DNA of 64,000 nucleotides from Glaucostegus cemiculus (Eukaryota). The stretch spans positions 2,542,001-2,606,000 of the forward strand of contig CDPCPM010000323.1 in NCBI GenBank assembly GCA_976551045.1. The letters are read 5' to 3'. Positions within the stretch are counted from its first letter, which is position 1. Every line of letters begins with the position of its first letter. Below, in pieces: positions 1-64,000 of this stretch. Under the pieces are notes generated by a model. The model made no database searches and had not been told where the DNA came from. It worked only from the letters and a program-made list of their open reading frames with translations. Both the position numbers and the translations under genes were made by a program.

Positions 1-325
1 TCATAATCTGGAGACCTGAACAAACAATTCAGAGACACAAGTTCAAATCCTACTATGGCAATTGTGAAATTTGGATTGAGTTAATAATGTTGAATTTAAC
101 AAGGAGCCTTGACAATTACGATCACAAACTACCAGATGGTAGTAAAAACTGCTGTGCTTCGGGGAAGAAATCTGGCATCCTTATCAAGTTGGGCTCCTGC
201 GTGATACCTTACCCACAGCAATGTCGTCGGCTCTTAAGTTTTCACTGAGGAGGCCTAGTAACTCACTGTGTTCAGGAGTAATGAAAAAACGCGTGACAAA
301 TTACCAATGATGCCCACACTCCTAA
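1..325 (+). mobile_element. Degenerate SINE-like repeat
   Basis: B-box-like gttcaaatcc near 41-50; body resembles 51050-51390; ends in a gatgcccacac tail like the 3' end of the LINE family at 11370 and 29385. Confidence 0.45.
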
Positions 326-479
326 AAGCACTCATATAATCTGTCTATATCTCTTTACAGATACTTTACATCCTCCTCACATCTCACTCTCCTATTTAGC
401 ATTGTAACATCAATATATTTGGATATAATGAGTCTTTTAATCTAAGTCGTTAATGTAAATTGTGAATAGATAGGAACGC

Positions 480-900
480 TAGGTCAACCCATTAGTAACA
501 GTCAGCCAATGTGAAAATGACCCATTTAATCCTACTCTTTTCGGTCCTTTAACCAATCCTCTACTCATGGCAAGAACACACAGACATTGGAAATTGGAGG
601 AGGACTAGACCATTCAGCCCTCACCACAGCACTGCCAGTCAGTAAGATCGTGACTAATCCTGAGTGCCATTTTCCTCCAGGACCCCATATCCCTTAAATC
701 CCATAATATCCATATGCTAATATGTGAACCTTAATCATGTAAATCCTTGTTTTACGCAGCATCATTTTATATGACATCTTATTAGATGTCTTTTGAAATC
801 CAAATATATTACATCTGCTACTTCCCTCATATCTACGCTGCTAGTTAGGTCCACAAAATATGCCATTTGATTTGTTAAACGTGACAAAACCACATTGACT
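480..900 (-). mobile_element. CR1 LINE fragments
   Basis: Antisense CR1 3' tail (ggaggactagaccattcagccc) and antisense RT remnant (ttttgaaatccaaatatattacatc). Confidence 0.5.
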
Positions 901-901
901 C

Positions 902-1748
902 TGTTACGAAACCAGCAACAAAAGAAGCACACCAATTCATACTTCAGTGTTAAAACTACTTTATTAATAACTACATCCGATAATACATAAAATAAGAATA
1001 AAAAGTTAGTATATTAGTACACAATAAAATGTCAGAATCTTAAACTATAACCCCAAAAACTACTCGTCGTGTGTGTGCGGCAAGTTCCTAAACTCCAAGT
1101 CCAGGAATTAGTTCTTAAAGTTCAGTTCAATAAGCCGTAAGATGACACGAATAAAGGCTTCTTCACAAGCACTGTCCACCGAAGACAAAACATAGATATA
1201 GAGAGAGATTAGAGAGGAATCACAAAATCCAAATGTTCCACTCGAAACTCAAACGACACTTCAGGGCTTGCTAGGTAGTGACTTTCTCACCCTGAAAACT
1301 CCTTGATTGTGACTGTCCATGCAAGTACCTGTGTTCTTCTACAGGTTAGCAGCAAAGTGAATTCCGTCACTTTGTTCCACAGTATCTGCCACTCTGAAGA
1401 GCATCCAAAATGTGGTTGTCCACGCAAACACCTGTGTCCTTCTACAGGTTACCGACAAAGTGAACTCCATTGGACTACTCCAGAAATCCATCCACGGATT
1501 TTAGTGACAAACACAGTTACTGTCCTTCATCCATCGACAGAAACAAAACAGGCTGCCGTCTCTCCTTCTTCTCTCTCTCCGTCTGTCTGTCTTTCTCTCT
1601 CCGTCTGTCTATCTCTCTCTCCCATCTTTTTCTTTCTTGTAATGACCTCATCACATTAATCTTATCTTCTGTTGACGTAATACGTTGCACGCACACACAA
1701 TGTTCCATCTTAAAGGGATATTTATCTATAGTAAGCTACTTCGTAACA
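902..1748 (-). mobile_element. Solo LTR (Gypsy-like), family A copy 1
   Basis: Inverted termini TGTTACGAA...TTCGTAACA; 4-bp TSD ACTC (898-901 / 1749-1752); reverse-complement similarity to 37734-38614. Confidence 0.85.
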
Positions 1749-2010
1749 ACTCTAATTTTCTATGACATAGAAAGTGGAGCTATTTGTGTCATTTTATATT
1801 ATGTACCCATCATAATAAAGGTCACTTGATGTGTACCTTAATGCAGTAGTGACCAGGTTTGGCAGAAGTCTCACCTATTAAGAAATTACACCAGGCAGTT
1901 CCAGGTATGATTCACTTTTGCATGACTGATGTTTTTCTGATGCCATTTGTGTACAAAATGACATCATCAGCAGGTTATCCACCTTACCAAAAGCAAGTGG
2001 AGCAATCATG

Positions 2011-2142
2011 GAGACACAGGAGAGACTGCAGATGCTGGAAATGTGGAGCAACACACAAATGCTGGAGGAACTCAGCGGGTCAGGCAGCATCAATGGAGGG
2101 AAATGGACAGTCAGTGTTTCAGCTCCAGACCTTTCCTTAGGA
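2011..2142 (-). mobile_element. Penelope pLTR-derived short element
   Basis: ctgcagatgctggaaa...gctggaggaactcagcgggtcaggcagcatc motif; TSD caatcatg (2003-2010 / 2143-2150). Confidence 0.75.
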
Positions 2143-2949
2143 CAATCATGAGCAGCCTATGACTTTAATATTTAACTCACAGTCAAATGAGGAGCAAAGT
2201 CCACGCAAGTTAGCAAAGCAACGTGAATGAAAGAATCCTGACTGGGACCCCAATGAGTTGCTGTGCAAATTGCCTGCCTAAGCTTTCAATGCTGGGCCTC
2301 GTAGTGTTACAACTATGCACAGCAGTTGGACATGCTACAGTCTCTGCAGAGTAATGAGGCTTTGCATTGCAGTGGCATGGGTCATGAGAGGCATGGGACT
2401 CAATCTGTGACAATGGTCACAGTTGGGGGTGGAGGTGGTGAAGGTGGCATAGTTACGTTTAGCTGTGTCCACCCCCCACTCCTTGTTTTCCTTCACATCT
2501 ATGACAGCTAATTATGCTGCTGTATTATGGCTGCCTCAGGAACAGTTCTTTAAATAGATGACCCCTGTCTCCTTGTGGCAAAAGTACTACAGCTGCAAGC
2601 ATCTACCATCAAGAACTAGGGTAAAAATCAACCATCACTTTAATGGTTTTTGTAGAGTTAAAATGAAGTTTTGAGGCTTCCCACCTTTGTACATTCATAT
2701 TAAATATAGCACTTGCTTAACACTTTTAAATAGGGAAAAATCTAATTTTTCAGCAGATCCTCCTTGTTGCTGCAGGAAAATTCCAGTAATCCAGGATACT
2801 TGGAACTTTGGTGCCATTCTGGCTGCTTTTCTGGACTATTGGACGTTAATAACCCAGAACACTTTTGATTCACTTCTTTTAAATGTTATGGGGTGGTCTC
2901 TTAAGCGTTTCAGTGAACCGGATAGGTTTAACAAGAGCGCAAAAACTTG

Positions 2950-3130
2950 AGCCCCAGTTAGTGGAAAGAAGTGCAGATACTGGGTCTGTGGGGAGTGGGT
3001 AGGGAATGTGGGAACTGGGACCCCAGTAAGTGGAAAGGGAGCATGGAAAACATTGCACAGTGAGTGGAAAAAGATCACAGATATTAGGGGGGGGGGGGTG
3101 GGGTGGGCCCAGTGAGTGGAAAGTGAGAGT
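2950..3130. repeat. Degenerate G-rich tandem repeat
   Basis: Recurring cccagt(g/a/t)agtggaaa units and a poly-G run. Confidence 0.5.
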
Positions 3131-3839
3131 GGTAAACATCAACTGGTGACCCAGATGCCAAGCCATCAGGATTTCTGAATAGTTAGGAAGTGGATTATCA
3201 ACATTTCACTAATGTCCTCAATGATGTCGTCCAGCATTTTCCTTACAACAGAGTATAGTTATAGCTTCCTTCTTTCTTAAGAAGCAATACTACATTTGCT
3301 ACTTTCCAATTTGCTGGGTACTTGGCAACACTTTATCATTGAGCCTCATACTCTCTCTGGACTAATAAGAATCAGAGCTCACGGGAATGCCAACTTGTCA
3401 TGTTTTTTAATAGGATTTCAAAATTCCAATATTATTTTTGCACCCTAGCACAGATAGAATTGCTCATTCACTTCCTGTCAACAGAACTAATTGTGCAAAT
3501 GTCATGCCACTTTTTAAAAATGTCTTGGGATTTGGCCAATACCAGCAAGGCCGCAGAAAATGCACATCCCTCATTTGCCTGAGGGAATTAAGAGTCAATT
3601 ACTTAATGAGACGTGTGTCATACATAGGTTGGGTAGAGTGAAGGTGGCTGTTCCTTTTCCCTGAAATTTGATCTAGTGATTTTCATGGTCTGTGGCAATA
3701 ACCCACACACAGCCCATTTATTTTTTACTCAAATTCACTTAAACAACCTTCAGGGGTAAGAGCAGACCTCTTTGTCTCCGGGTTGCTGGAAAAACTACTG
3801 TAACAACTAGATTTCCATTGAAAATCCATCAACAGTCAA

Positions 3840-4036
3840 TGCTGAAATTCTGAAGTGAAAGCAGAAGCAGTTGGGCACACTCTGCAGGTCAGGCAGCATC
3901 TGTGGAAAGAGTAACAGTGTTAAAGTTTCAGGTCAAAATCCTTCATCCGGGTTAATGTTTCAGACAAGGGGTTTTTGACCAGAAACATTAACTCACCTTT
4001 TCCACAGATCTGCCTGACCTGCTGAGAGTTTTCAGC
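3840..4036. mobile_element. Fold-back Penelope pLTR element
   Basis: gcaggtcaggcagcatctgtggaaa on the left and its inverse tttccacagatctgcctgacctgc on the right. Confidence 0.7.
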
Positions 4037-6173
4037 TTGTTAATGTGCGCTACATTTCCATGCCTGTGTGACCAGTATTGCAGGTTCACAGAGATGGTAT
4101 AAGTCTTCCTGATTGCAAGTCCGTACAATGGCCTGATTTCCTGTCAGGCTGGCAGAGGGGATCCAGGGACTGATGAAGTGCAAGAAACCAAAAGAAAAAC
4201 CAAACAGAAACTACAGAGAGATATAAAATATAACCTAAGGACACATGAAAAACTGAATAGGCCCAATTTCCAGTCAGATCAAGAAACTCGGGGCAGGAAA
4301 TTCATGGAAAGACACTGGTATAACAAAAGGTTGGCATTTCCTTTTATGTTTCCTTGGGCTGCTTCCAGAGAACCCCTAATGTGCAAGCCCAGTGTTGCCA
4401 TGGATATGAGATAAAGATTTGGCTTCCTGGCCTGATTTGCCTGCCCTGGCTCTGGAGAGACGCCCAGAGAGAGGAATGCCTTTCAGAGCTGCCACATGCA
4501 TGAAGGATCTCCACAAAATGGATGTCTCTGCGTCCAGGCAGTAAAGTGGCCTCTTTCCTTGTACCATACAAATCCCTGCCATCCCCACCCAGCCTGTCTG
4601 GAACTAAGGAGGAGAGGGACAGTTCTGGTGGGAAGTCAGGAACATTGATCCTAGATGTCCAGGGAAGTAGGAAGATCAACATGCAGCAGCAAAGGACATT
4701 AACTGGAGAGAGGCAGAGCAAACGTAAACTTCCTCCCACACCTACTACTGTAAACACTGAAGTTGTGAACTACTTTGAATGTGCAGATGACTTTTCATGC
4801 TCAGATCCACCTGATTTGAAAAGCATTAGCGAAAGAGTTTCTGAAATTATTTTTCCATGGTGTTTTCTGGTCCTTCTGCACTTCCCAGCCTGAAGGTCCA
4901 TAAACCTCCCCTAAAGTCATTTGAAATTACTCAAGGATGGATTACAGAGGGATCCTAACCCTAATTTGCAATGGATAAAGAGACAGAATGCCTATTGTTA
5001 GCTTAATAGTCCTGTACCCACACAGCATTCGAATGAGATCAGATGCTCAGCAGAAAGATGATCGAGGGCATTTTCATTGCGTCCTGTAAAGATGCCTCCT
5101 ACTCGTCTGAGAAGGATATTCTTTGATACACCAACCCATTAAGTGTTAAATGCTTTATTAAATACTTAGTTTTGCTGGTACTTTAGATGCTGTGAATTCT
5201 GAAGAAGAGATTTACATCAGAGTGGCCAATGTAATACAAAGTACATGGAAACTAAACTCGAAAGCGAATGCATGTCAATGTGGTGTCATTATTGGAAGAG
5301 TTTTTTATTAGATCTGATATTGCTGCATCCAATTTGATCCCATTGCTTCAGTGATTGAGAATCTGTAGCCTGTCCTCTTTTACAGCTATAAATGTTCTCA
5401 TTTCTCATATTTATTTTTCATCTTAAACCAAAAATCAGAAGTTAATTTTCATTTTCTGTTCTTTCTGACAGTGTGATTATCAGCTTGTCAGCTCTGCATC
5501 TTACTGTAATGTGCATTGCTGCTCTGATTATACAAAATTACGAAGGTATTTAGAGTGTTAGACTGGAGAGCTCTGACTAGTACCAAGATCTTAAGGAGCT
5601 AAAGTCACAAAGATTTGTGCTGTCATATTTGTGTCGAGGAAGTTGTGCATTTAATGATGATTACAGCATTACATTGCAGAAATAGTTTAAATCCAGCTGA
5701 GAGTTATGTGACTGTTTGATCAGATATCACCATTCCATTACATGGACAGAGAAACCATGTAATTCATGGAACATTCTTTAAACAGAACTGCAGCACAGCA
5801 GTTTTACAAAAGCAAACGTTACAGGAGAGTCCTTCATATATATTAAAAAAAATAAAATGTTCCTGACTGCAATTTCAGGGGCTCAATGAAATGGAAAAAG
5901 CAGTAAGCTTAAGTTCAATTTTAGTTAAACTGCTGAATTATTTCAAAATTGCTGCAGGAAGGTAGGTACCTCCAGTTTATGCCCACAGGTTGTGATTCTA
6001 GGGTTGCAGATGGCACAGGTGGTGACCATTCAGCCTTTAACATCTATTCTATCTCTCTGCAAGAACCATCCATTTATGTCCATTTCAACCATCCATCCAT
6101 TTGTGTTCCAATGCCCAGTGATTAAGATTCTGCTAATACACCGCTTGTTCTTCCTGCAATAATCTTAAACTTG

Positions 6174-6335
6174 AAACACAAGAGACCTACAGATGCTGGA
6201 ACCTGGAGCAACAAACAATCTGCTAGAGGAACTCAATGGGTCAAGCAGCATCTGTGGAAGGAAAAGAATTGTCTGCGTTTAGGGTCAAAACCCTGCATCA
6301 GGACTGAGTTCCTCCAGCAGATTGTTTGTTGCTCT
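6174..6335. mobile_element. Fold-back Penelope pLTR element
   Basis: Inverted arms gagcaacaaacaatctgctagaggaactca / tgagttcctccagcagattgtttgttgctc; 15-bp TSD ataatcttaaacttg (6159-6173 / 6336-6350). Confidence 0.8.
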
Positions 6336-7494
6336 ATAATCTTAAACTTGTACCTTTTCACTAGCATCTCACCTAGCTATGCAAATAGTCTTATCCAAAT
6401 ACCCAATCAAAATCTCTCAGAATTCTGAACAGCTTTCTTAGTTCCCCTCTTAAGGTTCCTGTCTGGCATAAAATAATCCATCTCCTCAAATCTCTCATCA
6501 CACCTAAAACCTCATACCCTGATGGCATCTCAGTGAATCATACTAACATGACCTTGACATCTTTCCTAATGTATCACTTCCTAAACTAGGGTTGTCATAT
6601 TTCCTGTGACTCAGTGGGAACAAATGATTTAAAATACATTGATTATCACTGTAGGAGCCCATCAGAGAGTCACAGTTTGATCTTCCGAAGCTGGATAAAT
6701 TGTCCACATCTGTTTCATGACAAGAAAAGTGAAGCTGGTATGTGGATGGGTATGCAGTTCTGTTGAACATTGTGCTAGGGTGTAATAACGTCATATTCGT
6801 CAGAGGTTTACTACAACAAGCAGAGCTACCTTGGAATACATGGTAAAAGGGTGTTTAAAATGATCGCCACGATCTGAAAGCCCACTGAGAATGATTGCTA
6901 TTATGCCAAACACACATTATATGACAATAAATCATCTCTGTGAACAGGATGTTCTTTCTTGATGTTGGCACAGAATCAATGAAATGATTAAGCCAGATGC
7001 ACGAAAGCGATTTGGTCTTGATTGTAATGAAATCTTCTCCTCTGCATTTCAAGATGTCTTAATTGAAACTTCTGTCAACTTGAATAGGATTGAGGGTTAT
7101 TTAAGTTTATTTCCCATCCCACTGAGAATATCTCAAGCATTTCAGAACATTGAGCAATGCCAGATCTATGCAAAGAGATGCTGTTTACTACATACTTAAA
7201 CTCCTTCATCATCTCTTTTTGGTGTCTTTCGTTGCCAAACTACCCCCTTCTCCTCCTGCCTCCATGGACTTACCCTAATCCATCCTCCTTGATGGAGAAA
7301 GCGATGGCACACAGAGCCACATACGATGGTGGTGCTTGGTCAATGGAAGCAGTGTCATAGAGTCATACAACACATTAATAGGCCCTTCAGCCCAACAAGT
7401 CCATGCTGACCATCTGAACTATTATTCATAGGCAGCTTGACATAATCCTCCATCGATAATCTCTGTTTTGATTGTCTCAGCTCTCCTTAAATTC

Positions 7495-7705
7495 CACCAC
7501 TGATCTATACCCTAAGTGACCAATTAACCTACCAACCCGCGTGTCTTTGGGATGTTGGAGGGAACCGGAGCTCCCGGAGGAAACCCACACAGTCAGAAGG
7601 AGAACATGCAAACTCCACACAGACAGCACCCGAGGTCGGGATTGAACCTGGGTCTCTGACATTGTGAGGCAGTGGCTCACTAGCTGCACCACTATGTTGC
7701 CCAGT
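7495..7705 (-). mobile_element. tRNA-derived V-SINE (HE1-like), older subfamily
   Basis: Antisense V-domain ggaaccggagctcccggaggaaacccacacag and antisense B-box ggattgaacc. Confidence 0.8.
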
Positions 7706-9009
7706 GGTTGAAAGAGATTTTCTGCAGCCCCTTCAAAATACCTGAAGGATGTGATTCAACCATTTGGGTTTTCACAGACTCTTTTGCCAATATCCGTCTA
7801 TTTATTGGCAGCCTTTAGACATGTTATAATGGGGATGAACAGTAAAATTCATGAGACACAGGCACAAATGGTATCTGAAGAATAGATTTTTTATTATGTT
7901 TACAGACCGTAGCCCTGGGAGATTTGATTTGTTTGCACACAACAACACATTGGCCAGAAAACGTGTTCTTTCTGAGATTGGACTGGAAAGTTGAACATTT
8001 TGATAGCTTTTTATTCCTAATCGAACCGTAAATCAGCAACAGCAGATGTTGGTATCTGTTGCATGCAGGCCTGTGATTGGAATCCACATCACATGTCCAT
8101 GTAATCAGGAACAGAGGCCATTGTACTTTAAAGGATTGAAATCGCAGAACACCTCAGCTAAGGAAAGGATGTTCAGTTGAGGATAAGCTTGTCTGTTTGC
8201 CTTCAGGTTTTTTTTTGTATTATTTGCTGTTATACTAAATGGCTGTCCTTTTATGGTGTAGTATTCTGACATGCAAAGTCATTCAAAGTGTGGCTGCCAC
8301 ACCAACTGAATTAGATTGTGTGCACAAATTTTGTTTGGATTTGCCAAATAATGTTATCACGTTTCAAAATGCAACCTGCTCCGGAGGGTTACAATTAACA
8401 AACTACCACTCCTCTCCCCCAGGCCCAAGGGACCTCACCAAACCATGTGATTTTTAGTGCTCTCAGACTTTGTTTTATGTTCTTGATTGCCTTCTGAAGG
8501 CCAACATATTACTCACAGGCAGGTTATCATGCCTGTTAAGAAAGAATGTGATGTTAACAAAGGAGAGGCGTTTTGTCTTGAGTCAGGTATCTAGCTACCA
8601 TTTTCAATACCTGATATGTACACACACAGCTACTGAATTTGACGAAGTCTATCTATAGTAGTCAATTTATTATCAGTGGTTTTGTGGACTGTGCCAAGTT
8701 ATACCATTTATCACGCTATTATCCTGTACCAATTAGCTCACAATAAATTGAACAACGTCACCAGCACAGCAGTCCAATGTCCAGTTAAGTTCCTTCTTGA
8801 TTTATTCAGTAAACTTGATGAGTTTCAAGGAAGCTTCAAGGCTGTCTGGGGTACAGCCTTACTTTCTACCAGCCTGTGGCCAGCCACACTGAAGGGCTGC
8901 AGCAGCAATGCTGGAGGTCCTCAGGACCCATATGGCCACAGGCATTTAGAGTGGCCTTGGAGCTAACGTGGATGCTGACTGCAAGTTGCAGCTAGGATTA
9001 GATCAAAAT

Positions 9010-9210
9010 GTCAAAGGCCACATCCTAACTTGGACATATAGAAAACAGCGGGATGGAAGGTCAGAGGCATTGGAATTAGGTTAAGGAGACTGGTGAAGTG
9101 GACAGAGAAGGGAAGGTGAAACTTCATGCAGTGAAGTGTGAATTGATATAATTGGGAAGATGAAAGAAGAGGCAGTTTGAATGGACTGGTACAATTTGAA
9201 CATAGAGACA
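9010..9210 (+). mobile_element. Degenerate CR1 fragment
   Basis: gactggtgaagtggacagagaag...aagtgtgaattgatata resembles the CR1 RT C-terminal region also seen near 18920-18990. Confidence 0.45.
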
Positions 9211-9247
9211 CAGCTCTCCCATCCTCAAACCATTATAGCTCTCCCCA

Positions 9248-9577
9248 TGCACGGCAGCCAAGGTAGTGTAGTGATTACAGCGCCAGCAAGGTAGTGTAGC
9301 AGTTAGCATAATGCCTCACAGCGCCAGAGACCCGGGTTCATTTCCCGCCGCTGTCTGTAAGGAGTTTGTACGTTCTCCCCGTGTCTGCGTGGGTTTCCTC
9401 TGAATGCTCCGGCTTCCTCCCACATTCCAAAGATGTACAGGTTAGGAAGTTGTGGGCATGCTACGTTGGCGCCGGAAGCATGGCGGCACTTGCGGCTGCC
9501 CACAGCATGCTACGCAGAACGATGTATTTCACTGTGTGTTTCAATGTACATGTGACTCATGACGATATCTTATCTTA
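9248..9577 (+). mobile_element. Young V-SINE, tail type A, with duplicated head
   Basis: A/B boxes, V-domain gtttgtacgttctccccgtgtctgcgtgggtttcctc, tail gtacatgtgact...tatcttatctta. Confidence 0.9.
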
Positions 9578-9609
9578 GCTGCAGTGACAGCTGAAGGTTA
9601 TTAATTAAT

Positions 9610-9915
9610 TAAGAGTTGCTGGCTCACAGTTTCAGGGACCTGGGTTTGATTCTGACTTTGGGTGCTGTCTGTGTGTGGAACATGCAGATTCTCCCTGTAA
9701 CTGAGGGGTTTCCTCCTAGTGCTCCAGTTTCCTCCCACATCCCAGAGATGCGTGGGTTGGTAGGTTAATTGGCCACTGTAAATTATCTGTAATGTGTAGG
9801 TGGGTGTTAAAACCTGGGGTAATTGGTGAAGAATGTGGGGAGAATAGGTTACAGGGAAAATTAGTGGAGGAATAGGATTGCTCTGTGAACGGGTGTAGAC
9901 TTGATGGGCTGCAAG
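9610..9915 (+). mobile_element. Older V-SINE
   Basis: gggtttgattctgactttgggtgctgtctgtgtg...ggttaattggccactgtaaatt. Confidence 0.75.
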
Positions 9916-10134
9916 GAAATATAAAATATATATGACAAATGAGCTGAGAATTGTTACTATAGTTTGCTGATAAGATCCAGTTGCCAATCAGAGCCTGTAG
10001 GTATTAAGGAACTCTGTGGCTCTCTTACTTGGTCAAAGTCACAAGGTCACTTACTTGATGAGGAGAATGATTGGAAGTTCAAGCTGCTTCAGTTCCTACC
10101 TGAGGAAACTGTATTTGAAAATGTTTGCCCAGAA

Positions 10135-10515
10135 CTGGTACCTGGGCTGGGTTTGTGGGACAGGGGAGTTGGAATGGCAGAGTTCGAGGGGTAGAGGTGG
10201 GTGGGTTCAGGGGGTCAGGATAGCCAGGTTCAGGGAGTTGGACTGGAAGGGATCGGGGGTCCACATCCAGAAGTTTAGGTTATTGGGTGGGGACAGGTCA
10301 GGCCGGATTGAGACAGCCAGATTTTGGGAGTCTGGGTGGCTGGGTTTGGGCAGGTTCTAGCTGGCAAAGTTCAGGGGGAAGTGTTCAGGATTTGAACTTG
10401 GCTCGTGCTGTGGTTAAGGGTGTGTTAGTGAATGGTTGGGGCTGGTGCTGGAGTTGGGAGTGTGGGATTAATGTTGCATCCTAGAATTGGGAAAAGGGGA
10501 GTGGAGACTGGGGAT
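10135..10515. repeat. Degenerate G-rich minisatellite
   Basis: Repeated gggagttgga(a/c)tgg and ggttcagggg-like units. Confidence 0.55.
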
Positions 10516-10528
10516 TATGACCACTGAT

Positions 10529-10658
10529 GAATGCTCACAGACTGAAATGTTGACTGTTTCTCCTTCCACAGATGCTGCCCGGCGTGCTGAGTTTTTCCAG
10601 TGTTTTCTATTTTTGTTTCAGATTTCCAGTATCTGCAGGTTTTTGTTTTAATTTCATC
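10529..10658 (+). mobile_element. Penelope pLTR-derived element
   Basis: gaaatgttgactgtttc...ccacagatgctgcc...cagatttccagtatctgcag; TSD atg(a/g)ccactgat (10517-10528 / 10659-10670). Confidence 0.75.
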
Positions 10659-11369
10659 ATGGCCACTGATTGGCAGTGAAAATAGTAGGGTACAGGATTA
10701 GGTGGGAGGTCAACAGTTTTGGATATTGAGGTCAGGCCAGAGATTGGAAAGGTGAGTAAAGTTTGGTGGGGTCCCAGCCCAGTATCTCAGAGTGAAGACC
10801 TGGTTACTGATCAGACCCCATCAGTGGTCACTCTTGGACAACCTGGTCTCATTTCCCTTGCAGTGCCCAAAAAAAGGAGTATTGCATGGGAAATGACATT
10901 ATCCAGTGTGGCTGCTGTGGAAACAGTGTCAGGATGCAAGATAACTTCTGCACAGAAGTGCCCAGTCAAACCTCCAATGTGATGTGGAACAGCTTAGAAG
11001 TGATTGCTCTCAAATTTCATCCTAGAGAGGAATTGATTTTCAATTGCATAACACTGAAAAAAGTTCTAACTAATCAACTTTACGATGAACCAAGAAATAA
11101 CCATCACTAGATTACAACACCTCATTTAATTTGCATTGCCCCATTCAAAATGGGTGTCTTGACAATTCCACATTTTCTCTTGTAATTTTTTGCCACTTGC
11201 TTTTGCTACGTGAGAGGTTTACAAGGATTACTTCCTTTTTAAAGGTGGTTGTCAAAATTTATCATGGAAAAGGTTGACTAGGAATTTTGCACTGTCTGAA
11301 ATTTTTTTCAGTAGAGGCCACAGAGTGATGCCAATACCAAATGAGGACTGAATGGTTCTTTCATTTAAT

Positions 11370-11985
11370 CACAGATTTTGGTAGTTATTGGCAAAACCAG
11401 CATTGTTTCACATACCTTACTACCCTCAAGAAGTAGTGGTGAACTGCCTTCTTGAACCACAGCAGTTCTTCTTACAATAGCAATGTGAGAAAACTTTCAT
11501 CAGAAGTTCCAGGATTTTAGCCCAACAACATTAAGGGACTTTCATATTGTATCCATTGCAAACAAAGTGAGTGAGTTGGTGTTGAAGAGTGGGATAGGGA
11601 TGGGCATCAATCAGGTGGGCTTTGTCCTAGTTTGTGTCGAGTTCCTTGAATGTCATTGGAGCTGAACTCACCCAGGCAAGTGGAGGGTCTTGCATTATAC
11701 TCATGAAGCGTGCATTTTGGAAAGACTTTAGAGGAAATGAGGTGAATTACACCCCATGAAATACCGAGCCCATAACCTGCACTCGTGGCCATTATTGATA
11801 TAGCTGGTCTAGTTTTCGGTAAGTGATGGCCCTGGGATGATGATAGTGGGGAACTTGATGATAGTAATTCCATTCAATGTCAACAGAAGCTAATTGGACT
11901 CTGCTGCTGGGGATGGTACATCCTTGCCTAGCATATCTTTGCCACTCTCTTGCCCAAGCCTAGATATTGCCTGGATCTCTGCACG
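11370..11985 (-). mobile_element. Old CR1-group LINE 3' fragment
   Basis: ccagcattgtttc...gtggtgaactgccttcttgaacc; same family as 14410-15090 (+) and 29385-29650 (-). Confidence 0.6.
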
Positions 11986-12064
11986 TGGGCAGAGACTGCT
12001 TCAATATTGTGTATATAGAAATTTGAAAGACCAAATGAATTGTCACAATGGTTCAGTTATACTC

Positions 12065-12178
12065 TGTATTGTATGTACCTCTGTGTGTACTTATTTGTGT
12101 GTGTCTGTGTTTGTATACATGTGCGCCTGCGCATGTGTGGATGTTTGTGTGTGTGTGTGTGTGCATGTATTTGTGTTA
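12065..12178. repeat. Imperfect (TG)n microsatellite
   Basis: Seen directly in the sequence. Confidence 0.8.
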
Positions 12179-13689
12179 ATTAGACAGGACAGATCACTAA
12201 ACTGGCAAGAAGTGAAATGATGACTAAAGGATGCAAAACAAAATCTAAATCTCTGAAGGGGAAAGGCAGGTTGTGACATTCTGCATGTATGCACTTGATC
12301 AGAACAGGTTCTTGCGAAGGCCACATCTGAAATCTGATAACTCATCCATTCTGTTTACAGATGTTGATTGACCTGTGTGTTTCCAGCAGTTTCTGCTGTT
12401 GTTACAGGGAGAGAGTGTCATACTGAAACACTCAACTTTGTGTCAGTTCCTCAAAACATTTGGCAGGAGATCAAGTGTTCTCAGCCTGTAACAGGACAAG
12501 CAGTTGTCATCTGTTACCTGTCAGGTTGGATCTGGTTTCATGTAAAGTAGAAAAAGCCACATAGAACCACACACAGGAGATCATTCGACCCATCCTTTCT
12601 GTGCTCAAATCCAATTAATCCAGCTTCATTGCTTTCTCTACAATTTGCAAGATATTTCCCTTTGAACTATTTAACCAAATCCCTTTTGACACTGACATTG
12701 CGCTGTACAGAGGAAAAAATGGATGAAGTTTCCACTCTGAGCACACCCTGATTAAAGCAAATCGGTTTCTGTCAGCTTTCTTTAGTCTGACAGAGAACCA
12801 CACCTATCTCAGTGTCTATACACTGCTCAGAAGGTTTATTATTCTATGTTACTACGACTTTCAGGATTAGCCCTGCTGTGGATTAGTCAGGTTTACTCAC
12901 CATTCTCAGGAACAGTCAATCTATGAAACCACTCCAGGTTTTTTTCTTTGCTGAAGTGGATTGAGTCATTTATTGGAAATACCAATCATCTAAGTAGGTT
13001 AGAAAGATTATGTAATAATAGTCACAGAGTTTGTATTTCCAATTTCTTTCTGTGTCTCGCACTCATCAACTGTTCAGGTAATGTCATGTTTCCTTTGGGT
13101 TTCTCTTTAATATACAGTAGGTGAACATAATCAAGAGTGAGTAACTGTGAGATTTCTTACACAGGGGGGTGTATCTTGGAAGATCTTGCCTGCTGGGATT
13201 CCCGGTGGGAAAGGTGGATCATGGAATCACTCCTTTTTAATCCATCCAAGAGCCAAATGTCTGAGTGTTGCTGATGTGATAAATATGTTGCTGGTAGAAT
13301 TTACCCTACTTAATGGTGATGGTGACTAACATTGTGAATGTTGATATGTGAGTTAATATCCATCCAAGTTCATTTTCATTTCATTATTATTGCTATTTAT
13401 TTTTTAAAGTTGTCTATCGTTATTGCGTGAGGCTTATTATTGTTTGAATGATGGACAGGAAATTACATTGGGAAGATGCATGGCTCAATTGAGTAACTGA
13501 AGCAATTTTTATTGAATGCTTTCACTAGTACTGAGAAATGGATTAAAGATTGCAGATTAAAGGTTATTCAGGAGTGAGTTGAACAAGGGAATGAAAGAAT
13601 ATGAAAGAACAGTAGAGGTGACAACTACACTGCAGGGTGAAGCCAGTATTTTTCTCAATTCACAAATTGTTGTGTAAAATTAAATTAAA

Positions 13690-15330
13690 TACCACCAAAT
13701 GCAGGTAATTTGTGCAGTATAAAACCATAAAATTGTCACTAGGTATTGTGATGCAGTATAAACAGTATAATTCATTGTAGGGTCATTCTGTAAATAGCAT
13801 ATTGTAGTGTATGCAATGCACTGTACCTGGTAAGGTATTGTGTATAGTATATGCAGCATAAATGCGGTGAATATATCCTAATTCATTTCACACAGCAAAA
13901 TGAAGCATAATCGGGTGCACAGTCATTTTAATTTGAAACAATGCATGGGGAATAGTGCAGAACAGTGGCTTAATGCAGTGTGTACAATATAATGCATTGC
14001 ACAGAGTTTCTGGTGCAATATGTACAGGTTAATGAGATGCATATAGATTAAAATGTACATACTTTCATACAGGGACATTACAGTGTGTGTGTTAGAATGC
14101 GACTTTGCAATAAAATGCAGTGTATATGATTTATTGCATTAAGCGTGGTTTCATCCTGAGCAGCAGTACATTGCAGTCTCTGTGATTTACCGAGGTGTGT
14201 GTGATTCAGTGGCCTATTTTTGGTTTAATGCAGTGTTTGTAGTATAATGTACCATATGTGATATGCTACAGCATATGGAGTACAATGCAGTATAGTACAG
14301 TGCATGCAGCAGTACAGTGTTTGCAGTATAATGGAGTGGAAATGGATACCTGATAGTCATACTCACAGCATCAAACTTTATAGACCACTAACTAGACTTC
14401 TCCATCACAGTCTTTGGGAAGGTCCTGTCCCAGTGGTAGGACAAACCCACCAGAGCTGGTGGTACAGTGGTATAAAAGTGGAAGAGAGTAGTTCCAGTGA
14501 TGGAAGAGGTTACTCGTCAGTAACTTGCTCACCAATGTAGTGTCTATAGGGCCACCTGGCACTAGACCTCATCACAGCCTTGGTCCAAGCTTAGATCAAA
14601 GAACTGAATTCCAGAGGTGTGAGAGGCTGTCCTTGACAACAGGACAGCATTTGATCAAATGTGGCATCAAGGAGGCCTATTAAAACCAAAGTCAATGGAC
14701 ATCAAGAGGAAAATGCACCAGTGATACTTCTCAAAAGGGAAGATGGTTTTAGTTGTCAGACGTCACTCATCCCAGCCCCAGGATTTTGCTGCAGGACTTC
14801 CTCAGGCCAGCGTTCTAGGTCCATCTGTCTTCAGCTACTTCCATCAGGAGGTTAAAAGTCAGGATGCTCGCTGGTCGTTGCACAAAGTGAAGCACCTGGA
14901 CAGCATTCAGAAATGAGCTGATAAGTGGCAAGTAACATTCACATATCAAAAGTGGCAGGTAGCGACTAATCAGCTTCCTTTGACATTCATTCGCGTTACC
15001 ATCTCTGCATTTCCCACCATCAACATCTTGGGGGCCATCACTGACCAAAACTTCAATTTTAGCAGCCACTTAAAACTATGGCTATCAAACAGCAGATGGT
15101 GTTAAATGTAACTTGTGCAGCAAGTGCAGTATTATGCAGTAAATGAGCATATTACAGCACATTCAGCATAAAGTAGTGTGCATCTTAATACATTGGTTGT
15201 AGTGAAAGTAGTATATAGTGATGTTGCATGGAACAATATAACACAATGCAACATCTGCAGTATAATGTGATTATAATGCAATCTGAGGCATTTTAATGTA
15301 CAGTCTATATAAGAGTGAATTATACATTTT
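13690..15330. repeat. Highly diverged tgcagtata-type low-complexity repeat, split by a LINE fragment
   Basis: Many (a)tgcagt(a/g)ta variants in 13690-14340 and 15100-15330. Confidence 0.5.
14410..15090 (+). mobile_element. CR1-group LINE RT remnant
   Basis: cttgacaacaggacagcatttgatcaaatgtggcatcaagg is a decayed RT motif of the LD..AFD.VWHQG type. Confidence 0.7.
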
Positions 15331-16559
15331 TTATATTATGTGTGTATATGTGTTGCTCGGTGACTACAAGGTTCAGAAATCATGCAAATGACTGAGGCAT
15401 GGAAAACCTTAAAATCCAATAGGATTCACCCCCTTAAATACTGTAATTTAGCATGTCATTTAATTTGCATTGAATTTCTATTGTACTATTTTGACAGTTG
15501 TTTATTAATTTAAAAAATGAAACAGTACATGTTGTAAACTAGCTTGAGGTTAAAATTGAGAGCTTATATTAAAAATGTGCATTAAAAGAGCAAAAGTGTG
15601 CCTTATCTAATATTAAAATCAATAATTCTAATTAATTATGGATTTAATTGTGGAATATTTCATTTTTAGATATTATCAAAGTCAGGATAATTGCAAAAAA
15701 AGGAAATTTAATAGACCAAACAATCTCAAATGTGGAATTAGGTTATTTCTACTTCTGCAATTTTATTAAGGTCTATTTCAAGTGTTTAACCTTAATACTT
15801 GAATATATATTTAATTTACTCCTGTCCTTCTTACTGGTAATTTGATTTTATCCTGAATTGCATCATTGCTATGCTGTTCCTGAGGCACTCCCCAGTAAGT
15901 CAAAACTGCAACTTCTTCATGTTCAAGTCAGAGACTTATTGTATCTTCATCTGACTGAAGCCACAGTGTGGTGATGGACTAATATATGCCTTTATATTAT
16001 ATGCCTTTGTAACTTACATTCCAATAAGTACGCACACCAGCTCTGGTTTCCAGGCCTGCAACTGTCAACAATTATTTATCATGAAAAGAAATATGTATGA
16101 ACCGATGGGAACATAGATAAGAACATTCGTTAGGCTGCAGTTATCTCGCACAGACCTTTCTCCCAGGCGCCTGTTATGCAGAACTTGCAGCAGAGCAGCA
16201 GTGCACTGTAGCAGTATACTTGTAATGTAGCTGCTGGATGGATCAAGGGTGCTGTGGAACTGATTGTGGCCTCCTCGACCACCAGTAGTTGTCCTGTCTG
16301 CTGTGGTAGATATTTCCTGGAAGAATACATGTATGTACAAGGGCCATAGCTTCCAGTACTGAACTGATATTAACTGTCTTGTTTGCCACATTTACGAGTG
16401 TCACAGTCATTGCTCTGTCTTCTTAAGTACTCTGTTTTTATAAAATTGACAAACATAAGATAATATTATTTGGAGTGAGTCCACAAAACTGAGAATTTGG
16501 AATTTTTTAATTTCTTCTAATATGTTCCACATTATTTCACTTGAGCATGATCCATCAAA

Positions 16560-17315
16560 AGGTTATGGACAAAGGGGAGTAATTTTTAAGGAGTCCATTC
16601 AAGGTGGAGGGAAAGGGTTAGAGACAAAGTTCAAGAACCTTGGACCGAGGCAGCCATAACCCCGGTTGTCAATAGTCATAAAGTCATTACAGCACAGAAA
16701 CAGGCCCTTCAGCCCATCATGTCCATACTGACCATCAAGTACAAGGATGAGAATTCTGGCAGCAAGTGAACTGAGGCAGGGTGGGGACAGGCAATGTCAC
16801 TGACCTGTCTTAGTGATGGAAAATGAATGGGATTGGGAGATCAAAAGATTACCTCAAGGTTGCACAGGGCACTACGGTTGTGGATAGTTTGGTGGTGGCC
16901 AAGTACAGGGATGGGGCCTGTGGCTGTGTAATGAAACCTGTGTCAGAGGCCAAGGCCACTGGGTTCAGGCTTCCAAACACTCAGCTGAAGGTGGTTTCAT
17001 GTCCACCATTACTGGATGTCGGGCTGGCAGTGTGCTAGATCCAAGGTAGTGAAGGGTTCAAGGGAGGCAGAGCGGGGAGAGCTGGGTGCTGTCAACTAAT
17101 ATGAGTTGCTCTATTTTGGAGTGATCTCATTGAACAACAGCAAGTAGATGGAAATGGAAGGTGCCACAGATAGATCATTGGTGGAATTCTGTCAGTGATA
17201 ATCCAGGAGTGGGGAGGGAAGTCAGTGAATCACTAGCTAAGCCTGGATAGGTTGAAGAGAATCAGGCAAATAGTACCACACCAAGCAGAGAACAGTATTA
17301 CAAGAGGATGATGCA
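16560..17315 (-). mobile_element. Degenerate L2 LINE fragment
   Basis: Layout matches the antisense L2 at 50150-51000; a short CR1-type tail fragment lies within it at ~16675-16742. Confidence 0.45.
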
Positions 17316-17518
17316 GTAATAGTTGTATTTAATAGTTATGTTAAATGCAATAATATAAGAGAGTGCACACACTATTAAATGTGGTAGCTACGAGACATCA
17401 AACCAGCTTGTGAGTAGTTCAAGCAACGTTCATGCAATCTTTGTTTTCAACACATGATTATGTTGCTCCTGTAACTGATCTGCTCCTAACATTTCCTTGC
17501 TTGCTGCTTCTGTTGCAG

Positions 17519-17832
17519 GTTCAGCTTCGGGAAGTAGCAAGCCTGCTTGGATTTCATCTGACCTGTAGGAACTGGTTCGGGGAAGTGACAGCGGTGTTTG
17601 AGTGTGGTATTCCTACTTGTCCTTCCCGCCCCAGTACCTTGCTGTGGATAACAAGTTGATTTCAAACCGTTTGAGGATTAGACTGGGGGCAGCCGCTGTC
17701 TTTCTGTAACCACCATGAACCTGGGCTGCCTGAGTTACCTGGTGCTGACAGCAAGTACTCTATACACCGCCGTGCTTAATCAGCCCACCAGCAGGGAGCA
17801 CGATCTGGTTCCAAGGATCGTCTTTACTCACA
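17519..17832 (+). other. Internal exon (5'UTR plus coding start)
   Basis: Branch-point-like ctcctaac at 17483-17490, pyrimidine tract, ttgcAG acceptor at 17517-17518, no upstream ATG in 17519-17714, GTAAGT donor at 17833. Confidence 0.75.
17715..17832 (+). CDS. First coding exon of a probable class-4 semaphorin (SEMA4-like): signal peptide plus start of the Sema region
   Basis: ATG at 17715 in strong Kozak context (aaccaccATG), in-frame upstream TAG at 17679-17681, translation MNLGCLSYLVLTASTLYTAVLNQPTSREHDLVPRIVFTH plus 1 nt, GTAAGT donor at 17833 (phase 1). A hydrophobic leader followed by a vPR-x-x-F motif and a phase-1 intron resembles SEMA4 N-termini. The paralog cannot be resolved. Confidence 0.7.
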
Positions 17833-17889
17833 GTAAGTGTGCCCGCTTGCTCCAATGAAAAGTGACATGTAACTATTTAATAGCAACTT

Positions 17890-18315
17890 CTTTTTCTTCC
17901 CCCCACTCATTTGTCCTCCCTTATTCCTGTGGCTCCCTTCCCCTGCCCATGTCCTCTCCTCCCCTCCTCCATCCTTTATTCCATGGTCCATTGCCCTCTC
18001 CTACTGGATTCCTCCTTCTTTAGCCCTTTGCCTCTTCTACCTATCACCTCTCAGCTTATTACATCTTCCCTCCCTCCCCCACCCACCTACCATCCCCCTC
18101 TCACCTGAACTCACCTCTCCCCTGCCTGCATGTGCTCCTCCCTCTCCCCCTCCCCCCACCTTCTTACTTCGGTTTCAGCCCTATTCCTTTCCAGTCCTGA
18201 TGAAGGGTCTCATTCCAAAATGTCGACTGTTTATTTCTCTCCAATAGATGCTGCCTGATCTGCTGATTTCCTCCAGCACTCTTTGTGTATTGCTCCAGAT
18301 TCCAGCATCTGGTCT
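17890..18315 (+). mobile_element. Penelope-like element 3' end (pyrimidine-rich UTR plus pLTR with decayed hammerhead)
   Basis: C/T-rich tract followed by cagtcCTGATGAagggtctcattccAAAAtgtcgactg (18192-18229) and the pLTR body. Confidence 0.8.
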
Positions 18316-18324
18316 CCCAGCAAA

Positions 18325-19405
18325 CAAGGTCTCCTTTTTCAAGAAAGGCAACAGGGAAAACCCTGGTAATGATTGACCTGTGAGCCTGACATCAGTGGGA
18401 GGGAAGATACTGGAAAAAAAATCTGAGGGCAAGGATTAATGATCACTTGGAAAGACAGGGACTAATCAGTGACAGCCAACATGGCTTTGATCAGGACAAA
18501 TCCTGCCTGACCAATTTGATTGAATTCTTTGAAGAGGTAACAAAGTGTGTTGATGAGAGTAGGGTGGTAGATGCGATTTACGTGGACTTTAGTGAAGCCT
18601 TTGACAAGGCCCCACATAGGATGTGGGTTCAGAAGGTTAGGGCCCATGGGATCCAGGGCAACTTGGCAAACTGGATGCAAGATTGCAAAGATAATAGAAG
18701 ACAGAAGGTGATGGTAGAGGGTTGTTTTTCCCATTGGATGCCTGTGACTAGTGATGTCCCACAAGTAAGGGTATTGGGACCCTTGTTGTTTTCAATGTTC
18801 GTGAATGACTTGGGTGGGGAAGTAGGAGGCAAGATCGATAATATTGTTACTGACACAAAGATTAGCAGAGTTGCTGATAGTGTGGAAAGCAGTCTTAGGC
18901 TGCAGCGAGATATTGATGTGTAGGTGAAGTGGACTAAAAGATGCAGTTGGAGTTAAATTGAGACAAATGTGAGGTGATCCACTTTGGCAGCACTAATGAG
19001 GCTTAGACATACACCATGAATGGTAGGGTCTTGTGGAGAATTGATTAAACACAGGGAACTTGGAGTACAAGTCTGTAGATCCTTGAAGGTAGCAATACAG
19101 GTAGACAAAGTGGTTCGGAAGGAATATGGGATATTGGCCTTCATTAGTCAAGCATTGAATACAGAAGTAGGGAAGTTATGGTCCAACTTGGTCAGACCTC
19201 AGTTGGAGTACTGTGTGCAGTTCTGGTTAGCAAGGTATAGGAAGAATGTGATGGTGCTGGAGGGAGTGCAGAGGAGATTTATCAGGATGTTACCTGGGAT
19301 AGAGCATTTCAGTTATGAGGAGAGACTGAAAAAGCTAGTTTTTTTCTCCATGGAGTGGAGGAGATTAAGAGGCGACATGATTGAGGTGCATAAAATTATG
19401 AAGGG
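18325..19405 (+). mobile_element. CR1 LINE ORF2 (RT) pseudogene fragment
   Basis: ORFs 18447-18923 (SQHGF, CLTNLIEFFEEVT, IYVDFSEAFDK) and 19020 onward (LVRPQLEYCVQFW, RRLRGDMIEVHKIMKG), with stops and frameshifts. Confidence 0.92.
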
Positions 19406-19409
19406 TAGA

Positions 19410-19520
19410 TGCTTCAGTTTAATGTCTCATCTGACAAGACAGCACTCTGTCAGTACCACACTGGACTCTCAGGTTAGGTTTTGTACCCAAGCTCGTGTTT
19501 CATTTTGACCTCGAATACTT
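19410..19520 (-). mobile_element. Deu-domain SINE fragment
   Basis: gtttaatgtctcatctga...cagtaccacactgg, antisense to the family at 25425-25805. Confidence 0.5.
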
Positions 19521-19629
19521 TAGAACATTGCACTGTGGTTTGGATGAACAACCAGTCAGATTCCATTTGAAAAACGGGAATTGGCTGTCCTTGCACTCTA
19601 GTGGAGGAGTACCAGTTATTTGAAAATTT

Positions 19630-19752
19630 GAAAAAGAGAAACAGAGTTAAAGTTTCAGATCAAAGAAGAATTGTTCACTTGAAAAGTTAACTTATTTTCT
19701 GCAGATCCTGCCTGACCAGCTTAGTAATTCCAGCATCTTCTGTTTTGTTTCT
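19630..19752. mobile_element. Degenerate fold-back pLTR element
   Basis: gaaacagagttaaagtttcag...gaaaagttaact...cctgcctgaccagc. Confidence 0.6.
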
Positions 19753-20734
19753 AGTCTCCTGATTTACACTTCAGAACTATCTGACTGGTGGACATTTTGA
19801 AGTAGTGAGAGGTGCAGTGTAAGCTCTTCTAGCCTACCTGTCTTTCTTTGTCATGTTGATGCTTGAGAGAGTTTCAGAGAGCCCTGATAGCCTATTGTCA
19901 GGTCTCCCTGTAGCTGAATAGAAGGCTCTTATCACTGTTGTGCATGTTGCAGCAGCAGCATTTCCTTAACCCTAACCCTTTGACCTCAGAGGGGAAAAAC
20001 ATAAAGAAAAGAGATGGAGGGAATGGAAAATACAAAGAGAAATAGATCGAATGGCTGCTAGTTCTTAAGCTTCAGATTCATTTTGTTGCTTTCAGCAGAA
20101 GTTTTTGTTGGTTGGAAGGTGATGTCTCTCGGTGAGATCTCAGAATCTAAGCATGTTTTATGGTAACTCCTGAACATAGTTTAAATCTCACCAGGTAATC
20201 CCCCCACAACCTCCACATCCACCCCCCCCCCCCCAGTCCACCTGCCAATGGCAGCACTCTCACCTGAATTTAGACCCTGTTGTAGATTATTACCTAGTGT
20301 GACTCTGCAGGACCACATTGCTATCATTCTGATGAGATGTTAAACACACACTTTACTCCCTTCTCAATTCGACAGCAGGGTTAAATGTCTCATTGATTGA
20401 GCAAACAGTTTTGAGTTGAAGTGCCATCTCTGATTAAATTCCCCAGAATGGGGATTAAATCCAAGATCTTCAGATTCAATGAGAAAAACTCCGAGCTGAA
20501 GCAAGGTTGATACAGTAGAAATGCAGCACATTCTACCAGAGCAATGCAAAGCAAAGGACATACCTCACTTACTTGAACTGTGCAAGATCAAGCAAGAGAC
20601 AATAAGTGATCTTTTCTAATCAGATTATCATTCATAATCGCATGATGCGCTACAGCACAGAGTTACACCAACCTGATAATGAAAAATGGGGCAGCCAGTG
20701 ATAAAGCTTCACCTGCTTGAAACCAGTTCAAAAC

Positions 20735-20923
20735 TAAGATAAGATAGATAAGATTTCTTTATTAGTCGCTTGTACATGGAAACACACAGTGAAATGCATC
20801 TCTTTGCATAGAGTCTTCTGGGGGCAGCCCACAACTGTCGCCACGGTTCCAGCGCCAACGTAGGATGCTCACAACTTCCTAACCTGGACGGCTTTGGAAT
20901 GTGGGAGGAAACCGAGCACCTGG
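20735..20923 (-). mobile_element. 5'-truncated V-SINE, tail A
   Basis: taagataagat...tttattagtcgcttgtacat antisense tail. Confidence 0.85.
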
Positions 20924-21136
20924 CATAGTAGCATTGTTACTTTAGCCCTTAATCTTTCAGGCCAGGTTTCCCATGGGTCCAGCTCTCATCTGTGGAAAGT
21001 ATAGAGGGAAGGACCAATATTTTTTGACATAATTACGTGATGCTGGGTGTGCTCTGAAGAGAAAATCTCAGTCAATGCTTGCTGAGCCATTCAGGAAAGT
21101 GCATCACTTGTTCACTGTTGCCTTGTAGCTGGCTGC

Positions 21137-21423
21137 TGTAGCGACTCACCTTACTGGTATCGAACCGGCTCCCGACATCGCGAGCATTATCAGCGGCCCC
21201 GACCCAAGATGGCGCGGGGCCCTCCTTCTTCTTCATCCTTGGGCTAGAAAAGCCCGCACATGGGAAGGTCAGGCGACCCGTGCGTGACGTCAGCATGGGA
21301 ACTGTAGCACGGGAAGCCTTTGAGTATTAAAAGGGGCACTGCGCCTCGGTTGTGCATTGGACTTCTGACTTCGAACCACCGACTCTGCATCTTCATTTCA
21401 TCGTAGTGTAGCTAGCCACTACA
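21137..21423 (+). mobile_element. Short CpG-rich solo LTR (family B)
   Basis: Termini TGTAGCG...CACTACA; TSD CTGC (21133-21136 / 21424-21427); YY1-like caagatggcg, CRE TGACGTCA and TATA-like tattaaaa inside. Confidence 0.8.
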
Positions 21424-21429
21424 CTGCCC

Positions 21430-24365
21430 TGCTAGAAGGTTGAAGATTATCCGAGGACTGCAAAATTACAAATGCTCCACCCTTGTTGAGAAATGGGTGT
21501 AGGGATGAACCCAGTAACCACAGATCAGTTAGCTTAACCTTGATAGTGGAGGAAGTTCTCAAAACAATTAATGGGGACAAAATTTGGAAATAGTGGACAT
21601 GAGTAATACATTCCTTTCCGGTAGAAAAGCACAAAAGAAAAAGCAACCCAAGCATGACCAGCACAAGTAGTGAAGGATGGCATTGGATCCAAAATAGAGT
21701 CATATACAGTTGCTGTAAAAGGTAGCAGACCTGAGGATTAGGAACATTTTAGAATTCAGCAAAAATGGATCAAGAAATCAATTAATAGAGTGTGTAAATA
21801 GACCTGCAGAGAATACAAAAACAGACTGTAAAATTTTCTTCACGCTTGTGAAAAGAGAATGGTTAGTGAAGACAAATGTGGGTCCCTTATGGTGGAAAAT
21901 GGGAGAATTTATAATGGGCAGTTAAGTAAATATTTTGATTCTGTCATCTTGGAGAAGAGCACAGGTAGCTTTCCAAGACTGCAGAAGTTTTATGAAAAGG
22001 AATTACTTTTAGTGAAAAAAGTGCTGGAGAAACTAATGGAACTGAAAGTTGATAAATCCCTAGGTCCTGATAATCTGCATTCCAGAGCACTAATAAAGGT
22101 CACCATGGAAATAATGGATGCATCGGTTGTCATCTTCCAATATTCTTTAGGGTGGGGAACAGTCCCTGGAGATTGGAGAGTGGTAAATGTAACTCCAATA
22201 TTTATGAAAAGGAGAGTGGGGGGTTGGGGGGAAGAAATCAGGGAACGACAAACTTGATATCAGAATCAGAATCAGAATCAGTTTTATTGTCACAACCATA
22301 TACATACATAGTATGCATAGGAGCGAGATACCGTCCTCCTCAGGTGCTCGTCCCATAAAAAATAACATAACAACCAACAGAGACACACATACACACTTGG
22401 CAGAATACACAGTACAAAACATTACACATTAGAAGCTATGGAGATTGAAATTAAATTATTACGCAGATTAAATTAAAAATGGCCAGTAAATAAATAAATA
22501 GTTCTTAAAGTGAACGGGCTGGTGTCGGGCATTTAAAGTGCTGGTGCATTTCTGTGCACCTAGCATCTCTTAGTGTTAACAAAGGAAGATGGAGGGATGA
22601 GAGAGTTTGCAGTTCTGATGGCTTGCAGAAAGAAGCTATTGTTCAGCCTGGTCGTTCTTGCCCTGATACATTTAAGCCTCCTCCCTGATGGCAAAACTGT
22701 GAAGAGGTGGTGGGAGGGGTGAGAAGGGTCGGCCATTATGCTTTTGGTCTTCCTCACACAACGGTCTTTGTATATGTCTGTGAGGGATGGAAGCAAGACA
22801 CCTATGATCCACTCCGCAGCTCTAACTATCTTCTGGAGGGACTTCCGCCCAGCAGCTGAGCAGCTTCCAAACCAAACAGTGATACATTGAGTTAGGATGC
22901 TCTCAATGGTCCCCCTGTAGAAGGATTTCATGAGGGCAAATCAGAAGCCCTGGATGACTGGGGAGGTTCGCTGTCTGCTACGCACCAGAGATGCAGCTTT
23001 CAGGGCGAGGGATGAGGAAGCTCTGAAGTCTGCAAGGAAGGATCTGTCTTGGGGTATTAAGAAGGCAAAACGACAATACGCAGAAAAGATAAATAATAAT
23101 TTCACCAACGACAGGGATGCGAGGCGTCTGTCGAAGGGAATCCAGGTCATCACTGACTACAAAGCTCCACCCCAGGTTTGTGATGGTGACTCATCACTTC
23201 CAGACCAGTTGAATGAATTTTATGCAAGGTTTGAGGCCATGAACCATACACCTGCCTCGAAAGCCCGGCCTTCGCCAGAAGAACAGGCTTTGAGACTCAC
23301 CCCAGCCAGTGTGGGGAAAGCCCTTTCACAGGTTAACCCTCGGAAGGCTGCGGGACCGGATAACATACCGGGGCGGATACTTAGGGACTGTGCGGACCAG
23401 CTTAAAGATGTACTGGCTGACATCTTCAACATCTCCCTACAGCAGGCTGTTGTCCCTAAGTGCCTAAAATCTGCCACCATCATACCTGTTCCTAAGAAGT
23501 CTCCTCCAAAGTGTCTGAATGACCACCGTCCTATAGCTCGAACACCGATTGTCATGAAATGCTTTGAAAGGCTAGTTATGAAGCACATTAGAGCCTCCCT
23601 CCCCCCATCCTTGGATCCTCATCAGTATGCTTATCGGGCAAACAAGTCCACCGATGATGCAGTCTCCTTTGCCATGCACTCTTCATATCAGTTGTAAGGA
23701 AATTGTTAGAATCTATTGTAAAGGACTTGGTAACAGGACACAGAAGATATCAATGGGACCAGACAAGTTAATATGGATTTATGAAAAGGGAAAACATGTT
23801 TGACACACCTACTGGAGATTTTTGAGGGTGTTGCTGGTAGGATAGATAAGGGACAACCAGTAGAGGTGATGTATTTAGATTTTCAGGAGCCTTTCATAAA
23901 GTCTCATATAAGGGTTTACTGGGCAAAAATTAAAGTGCTTGGTATTTGGGGATGGTATACTGACATGGATTGAAAACTGTTCGACAGGCAGGAAACGAAA
24001 TCAGAATTGATGTGATTTTCTCAGAGTGGCAGCTGGCGACTAGAGGGGCACCGAATGGCAGATGCTTCTCCTGGCTGGGGAGCGGAGGATCGAAAACCAG
24101 GGGTCACACTTTCAGCACAGGGCAGTAAACATTTAGAACTAGATGAGGAGAAATTTTTTTCACTCTTCCACCTTCTCTACCAAGGAAGGCTGTGGAAGCC
24201 CAGTCACTGAAGATATTTAAAAGGGGACAGATAGATTTCAAGACACAAAAGGCATCATGGAGTATGGGAAGTGAATGGGAATGTGGTATTGAGATAAAGG
24301 ATCAGCCATAATTATGTTGGATGGCAGAGTAGGTACACAGGGCTGAATGGCCTACTTCTGTTCCT
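21430..24365 (+). mobile_element. Fragmented CR1 LINE interrupted by a Rex1-clade insertion
   Basis: ORF 21859-22257 (KSLGPDNLHSR, VPGDWRVVNVTPIF); CR1 resumes at 23692 and ends in a CR1 3' tail gggctgaatggcctacttctgttcc. Confidence 0.85.
22264..23684 (-). mobile_element. Young Rex1/Babar-clade LINE, 5'-truncated with 5' inversion
   Basis: 22264-~22930 is the antisense 3' end with an (atcaga)n tail and ORF MKSFYRGTIESILT...RTTRLNNSFF. ~22930-23684 is a + strand ORF NQKPW...KAAGPDNIPGR...QYAYRANKSTDDA. TSD atatcag (22257-22263 / 23685-23691). Confidence 0.88.
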
Positions 24366-24371
24366 AAGCAA

Positions 24372-24472
24372 CAAGCATCGACAATTCTTCATCCCCCACA
24401 AATGCTGCCTGACTGGCTGAATTCATCCAGCAGATTGTTGTCCCAGATTCCAGCATCTGCAGCCTCTTGTCT
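24372..24472 (+). mobile_element. Penelope pLTR fragment
   Basis: aagcatcgacaatt...atgctgcctgactggctgaattcatccagcag...ccagcatctgcag. Confidence 0.7.
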
Positions 24473-24499
24473 CTACTCTTGCTCCAATTTTATTATGTT

Positions 24500-25330
24500 T
24501 CTAAGTGTGGATTGATTAAAGAAAAGCAGCATTGATGTGTTAAAAGGCAAATTGTGTCTACTTAATGATAGTTTATTGTTGAAGTAACAGAGAAGGTTGA
24601 TGAAGGAAATATGGTGGGTGTGGTGCATATGCACTTCCAAAAGAGGATACATTTCTGAAAAGACTACAAGAACAGGAAGATCTGAGGGTATACACACAAG
24701 TTTGTTGAAAGTAGCAGGGCAGGTTGAGAAAGTGGTTAAAACAACATAGGGGATCCTAGGCTTTATTAAAAACAGTGCACGAACAAGAAAGGGGCAATGA
24801 CCAATGAGCAAGGAAGAGACAATGAACATTTTATAAAACACTGGTTCAGCCACAACTAGAGAACTGTGTTCATTCTGGGTGCCACACTTTGGAAAAGATG
24901 TGCGGGCTTTAGACAGGGTGCAGGAGAGATTTACCAGGACAATTTCAGGGTACGGAACTCCAGTTATGTGGATGGACTCGAGAAGCTGGGACCGGCGTCC
25001 TTGGAACAGAGGAGAATTGATAAGAGGTGTTTAAGATCACAAAGGGTATCAATAGAATAGTTTGGGAGAAACTGTTCCTATTAGTGGAGAGATCAAGAAC
25101 TAGGGAAAGAAGGTGATTGGCAAAAGAATCAAAAGTGACATGAGGAAGCGTGTTTTTACATGTCGAATACCAGGGATTCAAAAGGGAGATGGATAAGTAT
25201 CTGAAAGGGAAGCTTGCAAGGCTTTGAGGAGAGCTGGGAGAGTGGGACTAGTTGCACTGCTCTTACATAGAGCTGGTATGGTTTCAGTGGGTCAGATGGC
25301 CTCCTTCTGTGCTGTGACCTCTCTGTAATT
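24500..25330 (+). mobile_element. CR1 LINE 3' fragment
   Basis: ctggttcagccacaactagagaactgtgttcattctgg and tail agatggcctccttctgtgctgtg. Confidence 0.8.
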
Positions 25331-25424
25331 CTGTGCGCTACATGTCGTAAAACAATGTAAGAAATATTTACGTGAAAGCACATAGTTGCACAGTGTCAGT
25401 AACTGAGTTATCAAGTGTCTGCCT

Positions 25425-25805
25425 TGGCTCTTAGGTTGTGAGTTGAAATAGCACACCAGAAACTTGAGCAAAGAAATCTCAGCAGATGGTGCACTGCAGT
25501 CCCAGAGTTGCCGAATGTCAGATCAGTCGTTAGATTGAGGCCCTGTCTGCCTTCGCAAAGCAGTCAGGCGCCATGGCAACAGATCTCCCCAATGTCCAAC
25601 ATTTATCCTTCAACCCTCATCATCAACAAACAGATTATCTGGTCATTATCACATTCCTGTTTCTGCAGCAGCGTGTAAATTGGCTGCCATGTTTGTGACA
25701 TTACAGCTGTAATTACATTTATAAAGTACATTTTAATGTAATTTGTTTTGGGACATCGTAAAGTTGTGAGACTTTCTATTTTAAGACAAGTCTTTGCTTT
25801 CTTTT
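25425..25805 (+). mobile_element. Deu-domain SINE (SacSINE1-like)
   Basis: tttatccttcaacc...cagattatctggtcattatcacatt...aaattggctgcc. Confidence 0.7.
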
Positions 25806-26246
25806 TTGTCTGTGATGGTTGTACAAGGCAAGAAACTGGGACCATTGTGCTATACAGAATCGATAAGTATCTAATTTTAAAATTCTGGCAGGGTGTCTAT
25901 TCAAAGTTATAAATAAACACCCTATCATCAAGGCTGATGCATCTCACAGCTGTCTTGTAATTAGTTTCCTGACATGCAGGTCAGAGCAAAAAAAGCTAGC
26001 TCATTAAATAGGGCCAAACAGTGTCATTCTTATCTGAAAAAAATAGGTTTGGCTTTTGTTTTTGTTGGCATTTACATCAAAAGCCTCCAGACATATTGTT
26101 GATTCACGTAGGTGTGATGTCACCATGGTACAGAGCCATGGATCTCCTCCGTCCTCTGGTCCGGGATACATTTTTATGTTCAAGAGGGGCTTGGGATTGA
26201 CACAGAATGTGCAAAGTTTTGTCTGGCTGTGTATTATACCCCAGTG

Positions 26247-26345
26247 TAAATAACAAACTGCTGGAGGAACTCAGCGGGTCAGGCAGGACCTGTGGAGGGA
26301 AATGGACAAGTCAATGTTTCGAGTCAAGACCCTTCATCTAGACTG
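26247..26345 (-). mobile_element. Penelope pLTR fragment with decayed hammerhead
   Basis: Reverse complement reads cagtctagatgaagggtcttgactcgaaacattgact; decayed 14-bp TSD (26227-26240 / 26343-26356, 2 mismatches). Confidence 0.75.
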
Positions 26346-26700
26346 TGCATTGTACCTTCTGAAGTACAGTTCATTTGAAACTGGTGGAAATTTTCACAGT
26401 GGAGTAATATTTGTGGCCACCAGTGACCATCTCTACCAATAGTCCATGAAAGAAAGATCCACATTTTCTGTGGAGCGTAGCTGCAGGATGTACTCGGGAG
26501 AATAGTTCATGCTGTAGGACTCAGTTAATTAGAATGGACAAATTACAGCATTTGAGCTGTTATGTTGCACCATTCAGCGTAACTATGGCTGCAGACTGGA
26601 GAGGCAGTAGGACGTTGTTGATAGACCAGGGAAGAATTCAACCATTTCTATTTGTTTTTGGGGCAATGGTGCATGTTTGGGATCCCCCTTGCCTCTTTCC

Positions 26701-27003
26701 AGGACGGCACAGTAGCATAGTTGTTAGCACAATGCCTTACAGCATCAGCGACCCGGGTTCAAATCCGGCCACTGCCTGTAAGGAGTTTGTACGTTCTCCC
26801 TGTGTCTGCCTGGGTTTCCCCCGGGTGCTCTGGTTTCCTCCCACATTCCAAAGACGTGCATGTTAGGAAGCTATGGGCATGCTATGTTGGTGCCGGAAGC
26901 GTGACGACACTTGTGGGCTGCCCCCCAAAAAATCACAATGCAAAAAATGTATTTCACTGTGTGGTTCGATGTACATGTGACTAATAAAGATCTTATCTTA
27001 TCT
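26701..27003 (+). mobile_element. Young V-SINE, tail A
   Basis: Full head, V-domain and tail. Confidence 0.9.
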
Positions 27004-27396
27004 TCCTCAAGGAGGTAGCATTCCAGTTCCTGCTAGAATTTTATCCCTCTCTTCCCCTCTTCTAAAATGTCACTACCCATTTTGTACCAGTGTCTCATAC
27101 TTTCTTAGCCACCCAGCACAAGAAGGGTGGAGCAGCAATGTTATGGGAAGCACTGTTGCCTCCAACTTCCCCTCACCTTGAAACCCTGCACATTCATCAC
27201 TGAGTCAAGGTCTTGCTCAGTCCTACCAAAGTATTTTTTAAATTCACTTTTCAGGAGGCTCTCTGCAAATTTAGTGCTGCAGTTTCCCACACAGTTGGCC
27301 TTGCCTCTTCATTTGTGTCTGCTTTGATATCTCACCTCTTGCTTAATGTTCCATATTTTTTCTAAAATATGACCATAATGTTAAGTACTATTAATG

Positions 27397-27598
27397 AAAA
27401 AAACAAGGTACTGGAGGAACTCAGCAGGTCTGGCAGCATCCGTGGAGAAACACAGTCAATGTTTCAGGTCAGGACCCTTCTTCTGGATCGAAACCACTGA
27501 CTGCTTTTCTCCACGTATGCTGCCTGATTTGCTGAGTTCCTCCAGCATCTTGCTGTTTTTTTCATCTAGATTCCAGCATCCGCAGTCCTTTGTTTCTC
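27397..27598. mobile_element. Fold-back pLTR element
   Basis: Inverted arms ctggaggaactcagca / tgctgagttcctccag; TSD aag(t/a)actattaatg (27383-27396 / 27599-27612). Confidence 0.8.
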
Positions 27599-27927
27599 AA
27601 GAACTATTAATGTGTGTGGCTGAGAATGATTGCCTCTTGGATGTATGAGCATTATTTGTTCAGACTGGTCATAGTACTTTATTACTGGAGGGTGGTGAAT
27701 TCCATTGCAGTTCATTGTCAGTAAACAAACTGTACCTTGAAACACCCTGAGGCACTTTGTATAATTACCCATGTGTGTTTATGTATCAGAACTTCTCATT
27801 CCAAGCAGTGCCATAGTATTTTTTTGAAGGTTGTCAGGTGGTTACGGAGTGCGGTGGTTGTGATATTAGACAAGGAATCCAGATATCAAGTTAACAAATT
27901 GCACCCAATACCCCTGGTAATTTGCAG

Positions 27928-28175
27928 TAAAAATGGAAAATGCTGGAAGCAATCAGCAGGTCAGGCAGCATTTGTGGAAAGAGAAACAGTTAATGTCAGT
28001 GATTTTGTATCAGAACTGGGAAGGAAACAAAAAGACAGAGAAGGTGTTTGACATGAAAATTGACTGTTTCACCTGAAGCCCTCTTTTGCCTGTAACCTCT
28101 CTATAGATGCTGCCTGCCTTGCTGAGAAGCACTTTGTGACTTTATTTCAGAATTCCAGCATTTTGTTTTCATTCT
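27928..28175. mobile_element. Fold-back pLTR element
   Basis: Inverted arms; decayed TSD ctggt(aa/cg)tttgcag (27914-27927 / 28176-28189). Confidence 0.7.
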
Positions 28176-28339
28176 CTGGTCGTTTGCAGGCTGGCTTCAG
28201 GAAAGAAATGCTTTGGAAAGCTGCCAGCATTGTCATACATAGACCATCGGAAGTGTTTCACTATCACTGAGCATAACAACAGAGAGAGTGCCCCTTCAGC
28301 CTGCTTGCCACTAATTAAGGCAACGGTTGATCTTCAGAG

Positions 28340-28672
28340 GTGGGGCAGAGTGTTGCAGCTGCTAGAGCCCCTGCCTCACAGCACCGGAGACCTGGGTTTG
28401 ATCCTGACCTTGGGTGCTGTGTGGAGTTTGCGCATTCTCCCTGTGAGAGTTTCCTCCAAGTGCTCCAGTTTTCTCCATATCCCAAAGACATGGGAGTTGG
28501 TAGATTAATTGAAAACTGTAAATTAGCCCCAGAGTGTAGGTGAGTGGTAGGACCTGGAGGGTGTTGATGAGAGTAAAAAATGGGATTAATGTACAGCTAG
28601 TGTAATGTGGTGGCTGACAGCACAGTCTCGGTGGGCTGCAGTTCCCTTTCCTTGCTGTATCTCTCCATGACT
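28340..28672 (+). mobile_element. Older V-SINE
   Basis: ctgcctcacagcaccggagacctgggtttgatcc plus V-domain and CR1-type tail. Confidence 0.8.
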
Positions 28673-28679
28673 CCCAGCT

Positions 28680-28900
28680 CAATCACTATTTTCCTGCTAT
28701 ATCCCCATGCCCCTTGATTGCTCTAATATCCAAAAATCTGTTGATCTCTGTTTTAAATGAAATCAATCACCAAATCGCTACAGCCTTCCAGGGAAGAGAA
28801 TTCCAAAGGTTCGCCACCCTTGGAGTGAAGAGATCTTCCCTCATTTCAATCCTAAGTGGCCCAACCCATTTTTTTTTTGGAGACTGCGACCCCTAAATAT
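28680..28900 (-). mobile_element. CR1 3' fragment
   Basis: ggaagagaattccaaaggttcgccaccct is an antisense CR1 3' motif. Confidence 0.65.
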
Positions 28901-29267
28901 ATGAACATAAGAAATAGGAAGAGAAGTTCATGGAGAGGAGTCAACTCACCCTGATGGTCTCAGCCTAGGCTTGCCATCGACCCAGACTGTTAATGTCCTC
29001 TGAAAAGGATAGGTAACCACCTGGTTGTAAAAACATCATGGTAACGTGTGATCAGGGGTGAGCTGCAATTGTACCATTGCAACTGTAGCCAGATCTGGGA
29101 GCAGCTGTTGCGTTCATTAGGTTGATATTAGGGTTCTGTGCCACCCCTTGCACAGGAACAACTGAGTTTGGACTTCACTTGTTTCATGCACCAGGCTTCC
29201 TTGTTGTACAACAATATAAAGGCAAAGGTGAGAAGCCTGTCCAGTTGGCAGGCCAAAAAGAAAGACA

Positions 29268-29367
29268 TACGGGTAGGTTAATTTGGGGTTTAAAATGGGC
29301 GGCTTGGACTCGGTGGGCCAAAAGGGCCTGTTACCACGCTGTAAATAAAATTTTAAAAAAAATTTAA
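29268..29367 (+). mobile_element. V-SINE 3' part, tail B
   Basis: Closely matches 33274-33360. Confidence 0.8.
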
Positions 29368-29384
29368 AGCCCTAGCATTTTTTA

Positions 29385-29650
29385 ATATTCATTTTCAGCA
29401 TCCGGTCAGAAAGGCCTGCATTTATTGCCCACCCCTAATTGCTCTTAAGAAGGTGAGGGTTAGCTGGAGTCCTTTGGTTGAAGGTATTTCTCCAGTGCTG
29501 TTAGGTAGGGAGTTCCTAGATATGGAACCAGTGATGCAGAAGAACCAGCAATATATTTCCAATTCAGGAATCCTGGCTACTGCCCTTGTCCTTCTTGACA
29601 GTAAAGGTCAACAGTTCAGGAGGTGCTGTCAGAGTAGCCCGAAGTAGCAT
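29385..29650 (-). mobile_element. CR1-group LINE 3' end
   Basis: gcatttattgcccacccctaattgctctt. Confidence 0.65.
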
Positions 29651-29899
29651 AGTAGCAGAGAGGTCAAATTGATGAGATGAAAGATATGTCTGTTCTCATT
29701 CAGCTCACACCTGAGTCCAAGATTGTGCAACAGAGAAAAATGGAATCCTGTAGCACTGAAAGAAGCCATTGACCACGCTATGCCTATGCTAGCCTTCTGA
29801 TAGAGTCGTAGATATCTCAGTCCCCTGTTCTTTCCCTAAAGACCTCCCAGTTTTCTTCTATTTCATCCCTCTATCCAATTCCTTTTTCGTCATTTAAAA

Positions 29900-30160
29900 C
29901 CAAGGTGCATGGAATTTTTTTCTGGCAGAGGGTAGTGAATCTGTGGAATTCTGTAGCCAGGTAAGTTGTGGAGGCTGGATCATTGGAAGTATTTAAAGTG
30001 GAGGTGGATACATTATTGAAAGATCGGGGCTGAGGACTATGGGGAATTGGCACAGAGAAGGGACTGAGGCCTGGGGTTGATCAGCCATGATCATTTTGAA
30101 TGGCAAGGCAGGCTTGAGGGGCCGAGTGGCCTAGTGATCTATACTCATGCATTCTTTGAG
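29900..30160 (+). mobile_element. CR1 3' end
   Basis: cagagggtagtgaatctgtggaattct...gaggggccgagtggcct. Confidence 0.8.
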
Positions 30161-31052
30161 TCTGTATCCATCCACTGTTGACGTGTATTCCACATTGTCA
30201 CAAGAAAGTAAAGAGATTTTACTGAGGTAAATGACACAGCCTCAGTCAGGCTTTGAAATTGTGAGATGTCAAATTTTATTTTTAAATCTAACTTGCTGGC
30301 ATCCATTTTTTCTGGTTACGTCCTGTAAGGCTTCAGGACATTTTACCACGTTATAAACTCTGCAGAAGTGCTGGTTAATGCAACGGTGTAAATGCAGCAA
30401 CAAAAGTAAGATACAAAATCAGATGGGTCAAAGAAGGTTACAGGCAAAAGTTTGTACACAAGTGATACAATCTAAGGTCTCAATTAAGGGCTGGTTGAAT
30501 TCATTCCTGCTCAGTCTATGTTTAATTTAGCCTCAGTAGGTCCAATCTTGCAGCCACGAGCCACAGAAGCTACTCTTGCATTCCAAGGTCTTCTATTTTT
30601 GCTTCTTAAATGTAGCTTTATCTTTTGATTTGTAGTTTCTATTATATACAATTTCAGCCCTTTCTGTGCCAATCCAAACCAGCAGAAGATGTATTGTTTG
30701 TGATTCTTAGCACCAACCATCTTATTTTGGTGAGAGGCTGAAATTAAGGTCAGGCTGAAGATTTTCTTCAGTCCTGCTGAAGGTGGGTGCTGGAGTACTG
30801 GCATGTGACCAGCAGAACAAGAGACAAAAGAGTTACATGGGATTGATAATTACACAGTGCCTTCTAACACTGCAACATGTGTTTAAGTCTTTCAGTTGTG
30901 CCTGGTTGAACAATTGTGCTCGTAACCTGCAATATTAGTGAGAGTGTCTGTGAGTGTATTTGTGCATGTGCACACACATCTATGTGTCAGTGTGTATGCG
31001 TATGACTGGTGAAACATTTTTGCTAATAGTCATAATTGTAATACTTGAATGA

Positions 31053-31080
31053 GTGTGTGTGTGTGTGTGTGTGTGTGTGT
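31053..31080. repeat. (GT)14 microsatellite
   Basis: Seen directly in the sequence. Confidence 0.95.
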
Positions 31081-31824
31081 ATTAAATGTGGGGAAAATTG
31101 CTGAGATATATGAAATAACAAATCAAAATGTAGCATTTGAAGATTTTTTTTAAACTAGGTTCTTTTAAAAGTTGCTTTATGAAGATTTTCAATATCCTAA
31201 AGGAATTTACAATCCTCCAGATGCACCCAGGATGATAAGGAAAAAACTGTCAGAAAATATGGAGCAGCTGAGCAATGAAATGTAATAACCAGCCTCCACA
31301 CTAGCAATATAAACTGGCGCGGATGTTGTGAAAAATCCCCATTTTACTTAATGCCATTCAACCAGCAGGCATCTGTGTATAATGCATGCACAACAGTATT
31401 TCCCAATGCTGGAAACAACCCTTATGCAAGCCAGAATTCATAGTCTCACAGCGATCATCACCCATTAGTTCAGGACACTCCCTAAATCCGGCTGTACGTC
31501 TGGGTGAGATAGTTATAATTCGGGAGAGTAATTATTGTCTTCTTGTTAATATTAGTCAGGTTGCATAACATTGAATGACAGCTGTGATGAGGTAGTGGGT
31601 GAAAATTATCCGGCTGTAATGTTATTGCAATAACTTCCCAAGAAAGATCAGCATAAATCACTTGCCCTTCACCAAAGCCTCCAACGCCATTTGGAAACAC
31701 TGCTTGAAGTGTGTCTGTGACCTCTGAAAAACCCGACGTACAAGTGCTCACACTGCTGTCAGGGTCAGCCTCGCGCTGAGAAGTCTTGCCTCAGGACCTT
31801 TGTGGGCAGTCTCTGCAGAGATAT

Positions 31825-31965
31825 AAAATACACACGGAAAATGGTGGGTAAGCTCAGCAGGTCAGGCAGCATCTGTGGAAAGAAAAAGAATCCATGTTTT
31901 GGGTCTGTGACACTTCGTCAGAACTGGAAAAGAGAGATGCAAGTTAGTTTTAGCAGGAGAGAAGG
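31825..31965 (-). mobile_element. Penelope pLTR fragment
   Basis: ctcagcaggtcaggcagcatctgtggaaag...cttcgtcagaactgg. Confidence 0.7.
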
Positions 31966-32444
31966 TAGAAGAATGAGGTACAATTACTGCTTATAAGAGG
32001 TGTTGTGGTAGACTCTTAAATAGGCAAGGCATTGAAGAATGTGGTCCTAATGTGGGCAAATGGGATTTGTGTTGATGGGCAAAAATGTCAGTGTGGATAG
32101 GGTGGGTCAAAGGGCCTCTTACTGTGCTGTATGACTCTACAAGAGTCCTTTGCACAAGAAAGCCGCTTACACCAACTTCAGAAGTTTCTGCAGGTTCCCT
32201 GCCCCCCTGGGAGATCTCACCCGTCCTCTCCCATCATTGGGGCGTGCTGTGCACTCATTCCTTGCCAACACTCCCCATTAGCTGAAAGAGTGCTGGTTGT
32301 AGTATGTGATGCTTTCCAGGATCTGAGCTGTGGGAAAAGATGGGGAACGTTTTCCATTGCCAGGTTCTGTTCTTTTGTCAGATCTCTTTCTAATCAGATG
32401 TGGGATTTCTCTTGCCATTTAAGTTACGTAATGAAGCCAAAATC

Positions 32445-32742
32445 AAAAGCAAATTCTGCAGATACTGAAAATCTGAAATAAAACAGCAAGTACTGTAAAT
32501 ACTCAGCAGGTCGGGCAGCATCTCTGGAAACAGAGGCAACATTTTTGTTTGAGGTCAGAGACCCTTCTCTTTGACCTGAAAGGTTAACTCCATTTCTCTT
32601 TCCACAGATGCTGTATAACCTAATGAAACCAGACAGTTTGTAGTGAATGGAAACTGCAGCATCTGAGGAAATAGGTCAGGCAGCATCTGAGGAAATAGAA
32701 ACAGAGTTAATGCTTCAGGTCCCGGACCCTTCATCAGGACAG
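32445..32742. mobile_element. Cluster of rearranged pLTR copies
   Basis: Fold-back unit plus a duplicated gcagcatctgaggaaatag; antisense CTGATGAagggtccgggacctGAAG at ~32710-32737. Confidence 0.7.
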
Positions 32743-32949
32743 TGACCTTCTTCAAGGTTGACAGTCCTGAAAGAGAAGTGATGGTGAATTCAATACTAAG
32801 TGATTTCCAGTTTATGTGAGGTTTGTTGGCCAAGGGTTGAACAGCAGGAGAGATGTGTCCATCCCTTTAAATAACCCTTAATTTAGACTTTGACGTTATT
32901 AAAAGCTGGTTCTCCTGGGAGTGAATAGCATAAAATAATGATCAAAATG

Positions 32950-33420
32950 TTGTTGATGCTGGAATAAAAGAAAATGCAAAAAATATTCATCAGGAGCAGG
33001 CAGTGTCTGTGGAAAATGAAGCAGGTACTGTTTCAGGTCAGTGACTTTTCATCAGAACTGGGAAGGAGAGAAAACAAGTTTGTTTTAAGTTGCAGAGATG
33101 GTGGGGGACAGATGGATTGGACAAAGGGGATAGCGTAGTGATTAGCACGAGGCTGTCAGCGCCAGCGATCGGGGTTCGATTCCCATCACTGTCTGTAAGG
33201 AGTTTGTACGTTCTCCCGTGTCTGCGTGGGTTTCCGCCGGGTGCTCCGGTTTCCTCCCACATTCTGAAAGACGTACGGGTAGGTTAATTTGGGGGGTGAA
33301 AATGGGCGGCGTGGACTCGGAGGGCCAAAAGGGCCTGTTACCACGCTGTAAAATAAAATATAAAAATAATAATATAAAATATCTATGATAGGGTGAGGCC
33401 AAGATTGTCCTGGTGATAAG
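32950..33420 (-). mobile_element. Penelope pLTR/3' fragment interrupted by a V-SINE
   Basis: ggacaaaggg [SINE] atatctatgatagggtgaggcc, compared with the uninterrupted copy at 36940-36970. Confidence 0.65.
33131..33380 (+). mobile_element. Young V-SINE, tail B
   Basis: V-domain followed by gggccaaaagggcctgttaccacgctgta and an A-rich end. Confidence 0.88.
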
Positions 33421-34194
33421 CTGCTGAAGAAGTCTCCTGGGTGTTGGGTTAATGAGGGTATAAGGAGAAAGAAAACAGACAAAGGGGCATGAAAGTGCTG
33501 TGCAGTGCAGTTCACAGCTGTAGGAATTTCCCAGCAGATCAAGTGGTGTAAATGGAGAGAGAAGAAGTGAGTTAATATTACAGATGGACAGCCTACAGCA
33601 GAACATGCCAGTTCTGATATAGTGAAAGTGAGTTACCTGATTCAGATCATTGTGGTTGGAAATTTCACTGGAGTCAAACTCTCAGCATTATAGTATCGTT
33701 TGGAGATCTAGATACCAGAAGGATAGCGCTAGGGTACACAAAAGAATTTTGCACAAAAAGACGCTATGATATTAACAACCAGTGTTAACTCTCTCAAAAC
33801 ATAAGCACTGGATAACTTGATTTTCAACTGTTTGATGCCAATTTTTCTGGCATTATGCAGCTGAGTTTGAAATTTTGATTCCCTTTGACAGGCTCACGTG
33901 ACACATTTTCCACATTTGCCCGCAGGAGATTTTCACAGGGCTATTTATACCAATTGATGACACACACAGGGAGAAGTGCTGCACTGCAATACTGAACAGA
34001 CCAGAGGTGTGAAGTAGAATCAGGGATAGGAAATAGGTGCCTGCGCTTCTGGGTTTGAATTGTCGAATCGAGTATGTAGCCTTCTGACTCAAGGCTGGAG
34101 AAGACCCACTTTGGGGTTGATGGTGGAACCTTAGTTGGTCTAGGGGAGCTGTTCACAGTTACGGTCTCTGAATTAGAAAACAGATGTGGAAACT

Positions 34195-34472
34195 TAAGAT
34201 AAGATACCTTTATTAGTCACATGTACATCGAAACACACAGTGAAATGCATCTTTTTGCATAGAGTGTTCTGGGGGCAGCCCACAAGTGTCACCATGCTTC
34301 TGGCGCCAACAACTTCCTAACCCGTACGCCTTTGGAATGTGGGAGGAAACTGGAGCACCCCTATACAGACATGGGGAGAATGTACAACTCCTTACAGACA
34401 GCAGCAGGAATTGAACCCGGGTTGCTGGCACCGTAATAGCATTACACTAACTGCTACCCTACCGTGCCTGCC
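34195..34472 (-). mobile_element. Young V-SINE, tail A
   Basis: Antisense, near full length. Confidence 0.9.
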
Positions 34473-34789
34473 CATTGAAGAACATGCAGGAAAATATGTG
34501 CATGTGTGGTATCAGAGCCATAAGTTTATAACTATCAGAGTCAATGCTGTTTTGTCTAGAACAGAAAAGCCTGAGGGGTAGCCTGATGGAGGACTGTAAG
34601 GTGCATGAAAGGACTGGCATTGTGGAATAATTCCACTTGTGGAGTAGTCTAAAATTAATAGCAGGTTGCACAAATATCATTCTAGGCCTGGTAAACAACT
34701 CCAAGATGTTTTATCAATGCAAGTCAGCAGTAAATCCAAAAACTGTTTCCTAAAGTGTGGTGAAAATGTGGAACTTGCTATCCCATGGA

Positions 34790-35270
34790 ATAGTGTCATT
34801 GAGTTGTACAGTACAGAAACGGGCCCAGATACCTCCTATCACCAAGTCAATTTTGGATCCAATTAGCCAGCTCACCTTGGATTCCATGTGCCTTAACCTA
34901 CTGGAAGAGCCAACCATGAAGGACCTTGTCAAAAGCCTTACTAAAATCCACATAGACAACATCTACTCCACTGCTAATCTCCTTCATTACTTCCTCAAAA
35001 ACTCAAATTAGTGACACTGTATTTCCCCTCCACAAAGCCTTGCTGACTTAGCCCTATTTGGTCCCTGCCTCTCCAAATGCACATAAATCCAGTCCTTTTC
35101 TCCAAGAATTTCCCTACCACTGCCATTACCTGGCTTTTCCTTCATGCCTTTCATAAATAAAGGAACAACATGAGCTGTCCTCCGGTCTTCTGGCACCTTG
35201 CCTGTGGCTAACAAAGATGTAAAAATCTCCATCAGGACCCCAGCAACTTCCTCCCGTGTTTCCCTTGAAA
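34790..35270 (-). mobile_element. CR1 fragments
   Basis: Minus-strand ORF remnants ETREEVAGVLMEIF...VPEDRRTAHVVPLF and VYVDFSKAFDKV-like sequence. Confidence 0.8.
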
Positions 35271-35342
35271 AGTTAGAACAAATATCATTGATGTATTTGA
35301 AGAGAGTGTGAATAAACAAAAGATTAAAAAACAGGACACCCT

Positions 35343-36063
35343 GAGACTACTTCCTGCGGAGACTGAGGAAAGCGTACCCCCATCCCTCCGTCATGAAAAC
35401 CTTCTATAGGGGGACCATCGAGAGCATCCTAACACAATGTGTCACTGTTTGGTTTGGAAGCTGCTCAGCTGCTGGGCGGAAGTCCCTCCAGAAGATAGTT
35501 AGGGCTGCAGAGTGAATCATAGGTGTCTCGCTTCCATCCCTCGCAGACATATACAAAGACCGTTGTGTGAGGAAGACTGAAAGCATAATGGCCGACCCTT
35601 CTCACCCCTCCCACCACCTCTTCACAATTTTGCCATCAGGGAGGAGGCTTAAATGTATCAGGGCAAGAACGACCAGGCTGAACAATAGCTTCTTTCCGCA
35701 AGCCATCAGAACTGCAAACTCTCTCATCCCTCCATCTTCCTTTGTTAACACTAAGAGATGCTAGGTGCACAGAAATGCACCAGCACTTTAAATGCCCGAC
35801 ACCAGCCCGTTCACTTTAATAACTATTTATTTATTTACCGGCCATTTTTAATTTAATCTGCGTACTTTAATTTAATTTTAACTTCCATAGCTTTTAATGT
35901 CTAATGTTTTGTAACGTTTATTCTGTCAAGTGTGTATGTGTGTCTCTGTTGGTTGTTATGTTATTTTATGGGACGAGCTCCTGAGGAGGACGGTATCTCG
36001 CTCCTATGCATACTATGTATGTATATGGTTGTGACAATAAAACTGATTCTGATTCTGATTCTG
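35343..36063 (+). mobile_element. Rex1/Babar-clade LINE 3' fragment (young)
   Basis: YFLRRLRK...FYRGTIESILT translation and (ctgatt)n tail; near-identical reverse complement of 22264-22930. Confidence 0.9.
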
Positions 36064-36228
36064 AAAGTACAGTTGAAGAGAGGTGAGGGGAAGGAAACAA
36101 GGGCATGGCAGAGTGGTGTTGAATGGTCTGTTGGTGTATTGTAAATTTTACATAACATGTAATTCCCTCAAATCATATAAAATGCTAGAAATGTTTTAAA
36201 AGTTCTGAACAACTTTTGTCCATTCTGA

Positions 36229-36613
36229 GAGTGCTGCAAGAGACTGCAGATGTTGGAATCTGGACCAACAAACAACCTGTTGGAGGAACTCATTGGGTTG
36301 AGCAGCATCTGTAGGAGGAAAGGAATTGTCGATGTTTCAGGTGGAAACCTTGGATCTGTCTTGATACACCTCCATCCCCCATCAAGAAGCTCTTAAAGCC
36401 CCCTACTTCTTTCTGCAACAATGATCCAAACAGTTCCCCTCCACTAACATTCTCGTCCACCTGACTGAACTTGTTCTTTCCCTGAACAACTTCTCTTTTG
36501 ACTCCTCTGACAGTACTGATGCAGGGTTTCGATCTGAAACGTTGACAATTCCTTTCCTCCCACAGATGTTGCTCAAACTATTGAGTTCCTCCAGCAGATT
36601 GTTTGTTATTTAA
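36229..36613. mobile_element. Fold-back pLTR element enclosing a Penelope RT fragment
   Basis: Internal 36365-36508 translates YTSIPHQEALKAPYFFLQQ*SKQFPSTNILVHLTELVLSLNNFSFDSS; TSD tccattctga (36219-36228 / 36614-36623). Confidence 0.85.
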
Positions 36614-36799
36614 TCCATTCTGAAGTTGTTAACGATACTAGTCATCAGCATCTGGCTTTTTTTGGCGCTGTTTATATTGGTGGTGCTTGTGGTGACTTGT
36701 TTGTTGGTACGGCTGTTCAGTCAGGCCTCTGTGACATCTCAAGAATGGAAACATTAAGTGCTGCTGTTTCTGCACATGGCAGGGACTATTGACTATGAG

Positions 36800-36975
36800 G
36801 TAAACACAGAATATGCTGGAAACACTCAGCAGCATCTGTGGAAAGAGAAACAGAATCAAAGCCCTTTATCAGAACTAAGAAGGAAAGAAAATAAGCGAGT
36901 TTAAATTGCATAGAGTGGGGGTGGGGTGATAATGGATGGAACAAAGGGATTACCTCTGATACAGTGAGGCCAGGG
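36800..36975 (-). mobile_element. Penelope pLTR/3' fragment
   Basis: gctggaaacactcagcagcatctgtggaaagagaaacag. Confidence 0.7.
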
Positions 36976-37604
36976 TTGCTCAGGTGATCCCAATGTTTAC
37001 AGAGCTGCCTGATTAATCCATTTAATGAGGATAATTACTTAAACTCTCTGGGTCCATGAAGAATATGAATAAAGAGATTATACCATTGGAACTAATGGAT
37101 TATGTTTCCTCATAAGTAAAGAGGTTTGAATTATCTGCACTGCGAGACTTTGCTATGTCAGTGGATTGTAAAGTCATTAACAGCATCAAGATATAAAAGT
37201 GAAAAACAATTATTTTGTCTCTTGAGACAGCTTTATTTCTTTCCTATTTTCAAATGATGGCTATTCTCTTGTTTTTCAACACAAGTAACTGAAGTGAATG
37301 GATCAGGCAGCAGTGTCTGGTCTTGTTCTCCCCCCAACTGCTGCCTCACGTCTTTCTGGTTTCTCACTCACCTCCCATTGATCTCCCTTTAATGGACAAC
37401 ATACCCCCTTTTTAATTCTCAGGCCTAAAACAATTAAAGTATCTTAAGTAAGTCTAATGGACTAACTAATGGTCACTGGTGTACATAAGTGCAAGCTAGC
37501 CGAGCCTTTTCCAGAATACATTCAATGTTCTCTCATTTATTTTCATCATTGATACTTCTGCTTATGGCTGTGATTCGCTTTTGCCTAGGCATCTCAGGCA
37601 AGGG

Positions 37605-37858
37605 AAGGATTTGCTTTTATAAAGTGCACTTAAGATCTTCAAGGCATTTAGAGCATTTTTCACCAAATTAAAATCTTTGAAGTGAGGGCAGTATGCCAGA
37701 AGTAGAAAAGACAGTCTGTTTGCATATCGTAGGTGTTACGAACTGGGTTACTATTGGTGACTGTCCCTTTAAGGTACAGCATAGTGTGTGTGTGTTGGTG
37801 TGTTACGACAACAGAAGATAAAGGATGTAATGGTGATTTTGGAGCAGTCGGTCGGAGT

Positions 37859-37904
<46 letters not shown>

Positions 37905-38900
37905 AGCAGCCTGCTAGTCTCTATTGATGGATGAACAACAGTATCTGTGTCACTATAATCCATGTATGGATTCTTGGAGTAATCTGGTGGAGTCCACTTT
38001 GTTGTTAACCTGAGGAGGGAAACAGGTATTTGTGTGGACGGTCACGTCTCTGATGCTTTTTGGAGTGGCATATACTTCGGAACAAAGCAGTGGAGTCCAC
38101 CTTGTTGTTAACCTGTAGAGGGAAGCAGGTATTTGTGTGGACAGTTACGTCTCAGATGTTTTTCGGGGTGGAGTTTGAGTTCCACAGTGGAACATGCGAG
38201 AGCCTTTCGAGGTGAGGAAGACTTGGTGGAGTAATCACTACTGAGTAGACACTGAGGTGTCATTTGGGTTCCAAAGTGGAATATTTGGATTTTGTAATTA
38301 CCCTCTATTTTCTCTCTACATTTATGTTTTGTCTTAAGTAAACAGTGGTTGTTGAAGAAGCCTTTGATCACGTATCACCTTATGGCTTGCTGAACTGAAC
38401 TTTGAGAATTATTCCTGGACTTGGAGTTTAGGAATTTGCCATTCACACACTTTGAGTTTAGTTTTTAGGGGTTAATTTTTAAGATTTAACATTTTTACTT
38501 ATAGCACACTGACATTTTTATTTTTCTTATTATCATAAGTAGTTATTAATAAAGTAGTTTTTTTTAGCACTGATACATGACTCGGTGTACTTCATTTGTT
38601 GCTGGTTTGTAACATAGGGCTCACAAATAGCAATGAGACGTTGATCTATTCCTGTTGATACAGGTTGATGGTATAATTGCTGAGGGAGCAGCCTTACTCT
38701 TCCTCACATAGAGCCTCCAAGAGATTTTTTACCTACACCCAAATATACCAATGGGATGTTGGTTTAACATTTCATCCACAAAATGCCCCTCCCTCTCCAG
38801 TGATACAGTTCCATATCGATACTTTACTGAAGTATCTGCCTCATTGTAAGTGTTGGTTCTCGAACCTATAAGTTCACGTGGAGGAGAAAAGTGCTGGCTA
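37605..38900 (-). mobile_element. Deu-domain SINE interrupted by a solo LTR
   Basis: Antisense SINE motifs continue on both sides of the LTR (ctcacaaatagcaatgag, ggtttaacatttcatcc). Confidence 0.55.
37734..38614 (+). mobile_element. Solo LTR (Gypsy-like), family A copy 2
   Basis: Termini TGTTACGAA...TTTGTAACA; TSD TAGG (37730-37733 / 38615-38618); internal (AG)n; AATAAA near 38548. Confidence 0.85.
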
Positions 38901-41374
38901 CTGCATACTGCAGCATACCACACATGCATATCTGTGTGCCGCTGTGATACTAGTAGTGAGAGATCTAAGCTGGATAGCAGAGCTTTTTATAGGATAAAAT
39001 CTAGGACACATTCCACAAAGGTTAACTGAGATTGGATTGGCGTTTTCTTTGTTGCCATATTCCTCCAAGGTATCACCAGTTGATTCCATGTTTTTTGTTC
39101 TTATCATACTTTGTCTTTTAATGGATGTCTCCCCAGCGATAGTCAAACTGATAACACATTAGTGCATCCAGCATAAAATTTTGCAGAGTTTTCATTTACA
39201 AAAGAAGTCCGAGTTGCTCATCCAATGCAGCATTATTTTGTTGAAAATATCTAAAACTGCAAGAAAGGCACTTATACAACATATTTCAGAATGTCTAGTC
39301 CACTCAGCAACCAGTGAAGCATAATACAAAACACTTACTTATTGTTTCTTTTCACAGAATTCAAACTAGGCTCAAGTCAAACATATTAACCTTCTGAGAC
39401 CCATTAGAGCAATTCAACTCCAGCCTTGCTTTCTGACTGTTTAATGGCTGCAGGTAAACTGTCTGCAAAATTGCCCACTTTCATTTAACCTTGCTTCAAG
39501 AAAGTGGTGAATTTAAGAGCGAGAACTAAGTTCACTTGGCAGTTGCTGCCAAAACTTGCAACTAAAATGTGAACGATCACATCACAAAATTGAATTGGAC
39601 TTTGACGTATAACCGATTTCGTTGGTAAATATTGTGAAGGGCAATGTGACCAAAAACAGGGAATCAGGAAGTAAGTATGTGGAGACTAAATCTGCACTCT
39701 ACATCAAGATCTTTAATGGTACATAGGTGCTGAATTTCTAAATGTTGAACTCGCCTGTTTTTTTTTCCTGTATATAATGTTATATTGATGACCACGCTCT
39801 TTCCTAAGCTTTCTTTCATGCAGGCTACATGTCAGGAAACACAAAGCCCGATTTGAAAGTTATCAGGAACTTTTGCTGTATGGGTTTCATCCCAATTGAT
39901 CGGTTCACACAAGTTCATTTGGTTTCAATTTTTTGTTTCATTTTGTTATTCTTTTTCTGTCAAGTTATTTCTCCTGCACCTTGTCTCTGGAAGTGTTACT
40001 GGAGAACAGTGTCCGTTGGCCTTGTGCACCTTGTTTATGTGGTGATAATGACCATTAGAAAGCTCAGGGTCAAACCAAGGAGATCAGAGAAACTCGGAAC
40101 TATCAGAAGACTGGAGTCAGGGATGGATAAGACTGTCAAAGGTCAGGACAAGGTCAGCAGAGTTTTGCAAACAATTCTGCATTGAAAGTGGTGACTTTGC
40201 TTGCTCTTCTTAGCCACAGACCTGTGCGAAATAAAGTGCAGGGCCTGATGTTGTTTACAGATCTGGTGTTCATGCAGTTTACAGGTTTCACCTCAGGCAG
40301 CATCATATGGACCCCAATGAGGTCCCAACCAAGGAAATCCAGCCAGAACGTATTTCGCATGTGTCCTTACACATTGTGTCTCTGTGTTGCAAATGAGAAC
40401 ACTTTGATGATTCAATCAATAATTTATTTTGAGAACTTAACAAATCAACCTTTTTAAGCTTTGAATTGCCACATTTGCTTCTTCATTTATTGATGCCAAA
40501 ACTTTTAAAGGCATGAAATGGAATTAAACTCATGGGAAGCCCATCCTCAGGAATCTGAAACCGCAATGACACAGATCTCCTTAGATGATACAGACGTCCC
40601 AAATGCTGAGGTTTAGAGGGGCTTTGTCATTGTATATGCATGATGTCAGTTGTGAATTTAGTACTTTTAATCATCCAATAGGGCCATTTGTTTATATAAA
40701 ATTCAGAATTTATTGCTAGGCTTCAGTACTCAAATTTCTGTATTTGCAAATTAAAACTCTAACAGTGTACCCAAGCAATATTCTCATAGTTTCTTATGAT
40801 ACAGAAGGGGCCCATTTGTCCCAATTGTTCCACCACCCCACTTATCTCCTTCCAACCTGTTCACTCTTACATACCATAATGAGCTGAAGAAGACTCTCAT
40901 TTTCTTTAAGGAAAGTCCAAGAAATGTTTATCGATAGTAAAGAGTGGGCTCTGTGCCAAAGATTATTTAATCGGACTAAATATTTGAAGATGTCCAACTT
41001 TTCCTTACTAAATGTGTTAGTTCTGGACTGACTTTGTTTGAATGGAGCAAAGGAAATGACAATTAAACTGTAATTAAAAAGGTGCTTGGATGAAGAATAG
41101 GTGAATTTGTTCAAGTAAGATACTTGATGGCAGTGGGGGGGGTAGGGGTGTGGGGAAGGTAGTAAGGGGAAGTGGGGAACAAGTTGGTTCCAGGAACTGA
41201 GAATCTTTTGTTCATTTGTGACCTTTTTAAAAGTTTGCAGAATGAAGTGCTGAATGTGCCTTAAATGTGACCTTGTTTGCAACTTGAATATTTACCAATT
41301 TTTGGAGACTCAGCAAGAAACAGGGCTGAATTCATCGCTATAGTTGAACTCATTGACAATTAAAATTTCATTTC

Positions 41375-41783
41375 ATCGCACCACAGTTCTCACCCCCTCT
41401 CCTTCTAGGCGAGCATAAACAGAGTTCCCCTGGTTCTTCCCACTCCACCAGCCTCTGAACAGATCTCCCTTCACAATTTCCAGCAGCTCCATCAAAATTA
41501 CACCACCAGGCACACATTCCCCTTCCACCCCATTTTCAGCATTTCAAAGGGATCACTTCTCTAGTCCACCTTTCCTTCCCCACCAACTACTCCCTATCTT
41601 ATGGCATTTTCCTGTGCAACTGCAAGATATCCTCTCAATATGGAAACAGATGCTGTAATCTAAAGCAAAAATTAAACTGCTGGAAGATCTTATCCTCTCA
41701 CCTCATTATCTCCCACTAACTGTCCTTCCAGGTGAAGCATGAATTCACGTGCACTTCTTCTAATCTTCTGCATTCGGTGTTCA
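41375..41783 (+). mobile_element. Penelope ORF remnant (linker to GIY-YIG region)
   Basis: RVPLVL and SFQVKHEFTCTSSNL..CIRCS translations across frameshifts. Confidence 0.7.
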
Positions 41784-41784
41784 T

Positions 41785-41895
41785 GGGAGTTGGTGGGAAT
41801 GTGGAGAGAATAAAAATGGGATTAGTGCAAAAGGGCGCTTGACAGTTGGTGCAGACTTGGTGGGCGGGAGGGCCTGTTTCTGGGCTGTATGATTT
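41785..41895 (+). mobile_element. V-SINE 3' tail (CR1-type)
   Basis: gggattagtgcaaaagggcgcttgacagttgg...gggcctgtttctgggctgtatga. Confidence 0.7.
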
Positions 41896-41901
41896 TCTCT
41901 T

Positions 41902-42481
41902 TTCTTTCTTTCTTTTTCAATCTTTTTTATTGATAACAAATCAATACAGGTTAAGATATATAACAACAATGTTTACACATGTATTATAGAAATATCAAGT
42001 AACAATCGTAGGTAATCATAAAAAAAAGCAATAAAGTATGATATATATAAAAGAAATAGTTCCAACAATCTCTCGGTTCATAAGTGTAATGTAAAAGATA
42101 GAAAAGAAACAAAAAAAAACCCAAATCAATGAAAAAAATCATAATAACATAGAGTAAATTAAACCGAAAATGAATTAAAAAAAGAAAAAAAAAACAAACA
42201 AGGAAAAAAAAACTGGGCTAAAATTTTCAATAGAAATAGAACAATATGATGTCGTCAGCTCCGTTTCTCTGAATTAAAAAAAAGTTATAGAAGGGGAAAC
42301 TACATCATATGAAAGTATTGAATAAATGGACTCCAAATATCTTCAAATTTAAGCGAAGAATCAACAGTACCACTCCTAATTTTTTTCCAAATTAAGACAT
42401 GATATAGTTTGAGAGAGCCATTGAAAGGTGGTAGGGGGTATTGGATCCTTCCATTTAAGCAGAATGGCTCGTTTGGCCATC
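41902..42481 (-). mobile_element. 5'-truncated L1 LINE (ORF2 C-terminus plus 3'UTR)
   Basis: Antisense translation ILLKWKDPIPPTTFQWLSQTISCLNLEKIR...KFEDIWSPFIQYF; 11-bp TSD gattttctctt (41891-41901 / 42482-42492). Confidence 0.85.
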
Positions 42482-42494
42482 GATTTTCTCTTGT

Positions 42495-42725
42495 TCTTGA
42501 CAAAGCTCTGTGGTCTTCTTCAAGAGGGTATCTTGGAATCTTTTACGAGAGCAGATGGGTCTTTGGTTTAGTGTCTCATCTAAATGATGGCACCTCTGGC
42601 ACTGTAGCATTCCCACTGTACTGCACTGACTTCTCAGCCTAGACCGTTGTTCTCAGTTATCCGGAGCATGACCTGAACTCAGATTCAACTGAGTTTGCCA
42701 CCGCTTGAGCCGTAGCTGACACCAG
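42495..42725 (-). mobile_element. Deu-domain SINE fragment
   Basis: ggtttagtgtctcatctaaatgatggcacctc...cactgtactgcactg. Confidence 0.65.
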
Positions 42726-45377
42726 AAAAGGAAACTGGCAATATCATTAATAATTTGTCAAAATAAAAGCACTTTCTTTGAACATCTATCTTGACGTCAG
42801 GCACTTTAGTCCTGTCACTGAAAACAAAGATGATTAAAAACCTCTTCACCCACAGCAAGCTTGTCCCAGCTTAACTTGATGAATCTGTGATACCTCAGCA
42901 CGCTGGGTCCAACAGTTGCCTAAGGGAATAACCAAAGTGCTCAATTTTAACATGAAACATCATGTGATTTGAATCTGACAGGCAACTTGTTGAATGTAAA
43001 AGACTGATGTTTAAATTTACATGGTGCTGTTCACTGTTTCAGGTACATACCAGACTGTCCTCTAAAATTAACGGCACTGTTTTTAACTGCACAGTCCTGT
43101 CAGAAACTGGACTGGGTCCAAGCTAGGAAACAGTGAAAATGGGACCAAGAGCTTTCCCTGTCAGATCCTTCCTATATGTTCCAGTTTTTTAGGCTGCTCT
43201 TTGGCACAGACAACCAAGTCACCTCAGGAGTAAATGCAGAGATCAGTGCTTGTAACTTAATGAGTTGTCATCTATTTTATATTTCAAGATCTCGTTGAGT
43301 TTAAGTTTTACCAAGAAAACAGGGTGACTTCTTGTTTCAACTTGTGTTTTCTAATATTGTTTGGGTAAGTTTGGGAGTTGAAGCCTCATTCTGACTTGGT
43401 GTTATTCTGCTCCTTCAGCTGTGAGGAGAATCCCATAGAGGTTCCTATTAGAAAATCAGAAGCTGGAAAAATCTCACACAGAATTGGTAGAGTGAAATTA
43501 TTTCCATTGCTTGGGGAAGTTAGGAAACATTGCATTGTACTTACAGAGGAATGGAAATACTGAGCTCTTCCATCAAAAAAGTTGATATCAATTAATTATT
43601 ATGCTTAAATCTGAGACTAATGCTTTCCATTCATCATAGGTGTTAAGGTAATGCTGCACAACCTTCTTATGGAGAAGACCAAGATTTGTGGAAGTCCCTC
43701 AAACTTCCAGTGGGAGAATGCAAACTCCCTATGGTTTTGCAGTAGACATGGGGTTGGGTTAACTGGTTGCCAAAACATTTCTTGAGCTTGCCCTTCACAG
43801 CAAGATGACACTGCACTGCACGGGGTCATGTCAATCGGGAATCAGCTTCAGGGACCAACCTGACACCAGATCCACTCCACTAAGTGTGGACCTAGTTGTT
43901 AGGAAAGTGTTGATCATGGGTGACTGGACAGAACTCATTGAAATGGACTGTGTGTTCTGCATTTCTGTAGTAAGTGATAAAAGACAAGGCTAGAATAGGG
44001 AGATGTGTTGCTAATCACCCATGATCTCATTAAGTGGTGGACCGGGCATGAGGGGTAAATACCCCCTTTTCCCAAATCTTCTATCCTTTGCTTCTAGCAC
44101 CTCAGTGAGATATTTGAACAGATGAAAATACTTCCATGTATTTAGCTGGGACTAAATTGTGAGATTGGTCTGAAATATGAACATCAAAGTAAGGCAGAAA
44201 AGGTAAAAGAAAGCAAAAACCTCCCACAGAATCAGGCTGAATATATCACACATCTTTCTTACTCTTTCATTTGAATCCACTGCCAAGATTAACACACAGT
44301 GTTGATCAGTACTGCCACCACATGCTGGGAGGCTATTAAACTGTTTATATAATATCCTGAGTTATGTAGTGACAAACTAGATGGATAGTTATTGAGAAAA
44401 TTTTGCCAACATTATAAAACAATGTGGGATACAGGGTTATTAAAACTATTTTTTAAAGGCACCCTTGAAGTTCATTGTGAGTATCAATTGCCTACTACTT
44501 GTGCTTGTTGGAACATGCAGCAACTCTCATCATGAGATCACACTGGTGTTCTCGATTATCTATCCAAACCTTTGAACATTGAATTCTAAAATATTCCACT
44601 ATATTAACAAGCCATTTGGTCTACCTGTGGCATTTTTCCCCTGCAAGTCTCATCCTACTCAACTGCTTGTCCCCAATCCTATAATATTCCTTTTTAAGCA
44701 ACAGTACAGTTTCCTTGTAAAGTATATGGATTTTGCCATACAACTTTATGACAGATTCCCAAAATGCATTCCCTGAGTATGTAACCAGAAAATGTTGTCT
44801 CTTCCTAATATGCTGAGCAGCAGTCATTTTTTTTCTTCTATTTCTTGGAAAAGATGTTTGCTTTCTGTGCATCTAGAAGGTCATTCCACTCTCACAAAAC
44901 ATATGGCCTTTTGATTTTGCTCTCCATATGATTGCACTTAAAAGGTAAGTGGGCCTGCCAGGAAGGCATTGAAAACAACCCTCAAGTGAAGCTTTAACTG
45001 TAATGGGCCTGCAGTTAGGAAAGAATGACCTGATAACAACGAGCAGAGTACCAGATTCCATTAATTGCTCACTTATTTGCTTTTCAACGTTGTTCTACTT
45101 AAACCAGGTTGAGACAGACTGTGGATGCAATGGACGTGATTGGGTGTGATACACTGATGTTCTAAGGCGTGAGCTATACATCACTAAGTCTTTTAATCTT
45201 TTCACCACACAGGGATTCTGAAAGATATGTTGCATATTTCCAGCATTTCTCTACTAATGAAAGGCCTGTACTTCGGTCTGGTTCTGTGATTAATTATTTT
45301 TAGATATCCACACATGTTTTGAAAGTGACTGCTGATTTCTTCAAGATAAGTGAAGCTGAAGGTGTGTTTAAGAAGTT

Positions 45378-45664
45378 GAGACACAAGAGGCTGCAGATGC
45401 TGGAAATCCGGAGCATCACACAAAATGCTGGAGGAACTCAGCGGGTCAGGCAGCATCTATGGAGGGAAATGAAGAGTTGACATTTCCCTCCATAGATGGT
45501 GGAAGCCATCCATCAGCTCTTGCTCCACCCCTTCCCCCCACCTTTTTAAACTGCCTATCTCCCCACTTTCTTTCCAGTCCTGATGAAGGGTCTTGGCCCG
45601 AAATATCGACTATCCATTTCCCTCCATTGATGCTGCCTGACCCGCTGAGTTCCTCCAGCGTTTA
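45378..45664. mobile_element. Young fold-back Penelope pLTR element
   Basis: Near-perfect inverted arms; 16-bp TSD gtgtgtttaagaagtt (45362-45377 / 45665-45680). Confidence 0.88.
45576..45611 (+). ncRNA. Minimal type I hammerhead ribozyme motif (Penelope type)
   Basis: AGUC-CUGAUGA-A-GGGU(CUUG)GCCC-GAAA-UAUC^GACU: stem I AGUC/GACU, intact core boxes, stem II, palindromic AUAU in place of a stem III hairpin, AUC cleavage triplet. Confidence 0.7.
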
Positions 45665-45942
45665 GTGTGTTTAAGAAGTTAACAGGAATAGTTGGTACTC
45701 TTGAGCTGAGTCTGTCTCTTCACTCCATCGCTGTCCTTGAACAGAAAGATTAGCTTGGGGGAGATCTGAAAGCCTTTGTTTAGACGATAAAATATTGCAA
45801 AAGCTGCAATTTCTGCAGAACTGTGATTTAGGTAGTGCTGTAAATATGTGCCAAAATCTACCTATTAGTTGGGCCAACCATTAACCAGCCAAAGTCATTA
45901 ACATGAACTGGATAATCTAAAGTGACTGCTTGTAAGATAGGC

Positions 45943-46233
45943 TTAGATAAGATATCTTTATTAGTCACGTGTACATCAAAACACAAAGTGAAATGCATCT
46001 TTGCCTAGAGTGTTCTGGGGGCAGCCCGCAACGCTTCCGGTGCCAAATTAGCACGCCCACAACTTCCTAACCCGTACGTCTTTGGAACATGGGAGGAAAC
46101 CAGAGCACCCAGAGGAAACCCACGCAGACACTGGGAGAACGTACAAACTCCTTACAGACAGTGGCTGGATTTGAACCTGGGTCACTGGCATTGTAATAGC
46201 ATTACACTAACCACTACACTACTGTGCCTGCCC
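45943..46233 (-). mobile_element. Young V-SINE, tail A
   Basis: Antisense, near full length. Confidence 0.9.
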
Positions 46234-46299
46234 TAATTTGTGGATTGGTATATCTTAGTTCTATACCCTTGTTAAAAGAACTATTATTGAGTCAAAGAG

Positions 46300-46470
46300 A
46301 GAGACAGCACAGAAACAGACCCCTTGGCCCATTGGATCCACAATGACCATCAACTGGTCATTTTTAAAATAATCCAACATGCAAACTCCACACAGACGGC
46401 ACCAGAGGTCAGGATTGAATCTGGGTTGATGGAGCTGTGAGGCAGAAACAGTACAAGCTGTGCCAGTGTA
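46300..46470 (-). mobile_element. Internally deleted older V-SINE
   Basis: Tail acagcacagaaacagacccc followed closely by head gcaaactccacacagac...ggattgaatctggg. Confidence 0.65.
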
Positions 46471-47711
46471 TTAGCTTGAAAGCATTTTAAGAATGACCAA
46501 AACATAACCACCCAGATAGTCAAAAACAAGTCCCATTCTGTTTGCTGCAGTGGTGTTTGTGCACAGCCTTGTGACCGGGACATTTCTCCCACTCGGCAGC
46601 AACACCTCTGATTGAGGGGCAAAACATTGCTGATGCTGGAAGTGAAACCCAGGAGACTTCTGGAAACATTACCTGGTCAGATGGTGTATGTGGCAAGAGG
46701 AGTCCAAAACATTATTCTAAATCTGCACTTATATAAGGGCAGTGTTCAAAGTAAAAGGTCCAGGAATTGCAGTCATTCACTGGTTTTTATGTCAGACTCA
46801 TGTTTCTTTGAAGTGGAACAGGTGTTGTTGTACACAGATAAGCATCAACAACAAAGACCCAATCCCTATGGCTTCAGACTTTAATTTTTGGATATAAAGA
46901 GGATCATAATGATGGAATGTGGGGTTATTTCCTCAATTTCGTCAACCTCTAGTTGTTTAATAACAAGTTTTAGGACCTGCCGGTTATTCAGTTCTGGAAA
47001 ATTTAATCTTTACTTGTTTGTTGAATAATGGAAGAAGCCAACTATTTGCAGTGTGAAAAGTTAACTGATAACATATTTTATGTTTTTACAGCACTTAAAT
47101 AAACTCTCAGCAGTTTAGCAAAAATAAAATGTGTTTCTTTTATCTGAAACCATGAGTCTTGTTTAAAAAAAGTCTGAAGTAGCCATGGCACAGCCTGTCA
47201 CCTCAGAGCAAGGAGGCTACTTCCTCTGGTGTAGCTCTCATCATTCACTGGATAACCAGCAGCACTGAAACATCTCCAGAATATTGACACAACCTGCCAT
47301 CAGTCTAACTCGGGAATATTAGGAACAGGAGAAGACCCTCAGGCCTACTCCATCATTCAGTTAGATCATGGCTAATCTTAACTCCAGCTCCCACTTCTCT
47401 GCCTTTGGTCCTTATCCCTTGATGCTCTAACTGAGTAAAATCTATCTCAGTTTTAAAAGCTTCAATAGTTTCCCCTGATCCATATTACTAGGGAACAAGA
47501 ATTGTAGATTTCCGCTATGCAGTGTATTGAGCTCCAAGGCCTAAAATCTAATTACAGGACCTGCTGTAATGCCAGTTTTGTATAGCTGGGTCAAAATAAA
47601 AAGCATGAATTGTATTAAACTTTAGATTGCTGGAAGGCAGAGAGCTCATTGTTCTACTCAGTTATAAAATTATCAGTATGCACAATGCAATACTGAAACA
47701 AACGCTGAGTT

Positions 47712-48235
47712 CACAAGAGATTGCAGGTGTTGAAACCTAGAAGGAAAAGCAGAATGCTGGAAGAAATTAGTGGGTTAAGCAGCATCTGTGGAGGCAAGGG
47801 GTATAAGTCAACACCTCTGGTCATGACACTGCATCAGGATTGAGAGGGAACAGGAAAGATTGCCAGTATATAGCAGTACATGGGGTGGGATAGAGGTTAC
47901 TAGGTGATAGGTGGAGCCAGATGGGGAGGGGATGATGGGCAGATGGAAACAGGTGGGGGAAGGGTTTGGAAGAGATGAACAAAGGGAGAAGAAAACTTAA
48001 TGGATAGGAGAATGTGTGAAGGAGGAGAGCAGCAGGGATGATTCAATGTTCACAACACTGGGTTGTAAGCCACCAGAGCAGACTATGAGATGTTCCTCTT
48101 TTGATTTGTGTTTGGCCTCGCCGTAGCAATGGAGAAGGCTAAGGATAGACAGGTGGGTGTGGGAATGAGAAGGGGAGTTGAAACAGTATGCAACCAGATG
48201 TTAGAGATGGCTGTTACGGAGAGAGTGCAGGTGCT
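47712..48235 (-). mobile_element. Penelope-like element 3' end (GIY-YIG C-terminus plus pLTR)
   Basis: Antisense LSLLHCYGEAKHKSKEEHLIVCSGGLQPSVVNIE, a purine-rich tract on + and an antisense pLTR. Confidence 0.8.
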
Positions 48236-48271
48236 CTTAATAATGGAACTTGACCAACTCCTTGGCTGGAA

Positions 48272-48480
48272 TAAAAACAGAGAATGCTGGAAATATTCCT
48301 CCTCTCTTCGATGGGAAATCTGTGAGACCTTTGCTCACTACTCCCCCTCTGTAATCTCTGCTGCACGCCAGCTCTTCAACAATACTCCTCCAATGCTGGA
48401 AATATTCAGCAGGTCGGGCAGTGTCTGTGGAGAGGGAAACCAAGTTGACATTTTAGGTGGTTGGCATTTCATCAGAACTG
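48272..48480 (-). mobile_element. pLTR fragments
   Basis: aatgctggaaatattc occurs twice; ttcatcagaactgg. Confidence 0.6.
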
Positions 48481-48899
48481 GCTGCAGTATACACCCTGTC
48501 CTATTAATATACATGTAGGTATAACCAAAGTCATAACTTCATGAGGTTTTGATCCCAATGTGGGGCCTTGCCAAATGTAAACATAGGTTGGATATTTGTG
48601 AGTTACATTCTCACTGATAAGGCTACACGCTGGACAGAGAGAGTTGCTCAATAACATTTTAACTTTAGATATCTAGGGCTAAAATTCCACCTTCTTATGC
48701 TGAGAGCCCAGTTCTAGAGTTGGGTTCCATGATCCCTGTGATTTTCATCCATTGATTTTTTGGGATGCAGAATTTTGAGGAGTTACACACCTAAATTCCT
48801 GATGTGTCCCCTGCACTGGGACCATAGCCTGAACTAAACACAAAGTCACATCCCTTTAACCATGAGAGATCCCTTGACAGCATTAAAAGTTAGGCAGGA

Positions 48900-49105
48900 G
48901 TCTGCCCAGTGTGTTGAACTGTATGTAGCCCCAACCATTGGCTTGCTGGGTCATTACCTCACTGTCATTTGTTGGGGCTTGCTGTGCAGAAATTGGCTTC
49001 TATATTACAACGGTGACTTAGTTTCAAGAAAATCTTTCTTGGTTGTGAAGTTCCTTGGGACATTCTCAGGTTATAAAAAATGTTATACAACTGCAAGGCC
49101 TTTCA
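48900..49105 (+). mobile_element. Deu-domain SINE 3' part
   Basis: ggtcattacctcactgtcatttgttggggcttgctgtgcagaaattggct. Confidence 0.6.
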
Positions 49106-50149
49106 CTGCTGTTCCTAACTATCCTATTGATAGACTTGAATGTTGCCTTTTCTTAAAACCTGACCTAACCTGAGTTGAGGTATCTGCCACAGTCTTTCCT
49201 TCCCTTTAAAAATAAGTTGTAGAGTTGGTTTCCTGTCTGTCCTCAGTCCCACCAATTTAGAAGATAATGGAGGGAGAGTTGGCTGTTGGAGTGGCTGAAA
49301 ATCACAGGGTGGGGACTGGATGGTTGGGGCTAAACAGGAGTTTTGCCAGTGGAACCAAATATCATGGTGGGGGGTGGGGGAGCACAATGGCTGTAAGTAC
49401 TCTCCGACCCATTGAACACCAGCACACAAAGGCAGATTTCTACCCTGGCCCCAGGTCCAATGTGCTGTGGCACAGACACAGCAAGTCCAGTCAGTCTCTG
49501 ACAGGCAGTGAGTCATAGCAGGAAGCCTGAGTAAGCCTGAGTAAGCTTACCGAACCTGCTTGACATTAAATGAGTCACTCTGTGGTAGTGCAATCATTCA
49601 TTTACAGAATAGCACCAGAATTTAATTAGCCAATAATTGGAATAAAGCAGCCAACTGATGATTATCCCCAGGAGGACATTCATTTAGTAGGTTTAATGGT
49701 ACCACAGTTTATTAACATTTCCAGTAAAATTGTAACTCAGTTTGTGGTATGGTGTCAGCTTTTGTTTGGTCCTACAAAGAATCTTACAGTAGTGATACTC
49801 TGTAAATGCAGGCTGCTGCAGAAGTATAACTAGATTTTGTACAAAGCATATTATTAAAATGGCAGCCTTTCATGAGCCTTTGTTGTGCAAAGAAGTTTAA
49901 CTAATGCCCAACAGGCTTCAAACCCCCAGCCTGGTTCTGTTACCCGTGAGGCCAATATCTTCCATACCTGTTGGCCTCGGGTTCCAGACCCAGTGGGTGG
50001 TTTTGATCATTGGTTCTGATATTGGCCTAAAGTGGGAGAACAGTGGTTCATGAAAGCTGCACTTGTTCATAAATGATAAAATTGCCCTATGAAGGTCTGA
50101 TGATGTGACGGACTGTTCCAACACATTCTCAGGGACTGCGAGCTGCTGT

Positions 50150-51000
50150 ATACCTGGGGCAGTTTGCATGCCGAGTATACCTTTGCTTTTCATTCAAACT
50201 TCTGCACTAAATTACCTCAAGGTTTATGGACTGTTGTAATCCTTGCACAAGAGGCCAGAATTGGAGGAATACAGGTGCAGCGGTGTTGGTTGAATGGGAC
50301 TCGGCAGGGGGAAGACATGGGCAACAGAATTTTGGAGGGCTTCAAGTCTAACAAGAGTGGAATGGGGGAGACCTGCCTTGAATATGTCGGAATAGTCACC
50401 GTTAAAGACAACAAAAGCATGGATGAGGATTTCAGCTGCAGATGGGTTGAGGGAGGGCAAGACAGAGGTGATGTCACAGGGGAGGGGCCAGTGTTAATGA
50501 GTATGATGTCCAGACAAACCCTAACTTGGGTCAATATTGCAAACGAGTTGTTTCAGTTCAAGACATTTGCCAGGAGGTCAGTGGCTTGGGACAGTGTCTG
50601 TAACTGGGTCTGAGTCTCTCAATATTTAATTTCTGCTGGTCCAGTACTGAATAAGATCTCTGTCAGTTCAGAGACAGTGGAGGGCCAGGAGAGTTGGTGG
50701 TGAGGTGGACCTGTTTACCCCAAACCACATGGAAACAAACTACTTATTTTCACATAACTTTGCCAAGGAGAAACCTGAAGGTGCAAAAAAGAAGGGGTGC
50801 AGCCATTGGAGTACCAGAGTTAATGGTGCAGGCTTGGGATGAGAAGCCATTACTGGTGATTCTCTGGTTATGAATGGATAGATCGGAGGCAAGTGTGTCC
50901 TCCCCCAGCTGAACAACGGTGGAGAAACATACTTAAGGACAAGGGGAATGCTGACATTATTCTTGCACCAAGACTGATTAGAAATTCCCACAGCACTGCA
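50150..51000 (-). mobile_element. L2 LINE remnant
   Basis: ORF 50224-50460 PSLNPSAAEILIHAFV..DYSD..AGLP..LQNSVAH resembles the L2 RT C-terminus. Confidence 0.75.
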
Positions 51001-51049
51001 CTTCTAGTGCATTGTTTTCATTTAGGGAACAGAACTTATGGTAATTAAA

Positions 51050-51390
51050 GAACCAGTGGTAACGTTATTGGATTGGCAATCCAGAGACGTAGACTGAATC
51101 ATTCAGAACCATGAATCTAAATTTAATTAAAGAACAAATCTAAACTAAAATGCCAACGTCTAACGTAATGGCTGTGAACCAATTGGATGACTGTAAGGAT
51201 TCTTCAACGTACTGTGAAGATGGAGATTTGCTGTCCTTACCTCTTGTGACTCCAGGTCCACAGAGAGTTGGTTGCTTCTTAAATTCCCTCATGCATTCAG
51301 TTGTGCCAAGGTACGATGAACCAAGAAGACAACATTATAGGAAAGTTTGGGATGATCAGTAAATATGTCCATGCCAGTGAATGAATAAAC
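51050..51390 (+). mobile_element. Degenerate SINE-like repeat (family of 1-325)
   Basis: ggagatttgctgtccttacc...gactccaggtccacag motifs shared with 1-325. Confidence 0.45.
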
Positions 51391-53074
51391 AAAAATGATG
51401 GAGATTTAATGAATGAACATAGTTTATTCAAATAAAAATGAAAGTCAGGGTTCACTCTTGTAGCTGCCAACATATCTCAGCTGCAATAAAATTTCAAGTC
51501 ATTGCTTGTTTCCTGCACTAGATATTGAAATGATAGGATGTTCATTAAAGATTGAATAACCACCTATCCAGTGTCCACAGTAGGAACTTAAAGCCTCACA
51601 GACTGACAATTCAATTAGATTTTTATCTCCACTCTGTTAAACCTCTGAACCGAGGATTATGTTGAGACAGCTCACCTCGTCTTCTAGTTAAACAATAGGC
51701 AAGTCTTAAGATTAGCACAGTCCCAACCCATCATTTTGCCGTATTTTAAGAAAGCAATCTCTACATAAACTGAACAGACACTGGATTTGGGCAGTAGGTC
51801 AACAAAACAGGCAGATCAATGATACTTTAGATGTCATTGGCGATTCTTGAGCCATTTTTGCACTAATCATAGCTTTAAGGTCTGTGTGAACATTTAGCAG
51901 AAAGTTTCTGAACTTTCTGCTTATTGGTGGCAACATGGAGAGAGATTATTCATTGTATGTTAATCTTCAAAATGATTAATGATTGCTGAAATTGACAAAA
52001 AACTACTTGAGAAACAGCGGTAGCTCTTCCCAAGATTCACTGTGGTGAAGCCCACATGCAACCACTTACAACGTAAGAGTGTAACATTCAGTTTGCTGAG
52101 AGATTCGCCAGTACGCCAATGATTTTTAAGTCCCTTGTCTGGGAGTCTTTCTGTTCAAGATGTTTGCCTGTTTGGGTTGATTGATTTCTGGAGCACAATT
52201 TATAGATCATTATCATTCATTCAAAGATTTTAAATGTATTTTTTAATCATTCTGCAGCAAGAGACAAATTAAGTTGTGAAAGCAAAGCAGCTAAGATGAC
52301 TTGGCAGAATTAACAGTGAGAAAGCTAAATGGTTTTTTAAATTTTCAGCAGCTGCTTTGTGAAATAGAAAATCATTGGTATCAGTCACGATTTCTTCAGT
52401 TTTTAGTTTAAAATACTTGTGACTTGTAGCAAGAATATTCATTTCTAATATATTCTAATAAAGCTACAAGGTATATTGTTGAAAACATTCGCAACCTTAC
52501 TTTCTGTTAGCACAATATTTGATCGCATTTATTCAGTCTGCATACAACATCAAGTTTTACAATATCAGCTGTCATAGGATGATTTTGGTAGTGCGATGTG
52601 TGCTACTGGATCCTTTAATGAATCCATTGTCATCTTGTAATGTCTTTGTTTCAGAATGTGGGGGTAGGTTTCAGCCTTTAATACCAAGGTGTATGGAATT
52701 TTGATAGGCAAGGGTATCAAGGGATATGGAACTGAGGCAGGTAAATGGAGTTGAAGTACACAGCAGCAATGATCAAACTGAATAGCAGAATATACCCATG
52801 GGCTGAATGCTCTATTCCTTTTCCTGTTTAAATCAACCGACTGTGGAAATTGGCACCATCGCTTTATTTGTAAATGACTGTTTTTGCTAAAGCACGTTAT
52901 TTTGGTCCTTTTATGCTTTCTTTATGAAAGTATGTTATTTTTTTGGATTGAGGTGTAATCATCAAAACAAAATGGTTTACTGTATAAACAGTGCAATTCA
53001 GCAATTCTGTGAACTATAAATATGAATATGTATTTTGTTTAGTAAATTAAGCTAAGCAGAAACAGGTCTAACAT

Positions 53075-53155
53075 AAAATAAAAACAGAAAATGCTGGAAA
53101 TACTCAGCAGGACAGGCAGCGTCTGTGGAAAGAGAAACAGTTTCAGATCACAGAC
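53075..53155 (-). mobile_element. pLTR fragment
   Basis: aaaacagaaaatgctggaaatactcagcagg. Confidence 0.7.
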
Positions 53156-53799
53156 CATTGCCTCATGCTACGCTTTGAATGTATTGATCGTGGTAGGAAG
53201 CTGATTGGCCTTTTATCTCGAGGACCTGGATATAAACCCAGGCAAAACAGGAGGAATGAAAGTCTCCTCTCTCAGCTGGTGGTCAGAAACTTATCAGAAA
53301 CGAGTTGAGCAGTTTGCAGACAGCTCTGAATGCCTCTTATTGCCCCCAGTTTGTGATTAAGTTTGTACTCACACTTGGAGGTTGTTGGAGAAATAGAAAC
53401 ACATTTGAAATCATGCTGAGCTATATTCTTTGAGCAGAGTAAAAATGAGTTAATGGTGTCTTGTAATTTATTGGAGTTGAATAATACCCAGTGTGTAAAA
53501 AATGAAGGCTGTTCCATTTTATTGCAGGAGCATCTTTAGCTCATTGAACACTTGGTTCAGGAGAAAATTGCACCAAAAAGGAACAGAAATAAATGGCAAG
53601 AGACTCAATACTGGGAATTGACTGCACACTTCTGATGTATAGCAGGAACGTTTCCTACCCCTCTGTGTATTGACTCAGTTTTTTCCTTTTCTGCTTATGC
53701 AGTCTAGCTGTTAGGAATGTCCTACAAACTTACTGTCAGCAATATTACATAGAAGTATAATCAGATCCTAAGTGCCACGTTATTGCCACATTTACTCAT

Positions 53800-53990
53800 T
53801 TGGTCTCACCCTATCAGACATAGTCCCTTTGCTCTACCCTCCCTTCCCCACCTTCTCTGTTTCTGAAGATTAACTTGTTTCTCTCTTTCCCAGTTCTGAC
53901 AATGGGTCCTGGACCCAAAGTGTTAACTGTTTCCCTTTCCATAGATTCCGCCTTCCTAGCCTACTGAGTGTTTCCAGCATTTTGTTTTTT
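53800..53990 (+). mobile_element. Penelope 3'/pLTR fragment with decayed hammerhead
   Basis: cagttCTGACAAtgggtcctggacccAAAGtgttaactg. Confidence 0.7.
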
Positions 53991-54044
53991 ATGATCACCT
54001 CTATTATTCCAGCATTGGGGGTTTATCATCATCTGCATGAAAAG

Positions 54045-54400
54045 AGAAACAAACTATGTGTATTTGTTTTGCACTTTTCACTAGCTCAGGATGTACCATA
54101 GCTCTTTATAATGAAATAATTCTAAGTTGGTGTCACTTGTAATGTAGGACACCTGACAACTGGTCAGTACACACCAAGGTCCCACAAACGGTGGAGCATA
54201 TTGAAGAGTTAACCTTCTTCATTATTGTTGGATGAGAGATAGATATTGTCCAGGACACTGTGCAGAAGTGGCCCATTTCACTAAAGGTAACGTGGTGGCA
54301 TCTTGTCCCCTCCACCTGAATGAATGGTTTATTATCTAACCGATTATGTAGTGCCTGTGCTGTGCAGCAACCCCTGGTGTCCTACCCAATGACGTCTGCT
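54045..54400 (-). mobile_element. Deu-domain SINE
   Basis: ggtcccacaaac...tggatgagagatagatattgtccaggacac. Confidence 0.6.
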
Positions 54401-54409
54401 GTTCATAAG

Positions 54410-54550
54410 AATAAACATGAGAACTTGGAGCAGGAATAGGCCATTCAGCCCCTCCTGCCTGTTCCCTCATTCAATAAGATCATGACTGATCTTTTATCTC
54501 AGCTCCACTTTCCTGCACGAAACCTCCTGTCCCTTGGTTCCTTTAATGTC
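54410..54550 (-). mobile_element. CR1 3' tail
   Basis: ggagcaggaataggccattcagcccctc...ttcaataagatcatgactgatc. Confidence 0.75.
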
Positions 54551-55591
54551 ACCCTGTCACCAAGTTAAATCTCCTCCTGTCCCCACTCTTGTCAGCTTTA
54601 TCCCTCTCTTATAGCTCTTCCCCTGCTCCCTCCCCTCAACTCTCCATTCCCTGGCCTCATCATCTGTTACCCAGCTTCATACAACTGACAAGCAAAGGGT
54701 CAGCTTCGGTTTTGAATACTGATGATACCCATCTCAATGTCCATACTGCTTCTGCTAGTGCTGTCTGAGATGGCAGTCCAACCTCTGTCCTTATAGCAGT
54801 AGATTCCCCAAAATTCTACTGTCCACACACTGTCGTTTTCTAATTACCCCTGTGCATGGTATCTCCTTTGATTAATCGTCTTGTATTTAAGTCCTAAACA
54901 GGTTCACTCCCTTCTCTCAATATAATGGCCCCTGCCACCCTCAGCTCTGTCTCTCTCCTCCCGCACCACCTGGGCTTAGTTTGGTTTTGCACCTGTATAA
55001 ACTACCTTGAGGCAGATTCTAAGGTGCAAGTCAATAAACTATTTTTCTGCATTTCTTTGTAACATTTCTCTTAGAATAGTGTAGTGAAGTCCTGTGAATA
55101 ATTGGCCCCATCCTAATGGTTATTACAGGTAGACGGTTATCCATGACACTTGCCTCGCTATGGAGTCCCCATATATTTTTTCACCACTATGGCCTTTGAG
55201 ACAAGCTTGAAAATTAAAAAGGACTTTCATCCGACAGCTGCTTGAAATTCTTGTGCGAGGAAGACTCCAGGCGAGGGTTGTCACTGCTGCTTGATTGATG
55301 TCTAATATTTTGTAATCTGCTTGTCACCAGCTGCAGCCCAGGCACTGACTGGAAGCCCATGCCTTCATTAGAAGGGCTCAGCACTTCTGCTCCTTGCAGC
55401 TGCTTCTTCTGATTAACTGAGTGACAACAGCTCAAGGCTACTCACTATAGTGTGTAGGGGAAGAATGTGCATGTTTGAATGGGTGTCTGATTCATGTGAC
55501 ACCAACTGGCGTGAAGTATTGCACTCAGTAACATGGGACATAGTTCTTCCTATTTCCTTACAACATTGAAGGAGGCACTTCAGCCCATCAA

Positions 55592-55901
55592 GGGGCAGGC
55601 CTGGTAGTGCAGGGGGCAGGCACGATAGTGCAGCGGTTAGCTTTACAGCACCAGTGACCTGGGTTCAAATCCAGCCACTGTCTGTAGGGAGTTTGTATGT
55701 TCTCCCCGTGTCTGTGTGGGTTTCCTCCAGGTGCTCTGGTTTCCTCCCACATTCCAAAGACGTACAGGTTAGGAAGATGAGGGCATGCTATGGTGGCGCT
55801 GGAAGTGTGGCGACACTTGTGGGCTGCCCCCAGAACACTCTATGCAAAAGATGCATTTCACTGTGTACTTTGATGTACATGTGACTACTAAAGATATCTA
55901 T
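55592..55901 (+). mobile_element. Young V-SINE, tail A, duplicated head, nested in an older antisense SINE tail
   Basis: tcaag flanks both ends; the host reads cagcccatcaag...tctatgctagctctcag across the insertion. Confidence 0.88.
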
Positions 55902-55924
55902 CTCAAGTCTATGCTAGCTCTCAG

Positions 55925-56160
55925 AGAAATCCCATCCCCCCACTAATTTTCCCTCCAACCGATTCTCCCCATATTCTGCCACCAGCCTGCACTACAGGCA
56001 GTCTACATTGGCCCATTAACATACTGAACCGCACATCTTTGGGATGTGAGAAGTACCCGGAGCACCTAGAGGAAACCAACTCAGTCACAGAGAGAATGTG
56101 CAAACTCCACACAGACAGCACTGGAGGTCAGGATTGAATCTGGAACACTGGAACAGTGCT
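55925..56160 (-). mobile_element. Older V-SINE
   Basis: ccggagcacctagaggaaacc...caaactccacacagacagc. Confidence 0.8.
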
Positions 56161-57029
56161 ACCCTGTAGAGTGCCTAGGTTTGCTTCCTATAGAGGAAGA
56201 CCTGTGAGGGGAAAGTTAGATGCATGGAAGATATCTGACACTTTTATCCCTTTCCATAATTCAGTTCCTGTGTAGTAATTGCAGCACAAGGAGGTGGGTG
56301 ATACTTCACTTTACCTGTAGATCTGCATCTAAAAGAAGCCCATTGCAACAGCAGGTAGAGATGCACACTCGGTATGATTCCTTCCCCAGTCCCCCACCTC
56401 AAGGTAACCCATCCTGCATTAATTGTCCAATTTTAAAGCGTAGGCATTGTTCTCATGAAGGAAACACAACAGCCAGTTTTCAGTTAGCAAGATCTCACAA
56501 GGAGCGGAGGAGTGGGCAAATAGCCTACACCTCTCCTTGCTTTCCCAATTAGTACAAACATATTAGCAGATTCAACCTGTGAAAAGTTAGATCAATAATA
56601 ATTACTGGTCTTAATATTGCTGATTATGTTGACAGAATTGCCGTTGGCAGACAGAGCTGCATAGTGCACGGACTTAACATTCAATCTTATTGTTCAAAAT
56701 TACAAATGATATATCTGGATCTCCCTACTTCATTTACGTTTTGTTATACTTTCGACCATTTTTCTGTAAATCAGCCAAGTTTCCTCATGAACAATTTTAT
56801 CAGATTAAGATAACCAGACAATCAACATTGTACCTTATGGTAAATGCCTGGTCTCCCATCTTTGTTGTCTTGTAAGTTACTTGGCTGGGTTGGATTCGGT
56901 TACTTCCGTGCTTTCTTTGTTTTGCTCCGAACTTATATTGAAATCCAAATGCAATACTTTGGCACATTTCCCCAAACATGAGCCAGTGCCATAACACTGT
57001 CAGCTGGTTCAACAAAAGGAAAATTGCAA

Positions 57030-57250
57030 CTGAGCCTTATTTTAGCTGTTATGATCTGGAATACACGACCTGAAAGGGTGCTGGAGACAGATTCAACAGT
57101 AACTTTCAAAATGGAATTGGAATAAATACTGTAAAGGGCATGGTTACTGGCATAGAACAGGGGATTGGGACTAATTTGAAAGCTCTTTCAACGATCTGGC
57201 ACAGACAGAATGAACTGATTTGTCACCCTCTGTGCTGTGTCTTTCCACAC
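57030..57250 (+). mobile_element. CR1 3' end
   Basis: atctggaatacacgacctgaaagggtgctggag...ctctgtgctgtg. Confidence 0.7.
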
Positions 57251-57634
57251 TCTGTCCAACACAGACTTCCAGCAGTGTCATTGGATGTAATGTGTGCACC
57301 CAGGCAGGTATCTTAAATGGAATAAGCAGGAGCTGGCTGCATACTTTGCTTTCCCTGGCTGAGATAGCTTAACACAACCTCAACTGAGGCCTGAATTTTT
57401 ATTATATATGTAAGTGAGTCTCCTTGTTACACTAACTACTGAAGATCACATAAATGCACATGCATACCTGTGGTTTGAACTTTACTATCAAGCCTTCAAC
57501 TTCAGGCCTAAATCTTTTTGAATGTGGTACAGATTTACCAGGAAATCAGGTATTTTGATTGCAAGCTTAACAAGCTGTGAATAAATCCATCCAGTTCCCA
57601 AACCTGTCCATCATTTGCTACCATTTCACTATTT

Positions 57635-58205
57635 CATATTGGTTTATTTTTGTCACATGTACTGAGGTACAGGGAAAAGCTTTTGTTTATTTGCCATCTA
57701 GGCAGATCGTGCCATACATAAGTACATTGAGATCGTAAAAAGAAAACAGATTGCAGAATATAGTGTTGCAGCTACAGAGAAAGTGCAGTGCAGGTGGACA
57801 AATAAAATGCAAGGGCTATGACGAGGTCGATTAGGAGTTCAAAAATTCATCATTAGCGTATGAGAGTCTGATAACAGTTGGATAGAAGCTATCCTTGAGT
57901 CTGGTGGTGTGGTGCTTTCAAGTTTTTGTATCTTCTGCCTGATGGGAGAGGAGAGAATGACCCGGGTGGGAGGGGTCCGTGATTATATTGGTTGCTTTTC
58001 AAAGGAAACGGGAAGCGCAGACAGAGTCAATGGCGGGGAGATTGGTTTGTGTGCTGGACGGGGCTGTGTTCATAATTCTGCATTTTCTTGCAGTCTTGGG
58101 CAGAGCAGTTGCCATACCAAGCTATGATGCATCCGGATAGGATGTTTTCTGTGGTGCATCTGTAAACATTGGTCACTGGGGACATGCCAAACTTCCTTAG
58201 GCTTG
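57635..58205 (-). mobile_element. Older Rex1/Babar-clade LINE 3' fragment
   Basis: Minus-strand ORF LRKFGMSPVTNVYRCTTENILSGCIIAWYGNC; tail gtacatgtgacaaaaataaa on the minus strand. Confidence 0.8.
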
Positions 58206-58334
58206 CCATTCCTTTAGCATTCACTTAAACAAAGGAAAGCATGGGCCACAAGTGGTTTTCTTTCTGATTTGTGAGGAGAGGATGTCAGTGGTCTTTAAAC
58301 AGCCAGATGTTTTAGTCTGGTTCCAAACATTGGA

Positions 58335-58926
58335 GGGTGACACAGTGATGCCTCACAGCTCCAGCCAGCCGGGTTGAATCCTGACCTCTGCTACTGTCTG
58401 TGTGGAGTTTGTACATTCTCCCTGTGGCCACACCAGTTCTCCCCAGGTGCTCTGATTTCCTCCCACATCCAAAAAATGTGTGGGCTGGTAGTTTAATGGA
58501 CCGCTGTAAATTGTGTATGTGAGAGAGAGAATCTGGGAAGGAGTTGATGAGAAAAGAACATAGAACATTACAGCACAGTACAGGCCCTTCGGCCCACAAT
58601 GTTGTACTGACATTTTATCCTGCTCTAAGATTTATCCAACCCTTCCCTCCCACATAGCCCTCCAATTCTCTATCATTCATGTGTCTATGTAAGAGTCTCT
58701 TAAATATCCCTAATGTATCTGCCCCCACAACCTCTGCCAGCAGTGTGTTCCACACACCCACCAACTTACCTCTGACATCCCCCTTATATCTTTCTCTAGT
58801 CACCTTAAAATTATGCCCCCTCGTGTTAGCCATTGTCGCCTGGGAAAAAGTCTCTGACTGTCCACTCAACAGTGGGGAGAATAAATGGGTTAGTGTAGGG
58901 TTAGTGTAGGATTAGTGTAAAACTGG
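58335..58926 (+). mobile_element. Older V-SINE split by a CR1 insertion
   Basis: Head and V-domain at 58335-58554; resumes gtggggagaataaatggg at ~58872. Confidence 0.75.
58555..58868 (-). mobile_element. Young CR1 3' end
   Basis: agaacatagaacattacagcacagtacaggcccttcggccc; ORF ANTRGHNFKV...WNTL. Confidence 0.88.
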
Positions 58927-59039
58927 GTATTGGCTTGAGGACAGCTCTCATAATTGAAAGATTTTCCCACAAACATAGAATGGAGTACAGCTGAGTGGTT
59001 TCCACATGAGGGATCCTAGACCACAGAGATGGGCTGAAG

Positions 59040-59266
59040 GAGAGACAGGAGACTGCAGATGCTGGAATCTGGAGCAACAAACAATCTGCTGGAGGAACTC
59101 AGTGGGTCGAGCAGCATCTGTGTAGGGAAAGGAATTGTTGATGTGTCAGGTCAAAACCCAGCACCAGTCCTGATCCACGGTTTTGACCTGAAACATTGAC
59201 AGTTCCTTCCCCCGCGCCCCCCCCACAGATGCTGCTCAACCTGCTGAGTTCCTCCAGCAGATTGTC
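59040..59266. mobile_element. Fold-back pLTR element
   Basis: Inverted arms; TSD tgggctga (59030-59037 / 59269-59276). Confidence 0.82.
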
Positions 59267-59375
59267 AGTGGGCTGATTGTTAGTGATTGTTTCTGTGCTG
59301 TGTCGCTCTTTGAGTCCACAAAATTAAAATGTTATAACTTGACTTACCTTTTCATGAACGACAACAGCCCTGTTG

Positions 59376-59668
59376 ATAAGATAAGGTATCTTTATTAGTC
59401 GCATGTACATCGAAACACACAGTGAAATACATCTTTTGCGTAGGGTATTCTGGGGGCAGCCCACAAGTGTCACCATGCTTCCAGTGCCAACGTAGAATGC
59501 CCACAACGTCCTAACTTGTACACCTTTGGAAAGTGGGAGGAAACCGGAGCACCCAGAAGAAACCCACACAGACATGGGGAGAACGTACAAACTCCTTACA
59601 GACAGTGGCCGGATTTGAACCTGAGTCGCTGGCGCTGTAAAACGTTATGCTAACCACTACATTGTTGG
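59376..59668 (-). mobile_element. Young V-SINE, tail A
   Basis: Antisense, near full length. Confidence 0.9.
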
Positions 59669-60779
59669 CCATTTGGAATTGAGAACTGGATGGGAGGGGC
59701 ATGCAGGCCCTGGGCTCAGTCCGATCTGGGCCCCCACCGAACTCAGTGGTGAGTGCAGCAGTGGAGCAGAAGGTCAGGTGCACCAGCAACTGACGTCAGG
59801 AACTTGTCCTGCTTCTGCATTGCAGAGTTCAGGTACAGACATTGAAGATTCATCACTATGTCTGCTAGATGTTGAGCTGTCCCAGTGCCTCAGATTGGAG
59901 TAAGCAGTGACTCAGCCTATCTGAACCCTGCCCGAATCACTCACACACCACTGTCGTTTGTCAGCTATGACTCACTTAAAAGAACATTTCCCTGTACACT
60001 CAACATGTTCAGACTGAGGTGAGATAGGGTAATAATTAAGATGGGCAAGCTAAGGAGTGTGCCATGATAACCATCGCAATTACTGAAAAGAACAAAGAAC
60101 TCTCCCTTGTCTCAGCTCTTATCTGATTCAAACTTGAGACCATTTCGTTCAACGCAAAGCAATTAAAGATTCTGTCTCTGTGAAGCTAGCTTTCTTTTCA
60201 AAGAGATTCAAGGTTCAGTTGCTGAACAAATGATTACTAGTTTGGAGTAAAGATACAGATAAAACAGATTAGATATAGCAGTGGTGAAAGTGTGTGATGT
60301 ACAGCTTACAGTACTTAAGAAAAAATTGCAAAATCTATCTGACCATGTGCGAAGCCTGCACTGTTTATTAGAACAGGTCCGATGGGAATAAATGTACTCA
60401 CCGTTAAATACTACATGTGTAGGAGCTGCCAATATGTACCAGGCATTTGAAGGGTTAATCCAGACAGTGTAACAGGATGGAAAGAGTTTGAAGTATTGGC
60501 TTGAGGACAGCTCTCATAATTGAAAGGTTTTCCCACAAACATAGAATGGAGTACAGCTGAGTGGTTTCCACATGAGGGATTCCAGAGCACAGTGCTGGCC
60601 TGCAGGTCTCCTTAATGTAGAGAAGAAAGTGGGCACTTGTGGATGAACTTGAAAATGAAATGTTTCAGAGTCCTGCCCTGAAGTGCTGACAGACCAGTAC
60701 TTTGTGTGCAGCTTTGTGTTGCTGACTCTGGTTTACTTCCTCCTGGAGGTTTCAGTACATCACAATGGGGCACATACAT

Positions 60780-61080
60780 GAGCACGTGTGTGCATGCGTA
60801 CATACACATAAACACACACACACACGACATCCTCAGAACCACACACACACACACACTCACACTCACACTCCCTCACACTCACATGCACACCACTCACATG
60901 CCCCACGCACACTTGAGAACCTCANNNNNNNNNNNNNNNNNNNNNNNNNNNNNNNNNNNNNNNNNNNNNNNNNNNNNNNNNNNNNNNNNNNNNNNNNNNN
61001 NNNNNNNNNNNNNNNNNNNNNNNNNNNNNNNNNNNNNNNNNNNNNNNNNNNNNNNNNNNNNNNNNNNNNNNNNNNNNNNN
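60780..61080. other. (CA)-rich tract followed by an assembly gap (156 N, 60925-61080)
   Basis: Seen directly in the sequence. Confidence 0.95.
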
Positions 61081-61634
61081 CACATTTTTGTTAAGCTGCC
61101 TGTTGTTTGTCTCCTGGGTTGCTCAGAGCAGTCATGAGAGGTTTATACTTCCCAAGGACAGAAGTGTATACCCATTTGTTTATTACACAGGACTGATAAC
61201 TCTGCTCTGTTTTTCCTGCACATTCCTCTTCTCTATCATACTGTGGATTCAGTTGTATGGTGATTATCCACAGAATGTGAGTTCATACTATCCCTGTGGG
61301 AATTTAATTCGTGAATTAAGTTTTCAGTCCAGAACTACCTGACCTCTTCTAGGCACAGTGACTGAACAGCTCTTGGATTAGTGTAAAATCCCAGCTGGTT
61401 TATCAGTATCCTTTGGGGAATTATACACATTTACCTCAACTGGACAATAGGTAACCACAATCTCACGCCACAGTAATTGGTCTGAGTTAATGCAGAATGG
61501 TCTTGTGCAGGCACAGAGGCAATGATAGTGTGCAGCACACAGACCCAAACACCACTTCCAAGATACTCAGTTGTCCATGCATGGACCAAACCCAAAGACA
61601 GGCTTCAGTGCTTAGCGGCCTGCTTCAGTGTGAC

Positions 61635-61871
61635 TTAAAGAGAACTTTCCTTAGCCCATCCGAAGGCATTGCTGGAAACCTCACAAAGGTAGGTCCCCTT
61701 TAAGTTAGGGATGTAACAGGCTCACACCAAAGGTTTGAATGCAGATGGTAGCCTGATGCTCCTGCTGAGGATTACTACTATGGAGTCTGTTACATCCCTA
61801 AGCTAAAGGGGACCCACCTTTGTGCAGTTTTCAGGACTGTCCTGGGACTTGCTCAGAAAAGTTCCCTTTAA
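61635..61871. repeat. Inverted repeat, ~89-bp arms with a ~59-bp spacer
   Basis: 61635-61723 versus 61783-61871; core cacaaaggtaggtcccctttaagttagggatgtaacaggctc / gagtctgttacatccctaagctaaaggggacccacctttgtg. Confidence 0.85.
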
Positions 61872-63132
61872 ATGCATTCTTCCAGATATGATGATGAACC
61901 CAGGGTTTGTCTGCACTCATGGGTGGATGAAAAAGATCTCAAGGCTTGACTTGTAGAACAGCAGTGGAGTCATGGTTGAGTTATCACTTGGCCAGTGTGA
62001 ATCAACAGCTGTGACTCCTACATGTCAGTGGTAGCTACCATTCTGTGATACCACAGCCTGAAGGGACCCCTTTGAACATCCTGATGTTGGAAAATTATAT
62101 TGATTGTTCTTAACTCAATGCAGTCCGTGTGCAACAATATACCCTCACCACACACTACTCAGAAGATATTAGACTGCAGTCGCATTCAAAAGTTTATTTA
62201 TCCTAGAAAATGATTATAAAAATTTGTTTTAGGAAATACCTCAGATAATTGGCTACTTTAAATGACTGCTTATTGGCAAAAACATTGAACGGCTGGGCAT
62301 GTGGGAGAGAATAAATCGCAGGGAAATAAGGTGGGGGGTGGGTACAATGGGACTAAAGGGATTGCAAAGTTCAGTGTTCTCCTTCATGAGATAAGTGTAA
62401 GAATTTTTCTGGCTCTTCTGAGGAAAGCACGAGTGATATAATCAATGCCTTTCTCTCTGTCGCTGGGCTAGACTCTTCTTCCTTGGAGTACAAGTTAAAG
62501 CATTTGATAAATCTTGCTTTTGTTTCTTGGAATACATTCCAGGTGTTGTCAGCAGCTGCCTTCCTTTTGTTATACAGAAAACAGAAACTTTCTGTAAAAG
62601 GGTTGCTGCATTATTCAAGTATGGAGGAACATTCGGGAAGGAAGTGCCTAATTTTGAAATGTTTCACTAAAACATTCTGCTTAACATCACTGAGTACTGC
62701 TGCTGTAATAGCTGGTAAAATAAAATGCAACTGTAAAGATCAGAGCATTATGCATTCCTGGCTTTCACTGTATGAAGTCACAGCTTCAACACATGGACAA
62801 TATCAATGCGCATACTTGTTCAGGTAACCCATATTTGTTTATAGAATTACCAATGATGCATGAGAACAACACCAAAAAATCCATGGGGCTGCCTTTAAAA
62901 GCACAGATTTGCAGGAGATTTCTGCGGATGACCCTATTCTCATTATTGGGATTATGGGAGGACTTTATATCATCTGCAGCGATGGCATTGTTGATCCATC
63001 TAGGGTGGTCAACACTACAAACATGCTTAGAAGTATGGGAGGGTTAGCTCAGCCTGGTTAGAAGGGTGTCACCTACCTCTTGAAGAAATATAGCAGTATA
63101 TCTCATGCTAGCCAAGGATAAAATGGGTATAG

Positions 63133-63425
63133 TGGGCAGGCATGGTAGTGTAGTGATTAGCGTAACGCTTTACAGCGCCAGCGACCCAGATTCAATTCCC
63201 GCTGCTGTCTGTAAGGAGTTTGTACGTTCTCCCCATGTCTGCAAGGGTTTCCTCCGGGTGCTCCGGTTTCCTCCCACATTCCAAAGGCGTATAGGTTAGG
63301 AAGCTGTGGGCATGTTGTGTTGGCGCTGGAAGCGTGGCGACACTTGCAGATTGCCCCCCAGAACACTACGCAAAAGATGCATTTCACGTGTGTTTTGATG
63401 TACATGTGACTAATAAAAATCTTAT
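63133..63425 (+). mobile_element. Young V-SINE, tail A
   Basis: Full length. Confidence 0.9.
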
Positions 63426-63794
63426 ATGGAGTTAAGGTACATCGACCATGATCACAGTGTGTCGCAGAACAGGCTGAAGGGGCCAAATGGCTGTGCCAAT
63501 GTTCTTACTGGTTGTTTTACAAAGAGGGCTACTTTGAAGTGTTCCAGTGGAACATTCACTATTTTCCAGGTGGGCCCCACAACCACCTGGTGCCTTGGGA
63601 ACGCACCTGGTCCCAAGCTTATCCCCAGTGTGCCAGTGAGACCTTGGAAGGTGAGAACTCCTGACACTGAGGAGCCCCTCTACAGCTACCTCCCCTACCA
63701 CCCCAACCCTGACCCTCAACCACAAACGGTGTGGTCACAGCCAATGTTATTGTCCCCTGCAATGGACCAACAAACAGTTCAGCAGCACCAATTA

Positions 63795-64000
63795 ATTGCA
63801 AGAAGCATATGGTTTGCTTGCCTTCATTGGTTGAGGCATTGAGTATAAAAGTAAGGAAGTCATGTTGCAGCTATGTAAAACTTTGGTAAGACTGCACTTG
63901 GAGTATTGTGTGCAATTTTGGTTGCCCCATTACAGGACAGATGTGGAGATTTTGGAAAGGGCACAGCAGAGTTTCACCGGGATGCTGCCTGGATTAAAGG
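63795..64000 (+). mobile_element. CR1 ORF2 fragment running off the window
   Basis: KTLVRLHLEYCVQFWLPHYRTDV translation. Confidence 0.85.

Follow-up and report, generated by a model that had tools for sequence, protein, structure and literature searches.

The 287-nt insertion at 45378-45664 of the window (the whole 64,000-nt stretch of DNA that was analyzed) is, as we conclude with considerable confidence, best explained as a decayed, non-coding stub of a Penelope-like element (PLE), in which two truncated pLTR pieces stand head to head between duplications and the hammerhead motif carried by one of them probably does not cut. Most likely, it is a new instance of a known element type and is inert. 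As a single copy it has little weight, being one among an estimated 300,000 whole motifs in the genome, most of them broken; the statistics of its family, in which arm ends reach stem I of the ribozyme and show no excess at the cut site, weigh more.

Hammerhead motif and anatomy of the insertion

A preliminary description, made from the DNA letters, had placed a hammerhead ribozyme at 45576-45611 on the plus strand, and the letters, stems, boxes, NUH triplet and AUAU palindrome were all found as claimed. The segment reads AGTC-CTGATGA-A-GGGTCTTGGCCC-GAAA-TATC-GACT and contains the CUGANGA and GAAA boxes with an NUH triplet (AUC). The fifth stem I pair of the family is a C-A mismatch in this copy. 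The motif comprises the following parts, all on the plus strand:

45576..45611, plus: minimal type I hammerhead motif (sequence, folding and descriptor match)
45576-45579/45608-45611, plus: stem I, 4 bp
45580-45586, plus: CUGAUGA box (sequence)
45587, plus: extra A (sequence)
45588-45599, plus: stem II, 4 bp (three G-C plus U-G) around CUUG
45600-45603, plus: GAAA box (sequence)
45603-45606, plus: helix III AUAU, a palindrome without a loop
45607, plus: C17, the cut-site base

A strict descriptor, which demanded 4-bp stems I and II, both boxes, NUH and a self-pairing helix III, matched the window once and the 1.28-Mb genome sample four times, and gave no match in 25.6 Mb of 2-mer shuffles; the motif is therefore far above chance. 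The covariance-model check fared otherwise: the Rfam scan returned no hammerhead family up to E 10 and six weak miRNA/snoRNA matches instead, and the Rfam models probably require a closed helix III. The motif has a helix I of 4-5 bp, G10.1-C11.1 in helix II and an extra base after position 9, all traits of the minimal hammerheads (min-HHRs) of metazoan PLE pLTRs. In the available sections of Cervera and De la Pena (2014, PMC4209133), these are likewise of type I, lack loop 3, are palindromic at 15.2-16.2, and have the extra base between 9 and 10.1, G10.1-C11.1 and a 4-5-bp helix I; they are also mostly single motifs from truncated elements, with some opposite-strand pairs 100-700 bp apart. Helix II has 4 bp here versus 7-8 bp in the Schistosoma min-HHRs of that text, and the window copy further differs in its AUAU and in an antisense arm over its 3' half. 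The two supplementary files of that paper that we searched contain no shark, skate or Callorhinchus entry, and a cursory search of the open literature turned up no publication about PLE hammerheads of sharks or rays, or about 5' ends located at stem I.

The insertion is composed as follows:

45362..45377, no strand: left target-site duplication, a 16-nt exact direct repeat
45378..45486, minus: arm A, inverted pLTR 3' piece (alignment to the subfamily consensus)
45378..45416, minus: 'tail' extension, present in arm A only (bimodal arm 3' ends; available parts of PMC3846280 and PMC11167929)
45481..45501, plus: piece B, a snap-back copy of 21 nt, the complement of 45451-45471 in arm A
45502..45513, no strand: 12-nt junction filler outside both arm alignments
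45514..45664, plus: arm C, sense piece of the pLTR that spans roughly -65 to +90 and lacks the tail
45665..45680, no strand: right target-site duplication, a 16-nt exact copy of the left one

Arm A extends from GAAA (position +20 from C3) to the tail, which it includes; it covers the ribozyme's 3' half in arm C, and its own helix III reads AUGU. Piece B, which overlaps arm A by 6 nt, carries the variant of arm A and not that of arm C. The pLTR match of arm C extends 6-7 nt into the right duplication, and because these first nucleotides match both, the length of the target-site duplication is 9-16 nt. The short fold-back noticed earlier was confirmed, the arms 45417-45486 and 45600-45669 (70 nt) being 90% complementary (z -12.2). 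No ORF was found in the 287-nt element.

The sense position in a semaphorin intron, also claimed in the preliminary description, proved correct. The element lies on the sense strand in intron 1 of a SEMA4B-like gene, both flanking exons of which are on the plus strand:

17715..17832, plus: SEMA4B-like coding exon 1 (signal peptide), placed by homologues, with a phase-1 donor at 17833
from about 71218 (window coordinate), plus: SEMA4B-like exon 2, 7.2 kb beyond the window end, placed by homologues

This first coding intron is ~53 kb long and ends at about 71217. Semaphorin motif searches of the 64-kb window gave no exon, and homologues were required. For a downstream Sema exon, identity was 90% to a skate protein named semaphorin-4B and 71% to a protein of a chimaera, values that suggest a cartilaginous fish as the host. 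The first exon is not the CpG-rich stretch found 17 kb upstream. From the gene structure, the element would be transcribed; RNA reads on the exon-2 region were dominated by repeats, with an exon-2 depth below 1.5, and weigh neither for nor against transcription. The same intron holds 26 pLTR arms of the family (15 minus, 11 plus), and at least seven further fold-back stubs, several with 8-15-nt flanking repeats, lie in the window (6186-6306, 27402-27585, 36240-36606, 59049-59271 and others). It also contains decayed LINE-type RT fragments at 18390-19508 and 22560-23697, recognized by eye in translations, and a SINE-like repeat at 46020-46235 with 12,446 exact 30-mer matches, which served as a control for CpG decay.

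The Penelope family and the origin of its stubs

The genome was sampled at 128 ten-kb loci (1.28 Mb) set at fixed round positions of large contigs. A profile search found 281 pLTR arms in them, which scales to about 626,000 genome-wide, and of the 136 whole motifs in this sample only 8 passed a relaxed descriptor. Assignment to a Penelope pLTR, as originally proposed, was supported by coding remnants: in 11 of the 12 long loci around RT matches (query locus included), the pLTR lay 3' of RT and GIY-YIG endonuclease fragments in the same orientation. Translations of these loci contained PLE-type RT motifs, DKG among them, plus a GIY-YIG-like domain, which Pfam scored at E=0.003, under its cut-off; decayed RT pieces had no Pfam match. 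A Cys linker (C-x4-C-x2-C or a decayed form of it) was present between RT and EN in 7 of the 12 loci. The family thereby appears to point to the Neptune/Nematis type, and the term 'Neptune-like' is based on this linker and on occurrence in vertebrates. In the accessible text of Craig et al. (bioRxiv 2021.04.23.441226), DKG is named as a motif of PLE RT and a Zn-finger linker between RT and EN marks Neptune/Nematis. Two loci considered as 5' pLTRs of full elements, L222 and L228, turned out to be separate insertions. Elsewhere, L227 contains a 3.2-kb fold-back (3006-6264) whose arms, 1.6 kb each, contain sequence of the endonuclease and the RT, and L109 (2-2038, plus) a 679-aa open frame which by eye resembles the pol of LTR retrotransposons (RNase H, integrase).

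Arms of the family stood head to head in 82 pairs and tail to tail in 9 (398 matches, unselected and pattern-selected loci mixed), and flanking repeats of at least 9 nt accompanied 17/82 fold-backs versus 11/807 mismatched controls. In the unselected and neighbouring loci, 46 same-subfamily pairs contained 92 of 300 arms. These pairs were long plus short in 31 cases, short-short in 5, long-long in 2 and unclassed in 8, i.e. 31 of 38 classifiable pairs combined a long with a short arm (p=1e-4). Arm 3' ends were bimodal, with maxima about 30-35 nt apart, and in all four subfamilies arms were slightly more similar within than between pairs, a comparison that bears on origin from the same RNA. The 5' ends were concentrated as well: 56 of 286 lay between -8 and 0 relative to the first core base versus 18/477 in a uniform simulation, examples in the window being 6308, 26345, 59164 and 59172. 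Ends at the cleavage site, which could have been a fossil of cutting, were not in excess (8/286 vs 15/477 simulated, p=0.83), and this idea was rejected. That the 5' ends gather where stem I begins, rather than at the cut site, suggests uncut templates.

In all four subfamily consensuses, the 5' strand of stem I lies within YYAGTY, which resembles the initiator consensus and also a splice acceptor. A splice acceptor as the cause of the pile-up is disfavoured, since no common upstream exon was seen and 42/286 ends lie at -10 to -3, with all or part of the AG kept; we favour a transcription start together with an uncut template. More specifically, and with somewhat more doubt than belief, we suggest that the element RNA begins at the first base of stem I, which would double as initiator, and serves in uncut form as the template for copying from both ends of the DNA. 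Tentative as it is, we hold this reading likelier than the one in which the palindrome is selected and the ribozyme still cuts (see below). The arm-end data predict that the RNA has its capped 5' end on the A in stem I.

Both the arm 5' ends and the long-plus-short pairing agree with one in vitro study, that of PAc, a Poseidon element of Anolis (Frangieh et al. 2024, PMC11167929). According to its available portions, reverse transcription of PAc starts at two internal sites, which lie some 100-130 nt behind the ribozyme, its RNA template is uncut, and its protein cut and extended both strands. Two start sites and two-strand extension fit the long-plus-short pairing and the bimodal 3' ends observed here, and the features of PAc also fit the absence of 5' ends at the cut site. 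Unlike PAc, the present family, which is known from sequence, carries a Cys linker that separates RT from EN, as in the Neptune/Nematis type. Endonuclease-bearing PLE insertions are described, in the parts of Arkhipova et al. (2013, PMC3846280) and Craig et al. (2021) that were available, as having an inverted 5'-truncated pLTR, an optional 30-40-nt tail and an 8-10-bp target-site duplication. The window element shares with such units (PMC3846280) the head-to-head inverted pLTRs, the tail on one arm and the flanking duplication, whereas it differs from them in its missing ORF, its three pieces with a snap-back junction and a duplication of up to 16 nt.

In the mechanism that we propose, the RT-endonuclease of the element would cut both DNA strands with a 9-16-nt stagger, and each DNA end would prime cDNA on pLTR RNA at one of the two internal start sites, just one arm receiving a tail. 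Templated repair would then join these two short cDNAs and give piece B. Alternatively, the inverted pLTRs may originate from self-priming on an antisense template, as proposed in the accessible text of Arkhipova et al. (PMC3846280). Mobility of the 287-nt fold-back in its own right, as a MITE-, SINE- or retrozyme-like unit that is copied in one piece, would suit its compact, hairpin-shaped, duplication-flanked form and the 92 of 300 arms found in fold-backs, but we regard it as extremely improbable: junctions vary between copies, the A-B-C junction with piece B occurred in 0 of the 29 other best matches, and tandem units are absent.

Subfamilies, covariation and the change of helix III

Clustering on sequence outside the motif gave four subfamilies, all of which keep GAAA, U16.1, and ACGU or CpG-decay products of ACGU, and which differ at the free positions N7 and H17. 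Covariation in stems I and II across copies, whose absence the preliminary description would have held against the ribozyme, was found at one pair of each. Stem I pair 2.1-1.1 (47 C-G, 39 U-A, 23 C-A and 11 U-G) covaried with p=1e-6, which reflects a single between-subfamily change at a pair whose position 1.1 is also subject to CpG decay, and 10.1-11.1, G-C in the family, was A-U in 29/69 subfamily-1 copies. No other pair covaried across family copies. Two compensatory events, not many, would be compatible with selection of the fold in active elements. As stem I covaries across subfamilies, the ribozyme presumably mattered to the parent elements, in which it probably worked as a dimer. Non-CpG core positions were less variable than downstream sequence in three of the four subfamilies; in the subfamily of the window copy, core variation was 0.117 vs 0.110 downstream. 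The window copy retains every core base, as few copies do. Core position 9 was C in 33/39 copies of subfamily 4 (e.g. window 6186-6308 and 36504-36608), and core position 4 was A in 14/32 copies of subfamily 3, to which the window copy belongs; both are natural core variants that deserve assay.

The consensus of helix III in the family is ACGU, as had been expected, and AUAU is absent from every subfamily consensus. Among 189 unselected copies, the central dinucleotide was CG in 29, TG in 50, CA in 68, TA in 18 and other in 24, so that variants that break the palindrome outnumber AUAU by 118 to 18. Fourteen of the 18 TA copies belong to the oldest subfamily; in subfamilies 2-4, TA occurred in 4/95 copies at helix III vs 2/95 at a control CpG, and G12, the general base (according to the accessible part of PMC6155905), was A in 38/95. 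Among the strict matches (863), the first 100 by hand count were CG 37, TG 24, CA 23, TA 5 and other 11, and the exact TA count in all 863 was 30, of which 12 represent one locus within an amplified unit, leaving 19 independent copies. The neighbouring C11.1-G12 CpG, in the first 100 of 870, was CG 37, TG 31, CA 26, TA 1 and other 5. In these strict, young-looking copies TA was thus more frequent at helix III (19/~852) than at the neighbouring CpG (4/870, p=0.001), and the SINE ACGT site showed TA in 46/12,446, a difference that is 3-fold once age is roughly corrected for. This amounts to a 3-6-fold excess of AUAU in young-looking copies; over the first megabase, TA stood at 7/116 vs 3/101 and 3/107 at SINE ACGT sites (p=0.4). 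Local mutation bias or inter-arm repair could account for the excess.

Two routes to AUAU had been put forward, double CpG decay and compensation. The former fits most tests, whereas the latter fits one, the residual TA excess. Most likely, AUAU in the window copy arose by CpG decay after insertion, because palindrome-breaking variants predominate, G12 decays freely, the AUAU copies form no clade and arm A reads AUGU; ACGU would have become AUAU through two transitions at a methylated CpG. The other route would imply that AUAU is a compensatory variant which became fixed in an active source and was passed on to the window copy. Compensation did occur elsewhere in the family, as in stem I (C-G to U-A) and at 10.1-11.1, and the TA excess in strict copies would suit such a source; nevertheless, we judge it very improbable. 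The 19 independent AUAU copies show no clade (nearest-neighbour test p=0.58; smallest distance 0.068), no subfamily consensus has AUAU, and the partner arms of AUAU copies read CA, CG, TG and TG (TA 0/4), with TG in arm A here, although the partner-arm test is weaker if the two arms stem from two RNA molecules. On these two tests, of nearest neighbours and of partner arms, an AUAU source lineage was rejected. One AUAU pLTR with a broken stem I recurs in L031, L032, L187-189, L191, L194, L197, L198, L200, L202 and L203; it lies between AG and GT microsatellites beside a LINE ORF1-like frame, in a unit of at least 2.8 kb that is amplified at 98-99% identity on many contigs and has older relatives, 75-90% alike, in L033-L041.

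Predicted folding and the question of cleavage

Folding was assessed with nearest-neighbour estimates, which contain no tertiary energy. In the predicted fold of the whole element, 45600-45611 pairs with arm A, and stems I and II have probabilities of 0.00 and 0.01, respectively, the ribozyme fold lying 6.2 kcal/mol above the predicted state. Just after the motif is made, and as long as transcription has not passed about 45620, the gap amounts to 1.8 kcal/mol, and it reaches 6.2 within 40 nt. Even without arm A, forcing the ribozyme fold costs 4-5 kcal/mol, and in the 36-mer alone the core misfolds, with GAUG paired to UAUC. Piece B was considered as a stabiliser of the ribozyme fold and rejected at equilibrium (gap 6.2 with B vs 4.5 without). 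As to dimers, helix III is 3.3 kcal/mol weaker with AUAU/AUAU (+1.6) than with ACGU/ACGU (-1.7), and AUAU against an ACGU partner gives a mismatched helix at +2.0 kcal/mol. The dimer was estimated at -13.0 for the window copy vs -19.3 for an intact copy. The active dimer, however, lay 6.0 above the folded monomers in the window copy and 5.5 above them in the intact one; these values are nearly equal, and the energy model therefore does not separate the two copies there. Masking is common in the family, the other arm covering the cut site in 21/35 fold-backs that contain the entire motif.

The preliminary description implied that the ribozyme works within the pre-mRNA, and this is not supported. 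Cleavage by the window copy is improbable, because arm A would mask GAAA, helix III and the cut site, AUAU is weaker and a partner is scarce: in pre-mRNA, arm A would pair over these three parts, and a second AUAU-bearing RNA would still be needed for the dimer. In the sections of PMC4209133 available, single min-HHRs showed no cleavage and dimers little, and the Anolis PLE ribozyme cleaved only with its protein (available part of PMC11167929).

It could be argued that the intronic ribozyme is still competent, i.e. that it folds briefly during transcription, dimerises with another RNA that carries AUAU and cleaves SEMA4B intron 1 slowly, whether or not the host gains from it. Its core bases and palindrome are all intact, it lies in sense orientation in the intron, the early folding gap is small, and conserved intronic hammerheads are known in amniotes (PMC6155905, in part). 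On the other hand, that gap soon widens, the isolated 36-mer misfolds, the copy is the sole strict match in the window, so that there is no cis partner there, and ACGU partners would be mismatched. Furthermore, no full open RT frame was present among 150 scored of the 13,990 RT candidates (longest 502 aa). We therefore consider continued competence very unlikely. As little credence is given to the wider proposal that the helix III palindrome is selected as RNA even among dispersed copies, that the AUAU excess is the trace of a step in Penelope copying which depends on dimers, and that the window copy is still able to cleave SEMA4B intron 1 during a brief co-transcriptional interval before the antisense arm locks it. 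If the window copy did cut, the same could hold for thousands of like stubs in introns, with effects on the pre-mRNAs of their cartilaginous fish hosts.

The stub also differs from other intronic and mobile hammerheads. Like the amniote intronic ones (RECK and others, as described in the available text of PMC6155905), the motif is of type I, lies in an intron and is PLE-related, whereas this one locus gave no hint of conservation or domestication, and the predicted monomer fold is not stable. With non-LTR retrozymes (bioRxiv 10.64898/2026.07.22.740005, accessible part) it shares the type I hammerhead and the relation to PLEs; retrozymes, however, consist of tandem units with a whole type I hammerhead, while here there is one motif with inverted arms and no tandem. 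Two other loci contain paired motifs. In L111 (about 4620-4880; G000:C21:6650627 and 6650850), two same-strand hammerhead pLTR pieces lie 223 nt apart, one with ACGU and the other with ACAU, in a cis-dimer arrangement with one mismatch. In L110 (about 4700-5250; G000:C19:28125759 and 28126111), a fold-back carries an ACGU motif on each strand, and it is a better test candidate for the intact motif than the window copy.
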